A DNA stretch of 61,940 nucleotides, counting the filler, from Stramenopiles sp. TOSAG23-3 (taxonomy: Eukaryota): the NCBI GenBank assembly GCA_900128585.1. It is 18 parts of 18 records of this genome, joined end to end, with 100 filler letters (N's around TTAATTAATTAA, not from the genome) between each part and the next. Parts side by side here need not be neighbours in the genome. Positions count along the whole stretch, not along the records: positions 6,935 to 10,300 come from LT644271.1; 17 more parts are not named here. The stretch is one strand, 5' to 3'. The notes beneath the pieces were generated by a model. The model saw only the letters and a list, made by a program, of their open reading frames with translations, made no database searches and was not told where the DNA came from. A program made the position numbers and the translations under genes. This document shows, one piece after another, positions 1 through 61,940 of the stretch. The stretch's first letter is position 1, and the number at the start of each line of letters is the position of its first letter.

Positions 1-894
1 ATTGTGCAGCAACTCTTTGAACCACCTCCAACGGCCACCCAGAAGCCAGGGTTCTGCAGCATTCAAGAAATTCTGGATGCCCACAACGCTTTCCGTGCGT
101 CCCACGGGGCCCCACCGCTTAAATGGAGCGACAAGTGTGCAGACGAAGCATTAGTTGCTGCCCAATCGTGCAAAGCGAAAAACACAATGTACCACAACAA
201 CTGCCGCGAACATGGCCATGGGCAGAACATTTTCGCGTACGGCGATACTTCAGGGACGAGAAAGCCTGACTCGGCTGGTGTAACGGAATGGTACAACGAG
301 TCCATCAAGCCAGGCTACCCCTTTGGCAATCTCAAGACGGCCCCGGATGGCACTGGTCACTTTACGCAAGTGGTTTGGCGAGGCACAGAGTACGTGGGCA
401 TGGCGTTGGCAGGCACCCCGGAGACCAACATGTTCATCGTGGCAAATTATTCCCCTGCTGGAAACGTTCAGGACAATTATGGCGCAAACGTTTTGGCAAA
501 AGGTGCTAGTCCCCCACCAAATAAAAAAACAAAAGCCAGTCGGCCTGTTGCGGAGATCGTGAAAGAAGTGTCCAAGGCCGTTGCAGACGCTGGAAGCCAC
601 GCCGGAGGGAATTCTGCAGGGGCAGGATCAAGTGGGGTGGCCCCAACATCGACGGGCAACGGCAGCGTTACCGTTGAAGGCGGCCCAGGGGCGAAAGACA
701 ACGCAGACTTGAAAGCGCTTATTTCGAAATTACCCCCGTTCGTCTCCCAGCAAGCACCGCAGGTTATCTCGAACATAACTGATAATTTAGCGAAAAAAGG
801 GACGACGGTCATAGTTGAGCTCGGGCCTACTTCGTTGAAAACGACTGTCAAAACGGAGAAAGGGACTAAAACGAGCGAGTTGAAATGGGGGTAG
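1..894 (+). CDS. CAP/SCP (PR-1/GAPR-1-like) domain protein, 5'-partial, with low-complexity linker and short C-terminal extension
   Basis: CAP motifs HNAFRASHGAPPLKWS, GQNIF, EWYNE, GHFTQVVW, FIVANYSPAGN; frame is open to the window start. Confidence 0.9.
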   Translation: MVQQLFEPPPTATQKPGFCSIQEILDAHNAFRASHGAPPLKWSDKCADEALVAAQSCKAKNTMYHNNCREHGHGQNIFAYGDTSGTRKPDSAGVTEWYNESIKPGYPFGNLKTAPDGTGHFTQVVWRGTEYVGMALAGTPETNMFIVANYSPAGNVQDNYGANVLAKGASPPPNKKTKASRPVAEIVKEVSKAVADAGSHAGGNSAGAGSSGVAPTSTGNGSVTVEGGPGAKDNADLKALISKLPPFVSQQAPQVISNITDNLAKKGTTVIVELGPTSLKTTVKTEKGTKTSELKWG

Positions 895-1357
895 AGAGAA
901 GCGTGGGGAGTTTGTATATGTAGGCTATATAGTCTATGAAAAAAGAAGTGAGTTATTTTGTTTTAGTTAAAAAAAAGTTTACAAAATTTGATAATGCTGT
1001 GTCATTATAATATTAAATATTATTTTTTTTCAATCTCTTTTCCCTCCACCGTCCGTCCGTCGTCTGCGAAAAAAAAGAAGAAGAGAAGAAGAAGAAGAGC
1101 AATCATCAACACATTTCATCATATTTTCACAGACGACCACATCATATTATAATTAATATAATATATAAATAAATAATACCGGTAAAATATTATATATTTC
1201 GAAAAGCAATTCACTTACACATAAATATATTCATAATGATGAATATAATTTCCTTCAAACATAATACCAATTCAAATGTAGTATTCAGAGCACACAACAT
1301 AACATTGATCCTTTTCTCTAGTGTAAAGGATTTTAGATTGGATCGGTTTGAAAAAAA

Positions 1358-2734
1358 ATGCTGCGGTCTTTCTTCTGTGCCCTTCTTCTGACCGGAATCC
1401 AGGTGCTCGGTGTTCATGCAGAGAGGGAGGCTTCCCCTCCTATCGTCCGTGGCCTGTACGTAGGATATATGCACCACTACAATGTAGGGGACGATGCAAT
1501 GTTTGAAGTTGCCCAGGAGCTGTTCGGGTCGATTGGTCGTAAGCTGAACCAAACCGTGCTTTTAGTCCCCTTTCTTCCACCGGTGGCATGCAACTTGTTT
1601 AAAATAGATTTTTCTCGGTACGCCTTTATAATTCACGGTGGGGGTAGCATCATGGGGAACATTGAATACAACTGTTACATGAAAACTGCAAAAGAGCAAA
1701 AGATACCTTACTTTTTATTTGGAACCGGGTTTGAGGCAAATTTGGCAGGGTCTATGGCGATCCTGGACCTCTTTAAATCAATGGGAAGGGCGACCGCGAA
1801 AGAGGACCTTCAGCTGTCCTTTGCAGAAGAAGATACGGGCATAATGCTTTATTTGAACAGAGTCCGCGACACAGTCACAATACCGACGGCGGGTGGCTTC
1901 AGGGGATATTTTACTAAAATGTTCGTAAGTATGTTAAATGTAGAGCACACTCTAGAGGTTATCGGCGACTCAGGCCTTCTTGTACCACGACTGTTGAAGA
2001 TTGCCGCAGGCTCTACAGCAAAAGATTACTTTGAGGATGAGCTTATGCCTGCGGCGCTTCGTGACAAGCCTTCTGGAACGGAACGATTTTTGGTGGCGGT
2101 CAATTACGGTCAGAATCAACCTAGTGATGCAATTTTTCACACCGACACGGAAGTGCTGGACCACGCATTTGCAGAAATGGCGTCATCGTTGGCCAGTGTG
2201 CACTTTGACGTTGTTATTTACAGTATGAGCGGCGACGACATCAACGCTACTTTCCGGGTGTACAATATGGCGCTTCAATACGCGGCGAGGGACTGGGCAA
2301 GTATGGGCGTTGAGCATTCGCCCGAAGATCATATATTTTTTATGCCGTACGTTACTGACTCCGTCGGTATCCTTAGCCTGCTGAAACGTGCAAAGTTGAG
2401 CATTAATTACAAACTCCATGCAAATGTATTTAGCGCATCGCTGGGGATCCCCTTCATCAACGTGGCGTACCACTTCAAAGGGGAAGATTTCTCACACTTT
2501 CTGGGCGACAATATTCTTCGCGACTACACGATTCGCAGCAGTGATATCCGTGGAACGAAAGATTTGGTCGACAAAGTGAACCTGCTAATTAAAGACTGCA
2601 CAACGGACGAAGGGTACTCCTCGTTGAGCCATCAATTGAAGTCAAAAGCGTTAGAGGTGGAAGAAACCTACATGGGGCTGGTAGAATCGTTCCTTTCGGG
2701 TATGTTCGTAGAGAAGGCACCGGAGGGGTCGTAA
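1358..2734 (+). CDS. Polysaccharide pyruvyl transferase family protein (CsaB/WcaK-like) with signal peptide or anchor
   Basis: N-terminal hydrophobic segment; NVGDDAM, GGGS, and KLHANVFSASLGIPFINVAYHFK resembling the RLH..I.A...G.P.I.I.Y..K motif. Confidence 0.75.
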   Translation: MLRSFFCALLLTGIQVLGVHAEREASPPIVRGLYVGYMHHYNVGDDAMFEVAQELFGSIGRKLNQTVLLVPFLPPVACNLFKIDFSRYAFIIHGGGSIMGNIEYNCYMKTAKEQKIPYFLFGTGFEANLAGSMAILDLFKSMGRATAKEDLQLSFAEEDTGIMLYLNRVRDTVTIPTAGGFRGYFTKMFVSMLNVEHTLEVIGDSGLLVPRLLKIAAGSTAKDYFEDELMPAALRDKPSGTERFLVAVNYGQNQPSDAIFHTDTEVLDHAFAEMASSLASVHFDVVIYSMSGDDINATFRVYNMALQYAARDWASMGVEHSPEDHIFFMPYVTDSVGILSLLKRAKLSINYKLHANVFSASLGIPFINVAYHFKGEDFSHFLGDNILRDYTIRSSDIRGTKDLVDKVNLLIKDCTTDEGYSSLSHQLKSKALEVEETYMGLVESFLSGMFVEKAPEGS

Positions 2735-2874
2735 ATGTATAGATAATCACCTCTTTCTGGTTCTCTGTAAGATATATATATCGGACGACCGCGTCGGCAT
2801 TTTGAAACAACGCGCCAGTCTTTTGCATGCTAATATTTCCATAAAATGGAATGACGGCCACATCGACAGGGAGA

Positions 2875-3174
2875 TTATTCTCCAAGGTGCGCATCAGGTG
2901 GGTCGATATTTCCGCATCCCCCGCTCGCATGGCACCTACATCCGTCGATGTAAGAACGTTCCCTTTCGCCGCCTTTTTCATTTTTGCGAACAGTCACCGC
3001 CACATGACGCGGTGGATGCATACAAGTTCCCGGAGTGTCCGTCCCCGAAACAGAACGCAGCAATGCCGACCGGACAAGATATACAGTGAACAGAAGTGCA
3101 GCAAGTATTCCACTTACAATGTTGCCCCTCCTACGCGATTGTATTGTTGCCGTGTCGGATACCTCCAAACCCAT
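2875..3174 (-). CDS. Possible small single-pass membrane protein
   Basis: ATG-started 99 aa ORF with RRR, a hydrophobic helix and a Cys-containing tail, in DNA of coding-like composition; no recognised homology. Confidence 0.35.
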   Translation of the reverse strand: MGLEVSDTATIQSRRRGNIVSGILAALLFTVYLVRSALLRSVSGTDTPGTCMHPPRHVAVTVRKNEKGGERERSYIDGCRCHASGGCGNIDPPDAHLGE

Positions 3175-3367
3175 GCTGGAAGACGCTGTTTACAGTATGA
3201 TCAGAGCATACAGTATAATGTTTAAGAGGAGGATTCCTTATTTTTACGATATTCGTTGTTTCTTCTTTTATTAAATCATCTTCTTGAGAAAAAATCACTT
3301 CTTCATTTCTAAAAAACAAAAAATAAAAGTGGAAGAATAATAGGATTTACACAGCATTAAAATAAAA

Positions 3368-3467
3368 NNNNNNNNNNNNNNNNNNNNNNNNNNNNNNNNN
3401 NNNNNNNNNNNTTAATTAATTAANNNNNNNNNNNNNNNNNNNNNNNNNNNNNNNNNNNNNNNNNNNN
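3368..3467. other. Artificial contig spacer (N44-TTAATTAATTAA-N44), first of 17
   Basis: Identical 100-bp linkers with six-frame stops start at 3368, 6835, 10301, 13764, 17227, 20689, 24145, 27592, 31039, 34485, 37929, 41366, 44801, 48235, 51663, 55090 and 58517; contig lengths never increase along the window. Confidence 0.99.
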
Positions 3468-3852
3468 GTATTATGTACCGAAGAGAATGTAATAAAATAA
3501 GAGTGGGTACAAGTAATATTTCTGGCGGGGACTCAGGCTACAGATTTCAAATTTGAAAGAACGTTCTTCGACCGCTGTCTCAAGGGTGGATCAGCGCCGT
3601 TCGGATTCTGCGGGTGTTCTCTCAAACAAAAAATTATTGTGATGTTTGAAAAATTACGCTCTTACAGTTTCAAAATCGATGTTCAGTTTGCTTTACCTCA
3701 TCCTTCATAAGGTTACTGCTTGAATTGAAACCTGCAGTTTTGTGCACTCTTCAAATTTACGACTGAATACTACTTTTGTGCTTCCTCCCAGGTACAGGAA
3801 CCCGGTTATAATTGTCCTTGTAATTACTACTCCCATCGTTGTTATTTTTGTC

Positions 3853-6834
3853 ATGCTTCGAACACTTCTCCGTCGGTCACAGCGAGAACGACATCGTGTT
3901 ATTTTGCGACAACGTAGATCGAACATTATTGATACCCGACAAGAACATTTGGATAAATTATCGGAAAGAGCTAGAGTAGAGAGTTTGGCAGCTGCAAGAA
4001 TACAAGGCGTGAAACGTTGCTGGGATGCTAAAGTAAAAGTTGCGTGGATTCGCAAAACAGAGGCAGCGGCACTGCTATTGCAGAAAACATGGCGAGGTGT
4101 TCTCGGTAGACGAGTCGCACATGAGGAAAAACTGAAATTAGTGAGAGTGGTTCCAACCAAGTTCCAAATGCAACAACTTAAGAAACGATGCATTGTCATG
4201 GGCAGGTTTGGAGATTGGCAAGAATTGCGAGACCCTCATACAAACCACATATTTTTTTACCATACTCCTACCGGTGACTCACAGTGGGACCCCCCTACTG
4301 GAGATGAATTGGGTGATGTTAATGATTACCACTGTACTTTCGAAGATTGCCTTCAAGTTTTCCCCAATCTTTTGGCTCTTGAACACCATCGTGGTACATG
4401 TCATAGATGGCGATGCCCAGCGTGTTTTCAGGAAAATATCATAAATGTTTTTCCACGATGCGAACGTTGTGGAAATGAAAAGGGGGGCAGCGGACGCCGT
4501 CTAACGACAGAGTACGAAGAAAAATGGGAAACTAAATTAATTGTCAAGGAGCGCAAACTAAGCAGCCTGGCAAAAAATGTACTCATGGTAACACGAAATT
4601 CTCTAACAGACTTACGCCCGCAGTCAGCAGTTGATAGACATTTTTTCAAAGTTCGTGAAAGTGTTTTACTCGAAATAAAACAATATACGCCACGATCGCG
4701 CAAAAAGTTTTGTTATGCAGACGATGAAAAAGAATGGCCTGACCGCCTCGCCCAAAGAGGTCCTATGTCTCAACATGCATATGAACGAAAAATTCGTAAG
4801 AAAAGAGAAAACAATCGTCGAAAACAAAATGCCAGTGATGAAGTTCTGCGAAGGTTGTCTCTTTTGGGACCCCTTCAGGCCGGTCATTCAGTTGACATTC
4901 GGTTAAGTCAGTCAAATTTAGACAAAGAAATCCGATCATGGACTAAAGGGCGGCCAATTACACCATTATTGTCATGCAAATTGACGGAAGTATCACTGCA
5001 CGAATGGTTTGAGTCGCACATTTCAAACGAAGACGCACAGCAACAAATAACCGCAACAGAGAACACGCTAGACAATGGAAATGGCTTTTCACATTTCTTT
5101 AATGGCGAGGAGAAACCGTTGGGGGACAAAACTACCCGTGAAGTGTCGGTTCTAAGAGATCGCCACGGAGAGACAAAATTGGAGGGTTTGGAATCTGGTG
5201 ATAGTAGAATTACATTCGAGGATGCTGACAAACTGAAACCTGCAGAAGATACACCGTCTCTAAAGCACAAATTTCAAAATAAAAAAAGTAAATATCAAAT
5301 CAATATTAACGTTTCAAAAAAATCTGGAGAGATGCTTCGTCCAAAATCCGTGCCTATAGGTTTAAATGCAATACGACAGCATGGCATAGAATCATACAAA
5401 CCACTGATAAGGAAAGGTCACGGTACTCGTGCCTTCGCTAGTGGTGCAAAATATACTGGAGATCTACTTGGAGGTAACATGTGTGGTTTTGGAACAATGG
5501 TGTACCAGAATGGAGACACTTATGTTGGGGAGTGGAAAAATGGTTGTAGAGAGGGTGATGGGTTGTTCCGAAGCACGGATGGTAAAATTTACGAAGGTGA
5601 ATGGAAATTAGGGTCACGGGATGGTTATGGAACACTAACACACCCAAATGGAGAAATTTATATGGGGCAGTGGAAAGATGGAAGAATGTCGGGTAATGGT
5701 ACTTTATCTTCCGCAAACGGCGATACTTATGAAGGAAGGTGGCGAAACGGCAAATATCATGGCACAGGAAAATTCACGAAGGCAAATGGCCAGATGTTTA
5801 TAGGTACTTGCATAGCTGGGAAAGCAAATGGCAAAGGTATTATCCGGTATGCTAATGGTGAAATTTATAAGGGCACGTGGAAAGATGATCAAAGAAATGG
5901 GAGAGGTATAGGTACATTTTCAAATGGCGCAAAGTATACTGGTTCATGGGAACGAGGAAAGTTCAATGGACAGGGAAAGCTGATAGTGCCCGGTGGTGAA
6001 GTTTATGTTGGTGATTGGTTTATGGGGAAGAGAGATGGTTATGGGAAAGCCGTATTCGCAAATAAAGACACCTATGTGGGGTTGTGGCATCGAGATAGAG
6101 TGTGTGGGAATGGTATAATGTATTACTGCGAATCAGGAAATTTGTACGACGGAAAATTCGACAATGGTATGAGAAATGGTCTTGGTACCTTAAAGCTTAA
6201 AGATGGTGGTTCATTTCGTGGTTTTTTTAAGAATGGTAGCATTCATGGGCGCGGGATATTCCGGTATGGCAACGGAGATATTTATAAAGGGCAATTTAAA
6301 AATGGCCGTAAAGAAGGAAAAGGGATCTTTAAGTGGTCAAATGGAAACGAGTTCAAAGGTCAGTTCCGTTTTGACAAAATTGACGGCTTGGGAAATATGA
6401 AATATGCAGTGGGCCATTCATATTCTGGAGAATGGAGAAATGGAAAAAAGCATGGCTTTGGAAAATTTCTTTTCAATGATGGCAACCTTTATGAAGGTTT
6501 CTGGAAGTCTGATCGAAGACATGGACGAGGAAAGTTTATTTGGAATCGTATGCAAAAAGGCTCTGCAGAATACTATGATGGTGAATGGGTGAATGATCGC
6601 CGTGAAGGCGCAGGTAAATATCAGTATAAGAACGGTTCTACATTTGAGGGAATGTGGGTAAATGGTATGCGAGAGGGAAAAGGAGTATTTCAATTTATGG
6701 ATGGCAGCTTTTTTGATGGCGAATTCAAAGAAAACGTCAGGGACGGTTGTGGGGTATTCCAATCAATAGACGGGATGCGGTATAATGGCGATTGGAAAAG
6801 GGGCACTATGCATGGATCTGGGGTATTGTTTAAA
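3853..6834 (+). CDS. MORN-repeat protein with N-terminal IQ, WW, C2H2 and RanBP2-type zinc-finger motifs, 3'-partial
   Basis: IQ-like LQKTWRGVLGRR; WW WQELRDPHTNHIFFYHTPTGDSQWDPP; CTFEDC...HHRGTCH; WRCPAC...CERC; about 20 YxGxWxxGxxxGxG repeats from about 5430; first ATG at 3853. Confidence 0.9.
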
Positions 6835-6934
6835 NNNNNNNNNNNNNNNNNNNNNNNNNNNNNNNNNNNNNNNNNNNNTTAATTAATTAANNNNNNNNNN
6901 NNNNNNNNNNNNNNNNNNNNNNNNNNNNNNNNNN

Positions 6935-9435
6935 TAAAGCAACAGGGCTACGAATCAAGCAATATGGTGGTGCTGACGCCGTATCTTGGACAACTATTAA
7001 AAATCAAGACAGCACTTTCGGCAAAATTCCAGAAAGTTTACGTCGGTGATCTAGATCAAGGTGAGGCAAAAAAACTTCTAAACGATGTTGAAGGTTTTGA
7101 ACTTGGTGGAGCTGCGGCACAAGACAACGCCGTGCGCGTTGCTACAATCGACAACTATCAAGGCGAAGAGTCAGATATTGTGATCATCTCACTGGTCAGG
7201 AGCAACCGTGAGCACAATATTGGCTTTGTTCAAGAGCCAGAGCGAGTAAATGTGATGTTGTCTCGTGCCAGATATTGCGAAATCATCATTGGTAATAGTG
7301 AATGTTTGACGCGGGCACGTTCCTCGCGTCGTTCCGACAGTGAGCTCAGCGGTGGTCCTCTGTGGAATAAGATTATGAATCATCTTATTGAACGAAAGTG
7401 CGTGTTTAAGGGACTACCTGTAAAGTGCCAAACACATCCAAATAAAACCAATTTGCTTGCCTCTCCGACTGAATTTGACAAGTTTTGCCCGTTGGGTGGA
7501 TGCGACAGATTATGTGGTAAACCACTGCCATGTGGTCATGTCTGCAAGCAGCAGTGTCACCCAGTCAGCGTTTGTACTGGCAACTGTACCGAAGAAGTTG
7601 ATGCACAGTGTGTAAAAAAGAATCACACACTCAAAAAACGATGTTGCGATAAAACTCCACCTAAATGCAAAGCGATTGTCAGTGTAAAGTGCCCCAATGG
7701 CCACCCCTTAAGAAAGGAGTGTTGGAAACCGAAGACTCCAAAATGCTCCAAGCGCGTCATGTGGTGTTGTGAAAAAGAGCACAATTCAATGCAAGAGTGT
7801 TATAAATTACGCGCCACGAATGTGAAACAAGCACCAAAATGTAAAACATGCAAAGAATTGGCTAATATGCAGGCTGAGTATGACCGAGTGGAGCAACGTC
7901 GTAAGCAGGAACAGGAAGAGATTGATCATGCACAGAATCTTGCACTCGCGGAAGCCAAGAAAAAACTCGAGCAAATGCAGCGCGAAAACAAAGCCGCAGA
8001 AGTCTGCTTAAAAAATAGAATCGAATTGGAAAAGAGGAAGACAGAAGTGTACAAGCTGAAGCAAGAGAAGAAAAAAAAAACACTATTAGGTAAGATTGAA
8101 TTACAACGGTCAAAAAAAGAGCAAGAATTGCGCGAAAGATTTTCAGGTGAGGAAATGGAAAAGAGTCTTTTGGAAGCGGAACAGGCTGCTGATGCGGACA
8201 TTGCAAAAATGAAGGCACTGCTTGCGAGGGGTTTGAAAAACCACAAAGAAGCAATCCAAAGAAAATTGAAGGAGATTAACACTGAGAAACGTGCGAAGCA
8301 GGAAGAATTTGCCGCTCTAAAATCCAGTGTCGAACAAGAACAACAAGAAAAGCTCCATGCTATGACTATGCAACAGGAAAAAGCAAATTCCGTAGCCGAA
8401 CAGAAAAAAATTGATCTCCAAGAGAAGCACAAGGCATATATTGCTAATCTGCGAAAAGAAGAGCAACAAGCCAAGAGAGCCAACGCAGCTGCTGAAGATG
8501 AGGCGAGTGCAGAGAGGTACCGTTCATATCAGCGTTTCATCGAAGGAGATCCTCAGGAGATGGCTAAGGCTGATCGACTTTTGGACGAACATCGTGCAAT
8601 ACGCAATGAGTTAGCAGAAATAAAAGAGAAAGAGGAGGAGTTGAAACGCGTAAAAGAACAAAATCAGCGTGAGTGCGTCGTTTGCCTGGAATACTGTGAT
8701 CTCAATAATGGTGTAGAGTGTCACTCTGAAGAGCGTCATTTTTTGTGTAGGTATTGTCTTTCAATGCATGTCGATACTTCTGTGGAGAACGAAAAGCTAC
8801 CAACATTTGAAAAAAACAATTGTAGAATTCTATGTGCAGATCGGTGTGATCAAGTTTATTCAGATCAGTCTATTGCGCAGTGTGTACCCAACGATTGTTT
8901 TTCACGTCTTCTGGAAGCAAAAACAAAGATTAAAGAGAAACTACTTGCGGAGGAGCTTGAAAAAGGTTTTGAGCAGCGCATTGAAGCGCGAGTGGCAGCT
9001 ATTGCTGCCATGTCGGACGCGGAGAAACGTTTGAGTGAGCATCGAAATCATATCATTGAGAGAATTTTGACACTGGCTTGCCCGCGTTGTTCCCGTGCAT
9101 TTGTTGGCTTTGAGGGATGTTGTGCATTGAAATGTTCGGAATGGCGGCGAAACGATCCAAATAGCTGCTGTCAGTTTTGTGCGTACTGTTTGAAAGATTG
9201 TGGTGATGATGCACACCCACATGTGTCAGCTAAACGTTGTCCTGGCAATAAAGGCTTGTTTCCAACGCCTGCCGCAGAAGTCTTTCAAGAGACGCATCGT
9301 TTGAGACGACAAAGATTGTTGAAAGAGTATCTGAGAGGCATGAAGAACGATGATGAAAGAGCTGAGTTAATTACTAGTTTGGCAAGAGAGTTAATTGATC
9401 TTCAGCTGGAACCTGAATTCTTTCTGTATGCGTGA
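6935..9435 (+). CDS. ZNFX1/UPF1-like SF1 helicase C-terminus + NF-X1-type zinc fingers + coiled coil + RING + RBR RING2-like domain, 5'-partial
   Basis: QQGY..NMVVLTPYLGQL, TIDNYQGEESDIVIISLVRSN, RVNVMLSRAR; CGKPLPCGHVCKQQCH; RING CVVC..C..H..CRYC from 8674; CPRCSRAFVGFEGCCALKC..FCAYC from 9079. Confidence 0.85.
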
Positions 9436-10400
9436 ACACCGGGGTGGAGTCAATGTCTACCACTACCGCCGACACCATAACGGAGGCAACCAGGTATGAC
9501 AGCATTGTCAATATTGCCAATTGTGCAGGAGAAGAAAACACGTGATAAACAGTAAACAATGATGAAATGTCAACCAATTATTTCATTGGTCATTGTTCAT
9601 TTATCTCTGAATTCTTCTTTGTTATAAAATTAGTACAAATTAAAAATAACAATTTTAATAATAAAGAACGGTGAATAACAGAAGAACAAGGCAAAAGACA
9701 CCCCCCCCCCCATCAGTGGGTTTATTATTAAAAAATACCAAGTAGTATATATATTATGATACGAGTATGAGACTTTTATTAGCTAATATAATGCAGAAAA
9801 GAATTGGAGAGAGGTGGAGGAGGATAACCACTCATAATAAAGCTATATGATAAACAGTATTTCTTGTTTTTAATTGTTGTTGATGAAGAATAAAAAGTTT
9901 GTTTCAGCGCAGCAGCGGCGGCGAAGAAGTAAAAAGAAAAAAATCTTGAAAAATAAATATCTTATTTTAAAATATTAAATAACACGTGCACAACAACAAG
10001 AACAAATAAAATAATAATAGAAACAACAAAAGAAGATAATAATTTTTTTTTATAGAGACTATATTTTTAGGAAGAGAAGGGAAGAAGAAGAAAAGAAGGG
10101 GGAAGAAAGATAATATGATTCGAATAGAAGAGATAGAAGATAGAAGGAAGATGTCGACTACTACGACGATGGAAAAAAAAAGAAAAAAACACACCATTAC
10201 GAGACGAGCGATACGTTTTATTAGATTTTCAACTTTCAACTTTCCAACAAACAAAAGTGATTTTATAATCATGATTGCTAAAATGTTTCATAAACTTACA
10301 NNNNNNNNNNNNNNNNNNNNNNNNNNNNNNNNNNNNNNNNNNNNTTAATTAATTAANNNNNNNNNNNNNNNNNNNNNNNNNNNNNNNNNNNNNNNNNNNN

Positions 10401-32126: not shown

Positions 32127-34484
32127 TTACACGGTGATTTTGCTCAGGTCAAAAAGCTGAAGATTGAAATTATCCACCATTTCACCGAATTCACTAAGGC
32201 TTAAATCATGCCTACCAAGAAATTGACGAATGCTCTCGTCTTCGTTTTTCAACAGCGCAGCCATACCTGCCCCAATCCGTACCAGATGCCTTTGCCGAAC
32301 CATTTTCTTGTGTTTATGCGTTGCGTTGGGGACGAGCAACGGTACATCGTACTTGAGCGCGCACCCTGCACCATAATGGTAAAGCACATTATTTTCGTCG
32401 TCCTGGAGTTCCTCTGGGTTTTGCATATCTTTGCGTTCGGTGGCTAGGAAAAGGACGTCTAGATTGTCATAATACGCCACCGGGAAATGCCACTTAACCT
32501 CGTTCACTTTTTCTGGGTCGCCAGAGGCTATTTCAGGTTCTTTTTTGCCCTCTGTAGCTGCCTTTTCTTCTTCTGTTGATTGGGCTTCTTTGTTTTCAGG
32601 CTCGGGCTTCTTGTCACCTTGTTCTTCTTCATCATCGGCGTCGTCTTCTTGGTCAGTGACTGGTTTTGTCCCGAGAAGCTCGTGGTCCTTGCCGTCAAAG
32701 GATTTCCATTCGCTTTCCAGTAATTCAACAGCATCCGTCCAAAATTCTTCATCAGCTCCGATAACACCACCCAGCTTTTGCTCGGCTTTCAGATTCATTT
32801 TGAAGAAAGGTATTACACCAGATCCTTCAGCTAAAGCTGTACCGTGTGCTGAATTTGTGTCCAAAATTACCTCTTGCTCTGAAAGCCCACATGCGCGCTC
32901 TAATCCTCCAATTGTAAACGTGTGCTTACGTTTTGCTCTCCTTACCCCGACTCCAATTTCCTGAAGAAAGTCGCTATAATTGTGAATAAAGTAATCGCAG
33001 CAGTGCGAAACTTGTTCGTGGTTCAATATTCTTCCGGTAGTTATCAGAGAATACGCTACTTTCTTCATTTTTTCAGAAGCAGTTTTAAGGCCGGGAAGTT
33101 CACCGATGGTACCACTGTTTGTCCAGTCCGTCAGCTTTTTGCTGAACGATAACTTCAACTCTTTTATGTGTTTTATTCGAGTCGTCTGAATGGTTTTTGC
33201 AAATTGTCGATACTGAAATTCATTTTCATGGCGGAGCAAGAGTGCGTGTCGATATTGCACCTCATCTTCAAACCTGATACCTGTGCGGACATTGACGACA
33301 TCAATCGAGTTTTTTGGAAGCACGGAGAGACCCAAAAGCACGCAGGCATACGCAGTAGGAAAAAAATTGTCCCCGTTCGACTTTTCTGAGTCAATCTTGC
33401 TGCCCGCCCCCCCTAGTGTAGCGTTTGTCGAATTCCGCACGTTTCTCAAATTCTCCGAAAATTTCATCTTCCTCTCTATCGTGGTTTCCAAGGTTTCCTT
33501 CACGCCAGCATTATTCCCACGGCCAGGTAAAGGGCTCTTGGCGGCCTCAATTATAAACTTTGTAGAGGGGTTGCCCGCAAAAATTACTTCTTTTAACCAA
33601 CTGTTTGCGCTGCTCATCGCAACTAAATTTCGTAAGCCGTCTACCCGTATTTGACACTGGGATACATCCAAGGACTCTAATCCCCATCCCCCACCGTGAC
33701 AACGATTGTGGGGATGAGCTAGGCATTTTGCAATGATTTTGGCACCACGATCGCCAAGAGCCGTTCCCCGCAGGCTTAGATGCCTCATGGTGCTGCGACC
33801 AGCAACACTATGGATTAACGCGATTAGGCCATCCATCCTACCGAAACCTTTTGTAACCAGTAAATCCGCGACATCGTTGCCGTCCAAAATCAACTCTTCT
33901 AATCGGCATACTCGGCCACGTGGCTGAACCTCTACAACAGCCCCCAAGCCGACGTACGAGCCAACCAGACTGCGGATGCGACATCGAGGTACACTCAGTT
34001 CAATGTATTCACCCGAATCAATAGGCTGGGTAAACGTTTTTGCAGCTGGAATTTTGTTCACTACTTGGTGGTTTTCTGCAAACATTTTTACATCATAGGA
34101 CTCTGTTGCACGGAAAACTCTTGCAAGAGGGGCAAATACAACTGCTCGTTTGTACCCTTTTCGGAAAATTTGGTAGTCAAACGTTGTAGATTTGTCGTAT
34201 TCGTTGCTGAAATTGTTCAATGGTTTGTTCCGCAAAAATTTAAAAGGGACCATTTCGAAGTATTCCTCGTTCTCGCTGTCTTCAACTTCGAACGTAATAG
34301 TGCCAGCTTGGTGATTCGTTGTAATGCCATTGCTTGTGTCTTTTACGTTCCCCAGCTTTTTGCCTGTTCGTATATGCCAATAAAACTCTTCCCCCGTAAC
34401 GTCTTTCTTAATAACTACCTCGCCCATGCGATAGGTTTTTTGGGTTATATACTGCACTTGCGCTTTTTCGTACCCCTTGCGATT
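32127..34484 (-). CDS. RI-like leucine-rich-repeat protein, 5'-partial
   Basis: LEELILDGNDV, MRHLSLRGTALGDRGA, LESLDVSQCQIRVDG, LKEVIFAGN; frame open to the contig edge. Confidence 0.8.
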   Translation of the reverse strand, partial: NRKGYEKAQVQYITQKTYRMGEVVIKKDVTGEEFYWHIRTGKKLGNVKDTSNGITTNHQAGTITFEVEDSENEEYFEMVPFKFLRNKPLNNFSNEYDKSTTFDYQIFRKGYKRAVVFAPLARVFRATESYDVKMFAENHQVVNKIPAAKTFTQPIDSGEYIELSVPRCRIRSLVGSYVGLGAVVEVQPRGRVCRLEELILDGNDVADLLVTKGFGRMDGLIALIHSVAGRSTMRHLSLRGTALGDRGAKIIAKCLAHPHNRCHGGGWGLESLDVSQCQIRVDGLRNLVAMSSANSWLKEVIFAGNPSTKFIIEAAKSPLPGRGNNAGVKETLETTIERKMKFSENLRNVRNSTNATLGGAGSKIDSEKSNGDNFFPTAYACVLLGLSVLPKNSIDVVNVRTGIRFEDEVQYRHALLLRHENEFQYRQFAKTIQTTRIKHIKELKLSFSKKLTDWTNSGTIGELPGLKTASEKMKKVAYSLITTGRILNHEQVSHCCDYFIHNYSDFLQEIGVGVRRAKRKHTFTIGGLERACGLSEQEVILDTNSAHGTALAEGSGVIPFFKMNLKAEQKLGGVIGADEEFWTDAVELLESEWKSFDGKDHELLGTKPVTDQEDDADDEEEQGDKKPEPENKEAQSTEEEKAATEGKKEPEIASGDPEKVNEVKWHFPVAYYDNLDVLFLATERKDMQNPEELQDDENNVLYHYGAGCALKYDVPLLVPNATHKHKKMVRQRHLVRIGAGMAALLKNEDESIRQFLGRHDLSLSEFGEMVDNFNLQLFDLSKITV

Positions 34485-34584
34485 NNNNNNNNNNNNNNNN
34501 NNNNNNNNNNNNNNNNNNNNNNNNNNNNTTAATTAATTAANNNNNNNNNNNNNNNNNNNNNNNNNNNNNNNNNNNNNNNNNNNN

Positions 34585-37500
34585 TTTATGAATTTTTGCA
34601 AAGACCTAACCGATCATATCTGCCGCTCTGTATTGAAGTACAACGAGTACCAGGAATGTGGTAGGGTCTACCCACAGGAGCTGCTGGACACGTTTATGAA
34701 AATGTTGGACTTAATGATAAAGTTGGACGCGCTGAAAGATTTGAAAGTTTGTTTGAAGAATGATTTTGCTCTGTACAAGCGCGCCCTTCACGTTCTGAAA
34801 AGCAGCTTGCAAGAAACGGATCAGTTGGAAAAAGAAGTGCACCGTGTCCAAATGTTTTTGTCGCACCCTGCACACTCGAAAGGGTATGTAATGGCCATGC
34901 TGAAAGATAAACTGCAGGGCGTCAAGGGCGGTCACTCGGCCATGCTGACGCGGGTGATTGAAGCCTGCTTCAGGGAATCTACTAACAGCAGCCAAAAGCA
35001 GAACTGTCAATTTTCTCACTCCAAACGCTACCGACCGCATCGCATTTTGCCCCACATTTTTTGGCTGGTCGATGAGCTTGGTATCGAAGGCAGTAGCAGT
35101 GCGACCAACGTTTTCAAAACAAAATCGTTCATGTTTGACAAATGCATTTCGGTTTTCAAGCGGTACCCCGTCGTACCACTTATGTTCGAAATGTACATGA
35201 ATGTTGTGAACGTCTTGAGGAAATGTCCGAATTACGATGCTAGAAGCTTGGGGAAAGCCTTGAAAGTCTCTGCGAGCGTCAAGGCATCGTATATTCTCGT
35301 GGGAAAGAAGGTTCAAAGTATTGTCCGTAATCAGAGTGCAACGTTGAAACAGCTCGAGGACATTTGCTCGAAGCTGCAACCGTTAAAGTTTGACAATGCC
35401 CCCGGAGAAACGGTCCTTTCAGAATCAACCCCTGACCTGACCAGCAAAGACTGCGCCCTTGCGTACGCAGCGTCCCGGGACGCCCTGATGGCACTCAGCA
35501 ACGGCGCTGCCTCGGTGGTGACACAGGCGTCGTGGAAGTATGCAAACCCAGTGGGAATTGCAACGAGAAAGAATAGCTCGGCTCAACAGCAGAATGTAAA
35601 TGACTATGCGCGCTGCGTGCTGCACAATTACAACGCCGAAGAGAAGGATGGGCTAATTGAAACGATATCCAGTTCAAAGTGCCTAGCGCACGCCTTGCAG
35701 CAACAAAGTTACTGCTTGCAGCCTGCGATACGTCAATTTGTCTACGAGACGCTGCAGACGTTTGCACACGAAACGCTGCAGACAATGTTACGAAAGGCGT
35801 ATAAAAGCAACAAGAAAGAGACTGTGGCTCAATGTTTAATGCTTCAGAGGATTGTGACCGAGTGGGTCAACGGCAAGGAGCCGTACGACATGTTCACCCT
35901 TAGGCGCAAGGAATGGAACAAGCGCGCGGGCGTCTACAAGTGGACTCCAAAACAAGCGGGGGCATCACTCCCACAACTGCTGCTCATAAAGGTTTTGTTG
36001 GGCAATATTTTAGACGATTCTTCCGAAGCTATGGTGAAGTCTGAGGGGTTCTTCAAATCTCGTGTGTTCACTGCCGCGGTCATTTCAAAGATCGAATCGA
36101 TGTACCAGGCAGTAGGCGAATTTTATCACATGCTCTCGATTAGGGACACCACGAAGAATTTATGCAATTTTTCATGCCTTTGGTTTCGCGAGTTTTACTT
36201 AGAAATTTCCAAACAGACTCAATTTCCAATTGCCCTGTCATTACCATGGATATTGACCGAGCACATCATTTTTAAACCTGGAACGCCAAACATGGACAAG
36301 ATATTTCATGTGCTGGACGTGTACAATGATGTTGGGTCTCTATCCCTGCAGGAACTTGGACAGCAGTTTTTTTACGACGAAGTGGAGGCTGAGGTGAACC
36401 TAGTATTTGACCAGCTTCTTTTCATGATCAATCGTCATCTTTACGGGTACTTCAAGAACATTGCTGCTTCACTGCAAATCAAAACCGAGCTGCTCGCCGC
36501 CCTAGAGGCTAAGCACAAACGGGTGCTAACCCCACAGAAAAACGAGACTTACTTCACGATTATCAACACCCGAAAAGTCATGCTCTTGGGTAGACAGCTG
36601 GACTTGCACAAAATCTTGGCGCACACGCTCGAAAACGAATTTTATCGAGACGTAGAGAAATGCTTTGGCACGCTCGAGAAGCACGACCTTTGCAACATCA
36701 TTCAATTCGACGCATTGCTGCGAGTACTCGAACAAACGCACAAAATAATTTCTGAATATTTTCCAATTTTGCCTTACCAGCAAATTATCCACACGATTAA
36801 TGAATCTGTGAGCCTGAGGCGGCAGCCGGGACGGCTGGCAGCTTTCGTCTCGAGCGACATTCATGCGAACGTACTCCCCAATATGGTCTACTACAATTCT
36901 CGCAGCTCTTGCTTGGTTTACAATAGGATTGCTGGGGCAACCAAACAAAAATATTTAAGGGGGTTGCGGAAAAAGTCAAATGCACGAAAGTCACACTTGC
37001 ACTTCGGGTCAGCCTACCATGAATTTTTTGAGACAGGCTACAAATTTAGAGAACTTCATCTGTCACAGTCACATGTAAGAACAATGTTCAAGGTTTTGCG
37101 GCCTTACGGTTTAAAGCTAGTCCTAGGGGATTTGTTGGACAACTTGGAAAATCATATGGAGAACAAGATTTGTCCATACCTCAAAGCCCTGCTCCCTGGA
37201 GTCAAACCTGTAATTTTGCCAAATTTTCAGATGCTCACAAACATAAACTATCTTGCTGTCGAAGCGACCGTAAAGGGATTCTTTAAATTCTCCGATGTCA
37301 CTGGTGAAGTTCTAAAAGCATTACAAGAACTGGGAAATTTGATCGGTTTGTTGCGAATGTTTGATATGGCACTGGAAAATGAGGCCGACAACGACGACAT
37401 AAGAATGGTTGTCCCTGAATTGAAGAGGAAAAAAAAAAAGAAAGCCAAGCACAACGAGCCGTTGTACGACGCTTTCGCGAAAGCAGAGACGGTTTCGCCC

Positions 37501-37928
37501 CCCCCCAAACGATTCCACCAAGAAAGACGATGATTCGGAGCAAAAAGAGGTTCCGTTTATTCCAGAGAGTGACTCTTCCTTTCTGAAAAAAGGATTAAAA
37601 ATTGTACATAATGTTTTGAATCGAGACATGTCATCAGAGAGTTTCGAAGGATTTCAACACAAAACACTCTTTAGCGATCGGCTTCCCCGGCTGTTTGGTT
37701 CCCTGTTCTTTATTTTTTGTCGACCCTCATCGTACATTATTGGCAAAGAAAAACGAACAGGTACTCAGATCCTCTACGATCACCACGGCGAAGGACTTTT
37801 TCTAGGAAGCTGCGCTTTAATTTGCGGTCTTGGAATATTGGACTCATTTCGTGATAAGAGCTATAATTCCCACATTTTAAAAGTTAACTTATTTGAAAAG
37901 ACCCAAGAGAAAACGCCACAGCGAATCG
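34585..37928 (+). CDS. CYFIP: CYFIP/Sra1/PIR121 homolog (WAVE/SCAR complex subunit), partial, with a +1 frame break near 37500
   Basis: LDALKDLKVCLKNDFALYKRA, LWFREFYLE, QFPIALSLPWILTEHI, YDEVEAEVNLVFDQL; CYFIP-like C-terminal segment (RLFGSLFFIFC..GEGLFLGSCALI..HILKV) lies in the +1 frame. Confidence 0.9.
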
Positions 37929-38028
37929 NNNNNNNNNNNNNNNNNNNNNNNNNNNNNNNNNNNNNNNNNNNNTTAATTAATTAANNNNNNNNNNNNNNNN
38001 NNNNNNNNNNNNNNNNNNNNNNNNNNNN

Positions 38029-38107
38029 AAGAAAGAAGAAGAAGAAAAAAAAATAATCAAAAAAACGAATAGAGATTATTTCAAATGAATTTTTTTTTAA
38101 AGCAACA
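38029..38107. repeat. 79-bp terminal inverted repeat, left copy
   Basis: Exact reverse complement of 41287-41365. Confidence 0.95.
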
Positions 38108-38221
38108 TGATCTTCTTTCTTCAAATGTATTTACTCAAGAGCAAGGGCGTCCTTTCATTTTTATTTCTACGCACCACATCGTCGTTGTTTAGAGAGAGAA
38201 TACAACTTGGACGAACAAAAC

Positions 38222-40288
38222 ATGCACCATGCTAGAAGGTTCTTAATCAGGAAGGGGGGGGTACTGTCGAAGCGGGTGAGCGTGCCCCAGCCCCTCCTTG
38301 CCGGGGCGGCGCCACGCCAGTTCTTTGCCCCGCTGCAACACGCAGCTGGGGCGCGGCCGCACGGGTTTGCTAGTGGATCGAAAGGAGGAGGGGGCGGAAA
38401 GTCTAAAATCCCGAAAGACGGGGCAACGCCAACGTGCTCGAAGTGCAAGATTCCAATGACGTTCTACGGGTATGGGTCGAACGGCGACGACCCTGCCCCA
38501 TTCCCCATCTTCACCTGCAACCAGTGCGGGCTGAACTTGATCCCCAAAAGCGCCGACCTTAAGCTGGGCAAAGAGGCCTCCAATAGGGCGGAGACGAGCG
38601 TATCGGACGCTGTTCAAGACGCGCACAAGACGTACAAGAAGAAGTTTCGCGAACACATGCACCACAGTGCCAGCAACCCAACGACCCAGAAACTACAGTA
38701 CACCAAGATCAAGGGCAAGTTCCCTGCCTCGGCCAAGCGGGCGGGGCTGGAGGCTGGGGGCGCGGACGGGAAGGAGCGGGAGGGCCAGGCGGCTGCCGAA
38801 AGCGCGCCTCCCCCGGTGTCGGAGGAAGAGATCCCAGCAACGAGCATGACGCCCGTGGAAATATACAACTCGCTGGACCAGTACGTGATTGGGCAAGAGC
38901 GGGTGAAGAAGATCCTGAGCGTGAGCCTGTTCAACCACTTTCAACGGATCCGTTTCAACTTTCGGGAGGAGGACGACGACGAGGTGGAAACACGTCGAAT
39001 GCAAGACGTGGGCGATTTTGGTGGCGCCAGGCGGGGGAGCACCGCGGCCGGCGCGTCCTGGACACTGTACAATGCCCCGGAAAACCCACGGGTCACCAAG
39101 CTGGACGGGGACGACCAGCGGATTATGCAGGAGCAACTTTTGGCAGCGACTAGGTACCAGGCCCGCATGATGAAGGAGCGGCCCGGGCGCTACGGGCGTG
39201 GGGGCGCACTGGGCGGAGACGGTCATAAGAAAACGAGGCGCCCGGTGGGCGGCGGGGACGACGGCGACGTAGAGCTGGAAAAGCCGAACGTGCTGATCTG
39301 CGGCCCGACCGGGACGGGGAAGACCCTGCTGGCGAAGACGCTGGCGAAGATGGCGAAAGTGCCCTTGGTCATCGCGGACGCGACGTCACTCACCCAGGCC
39401 GGGTACGTCGGGGAAGACGTGGAGTCCATCCTGCTGAAGCTGTACCAGGAGGCGGGGCACGACCTGGAGCTGGCAGAGCGCGGCATCGTGTACATCGACG
39501 AAGTCGACAAGATTGGAAAGCGCGACATTGGGATGAGCCTGTCCCGCGACGTGTCGGGCGAGGGGGTCCAGCAGGCCCTGCTCAAGCTGTTAGAAGGCAG
39601 CGTGGTCAACGTCCCGATGAAGCGGCGCAACCCCAACTCGGAGGTGGTGCAGATGGACACGCGCAACATTTTGTTCATATGCGGCGGCGCGTTCAACGGC
39701 CTGACGGACATAATCGCAAAGCGTGCGGTAAACAAAGGGATCGGCTTCAACGCGAGCGTCTCGACGTTCTCGGACAACAGCGACATCCGGGAAGAGAACG
39801 ACCTGTTGGGCATGGTGGACCACATGGACCTGACGAAGTTCGGCCTGATCTCCGAGTTCGTCGGCCGGTTCTCGCTGGTCGTGAGCACGAAAACGCTGAC
39901 CGAGGACCAGTTTGTACAAATATTGACAGAGCCAAAGAACGCTCTGGTGAAGCAATATAAGGAGCTCTTTGGGCTGCAGGACGTCGAGTTCCACGCGACG
40001 GAGGGGGCACTGCGCGCCTGTGCCCAGCACTCCATGTCGCGGGGGACGGGGGCCCGGGGCCTGCGCACGATTTTTGAAAATGCACTCATCGACGCAATGT
40101 TCCTCGTGCCGAGCACCGAGAACGTGAACGCAGTCTTTGTCGACGAGCACACGATTAACAACGACGGCCCGGCCAAGCTGCTCACGAACGACCTGACGCT
40201 GGAGAAGTACTTGGCGAGCGTGGAGGAGAACGGCGAGAGCGACCTTGACGGAAGCGATCGGGTGCTGGACGCCGTCGTCGCCCACTGA
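38222..40288 (+). CDS. clpX: Mitochondrial-type ATP-dependent Clp protease ATP-binding subunit ClpX
   Basis: Basic presequence; CSKC..CNQC; YVIGQE; GPTGTGKT; TQAGYVGEDVESIL; IDEVDKI; RDVSGEGVQQALLKLLEG; IGF loop; GARGLR. Confidence 0.96.
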   Translation: MHHARRFLIRKGGVLSKRVSVPQPLLAGAAPRQFFAPLQHAAGARPHGFASGSKGGGGGKSKIPKDGATPTCSKCKIPMTFYGYGSNGDDPAPFPIFTCNQCGLNLIPKSADLKLGKEASNRAETSVSDAVQDAHKTYKKKFREHMHHSASNPTTQKLQYTKIKGKFPASAKRAGLEAGGADGKEREGQAAAESAPPPVSEEEIPATSMTPVEIYNSLDQYVIGQERVKKILSVSLFNHFQRIRFNFREEDDDEVETRRMQDVGDFGGARRGSTAAGASWTLYNAPENPRVTKLDGDDQRIMQEQLLAATRYQARMMKERPGRYGRGGALGGDGHKKTRRPVGGGDDGDVELEKPNVLICGPTGTGKTLLAKTLAKMAKVPLVIADATSLTQAGYVGEDVESILLKLYQEAGHDLELAERGIVYIDEVDKIGKRDIGMSLSRDVSGEGVQQALLKLLEGSVVNVPMKRRNPNSEVVQMDTRNILFICGGAFNGLTDIIAKRAVNKGIGFNASVSTFSDNSDIREENDLLGMVDHMDLTKFGLISEFVGRFSLVVSTKTLTEDQFVQILTEPKNALVKQYKELFGLQDVEFHATEGALRACAQHSMSRGTGARGLRTIFENALIDAMFLVPSTENVNAVFVDEHTINNDGPAKLLTNDLTLEKYLASVEENGESDLDGSDRVLDAVVAH

Positions 40289-40612
40289 CGCGCGAGGGGC
40301 TCAAGAAAAAGCGTGTGCAGTCTCGTAAAACTGTGTAAGATTTTTTACCATATGGTTCGGGATAATTTCAAAGTTAAAAATGTACGTAAAATAAAATAGA
40401 GAGAAAGCGTGTGCTTGCTCAGAATTAGATGCACTGTAATACATGTACGTATTTTCTTCCTGTGTTTTGTTCCTTCTTGCAATGTGTGGGTAGTGCGCGT
40501 GCGCCCTCTCGGGGATGGACTGCGAGAAGCGAGCCCATCCGTCAGTTCTTTCGCACCAACTCGTGCCCGTCCGCGCCCTTGCACTCGCACTCCTCGCCAC
40601 GCCGCGCCCTCT

Positions 40613-41209
40613 CTATCCCGAGATCAATATCATCCAACTAATAACCAAGTAAAACAGTACTACCGGGTACACGGCCAAGATCTTCCGCTTGGCGTCGATC
40701 ATTTGCGATATGAACACCACGCTCGCCCTGGTGGACCAGAACATGCAGACGGAGGTGACCACCAACCGCCACATCCAGTTGGACCACAGGTAACAGAGGA
40801 CGCTGCCAATGTTCAGCGGAAACATGCAGTAGCCTAGAACACAAACGCTTTGGAAAAATGATATTTTGCCCCCTAACAACTGGGCGTTGAAGGTCACGAC
40901 GGCGCTGCCGACCCAGAATATAAAGAAAACGCTCGAAAACAAAAGCATCTCCTGCCCGGCAGGCGCGCCCGTGCTCAGCACGATCGACAGCAGCAGGCAA
41001 AGCAGCAACGGACCCCACAAATCCCACTGCCGCAGCTCCCTGAGAGTTTCCTCCTGGTTGCTCTGCGGGCGCAAGACCACCCTTAGCTTTATGTAAATCT
41101 TATTCAAATCGCGCATGATCGTCTCGGACACGGGCTCGTCTAAAGAACCGACGGAGGACCCGACCGTTGCCCCACGGCCGGTGTCCATCGCACCAGATAA
41201 CTCTGCCAT
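40613..41209 (-). CDS. YIPF6: Yip1-domain Golgi membrane protein (YIPF6-like)
   Basis: LDEPVSETIMRDL, LRQWDLWGPL, LLGGKISFFQSVCVLGYC, LAVYPVVLFY. Confidence 0.92.
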   Translation of the reverse strand: MAELSGAMDTGRGATVGSSVGSLDEPVSETIMRDLNKIYIKLRVVLRPQSNQEETLRELRQWDLWGPLLLCLLLSIVLSTGAPAGQEMLLFSSVFFIFWVGSAVVTFNAQLLGGKISFFQSVCVLGYCMFPLNIGSVLCYLWSNWMWRLVVTSVCMFWSTRASVVFISQMIDAKRKILAVYPVVLFYLVISWMILISG

Positions 41210-41286
41210 GGTGGTGATGATGATAATAAAAGGAAATAAAAGTGAACGGAAACGTATACAATCTGTTGGTTGTATTGTATCTTTCT

Positions 41287-41365
41287 TGTTGCTTTAAAAA
41301 AAAATTCATTTGAAATAATCTCTATTCGTTTTTTTGATTATTTTTTTTTCTTCTTCTTCTTTCTT
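41287..41365. repeat. 79-bp terminal inverted repeat, right copy
   Basis: Exact reverse complement of 38029-38107. Confidence 0.95.
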
Positions 41366-41465
41366 NNNNNNNNNNNNNNNNNNNNNNNNNNNNNNNNNNN
41401 NNNNNNNNNTTAATTAATTAANNNNNNNNNNNNNNNNNNNNNNNNNNNNNNNNNNNNNNNNNNNN

Positions 41466-43080
41466 GCACACGAATGATCGGTTTGTTGTTTTGATCAACC
41501 ACACAGCGAAACTGAGCCAGGTCTTCCTCGCTTATCTGAGCGGCCATTGTACCAAGCGTGCTTTTGAGTACATTACGAAGAGGGTCAAGCTTTGAATTCA
41601 ATGCCACTAAGTGCCTCAAGTGGTTTTCGCTCGTTTGCTTGTAGCGCCACTTAGACATATTCATGTACGCCCGAGCATATCGACTTGCCACAAGGGCATC
41701 AGTGGTGTGTTTTTGGTGCTCTCGAATTTGCCCTTGTTCGTGTTCCGCTTTCTGTTCGAGGACTTTGACATTTGACCGCAACGAATTAATCATGATTAGT
41801 TTCTGTTTACCTTCGTCAACAGCAAGCCCATTAGCCCTAGCTCTTACTAAGCCTCGTAGGTTGTGCTTCTCTTCGCTCTCGCAATTTTTTCCGACTGACT
41901 TTGACATTAGAAAAGCCTGGACAACGTCATCGTGCTTGTTAATTTCAAGCTTCAAATTATAGTGCCCGTAAGCGCGCGCTTGTACAACTTTACTGTAGGC
42001 AGAGTTTGTTTCCGTGCACAATGCCTGTTTTGCTCGAAAATTACCACTGCGGTTCCATCTTCTTTGCGATTTCGGTCTTGTCGGGGCTGTTATAGGTCGT
42101 GCATCGGCATGAAGCAAATTTGTCAAGTTCGAATGGCCTTGTCGAACTCTGTAACTTGTTGTTGGCCTGTGCTGATCTATTGCATCTTTGAGGGCCCTCT
42201 GCAAAACGACAGTGTCGTATTCTACTTGTTTCTGTGCCATTGCTGAATTAAACGCGGTCATGTAATTTGAATGGGAATGGTATCTAAAGTGCTTGTGGGC
42301 TCGACCTGCATGTGGCTTTTCTACTAGTCTTTTCTCGACCAAAGTGACATTATTGGTTTTGCTCTGTGGCCTAGTTGATGGGTACTCGTTTGGATTACGA
42401 GCACTGAGGGGGCGGTGGTACTGAAACACGCCATGCTCATTTTGTGGAATTGCTAATTTAAAATTTTGGCGGGATTTTAGTGACAGAGGGATTTTGTCTT
42501 GGTGTTTAGACCGACCCTCTTTCGACCGAAACGATCTAGGGGATAGGAAGAACATCTCTTCCGTTTCTATTGGTCTCATGAACACCGCTGGGGTAAGATT
42601 TCTAGGGGTCGCGTTGAACAATTTGTGAGACGTTGTCGATGATGGGGGCGGGCGCCACGGTTCCTTCGATTTTGTAATGCGCTTCCGGGTATTGTTAGGC
42701 GCGGTCATAGGGCGTCTAGAGGAGCGCTTGGTGCTAAATTCCATAAATATTTTTTGTTTCCGTCGTTTTTCATCTGTTTTTGTATCGGTAATGGTCTGAA
42801 GTAACGTTCGCATGTCATTGGCTAGCTGGTTGTCACGCTTTTCAGACTCCAATTTTTGAACTTTAAATTCTTTCCTTAGTTTAGTTGCCATGGCCTGTCT
42901 GACCACATTCCTCTTCTTCTCTTGTTCAACATTTAAATCTTGAAGGGGTTCCTCCATTGGCATAGCATTTTCGGAGCTCACGTCGTTGTCTGGTTTGTCT
43001 TGTTGGGGTTCTGGAGTTTCCCCATTCGTCTTGTTGCCTCCTTGATTCTTCTTCTTTTCACTTTTTCCCAATTTCGCCAT
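41466..43080 (-). CDS. Hypothetical basic coiled-coil protein with RPx(T/S) motifs, 3'-partial
   Basis: Long ORF; RPMTAP, RPLSA, RPQS, RPTTS, RPITAP, RPKS; first ATG at 43080. Confidence 0.7.
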
Positions 43081-43710
43081 GACAGCCAACAGGAAGGTTA
43101 GTATCCAATGGATTGCGATTGGTTCCTTCACCAACTCGTGTACAAAATCGCAAATTTTAAATAGTTCCCCTTAGATTTTTTTTATACTTTAAAACCTACT
43201 GCAATAATTAATGCTCGCTCGAATGACATTTTGATGACTATTGTTACTTTTTTGTTAAAAGAAGATGATGATATGATAGACGCGACGAGACGACGAGACT
43301 CTTCTGTGCTCTAAAATATATTAGACGACTATATGAAAAATATGCGTTTCAACGATGAAGTCATAATATTATATTTATATAATAAATGTAACCCACAATT
43401 ATTCTCAACACACAACATGCTATTTGATGTATATATAATATGTTGCTTTTTCATTTTTCCATTTTAAGACTATGGTGAAAGAGTGGTGAAAGAGTGGTGA
43501 AAGAGAGCGAGTGTAATGCCGAATCTCTATATAATGTGTTTACTTAAACGTAATAAAGTATGAGGAGCTAACGTCTCAATATTTGGTACCCTATCTATAT
43601 TGACTGTAAATTTTAAATTAAATTCTGCTTGACTTTATCTTTAAGGTAATCAAAACATTGAATTATAAGTGAGGATATATATGGTTTTTCATCAGAGATG
43701 AAAAGCCAAG

Positions 43711-44487
43711 TTACCAACCAGAAGGGAATTCTTCCGGATCTTTGTCCTTGTAAACGCACATGTATTTACCAGTATTTTCCATCGTCAAATCATCAAATAC
43801 TTTTATGAGGCCTTTGCACGATACGCCAACGCTCATTGCACCCATATTCTTCATCATTTCTGCCCCTGGGCCAAATCCCGTTTGTACCATTCCTGGTGCC
43901 ACGTTGACAACGGCAATTCCCTTCCCGTCCTTCTTCATGTCAACGGCAATTCCCTTGCCAAGCATGTTGACGGCAGCTTTGGAACATCTGTAGGCATGGA
44001 TTCCTCCACTACCGTTGTCTGCAATAGAGGCCATTCCGGTGCTTAGAATGCATATTTTACCGCCCGGTGATTTCATCTGCCCGTTAACTGCTTGTTGAAC
44101 GCGCAGCACACCCAAACAATTTACATTGAAAGCTGCCATCATCCTTGCCGGAGAGACCTTGTGGATTTTCTGGTCTTCAAACATCTCGCCGGCCCCTTTG
44201 ATATCCCGTGTACCGTTCAACGAGCCGGCGTTGTGAACAACAACATCGATGGTGACGTCTTTCAGTGCTGAATTTGCCAGAACGGTGCCGACATCGTCGT
44301 TGGTCACATCCACGCCTTCAATAACAGTAACGTCGCCCACCACTTGACTTATTTCGTCGTTCCCAGTAGCGGAAGCGATTTTGCTCCTCACCGTCGCAAA
44401 TATTTTCTCCCCACGGGCAGCTAACTGTTTGACCAACTCCAGTCCGATTCCGGAGGAGCAGCCAGTAATAAGATACGTCGATGGCAT
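43711..44487 (-). CDS. Classical short-chain dehydrogenase/reductase (CsgA-like)
   Basis: TGCSSGIG, NAG, YRCSK, PGMVQT. Confidence 0.93.
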   Translation of the reverse strand: MPSTYLITGCSSGIGLELVKQLAARGEKIFATVRSKIASATGNDEISQVVGDVTVIEGVDVTNDDVGTVLANSALKDVTIDVVVHNAGSLNGTRDIKGAGEMFEDQKIHKVSPARMMAAFNVNCLGVLRVQQAVNGQMKSPGGKICILSTGMASIADNGSGGIHAYRCSKAAVNMLGKGIAVDMKKDGKGIAVVNVAPGMVQTGFGPGAEMMKNMGAMSVGVSCKGLIKVFDDLTMENTGKYMCVYKDKDPEEFPSGW

Positions 44488-44900
44488 GGTAAATTAATAT
44501 TCTTTTTGTAATTATGGAGCTTTCGAAAATCCGTAGTTTTGTGTTGTGTGAATGTCTACGTCGAATAAAATTCACTCTTGCCAGAACGAACGAACTAAAT
44601 TTATTCGTAAGAATAATAATATACATTATAATCCGGAATGAAATGGATTCATTGCAAGATGCAAGAGCAGAAGAGAAAAGGAAAGAAGGAAGAAGAAAAA
44701 AAAGGTCTCCTATCTATACTATAACTAATACTTGGTTTATTAATAATATAATACCTGTACGGTACTACCTACCTGTACTAAACTAACCAACCTCCTCTCC
44801 NNNNNNNNNNNNNNNNNNNNNNNNNNNNNNNNNNNNNNNNNNNNTTAATTAATTAANNNNNNNNNNNNNNNNNNNNNNNNNNNNNNNNNNNNNNNNNNNN

Positions 44901-45887
44901 GTCGTCCTCCTCGCTGTCGCTTCTACTGTCTTCCACTTCCCCACCAGACAGGACTTTGATCACCATCCTTGAAATCAAATAAAACCAGTACGCTTGCAAG
45001 GCGAACAAAACGTACAAAAGGCCGATTCCGATGACCACCGCCTTCGGGAGCCGTTCGAAGTCCCATCCCGTGCTGGCTTTGTACACCACGTACGGGTAGC
45101 AAACGATCCGCATGAGTGCGAACGTGATTGCAAATATCCCAAAACTTGCGTCGCACACGTTGTTCGTCGGTATGTTGATCGTCTTCCCTTTCGAGTCGGA
45201 CGACATGTACTTGAGAAGTTTGGCAACGTGCAACGGCACGTCGGCGGGGTCCAGCAACACCATGATGACGGCGCCGATGCGCACGTACGGCTTAAAGTAG
45301 CAAGTCCAGACGAGAAAGCAGGTGGAGACGTGATGGACAAACATTTGCCAAAAATCTTTTCTTTTTGCTTCCAAAAACAGGGATAGAACTGCCGCAAAGT
45401 AGCGGCCTAGGTAAGACAAAACGTAAAACGTCAGAGCAGTGTCAATGTTGTAGTGCGACTCCTGCGAGTCCGGGAGACTGTTGTCGTGCAAGTCGCCGAA
45501 CCACCGATCTGCTGGTAAAAACCCCTCTTGCTGGAGCACGATGACGTAACCAAAATACGAAAAAGCGGCGTACGTCAGGCCTTCCATTGCGCTCTGTCCA
45601 AATTTTGCAGTTCGACTCTCCAGCTTTCGCTTATCCCCGGTCACCCTTGGCAGGTAGTACCGTGCCAGGGGCTCGATGGTGAGCTTTCGCACAAGCCACG
45701 TCGCCACAAAGAACCACACCGATATGTAAGCAACCGCGTACATGTCTTCAGTCTTGTGGTTGTGGTCCTTCACGGACCTAATAACGCCAGACCGCCCGGT
45801 CCCGCTGACGAGGGCACCCGCCCACTGGACAAACAGCTGGTCCGTGTGCTGACGCGTCGCTTGAATGATATCAAGGTACTTGTTCAT
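44901..45887 (-). CDS. Ceramide synthase (LAG1/TLC domain), last codons missing
   Basis: Lag1 motif RKDFWQMFVHHVSTCFL..RIGAVIMVLLDPADVPL; C-terminal DSRSDSEED. Confidence 0.92.
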
Positions 45888-46815
45888 CGTTCTCAATTAA
45901 AATCGATGAATGATAGACTCCACTTCGTTCCTTCTTTCCTTCCTTGACAGAATGTTCTTATATAAGCGAGCGAGACATTCCGTACATTTTCTATTTCAAT
46001 TAAAAAAAACAATATCTAATGGCCTCGGCGCTTGGACACCACAATAAAATCAATAGAATCAATAGAAAGAAAGAACAACCATCTTTACTATTAGCTACTC
46101 TGTACTCTGTACTCTGTACTGTGTGCATATCTAGTAATACCCTTGGTACTGTGTAATGTGTAATGTGTTTTGTATTTTTTAGCTCCTACTGTACAGTGTA
46201 TCCATTCGTAATACTTTAAATAAAAATAACAGCGTAATAGCGTAATAAATAAATAAATAATTTAATAATTTAAATTCCAAATTTGTCATTTCTTTCTTCT
46301 TTTATATACTTATATAGAGTTAGAGGAAGTTCATTTAAATAATTCCAAGCTGACAGAACATCTGAAAAAAATAGAAGAAAAAAGTGAATATAGGAATAGC
46401 ATATAGTATAGGGATTTCAGATTTCAGCAAATTGGGAATTGGAAGGAGGACAGCACACAGCACCAGAGAGCAATATAATCTGTATAGCACAGGAGCACAG
46501 CATTTCGTTGTCACGGCATGACCATCGGATTTAGTTGAAACTTTCTTTTTTACCAACGAACAACATCATCTTTTTACAAAAGAGAAAAAAGAGACTCCTC
46601 TTTCTCCATTGTTATTTTCTAACTGTTATTTTTACTACTATGATGGTATTCATTCAGCAGGTAATAAATAAGCGAAAAAATAATTAGGACTAACTTACCT
46701 GTTGAAATTTCAATTCATCATCCTTCCCTACGAGATATATGTAAAAAAATGTTTTGTCCAGTAAAAAAGTAAAATGAAAAAAAATTTGGTAAGAATTACT
46801 ACCAAAACAACCCGT

Positions 46816-48231
46816 TTACGCGTGGAGCACTTTCACTTTTGCAAAATTCTTCTCGTCAAAGAACACATGGTCCACGTTCCATCCACACTCCGCCAGAGCA
46901 AGCAAGTAAGGCTCGATCGTCTCCTCGCCCTTTTCCAAAGCACTTTCAACGATCACCCTGGGCGCCATGCCAGCGAACGTTGAAAGTGCGTGGTATTCGT
47001 ACAGAATGTGGGCCGTCACGTAGCCCTGGAGCATGTCCTTGCTCGTCGCATCGTCTGCAAAAATTAAACCTACTTTCTTCCTGTCCGCTGCCAGGTCCAA
47101 ATGAAACCCGCGGCACTTCAATTGCGACACCACGTGTTCGACGACATCGTCCCCCTCAAAGGACCCCGTCCGAAGGAACTCCTCGAACTTCATTCCTATC
47201 ACAATACGGGACTGCTCCTCGTGCCCGTCTCTCAAATATTTCCCGTACTCCCCGACCACCAACTCTTCCTGGGCCACCATCGCGGGCGTCATGTACTCGC
47301 TGCCCGCGGAATCGGACTCTCCCCCACGGCACTTGGCCAAATAGTCCCGAGTAAAAATGTCCCCGCGCTGGCTGTTCAGCGTATCCAACGTGACGTGCTG
47401 CAGGCTCTTGTACATCGAAAAAAGGTGCCCTCCGCTGAGCAGAAATACGCATGGCAAGATCGCCAAAGGGTCTGTGCCGACGAAAGACGACAGCACGATC
47501 CCGACACCCGTTCCAATGGTAGACGCTACGACCGTTTGCGACCCCGCCTTTGCGGTGATGTCGGCCAAGTTGTGGTCCTTCGCAAACGACAAGTGAATCC
47601 CAGCTCTCGTCGCGCTGGCGGCCAACCAAGAAATGTTCTTCCCGACGTTCGCTATGGCCGCCAAGGGTAAAAACAACACGGGCATCAAAGGGGTCATCGC
47701 TTCCAGGTACATTGCAAAGTCCAGAGAGATGGCCGCGACAATCCGCCACCGCTTCGGGTCTGCGTCGAAGCGGTTGTTGACCAAGCTGGCAAAAAGCACA
47801 CCCCCCATTTGGCCCAGCCCGTCCTTCAAAACCCAGTTGATGGCCGCCGACAAAGGGATCGCCCCGGCGCCGAGCCCGATGGCGTACAGAAGGCTCTGGG
47901 TCGACAGTACCATCGCTGCGGACGACGCAATCGTTCCCACCGCGTAGACTTTGGAGTACTCCAAGTAGCTCTTTGGAACGGAGGAGTGAAAGTTTTTCGG
48001 GAGCAAGTGGTGGAGGGCCTTTTCAAACAAAGATATGCGGCTGGCGACATTGGTAAGCTCGAACGCTTGCTTCTCTCCACGCTTTTCGAAAGTTTGCTCT
48101 TCTCTATTCTGTACAATGCGAAGAGAACGGTCGGAAAGGTTAGAAAACAGCTGCGCGCAACCAGGACGGGGCCAGCCGTACAATCCGGGGCCAAAGTACC
48201 GAACCGACCGGGCAAAGCGACGAGCCAACAT
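46816..48231 (-). CDS. RUS1/DUF647 (root UVB sensitive) family protein with organellar presequence
   Basis: VLSTQSLLYAIGLG, INWVLKDGLGQMG, FDADPKRWR, NLADITAKAGSQ, TLNSQR. Confidence 0.92.
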   Translation of the reverse strand: MLARRFARSVRYFGPGLYGWPRPGCAQLFSNLSDRSLRIVQNREEQTFEKRGEKQAFELTNVASRISLFEKALHHLLPKNFHSSVPKSYLEYSKVYAVGTIASSAAMVLSTQSLLYAIGLGAGAIPLSAAINWVLKDGLGQMGGVLFASLVNNRFDADPKRWRIVAAISLDFAMYLEAMTPLMPVLFLPLAAIANVGKNISWLAASATRAGIHLSFAKDHNLADITAKAGSQTVVASTIGTGVGIVLSSFVGTDPLAILPCVFLLSGGHLFSMYKSLQHVTLDTLNSQRGDIFTRDYLAKCRGGESDSAGSEYMTPAMVAQEELVVGEYGKYLRDGHEEQSRIVIGMKFEEFLRTGSFEGDDVVEHVVSQLKCRGFHLDLAADRKKVGLIFADDATSKDMLQGYVTAHILYEYHALSTFAGMAPRVIVESALEKGEETIEPYLLALAECGWNVDHVFFDEKNFAKVKVLHA

Positions 48232-48334
48232 GGTNNNNNNNNNNNNNNNNNNNNNNNNNNNNNNNNNNNNNNNNNNNNTTAATTAATTAANNNNNNNNNN
48301 NNNNNNNNNNNNNNNNNNNNNNNNNNNNNNNNNN

Positions 48335-48464
48335 TCACCAGCGCGTTCACTGCATCTTCACACATCTGTTCACGTGTGTCAAGGACATGGCCCTGGTCCA
48401 CGGATTCGGACAAGAACACCAATAGAAAGACAAGCGAGATCGCCAGCATTGCATTAGAAACCAT
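48335..48464 (-). CDS. N-terminal fragment of a secreted or membrane protein
   Basis: MVSNAMLAISLVFLLVFLSES signal-like segment running off the contig edge. Confidence 0.5.
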
Positions 48465-48595
48465 TTTCACAGCCAATCGCTCTTTCCATATACTATAAAA
48501 TAAATTCGAATTTGTTCATTCTTCGTATTAAATTTCACTCCAATGATTTGGTAACCATACTAAAAATGCATCTTAAAAAACAATCAATCAAACTC

Positions 48596-48785
48596 AGAAG
48601 AGCACGAATTATGAAAGGAAAAAACAAATCGTAGTAAGCACGAATTATTACAGGAAAAAAATCGTGCGAATTATTTTTGAGATAATAAAAAAATCGTAGA
48701 TATAGTAGAAGAGCACGAATTATTATTAGCTGCTGAAATTCGTAGGAAAGAAGCACGAATTATTAGCTCCTGAAATTCGTGGTAG
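48596..48785. repeat. Array of five degenerate units (AGCA)CGAATTAT-Nx-AAA(T)TCGT
   Basis: AGCACGAATTAT at 48601, 48637, 48712 and 48752, with a partial copy at 48667. Confidence 0.85.
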
Positions 48786-48955
48786 ACTACAAAATCCCTT
48801 AAATTTTCATCCTCTTAACCGATATTACAGTATAAAAATAACATTGGTGTGATTTTAATTACACCTCAATAGTGTCAGATTTATTGCCTTAATAATTGGT
48901 AATATTGGAAACATTAAGGGAATATTGGGGATTTGATTACACAGTATTAATAGTT

Positions 48956-49337
48956 AGAGTAGAATCAAATATAAGATTGGGTTTTTTTTTTAATAGTCTT
49001 CTAGTTAATAATTGTTTGGTTTATTAGTGAAATATTCCGATTTTCTATTTTTTCCTTACTATGTGATGTATCTCGCGGTGCACCAATTTCAGAATTGGTA
49101 TACCTATGGTATACGGTGTAAATAAAATTCTTGGTGCACCAATTTCAGAATTACATAGAGACAGTACTGCAAATCCAAATATCAATTTCGCGAATCGCTT
49201 GCTTTTAATTTCGGAATTGGTGCACCGCAAGATAGATGACATAGCAGGGAAATATTTTAATTTCGGTGTTTTTTTTTCACTAAACCAAACAACTTTTAAC
49301 TTTAAAACAAAAAGCCCACTCTTATTTGATCTACTCT
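48956..49337. repeat. Degenerate foldback (long inverted repeat), MITE-like
   Basis: Left arm about 48956-49096 pairs with right arm about 49207-49337, e.g. GCGGTGCACCAATT / AATTGGTGCACCGC and TTGTTTGGTTT / AAACCAAACAA. Confidence 0.8.
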
Positions 49338-49691
49338 CCTCTATAAAAAAATAACAAACAGAAGAAGTAAAAAAAATATTGTCCAATATTATTTATAATA
49401 ATAATTTAAATGAAAAAATACTATTATTATTTTTTATTATTATTATATTATAGTCCTATACACCTGTATTCTACTATACAAAATTCTTCCCCATTTTTTC
49501 GAATTTCATTCTTCAGTCCCGTCCATTGACCGTTGACAAAAAGCTAATAAACCTAGAACGAGATTTGAAAGACAGGGGTAGAACAAGATGTTTCATTGAG
49601 TATTGTGTACAGAACCCTTCCTAACGACGAGAAGCAATTAGTCGTTGTGTCCTCTTGTAGGTACCGCACGGAGAGACTGACTGGCGTAATA

Positions 49692-50522
49692 ATGAATATG
49701 TTCCGGCAGTTCGCTGTTTGTAGGGGTTCGAGACGGCTGCGAATTTCGCCTCTCGTGCTGGGCGCCCCATATTCCTCCATGGGCCGCGCTACTCAAATTC
49801 GTCGGGTTGAAAAATGGGGCGACGTGGAAGATTTTTTTGACAAAGGTTTGCCGTGTATAGTTACGAATGGCACGTTAGACTGGCCGGCAGTTGAGAAGTG
49901 GAAGAAGATTGAGCATCTCAAGAAGAAGTATGGGGACGTTTACGTACCCGTCGAAGTTGGTAGGAACTATGTAGACTCCGAAGAGCACCAGGTCTTGTTC
50001 GGCGCATTTTTGGACTACGTGGTGAAGAAGGGAGACCCTTGCTTTGACGATGGAACACTGCCGGTACTGTACCTGGCGCAGCACGACTTGTTTGAACAAA
50101 TACCGGACTTGAAGAAGGATATCGTGACACCACAACCATGCACAGCACTTGGAAACGGAGATTTGTATTCCACCCGTGCTTGGATCTCGGGGGCTGGGAC
50201 TACGTCCAACGCCCACACGGATCCGTGCCATAATTTTTACTGCCAGACTGTCGGGCACAAATACTTTCGAATTTTCTTCCCTGAAACCGAGGACGATATG
50301 TATCCGCATAAAGACCACTTTAGAAAAAACACCTCCACTATCAGCGACGTGTTGGGATCGAAGGAAGAGCTGTACGAGGGCGGGTTCGAGCGTTTTGTAA
50401 CGCAAGTAAGCGCGCAAGAGGCCACACTAGGTCCCGGCGATGCTCTGTATATACCAAAAAAGATGTGGCACTTTGCAACGTCAAAGGACGTTTCGATCGG
50501 CGTAAATTTTTGGTGGTTGTGA
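49692..50522 (+). CDS. JmjC (cupin_8, JMJD5/KDM8-like) 2-oxoglutarate oxygenase
   Basis: WPAVEKW, VPVEVG, YLAQHDLFEQIPDLKKDI, HxD (AHTDP), GHKYFRIF, LGPGDALYIPKKMWH, VNFWW. Confidence 0.9.
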   Translation: MNMFRQFAVCRGSRRLRISPLVLGAPYSSMGRATQIRRVEKWGDVEDFFDKGLPCIVTNGTLDWPAVEKWKKIEHLKKKYGDVYVPVEVGRNYVDSEEHQVLFGAFLDYVVKKGDPCFDDGTLPVLYLAQHDLFEQIPDLKKDIVTPQPCTALGNGDLYSTRAWISGAGTTSNAHTDPCHNFYCQTVGHKYFRIFFPETEDDMYPHKDHFRKNTSTISDVLGSKEELYEGGFERFVTQVSAQEATLGPGDALYIPKKMWHFATSKDVSIGVNFWWL

Positions 50523-50562
50523 TTAATTAGATTGTGCTTAGTTGTGTGTGTGCACATTAAAT

Positions 50563-50897
50563 TCTTAAAAACAAAAAATTGGCTGTTATTTAAGTAATTA
50601 AATTTAGCTTCGTCTTAAAAACAAAAAATTGGCTGTTATTTAAAAGTAATTTTAAAAACGAAAAAATGGCTGTTATTTAAGTAATTAAAATTTAGCTGTC
50701 ACATGAACCGCGAAAATGAATCTGCTGCTCCTTTTGTCCATTAAAAACAAGAAAAATTGGCTGTTATTTAAGTGTAATTAAAATTAATGTAATAACAGCC
50801 AATTTTCTTGTTTAATTAATGTACAGCGAACTGAAATCTAGATTTAGACATTCAAGGTTTACGTTCCTTCATGTACTGCAAACTTAACTTTGCTCTT
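50563..50897. repeat. Cluster of repeat family A (5 exact cores) plus module B (50816-50872)
   Basis: GGCTGTTATT at 50581, 50631, 50668 and 50759; AATAACAGCC at 50791; lies between convergent stop codons. Confidence 0.92.
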
Positions 50898-51010
50898 TTG
50901 GTTTAATTAACCATTGAAGGCTGTATTTCTGGCCAAATACAAATATCCTATTATTTGTTACAGGAGATAAGCTGGGTTGACACAATAGTGTGGCCTGGTA
51001 TGCATCGAAA

Positions 51011-51662
51011 CTATAGCTTTGTATCCGGCGCGTCTTCTTGTTTGATGCAGTAAGATGCATGTAGAAGAATCAAAGCAAGAAAGAACATTTCAATGTAAAG
51101 GAATCCAATACCACCGGTTGCCACACGCAAACGGGTATCCATGCGAACCGCTACATAGTCTGGGTAGTTTCCTTCAGGATCTGACATGCAATATTTAGCA
51201 ACGTTAGTATAGTTACTGTACAACCGAGAAGCAACGAGGCGCTTGTGGAAGTCATCGTCGCACTCTTCGTAGTCGGCCATAGTATCACTCACCGTTTTTA
51301 TGCCGCTGTTCTTATCCAGTGTATACTTTAGACCGATGCGATACGACTGTTTGTCGCAGGGCGGCAGATTTTTCGTGCTATCCGTGCATCCCGTGATAAC
51401 GTCTTCCACTTTCCATGTGCATTTAGGAGCAGTTTTCTTTTTCCAGCAGTTTGCTTTTTCGTAGTCAACATATCCTCCACAGTCTCTCTTGACGGCAGTC
51501 CTAATTACGTTAACTCCTTCGACCTGATCGGAAAATGTCCCGCATCTTTTTCCATCACCGTACCAGTACTTCAGTTCCTCGTCGCTGCACTTGTAGACGT
51601 CTCTTCCTAACTTGTAATCTTTGCTGACGCAAGTATTTGCTGGAACTTTCGCTTGGGCTCTG
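51011..51662 (-). CDS. C-terminal part of a Cys-rich membrane protein, 5'-partial
   Basis: Frame stays open upstream of the listed 51409 start; Cys-rich segment followed by a hydrophobic helix (GIGFLYIEMFFLALILLHASYCI). Confidence 0.65.
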
Positions 51663-51762
51663 NNNNNNNNNNNNNNNNNNNNNNNNNNNNNNNNNNNNNN
51701 NNNNNNTTAATTAATTAANNNNNNNNNNNNNNNNNNNNNNNNNNNNNNNNNNNNNNNNNNNN

Positions 51763-54700
51763 GACAAAGGGCAGCTGGAGGGCCCGGGCCCTCGGACACC
51801 GCCGCGGTGATACCGAAGGAGAAGAAAGAGGCCGTGATCCAGAAGACAGAAGCCGCGATCCAGAAGACAAAAACTGCAATCCAGAAGAAAGAAGTTGTGG
51901 TCCAGAAGTCAGAAGCCGTGATCCAGGCAAAGGACGCCGGGGAACTTTCGACGGGGAAAGGAAGGGCAATCGGAGAGCCCTGTGAGAATGACTGGGAGTG
52001 TGAAAGTGGAAAATGTGACATCCGTAACCCGAAGATCCGCCTGTGTTTGCCAAAGGAGCCAGAGAAGAAGAAAGTCGGCGAACCTTGCTCGAACAACACG
52101 GAATGCATCACTGAAAATTGTGAAACAATAAACCCAAAAAATCGGACTTGTGGGCCAGACGAACTTGATAATTTTATGAAAAATTTACCGCGTTTACCAG
52201 TCCTGAGTTCAGAAGAGTTAACAAAATCTAGAATCAAACACCTCAATGACATAAATGTACACGAGCACGCATCATCTCCACAAGCACAGGTGGAAGCGCG
52301 CAACCAGGAACTTGCAGAGGAAAAAATCGAAGAGAAAAGAGATATAAAAACTATGGAGAAAGAGTCGTGGGTCCGACAATCAGAAACATATATTCGAAAA
52401 GTGGAAGAGACTAGGCAAACGATGGAGCGCAAACACAGGGAAGAGGGAAAAAAAGACGAGATGGAACAACAAATAGAGAAAACGTCCGCTACTAGTCACC
52501 TCAAAACAGCGATGGAGAGAAAACGAAACTGCGTGGCAGTTTTTCAGGATAAACAAGAGCAGCGAAAACGTATGCTTGCGGAAAGAATGTCCAGGCCCGA
52601 AAAGTGTTTAATAAACGGGTTTTCGAATGTGCGAACTTTACAGGACTTTCAATACCGGGTCCTAGGGGAGGGCACGTATTACTTGAACAAGAATAGCGAT
52701 TTCTCGATATATGCGTATTTCGAGGCGATCGATAGATCGACAGTTGGCATTTCAAAAATAGCAATGAAAGTTGACGAAAGGGAAACCATTGTACTGTTTG
52801 ATAAAGGGCAAAAAGTTACAATTGTCCAAGACTGCCAAGAACGTGTAGCAGAGGAGGGGAAAACTTTCAGCGTGAACGGCATTACAATATCACAAGAAAG
52901 AACAGGCACGGGAGGGGGAAAATCTTGGGTTTTTGCGCACAAACATTTCTCTATGCTAGTCACTCCTTCAGGCACGCTGCCGTCCATTCATCGCGCCTGC
53001 AATGATTGCCAAAAATACTTTCACATCGCTCTCGCGTTGAAGCTTCCGTACGACCAGTACAGAGGCATATCAGGGCTGTGCGGCAAATTATCAAAGCACG
53101 GGAGAGAGTCAGATAATTGGTACTTTGGTGCAAATTCGATGCTTACTAAACACAGCTTGGATCGCTTCGTCGTAGACGGCGGGGGGTATTCTTGGTGTGA
53201 CGACAAGGCGGTGACGAAGTCGGCCAATGACGTTGCAGTCGCCGAGTGCTACGTTGTGGGGGATCCGCACATCACCACATTTTCAGGCTTCCAGTACAAC
53301 TTGTATTCTGGCACCGAGCCACAGGAATATCAATTGTTCAAGCATCCGCATGCCCAGGAGTCGTTTCACATTGTGACTTTCCCCATATCCAAAGGCAGCA
53401 TTGTGGCTGGTGTCAGCGAATTGTCCTTTGAGACAGAAAGTGGAGAGAAGGTCACAATAGAAGGAGGGAACAATGGCAGGGCCAATGTGCACTTGAATTG
53501 TGGTCCCATATGGGGGCCGAATGGTACGACCCCAGGAGGGACAAAAATGGTTGGTGACGAGAGTCGCCTTGAGATCAAGACTCCTGGAGGAACGCACATA
53601 GTCGTTGAAATGTGGGATGCCCCTGGACCTTATATGAATGTCTACGTACTGTCACGAATCCCGCACGATGGCCAGGCAAATGGTCTTTGCGGAAAATTTA
53701 GCCAGGGAGGTAGAGATGCTGACAAAGGCGCCATGTCATTCATGGAAGGGTCATGGGGGTTTAAAGGATCTCAGAGTTATACAGAAGGCGCGAGTTCAAA
53801 AATTGTCGACCGAAAGGGTTCCGTAAAGAGCCTATCGTGTCCGCTAAGCCTAGGCCCAAAATTTTCTGGGAGCTTCGCTCCACTTGCAAAGACTGCCACC
53901 TGTGAAATAGTAGGACCTGCGCTGGTCAACACCTTTTCTTCCTACACGTACAATGCCCGGACGATTGGGAATTTTCTTGCTGTCAAGCACCCTAATCTCA
54001 AGGAAGAAGTATTTGTTTCTATCGATGTGCTGAAAAGAGAAGAGAAAGAGAGAGAGCAGGATGTATCCGCAAGCAATGGAAAACTATCCTCGGAGGTATT
54101 GGCTGTGAAGTCTGTTGCAATTAAACTGAGCGAATTGGACTCCGTGACAATCTCCAGCATCGACTCAAAATTTTCTGTGACAACAAATTGCCAGGAGAAC
54201 AAGGATGATGATAAAATCCTGGGAGACGGTGACTCAGTCTCTTTTGGGGGAGCCATGTTATCTGTACTGCAGGACAAGCTAACCGTGACCACAGAGAGTG
54301 GTACCATGATTTTTGTGTACGCAGGATCGGGCGAGGTAGAATCCGTGTACATTTCGGTGAAAGTCCCACAAGACGGGCAAAGTTCTGGAATGTGCGGAGC
54401 GTACGGGGCGAGGAGAACAGTCGACGATTTGCTTCTCTTCGGACCATTAAAGAGCCTCACGTCCCCCGAAAGCGACACATTAGAGTACCATTCTGCATCT
54501 CAATTTGTTAACAACTTACCATTTTGCTCTAACAATGATTTGGTCGAAAAAAGCACCTCATTCTTCGAAGGCAGCTCGCTGCTGATGCAGAACGCAAAAC
54601 AATCAATCGCCGGCAATGCTCGTTTCAGGGCAGCCCCCCCCACCCCAGAAATGCGAACAATTGGGGGCTCCAAAGATTGTCAAATTTTGCAGAGAAAATG

Positions 54701-55089
54701 TCAGGGGTCTGTCAACGAATTCGAAGCGGTATCTCGAATTGGTCCGACTGTTTGCTATGGCATCAAACGCAGAACTTCGACAAAAACAAGAATTGTCCCT
54801 AGAAGAGGAAGAAACGAACACGACGTCGGCACGAGAAGTATGTCAATCGTTCTCAACGAGAGTCGCACGGCATTCGTGCGAGGCCGACATGTTCGTTGCA
54901 GATGGAAATGCCAGGCTCGTACATGCGCTGTTAAACATAGAGCGACAAATTGAAAAGACGGCAGTGGTGGTGCAAACGAAAGCGGAGGAAATGAGACACC
55001 CAGCATTAGAGGAATCCTCAGGGACAAAGGTCCCACTTTCGGTGGATATCGAAGATCTCTGCAAAGATAACAGTGACGTCGCCACGCTG
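51763..55089 (+). CDS. Large extracellular protein with Cys-rich repeats, coiled coil and three VWD-like domains; partial, +1 frame break near 54640
   Basis: GEPCENDWECESGKC / GEPCSNNTECITENC; CYVVGDPHITTFSGFQYN; GLCGK twice and GMCGAY; continuation PQKCEQL..SCEADMFV lies in the +1 frame. Confidence 0.8.
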
Positions 55090-55189
55090 NNNNNNNNNNN
55101 NNNNNNNNNNNNNNNNNNNNNNNNNNNNNNNNNTTAATTAATTAANNNNNNNNNNNNNNNNNNNNNNNNNNNNNNNNNNNNNNNNNNNN

Positions 55190-56562
55190 ATTTGGCACGC
55201 TTGAAACTGGGAAACGAGGTAATATTGTACACGACCGATGGCGGGAGTGAAAGTTTCATGGAGAGGGGCACTTTTGCTGGAGGGCAGCTAGTTTCCTTCG
55301 GCGATGGCTGCGGGAACGCGACCGCGACTTGGGAAGTGCAGAAAAAGTTCAACCCACCGGGCCAGTCGCCTTTTATGTGCACGGAATTCTACACTGGTTG
55401 GCTGACACATTGGGGAGAGAACTATACAGCGACTAGCGCAGACTCTGTCGTGTCCAGTTTGAGGCAAGTATTGGAAGCTGGCGTCCCTGGTTCTGGGAGC
55501 GTCAGCCTTTATATGGCGTTCGGAGGGAGTAACTTTGGATTTTGGAGCGGTGCCAACGGAAACGGTGGGTCAGGGACTGCTCAAAACTATCGGCCAGTTT
55601 TGCAGTCATACGACTACAACGCCCCTATTGCGGAAGGGGGACAGCATGGTATTGGTTTGGACGGGAGCGATAAGTTTTTGGCCGTGCAGATGCTGTTAAA
55701 AGAGGTTGTGAATGGCAGCTTTCCACCGGAACCCCCGCAACGGAAGAAAGTTGCTTACAGCACTGTTTTCTTCAAGAAATGGGCGTCACTCTCCGAGAAC
55801 GTGGCAAAGGTAGCAACGACGGAGGAACAAATGAAAGATCTTCAACCGATGGAGACCATTGGGTGTTATTATGGATTCATTTTTTACTCTGGAAAGCTGG
55901 CAGCAGACTTGAGGGGAGGGACCGTCCTCACAATTAATTCCGTGCAAGATCGCGCACTAGTGTTCATCAACAAGGTCTACATTGGTCAAATCAGTCGTGC
56001 CGACGCAGTCGACTTTTCGAACGTTACAATTGGAAGCAGTGTGGGCAATGGGAGCACTATCGACATTTTGGTCGAAAACGAAGGTCGAGTTGGCTATTCA
56101 CACGCGATGGACGCCGAGCAGAAAGGCATTTTAGATCCGGACGGGATCTTGGTCAACAACTCCACGGCATTGCAAATTCAGGGATCTTGGTCGGCGTCAT
56201 GCCTTGCCTTGGAAAACTCCACCGCCTTTGTGCCAAAGATATCTTGGAATAACGAGGAAGGAGGACGGGCGGACAATGCTGCGACCACGTTTTACCAAAG
56301 CACATTCTCGGTCGAGGAGAAGAACCTTGGGGACACATACTTGAACATGACATTATGGACAAAGGGGTTGGCCTGGGTGAATGGTCATTTAATTGGCCGC
56401 TTTTGGTCGAAAGGGCCGCAGAAAACCCTGTTCATCCCCAAACCATTGTTAAAGGCAGGAACAAATGACCTTACCGTGCTCGAGCTGCTCCCGGCTGCCC
56501 CGGGAAGCGCAAAAAAGTCAGTGTCGTTTTCAACAGTTCCCATTTACGAAAACGTGGAATGA
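55190..56562 (+). CDS. GH35 beta-galactosidase, 5'-partial
   Basis: LYTTDG, nucleophile motif MCTEFYTGWLTHWGE, YMAFGGSNFG, SYDYNAPIAEGG, ILVENEGRV, KGLAWVNGHLIGRFW. Confidence 0.95.
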
Positions 56563-56729
56563 CCGACATAGGCCTGAAGATGTCGATGGAGGAAAGGGTT
56601 TCTTAAAATAGAATAATTAGTCGAAATTGTGCGTGCGGTAGTACAACATTAATGTTTTTCGTATCAAACGAATTTTGAAACAAAATGTTTAAAAATAAAA
56701 TCTGAAGAAGATAAATTTTAATTTATTAA

Positions 56730-56766
56730 TACTTAAATAACAACAGCCATTTTTTTGTTTTTAAAT
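56730..56766. repeat. Single degenerate copy of repeat family A
   Basis: TACTTAAATAACAACAGCCATTTTTTTGTTTTTAA between convergent stop codons. Confidence 0.7.
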
Positions 56767-56799
56767 TCTTAAATTAGTTAAAAATAAAAATTTGTTTTC

Positions 56800-58179
56800 T
56801 CACAATTTCTTCTTCTTCAGCTCAATGGTTGGAGAAGTTGGCGCCTGGACAACTTTGAAGTGCACAACGCAAAGTTCTGATTTATCATTCAAGTCTTTGT
56901 AAAATTTCTTCAAAACCGTCTTCAGAGCAGCGGCGCTCTCCAAATTTTCCAAACGCGCTAACTTGTCGTCTATGTTTTTGTACAAACGTTTTTCCACCGC
57001 CGTGACCTTGATGACGGCGAACGTGCTGCCACTTTGGTCCGTCGCCGATACCTGCATGCCAGGAACAAAGTCGCCGACCCGTTCGATACTTCCCCCCTTT
57101 TTCTGAAATTTATCGACGCGGGTAGTCGCAGTCTTTTCCCCAGATCGAATTATATCCACGAACTCATCGGAAAAGTTCAGCTCACGCCGCTTTGAAGATT
57201 TGTTTGCAGTCTTCAACCAAAAGTAGAAGGCAACACCAGCGGTAGTCAGGACAACCCCAAAAAGTTGAGCCGCCCAAGACGTCGATTTTTGCGCTTGGGG
57301 GAACAAAGCCCACCCAAGGGCGGTGGACGCGATGAACTTGGCGTTGCCCAAAATTTGGTACGTTGTCGAGGATGTGCGGGCCACAACGGTCGGGGATATA
57401 ATATTCACACCAAACGCCAGCACGCATGTAACTCCTATGGAAAAAAACAAGCTCAAGTCCCCGGTACGCAAACGCTCTTGCACGGGGCTCTCCCCTTGGG
57501 TTTCTATCAAGAGGACGAACAGCAGGCAGAAGAGCCCCCTGTACAGCAACGTTGCCTGTTGTACTTGCATTGTACTCGCACTGTACCACCTCGAAATTTC
57601 CCCGAACAGTATCTGGTCAAAGACGTTAAAGAATGTCGAACAGAAGCCAACCAGGAGCCCCCCGTGCGAGACATACTCTGCGACGGCCACGTCGTCACCG
57701 GCGTTTTCGGAAGCCCAAATATTGTCAAAGTGTTCGGAAAATATCACGCAAAGCGTACCCCCGCAAATTGTTGCCAACGAGAAGCACATTCTCCATGAGA
57801 GTGAGTGAATGTTCAGTAAGGAGTAGACGCACGCAGAGACCGGGATACCGAGCAGCTTGAAAGATTGGTACACAGCGACCGAGTTCAGGTGCAACGACCA
57901 GTTGCACGATAAGATCGCCAAGCCACTGGAAGCTGCATACAACAAGGCAGCCCAGAGGGGTATGCGCTTCCGAACAAACACTCCGCCAGACTGCATTGAC
58001 GTAACGAACACCGCATTGACAAGAAAATGACACGACGTTAAGAACAATGGGAACTTGAAGTTTTTCGTGTTCAGCACCACTTTGTTTGCGATTACTATGC
58101 CCACAGAAACCAACAAAGACGCAACCATGTAAAGGACAGTAGTAACATTCAGCAACTCCGAACGCCCCCGCGGCGACAT
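56800..58179 (-). CDS. Nucleotide-sugar transporter (TPT/SLC35E-like) fused to a C-terminal YqfB-like ASCH domain
   Basis: SVGIVIANK, FPLFLTSCHF, NWSLHLNSVAVYQSFKL, RTSSTTYQILGNAK and many TM helices, then in frame FSDEFVDIIRSGEKTATTR..ARLEN..LKKFY..VVHFK. Confidence 0.85.
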   Translation of the reverse strand: MSPRGRSELLNVTTVLYMVASLLVSVGIVIANKVVLNTKNFKFPLFLTSCHFLVNAVFVTSMQSGGVFVRKRIPLWAALLYAASSGLAILSCNWSLHLNSVAVYQSFKLLGIPVSACVYSLLNIHSLSWRMCFSLATICGGTLCVIFSEHFDNIWASENAGDDVAVAEYVSHGGLLVGFCSTFFNVFDQILFGEISRWYSASTMQVQQATLLYRGLFCLLFVLLIETQGESPVQERLRTGDLSLFFSIGVTCVLAFGVNIISPTVVARTSSTTYQILGNAKFIASTALGWALFPQAQKSTSWAAQLFGVVLTTAGVAFYFWLKTANKSSKRRELNFSDEFVDIIRSGEKTATTRVDKFQKKGGSIERVGDFVPGMQVSATDQSGSTFAVIKVTAVEKRLYKNIDDKLARLENLESAAALKTVLKKFYKDLNDKSELCVVHFKVVQAPTSPTIELKKKKL

Positions 58180-59235
58180 GGTTCCAATAAAGAAAGGGTC
58201 GCAACGACTACCACAACTATACGAAAGGATCAAAACGATTTAAAAAAAGGAAAGAACCGTGTACACGTTTACACATGAAGTTAATTTGTTCCTACATCCC
58301 GGTCGTAAAATGCAATTTCTTTTCTCTTTTTTATTTTACAACTCAAACATTCATACTCTCTCTCTCTGTATTTTAATCTGGGGAAATGTTTGTTTTTTCC
58401 CGTTCCTTTTAAAAATTGAATTTGGCCACCATCATCACCACCACCAGCCTACTTTTTCCCGGCGCGCTGGTGGGACGGTTTCCCGACAGCAAATCGCTCA
58501 AATCTTCCGCAAAAATNNNNNNNNNNNNNNNNNNNNNNNNNNNNNNNNNNNNNNNNNNNNTTAATTAATTAANNNNNNNNNNNNNNNNNNNNNNNNNNNN
58601 NNNNNNNNNNNNNNNNGGTGGGTGGGTAGGTGGGTGGGTACGTGGATCACGTCCTCCGCTCTTGGTGTTGTCAGAGAAGGGGAAACGGGAGAACGGTCTG
58701 GTCTTAATTGTATGGACAATGTTTTCTGTTTCAGTTCTAATATTTATTGGAATTGTGTGTGGATTTAAAACAAACCGTTGATTCAAATTCTTCTTCTTTT
58801 TTTGGTTTAAAAAAAAAAGAAAAAATTATTCTTTTTTTTTTTTTAATTTAAAAAATCCATTCGTTATTTAAGGAATTAAGTTTAAAGTACAATCTATTAT
58901 TTGAAACGTTCCTACAAATTGCATTCAATTACAAAAGTTAAAAATATTAATTGTAAAACTTACCTAAACTAGAGAATGTCCGGGTTCGCCTCTTTTCAAT
59001 CTCAAAAAACAACAAAGAAGAAGCAAGAAACGAAAGGGAACAAACATAAGGGAAAGAAGGTTCAAAAAAGGAAACGTGACAAATCCTTTGAACTTCCCTT
59101 TTTCAATATTTTGGATAAATGCCACACATTGATCTACATTTTACAAATAACAAATTACGAAAACCGTTGAATCGTCTTTCTTCTTCAACGGCTTTACTCT
59201 CTCTCTCTCTCTCTCTCTCTTCCAACCCGTTCCCC

Positions 59236-60525
59236 TCACCCCTCTCCAACATGTACAATTTGGTGTTCCAACAATTTTCGAAAATCACCACCACTCCCGG
59301 ACAATACTCCATTCACTTGGCTTGTTTCGTACCCACTTCGGTGGTCTTTCAACAATGTGTATGGGTGCAAGATGTACGATCGAAAGTGCTGCCCCCATGC
59401 GTTCTCGTCCAAGCCTTTGTACGCTTCTTCGCGGGACTTTGCAATTCTCTCCAATTCCGCCGCGTACAATTTGGCCGTCAACAGCTCCATCGCATGCTTT
59501 CGGTTCGCGTGCTGGCTCCGTTGGCTCTGGGACGCCGCAACGATCCCAGTCGGCAAATGGGTTAGCCGAACGGCGCTGTCCGTCGTGTTGACGTGCTGCC
59601 CCCCCGGGCCAGAGCTGCGGTAGGTGTCGACCTTCAACGTCTTCCCGTCGACCACGTCGAACCCAACCGCGCTCGCCCGGCGGGGAAACAACCTCACTCT
59701 GGCGAACGAGGTGTGCCGACGCTTTTGCGAATCAAACGGGCTCTGTCGCACCAGCCGGTGCACGCCTTCCTCGTGCTTCAGCATGCCGTACACGTACTCG
59801 TCGCCCTTCCCCCGGTCGCCTGTGATTCGCAACCGGCCGTTACGGTGCCCCGCAACGTCCCCGTGGGACTCGTCCTCCCGCCGAACCTTGTACCCTTGGG
59901 ACACGGCATAATTCTCGTACATTCCCAAAAGCATGGACGCAAAGTCCATCGAATCGACCCCGCCCGCTCCAGCGTTCACTTCCAGGTACACGTCGTGGCA
60001 CCGGTCCGCTTCGGCGTCCAAGAACGCCTCCAGCTCCATCTTCGACGCGTGCGCGCTGAGCTCGTCCAACTTGAGCGTGCACTCCTCGACAAGGTCCTCT
60101 TCGCCCCCGTCCACCATTGCAAGCGCCAACAACTCTTCGAGCCCGCCCATGTCCTCCTTCGCTTCCGCAACGCCCTTTAGCGTTTTCTCCAGGCGGTAGT
60201 ACTCTTCGTACACTTCCGACGGGGCCACCGACCCCTTTGTGGCCATCTCCTTCATTATGGTGCCCAGCTCGGACGCCCGAAGCTTTTGGCCCCCAAGTTT
60301 TCGATCGATACGATTCAATGTATCTTCGCACGTCCGCAGCAACCGTGCAACGTCGTGGCCGATTTTCCCAGCAGCACTCTTCCACCGTCGAAGCGGCGAG
60401 CTTGTCCGGACAAAACGGGGAGGTGGCACGGTGCCGTTTCCCCTTATTAGCATTGTCCTCACACCTCGACGTAGTGCAGAGGCACGACGAAACGGTCGAG
60501 AGTGTCCTAAATACCGTTGAATCAT
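59236..60525 (-). CDS. prfB: Organellar (probably mitochondrial) peptide chain release factor 2
   Basis: Arg-rich presequence; AGAGG; EEGVHRLVRQSPFDSQKRRHTSFA (SPF); GPGGQHVNTTDSAVRLTH; RSYILHPY; single continuous frame. Confidence 0.93.
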   Translation of the reverse strand: MIQRYLGHSRPFRRASALRRGVRTMLIRGNGTVPPPRFVRTSSPLRRWKSAAGKIGHDVARLLRTCEDTLNRIDRKLGGQKLRASELGTIMKEMATKGSVAPSEVYEEYYRLEKTLKGVAEAKEDMGGLEELLALAMVDGGEEDLVEECTLKLDELSAHASKMELEAFLDAEADRCHDVYLEVNAGAGGVDSMDFASMLLGMYENYAVSQGYKVRREDESHGDVAGHRNGRLRITGDRGKGDEYVYGMLKHEEGVHRLVRQSPFDSQKRRHTSFARVRLFPRRASAVGFDVVDGKTLKVDTYRSSGPGGQHVNTTDSAVRLTHLPTGIVAASQSQRSQHANRKHAMELLTAKLYAAELERIAKSREEAYKGLDENAWGQHFRSYILHPYTLLKDHRSGYETSQVNGVLSGSGGDFRKLLEHQIVHVGEG

Positions 60526-61273
60526 CGCGCTACCATTCTACCTCTCTCTGTGTATATGTACGGTGGCCCTTCTATCTCTCGCCCTTCGTCTTTCTCTCTC
60601 TTGCTCTCAGGTTTTTCAGGTGTGTGGCCTTTCTTTCAGGTGTGGTCTTTCAGGAACACGAAGAAACAGTAAACAGAAGAGGGATACGTGGAGGGAGCTT
60701 AAAGTGGCGATGACGATGAAAGAACACACAGCATAAACCCAATAAAAATACGTTCACCCTAATCTTAAAAAGCAACATTCAAACACAATTCCATTCATCT
60801 CCCTTCAAGTCGTTCCTTCAATTCCCATTTCCATTTTGGTACAATGTCAACAAAAACTGTGGGTGAGGAGAAAAAGAACAGGAGAACGAACGAAGAAAGA
60901 ACGAAGAAAAGAAGAGATTTTTCTTCTTCTTTTTTCGAATCTCCATGCTCCATGTTAACGATAGGGTTCATATATTAACCCTATTCGCAACACTATCTCT
61001 AACCCCATCTTTGAAACATAACCCTACTTTGAACACCCATCCTGTAATTTTCAGCGCGTCACGGTTCAATGAGGTCGTTTACATACCGATGTGTTTTTTA
61101 AATATATCAATATACAATACATAATAAAAGTAATTAAATATGTATTTAACATAATTGATTTTCCGTCCGGTTCGCCGGTGTGAAACCATTTTCCTCCTTT
61201 TCCTCTTCTTCTTCCTTCCACAATTATTATTCCTTCTTCTTCTTTTAATTATAATAAATACCTTTCTTCTTCT

Positions 61274-61312
<39 letters not shown>

Positions 61313-61488
61313 ATTTGTCACAATTCCTTTAACCTATAATTTCAACTCCGATTTCAATCCCTATTTCAATATCAATTTCAATTCCAATTCGGAAACCATC
61401 AACCTGTGTGCATGTTTATCTTTCCTTTTCCCATTCACCCAGCGATTGACTTTGAATTTGAATTTGATTTTGATTTTGATTACCTACG

Positions 61489-61940
61489 ATGCGATTGACA
61501 ACGTTTCTGTTCTTGGCGTTCTCTTGCGTATGCCTCGGGCTGGTCACGCTCAGCACGACCTCCGGGGCGTCTCCGGTAGTCTCCGACTTGAAGAACGTCA
61601 AGGGGGGGTTGGCGTGGCCTGAACTCTTGGCGTACTCCCCGGTTGCCTCGGGAAAGGCAACCGTCGTGTCCGGAAATGCACGGTTCACGGTGCTGACCGA
61701 CCGCTTGGTGCGTATGGAGTACGTCGCGGACGCCGCGAACAAAGGCTTCGAGGACCGGGCGACGACGGCCTTCCTTCAGCGGAGCCTGGCGGACGTCCCA
61801 GACTTTCAAACGAAGACGTCCGACGGCGTGCTGACGATCACGACCGACGCGGTGGAGCTCTCGTACAAGGTCGGGGCGGAGTTCTCCGCCGACACGCTGG
61901 GCATCAAGAGCGTCTTGCCCAAGAGCGCGTTCACCAGCTG
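61489..61940 (+). CDS. Secreted GH31-type glycosidase N-terminus, 3'-partial (absent from the ORF track)
   Basis: Own translation from ATG 61489: MRLTTFLFLAFSCVCLGLV..SPVASGKATVVSGNARFTVLTDRLVRMEY..FEDRATTAFLQRSLADVPDF, typical of the N-terminal domain of GH31 enzymes. Confidence 0.75.
   Translation, partial: MRLTTFLFLAFSCVCLGLVTLSTTSGASPVVSDLKNVKGGLAWPELLAYSPVASGKATVVSGNARFTVLTDRLVRMEYVADAANKGFEDRATTAFLQRSLADVPDFQTKTSDGVLTITTDAVELSYKVGAEFSADTLGIKSVLPKSAFTS

Follow-up and report, generated by a model that had tools for sequence, protein, structure and literature searches.

The RZ finger is a transthiolating domain common to ZNFX1 and RNF213. In RBR ubiquitin ligases, the IBR is a defining part that helps hold ubiquitin, and the catalytic triad sets a His (and a Glu) beside the catalytic Cys. 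Two 2025 preprints on human ZNFX1, an antiviral protein, joined RNA sensing to an unusual two-part ligase made of non-RBR domains: an E2-binding RING-like domain (a one-zinc Miz/Z-RING) is coupled to the transthiolating RZ finger (a beta-sandwich) in an arrangement “resembling RBR E3 ligases,” RNA binding regulates the E3, and the protein with a mutated catalytic Cys keeps a RING-like direct activity (10.1101/2025.10.14.682297; 10.1101/2025.09.05.674436). A helicase and an RBR-type ligase also share one protein in the plant/eukaryote “Helicase” RBR subfamily—though there a DEAD/DEAH (SF2) helicase carries a complete RING1-IBR-RING2, whereas the protein considered here pairs an SF1 helicase of ZNFX1 type with a module that has no IBR (PMC2904391). 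The literature searched, subscription journals excepted, yielded no account of an RBR lacking the IBR, nor any of the present fusion.

The window analyzed here (the whole stretch of 61,940 nucleotides from Stramenopiles sp. TOSAG23-3) consists of 18 contigs chained via N44-TTAATTAATTAA-N44 spacers. On one of these (6935–10300, 3.4 kb), the plus strand between 6937 and 9435 is open for 832 codons up to its stop, with no frameshift across 2.5 kb; the window being made up of chained contigs, the frame is cut on its 5′ side by the contig end. It is the rear two-fifths of a ZNFX1-like RNA helicase gene, the 3′ part of a gene without introns from an uncultured marine protist, and holds 832 of an expected 1,700–2,100 codons. 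Encoded in turn are the C-terminal end of an SF1 helicase, a stalk of NFX1-type zinc fingers, a charged helical spacer of 276 residues, and a C-terminal cassette of 260 residues (Table 1). A first-pass annotation of this DNA had described such a fusion; its observations are confirmed (the coiled coil only in part), down to the exact placement of the RING from Cys580 (8674) and of the CPRC motif from Cys715 (9079), while its interpretation as a helicase–ligase that might act as an antiviral sensor and effector is supported in part only. Elsewhere in the window, no second cassette was found by profile search of all six frames, and no ubiquitin or E2 gene among 24 large ORFs.

Table 1. Features of the helicase–cassette frame, in positions of the window and residues of the frame.
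Feature	Position	Strand	Basis
SF1 helicase core, C-terminal part (RecA2 lobe), residues 1–121	6937..7299	+	Pfam AAA_12; contig end at 6935 cuts the 5′ side
Cys/His-rich NFX1-type zinc-finger stalk, residues about 146–305	7372..7851	+	alignment to ZNFX1 9q9z_A
Charged helical spacer, residues 303–578 (coiled coil or single charged helix)	7843..8670	+	composition, weak heptad signal
RING1-type C3HC4 finger: C580, C583, C595, H601, C604, C607, C633, C637	8674..8847	+	
Two-helix hairpin, residues 652–690 and 694–711, where RBRs have helix-IBR-helix	8890..9069	+	
RING2/Rcat-like zinc domain: C715, C718, C733, C744/745, C748, C751, C755, H760, H762, C768	9079..9240	+	
Codon of Cys728, candidate catalytic (thioester) cysteine	9118..9120	+	conservation, parkin alignment
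Helical tail at the C-terminus of the cassette, residues 780–832	9274..9432	+	model helices
Stop codon	9433..9435	+	frame read
A+T-rich 3′ flank to contig end	9436..10300	+	sequence read; contigs of four runs on 9421–9646

The helicase end had been read as the C-terminal part of an SF1 enzyme, and Pfam AAA_12 bears this out on residues 3–121 (profile positions 105–194 of 195, E 2.9e-24); it was the sole Pfam match of the whole fragment and three sub-pieces, with no RING, IBR, Rcat, or zf-NF-X1 model even at E 10. Among PDB sequences, the helicase part aligned to several SF1 helicases, ZNFX1 and UPF1 among them, the best match being human ZNFX1 (9q9z_A 1265–1428 on residues 65–240, E 2.2e-21; UPF1, 1.3e-14). 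This frame holds only the last 121 residues of the core, without the N-terminal lobe, and a collinear full-length relative (P0122) extends the comparison at E 4.4e-79 to human ZNFX1 versus 1.5e-30 to UPF1/NAM7. By sequence, then, the SF1 core is closest to ZNFX1, as had been proposed, and a housekeeping helicase of the UPF1/SEN1 type was dropped as a candidate on these scores. As in human ZNFX1 (9q9z), the NFX1-type stalk adjoins the core directly, and helicase and predicted ligase lie in one polypeptide. Specifically, the alignment to 9q9z_A reaches its residue 1428 via the first stalk fingers, in agreement with the NF-X1 fingers noted before, and the stalk shares 37–45% identity with those of six relatives (P0164, P0094, P0122, P0165, P0170, and P0210).

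Behind the stalk, E, K, A, Q, L, and R make up 72% of residues 303–578, which include a single Pro. The earlier description as a “long coiled coil” is borne out only in part; the heptads are clear only in residues 415–470, the overall signal being weak (matched by 5.9% of 2,000 shuffles), and the spacer may be a single charged helix instead. P0164, P0094, and L001 have spacers collinear with it.

By sequence profile and predicted fold, the C-terminal cassette is a shortened RBR-derived module of the parkin/RNF216 type, with RING1 and a RING2/Rcat-like domain and no IBR, much as the first-pass annotation had it. The window’s own copy gives little by itself: searched alone, it matched no RING, IBR, or Rcat model of Pfam even at E 10 and no RBR among PDB sequences (the sole match being a de-novo design, E 0.81), and a first profile of 19 cassette sequences matched nothing significant in the PDB and no RBR. 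A profile of 58 relatives, however, retrieved parkin (5caw_A, E 3.7e-6) through two distinct matches, one on RING1 (i-E 2.9e-4) and one on RING2 (i-E 0.032), as well as the isolated Rcat domains of parkin and HHARI (E 0.012–0.018), and Pfam IBR_1 was matched by 17 of the 58 (best E 2.6e-5). Fold comparison points the same way. With the AlphaFold model of the cassette (pLDDT 93.9, pTM 0.74), all 38 of the Foldseek matches listed down to rank 44 were RBR ligases, although neither model used gave a Foldseek match at E 1e-3 or better, and a language-model search placed RBR, IBR, and Rcat_RNF216 clusters at 0.90–0.92. An RZ finger at the C-terminus was considered and dropped: none was found after the stalk, where the spacer and the RBR-like cassette fill the remainder with no further Pfam family at E 1.

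The two-part logic of human ZNFX1, an E2-binding RING-like domain followed by a separate Cys-bearing domain, recurs here as judged from sequence and model, but apparently with other domains: behind the charged helix stand a C3HC4 RING1 with two zinc sites and a RING2 of Rcat-like type, rather than the Miz/Z-RING (absent from the solved 9q9z chain) and the RZ finger. The RING reported earlier keeps all eight of its ligands, each conserved in 109–138 of the 125–141 relatives that cover it, and its model superposes on RNF216 512–601 (Z 10.5, rmsd 2.4 Å over 89 residues) and on RING1 of parkin (Z 8.6). This RING1 fold, as well as the helix before RING2, is shared with RNF216 (TRIAD3), parkin, HHARI, HOIL-1, and HOIP. 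The position after the last ligand (the linchpin) holds no conserved basic residue (A in 23, D in 21, and K in 15 of 141 relatives), as expected of a non-allosteric RING1. Unlike in RBR ligases, the IBR is absent, and a 3-residue turn between two helices (helices 83–121 and 125–142 of the model) stands in its place. The linker between RING1 and RING2 comprises 77 residues, helical in the model, and the absence of an IBR, already remarked upon, extends across the family: the stretch from C637 to C715 spans 67–87 residues in 142 relatives and holds 0–1 Cys in 128 of them, an IBR (PF01485) being present only in a distant relative (P0019) between RING1 and a RING2 of the cassette’s type. The second helix of the hairpin is strongly conserved (R703 in 98/149, H705 in 106/148, E708 in 108/148, L711 in 136/149, and, just beyond, L713 in 139/149). 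In RBRs, the helix before RING2 binds donor ubiquitin (PMC9834252).

RING2 bears the residue on which catalysis would turn. Cys728 is kept in 149 of the 150 best relatives and aligns with the Cys of parkin’s GCMHMIC; the CxxC-x9-C-x4-C spacing around it equals that of parkin and HHARI, and the domain aligns without gaps to the Rcat sequences of both. Two residues on, where parkin and HHARI have His, 145 of the 150 best relatives have Ala (A730), so that the usual RBR active-site His is absent, a substitution also picked up in the first-pass annotation. The second half of RING2 carries an invariant DCG-x-DAH-x-HV-x3-C that, with the fusion to a helicase or kinase, sets the cassette apart from RBR ligases; the invariant H760 and H762 within it may substitute for the missing His. 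Extra Cys and His in this half are also a feature of RNF216 and HOIL-1 (PMC9834252). The RING2 half of the cassette holds Cys and His in excess of what two zinc sites would take up, which leaves room in principle for Cys728 to bind metal. Matches of RING2 as a single domain are weak (i-E 0.01–0.03, Z 5.5–5.9, Foldseek E ≥ 0.2): the first 11 Foldseek matches listed were all Rcat chains of RBRs, at E 0.2–1.8, and the superposition of helix and RING2 on RNF216 reached Z 5.7–5.9. In a structure search independent of Foldseek, the C-terminal half alone placed RNF216 third and fourth (Z 5.7 and 5.5), tied on Z with unrelated helical matches but aligned over 100–106 residues versus about 60. The helical tail of the cassette (model helices 211–231, 236–245, 247–252, and 257–260; pLDDT >90) falls within the match to RNF216 652–771.

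Taken together, we consider it probable that the gene encodes a ZNFX1-type SF1 helicase with an IBR-less, RBR-derived, two-step ligase cassette whose activity or location RNA probably controls. In this model, the rigid NFX1-type stalk and the long charged helix would hold out the C-terminal cassette, a charged E2 would dock on RING1, and the donor ubiquitin would be held by the conserved helix preceding RING2. Ubiquitin would then pass to Cys728 as a thioester and from there to substrate, with His760/His762 perhaps serving for the missing active-site His. RNA binding by the helicase would, by analogy with human ZNFX1, control or localize the ligase, and such a protein may have an antiviral role.

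That the frame is instead a chimera of assembly, or a piece of a dead gene in a single-cell assembly, is in our judgment highly improbable. The contig is short and truncated at its 5′ side, no independent contigs were found on 7504–7905 or 9647–10098 (an absence that proves nothing), and the window’s cassette is sister to a kinase-borne copy, being 61% identical to this nearest relative versus 33–36% to helicase-borne copies. Against these points stand the open, unshifted frame and seven collinear relatives: six proteins aligned in a single HSP over residues 2–805 or further (P0094, P0122, P0165, P0170, P0210, and P0152), and L001, an uninterrupted 2,079-codon ORF collinear over the whole fragment (E 1e-123). 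Likewise, P0002 spans both spacer (62% identity) and cassette (72%), and the spacer to residue 586 lies nearer to helicase-borne P0164 (E 2e-12) than to kinase-borne P0020 (8e-5). An independent metagenome contig from another study (X3 record 4) bridges spacer and RING1 at 8588–8977 with 0 mismatches, and with it and the seven relatives the chimera across the coiled coil that had been named as a refuting condition does not apply and was dropped. The reading as chimera or dead fragment is largely refuted. No near-identical locus was found in the metagenome scan, where the best loci were 33–56% identical; pieces of the locus were found in RNA libraries, which is no proof of transcription.

Granted the fusion, the cassette could be a plain one-step RING ligase. 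RING1 would then activate E2~Ub for direct transfer, Cys728 would have a structural role, and the RING2-like domain and tail would do no more than bind substrate, a partner, or ubiquitin chains. We regard this reading as unlikely even though support is best for RING1 (Z 10.5), Ala stands where the active-site His would be, and the fold match of RING2 is weak. The activity kept by the human ZNFX1 Cys mutant would be in keeping with it (10.1101/2025.10.14.682297; 10.1101/2025.09.05.674436). It leaves aside the near-invariance of Cys728 at exactly the catalytic position and spacing of parkin, a linchpin position with no conserved basic residue, and the equivalent of the donor-ubiquitin helix (PMC9834252) among the most conserved stretches. 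Less likely still is that the cassette is no ligase at all, and serves as a zinc-finger and helix docking tail for oligomerization, localization, or the binding of nucleic acid or poly(ADP-ribose). The lack of a curated family model for the window’s copy would suit such a tail, as would very different carriers (of the best 150 of the family, 41 are kinases and 14 SF1 helicases, with one PBZ protein), but sequence profile and fold alike indicate RBR ligases and nothing else, and ubiquitin-like domains (P0053, L001) and a U-box (P0082) on other cassette proteins fit ubiquitin chemistry.

Beyond the two-step ligase proposed for this one gene, we tentatively raise the possibility that RING1-helix-helix-RING2 constitutes a new IBR-less, two-step transthiolating class, a plug-in effector on marine protist kinases and helicases that swaps with PARP, AAA+, and Miz+RZ tails on the ZNFX1 chassis. 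Fungal and protist ZNFX1-like helicases do share the helicase–stalk chassis and carry other tails: a PARP replaces the cassette in P0164 (1518–1719), P0171, and P0258—the first of these being the closest helicase relative, 41% identical over residues 2–586 including the spacer—and an AAA+ ATPase does so in P0166 and many fungal (Hrr1-like) proteins. The first-pass idea that helicase and E3 were assembled here independently of the animal Miz/Z-RING and RZ module finds support, because the cassette recurs on kinases and the window’s sister copy is kinase-borne. If the proposal is true, unrelated parts gave rise at least twice to the RBR-like logic seen in human ZNFX1, and ZNFX1-type proteins would be an ancient modular immune platform of “RNA sensor plus swappable effector.” One chassis with RBR-derived, PARP, or AAA+ tails offers a natural experiment on what ZNFX1-type proteins require of a tail. 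An RBR-type ligase may, moreover, work without an IBR, which bears on the accepted RBR mechanism, where ubiquitin is held with the help of the IBR region.

The cassette family itself is large, undescribed, and also found on protein kinases. Its 1,936 representative clusters expose a marine protist family of kinase- and helicase-linked predicted ligase tails whose relatives’ Pfam matches are weak and of the IBR type only. A word-indexed search for cassette proteins longer than 1,457 aa returned none, a false negative of the index since such proteins exist, and the 11 matches to a single cassette pattern on viral contigs included no relative. The cassette was also seen, in one case (P0138), on an SF2 helicase.

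The 61,940-base window is not a single chromosome stretch: N44-TTAATTAATTAA-N44 spacers (window 3368–3467, 6835–6934, 10301–10400 and 14 further places) link 18 pieces, each about 3.4 kb long. It is thus a chain of separate contigs, and gene neighbors are uninformative on linkage. Of the sampled words of the piece at 6935–10300, 98–99% occur in two very small DNA runs flagged as its possible source, so this is genomic DNA, from an uncultured marine eukaryote. It has one long open frame, whose residue numbering we use throughout (see table). Since this frame starts at the contig end, within the helicase domain, its 5′ truncation reflects assembly rather than biology; 3′ of the stop, 865 A+T-rich bases run to the contig end. 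At window 9009, contigs of three unrelated sequencing runs (X4, X5, and X6) have A instead of C; this third-position change leaves Ala691 as it is and is therefore a silent population variant.

Features of the window, with conservation of RING ligands and neighboring positions (kept/counted)
Feature	Window (strand)	Residues	Detail
Open frame	6937 to stop at 9433–9435 (+)		832 codons
End of Pfam AAA_12		3–121	E 2.9e-24
Charged spacer		303–578	72% E/K/A/Q/L/R, one proline
RING1 ligand	8674	C580	123/125
RING1 ligand		C583	109/126
RING1 ligand		C595	126/128
RING1 ligand		H601	124/129
RING1 ligand		C604	124/131
RING1 ligand		C607	125/132
RING1 ligand		C633	138/138
RING1 ligand		C637	118/141
RING2	9079	C715	149/149
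RING2		P716	149/149
RING2		C718	148/149
RING2		C728	149/150
RING2		A730	145/150
RING2		C733	150/150
RING2		C748	149/150
RING2		C751	150/150
RING2		C755	136/150
RING2		H760	149/150
RING2		H762	148/150
RING2		C768	150/150
ORF, separate contig	3724–6834 (+)		WW domain, then long MORN-repeat array (Pfam MORN E 1e-85); cut by contig end
ORF, separate contig	10401–13763 (−)		1,121 residues; weak kinase-domain match, EF-hand pair; no cassette
Three large ORFs	24330–26528, 32130–34484, 41467–43170		568–785 codons; no Pfam match at 1e-5
Large ORF	56803–58239 (−)		Sole domain ASCH, at its end

On its alignments the helicase is ZNFX1-type, because both the fragment (the translated frame) and P0122, a relative with a complete core that is collinear with the whole fragment, match ZNFX1 better than UPF1. 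Human ZNFX1 (9q9z_A) is the fragment's top solved relative (E 2.2e-21), in an alignment extending beyond the helicase through the post-core segment and first NFX1-type fingers to residue 240, whereas the UPF1 match (E 1.3e-14) ends at residue 159; P0122 scores 4.4e-79 against ZNFX1 vs. 1.5e-30 against UPF1/NAM7. These values bear out the ZNFX1-like helicase of the first-pass annotation and argue against a UPF1/SEN1-type grouping. The NF-X1-type fingers proposed there also stand, through the ZNFX1 alignment, though the Pfam zinc-finger model found no match in the stalk. The fragment thus resembles human ZNFX1 in core and stalk, but lacks the RZ finger. The spacer that follows has weak heptad periodicity overall (5.9% of 2,000 shuffles equal it), clear only around residues 415–470. 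From its composition we call it a long charged helix, either coiled coil or single helix; the long coiled coil first proposed is therefore supported locally but not along its length.

The fusion of this chassis (helicase, stalk, and spacer) to the C-terminal RING1–two helices–RING2 module, hereafter the cassette (residues about 570–832), is real. A chimeric assembly across the spacer is ruled out by collinear relatives, by two closer matches and by an uninterrupted metagenomic ORF. P0094, P0122, P0152, P0165, P0170, and P0210 each align in one segment from residue 1–3 to 805–825, and among 78 metagenome loci L001, L004, L011, L017, L021, and L027 match from residue 2–3 to 800–831. On a 13.7-kb metagenome contig, L001 (568–6807, +) is an open frame of 2,079 codons, 34% identical to residues 2–828 (E 1e-123), with a ubiquitin-like domain (203–270), AAA_11/AAA_12 (821–1381) and the cassette. 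The relative P0002 covers the spacer end and cassette (62% and 72% identity), and X3 record 4, from an unrelated metagenome run, bridges spacer and RING1 at 8588–8977 without mismatch. L001's ubiquitin-like domain lies a long way N-terminal to its helicase and is reminiscent of the Ubl in parkin and HOIL-1; P0053, which joins the cassette to a kinase, has a ubiquitin-family domain as well. RNA-library pieces at 7906–8059, 8277–8622, 8962–9172, and 9454–9631 give a bare hint of expression.

Conservation within the cassette was counted over the 150 best REPRESENTATIVES (best 150 of 1,936), with denominators varying by position (see table). The first-pass starts of both rings are exact, at C580 and C715, and the RING reading of the former is upheld by its kept ligands and its superposition on RNF216 (Z 10.5). 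After the last RING1 ligand there is no conserved base; among 141 sequences the next residue is A in 23, D in 21 and K in 15. The cassette has no IBR: as first described, a helical linker separates C637 from C715. In 142 sequences this linker measures 67–87 residues (median 77), and 128 of them have 0–1 Cys in it; in the AlphaFold model it forms two helices with a three-residue turn between. Conservation is strong in the second helix (L711 136/149, L713 139/149, E708 108/148). Within RING2, family G-C-f-A-L-k-C aligns gap-free on parkin G-C-M-H-M-I-C, so C728 occupies the catalytic-Cys position and Ala that of the His, in agreement with the initial reading. Cys and His in the latter half of RING2 outnumber what a single zinc site requires, as is also described for RNF216 and HOIL-1 (PMC9834252). 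In several predicted relatives (P0007–P0014, alignment columns about 550–700), Cys/Phe/Leu-rich text directly follows the conserved RRERMLRE, as though the gene caller had read through an unspliced intron; the window's gene is uninterrupted there.

When 1.84 billion representatives were searched exhaustively with HMMER, 1,936 cassette proteins passed E 1e-3, 1,076 of them E 1e-10 and 41 E 1e-30. In almost every one the match spans all 250 residues and sits at the C terminus; those relatives that have a name are called “uncharacterized” or “hypothetical.” Single-sequence searches with the window's cassette alone found nothing in Pfam or PDB, and Pfam IBR-type models did not match this copy; among 58 relatives, IBR_1 matched 17, IBR_2 6, and IBR 2. 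A profile of these 58 matched louse parkin in PDB (E 3.7e-6; RING1 stretch i-E 2.9e-4, RING2 stretch i-E 0.032) and isolated parkin and HHARI catalytic domains (E 0.012–0.018). In a language-model search the nearest clusters were unnamed and haptophyte, followed by RBR/IBR/Rcat_RNF216 clusters at 0.90–0.92. The AlphaFold model built on the 58-relative alignment (pLDDT 93.9, pTM 0.74) gave no whole-cassette Foldseek match at E 1e-3 or better, and all 38 of 38 rows listed through rank 44 were RBR ligases. Model residues 8–105 superpose on RNF216 512–601 (rmsd 2.4 Å, 89 residues) and on parkin RING1 (Z 8.6), and model 122–257 on RNF216 helix–RING2 652–771 (Z 5.9, rmsd 3.7 Å, 99 residues). For the RING2 half folded separately (pLDDT 94.1), the first 11 listed Foldseek rows were RNF216, parkin, and HHARI Rcat chains (E 0.2–1.8); a Foldseek-independent search placed RNF216 third and fourth (Z 5.7, 5.5), tied with unrelated helical matches but aligned over 100–106 of 145 residues vs. 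about 60. Homology to RBR RING1 is secure; for RING2, the combined sequence evidence supports homology well, fold statistics only weakly. The cassette is RBR-derived. A distant relative, P0019, keeps RING1, a Pfam IBR, and the same RING2 type, which suggests IBR loss in the cassette lineage. With neither IBR nor His beside the Cys, the cassette falls outside the RBR definition despite its descent.

RBR ligases bind the E2 through RING1 and the donor ubiquitin through the pre-RING2 helix, and ubiquitin is handed on via the RING2 cysteine (PMC9834252). By homology the cassette may use the same relay, with transfer through Cys728 and with His760 or His762 as candidate replacements for the missing base. 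Its chief competitor is a RING ligase that works in one step and whose RING2 is non-catalytic; A730 at the His position speaks for this, C728, kept in 149/150, against it. Under the relay reading, the helicase could confer RNA-dependent control or localization. Human ZNFX1 itself joins an E2-binding one-zinc RING-like domain (Miz/Z-RING) to a transthiolating RZ finger (10.1101/2025.10.14.682297; 10.1101/2025.09.05.674436). One of these preprints describes the arrangement with the words “resembles RBR E3 ligases,” and according to the other the E3 is regulated by RNA binding. Part of what makes the protein interesting is a putatively convergent design, “helicase plus two-step ligase.” The helicase–E3 fusion first proposed is confirmed as an observation and, through its ZNFX1-type helicase and RBR-derived tail, partly supported as an interpretation. 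The “Helicase” RBR subfamily (PMC2904391) differs in pairing a DEAD/DEAH helicase with a complete RBR; in the open-access literature our searches turned up no account of an SF1 ZNFX1-type helicase that ends in an IBR-less RBR tail, nor of the cassette on kinases.

Also of interest are the swappable tails and the large, unannotated ligase-like family. Among the best 150 of 1,936 (Pfam thresholds 1e-5, 0.01, and 1e-6 in different batches), the cassette's partner was a protein kinase in 41, an AAA_12 SF1 helicase in 14, ankyrin in two, and a DEAD helicase, MORN, U-box, or PBZ in one each; 89, mostly short fragments, had none. A quick maximum-likelihood tree was built from 64 cassettes, 18 of them on helicases, 41 on kinases and 5 on other proteins (P0138, with only 157 matched residues, left out). 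In it the window's cassette is sister to that of kinase-borne P0020 (SH-aLRT 99), and the helicase/kinase label requires 8–9 changes, well-supported branches alone forcing at least 2–3. By these sequence comparisons the cassette has moved between proteins as one block, with its N-terminal boundary as the point of exchange, because it is closer to P0020's than to those of the collinear helicases (61% identity vs. 33–36%) but the spacer, through residue 586, better matches helicase-borne P0164. This protein (1,720 aa), the closest relative of the helicase–stalk–spacer part (41% over residues 2–586), carries a PARP catalytic domain (1518–1719) exactly at the cassette's place; P0171 and P0258 also have PARP, and P0166 and many fungal proteins have AAA+ modules. 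The chassis tail looks swappable. The PARP-tailed relatives, together with cassettes joined to a PBZ poly(ADP-ribose)-binding finger (P0119, 749 aa) or a U-box (P0082, 580 aa), hint at a link between ADP-ribosylation and this ligase family.
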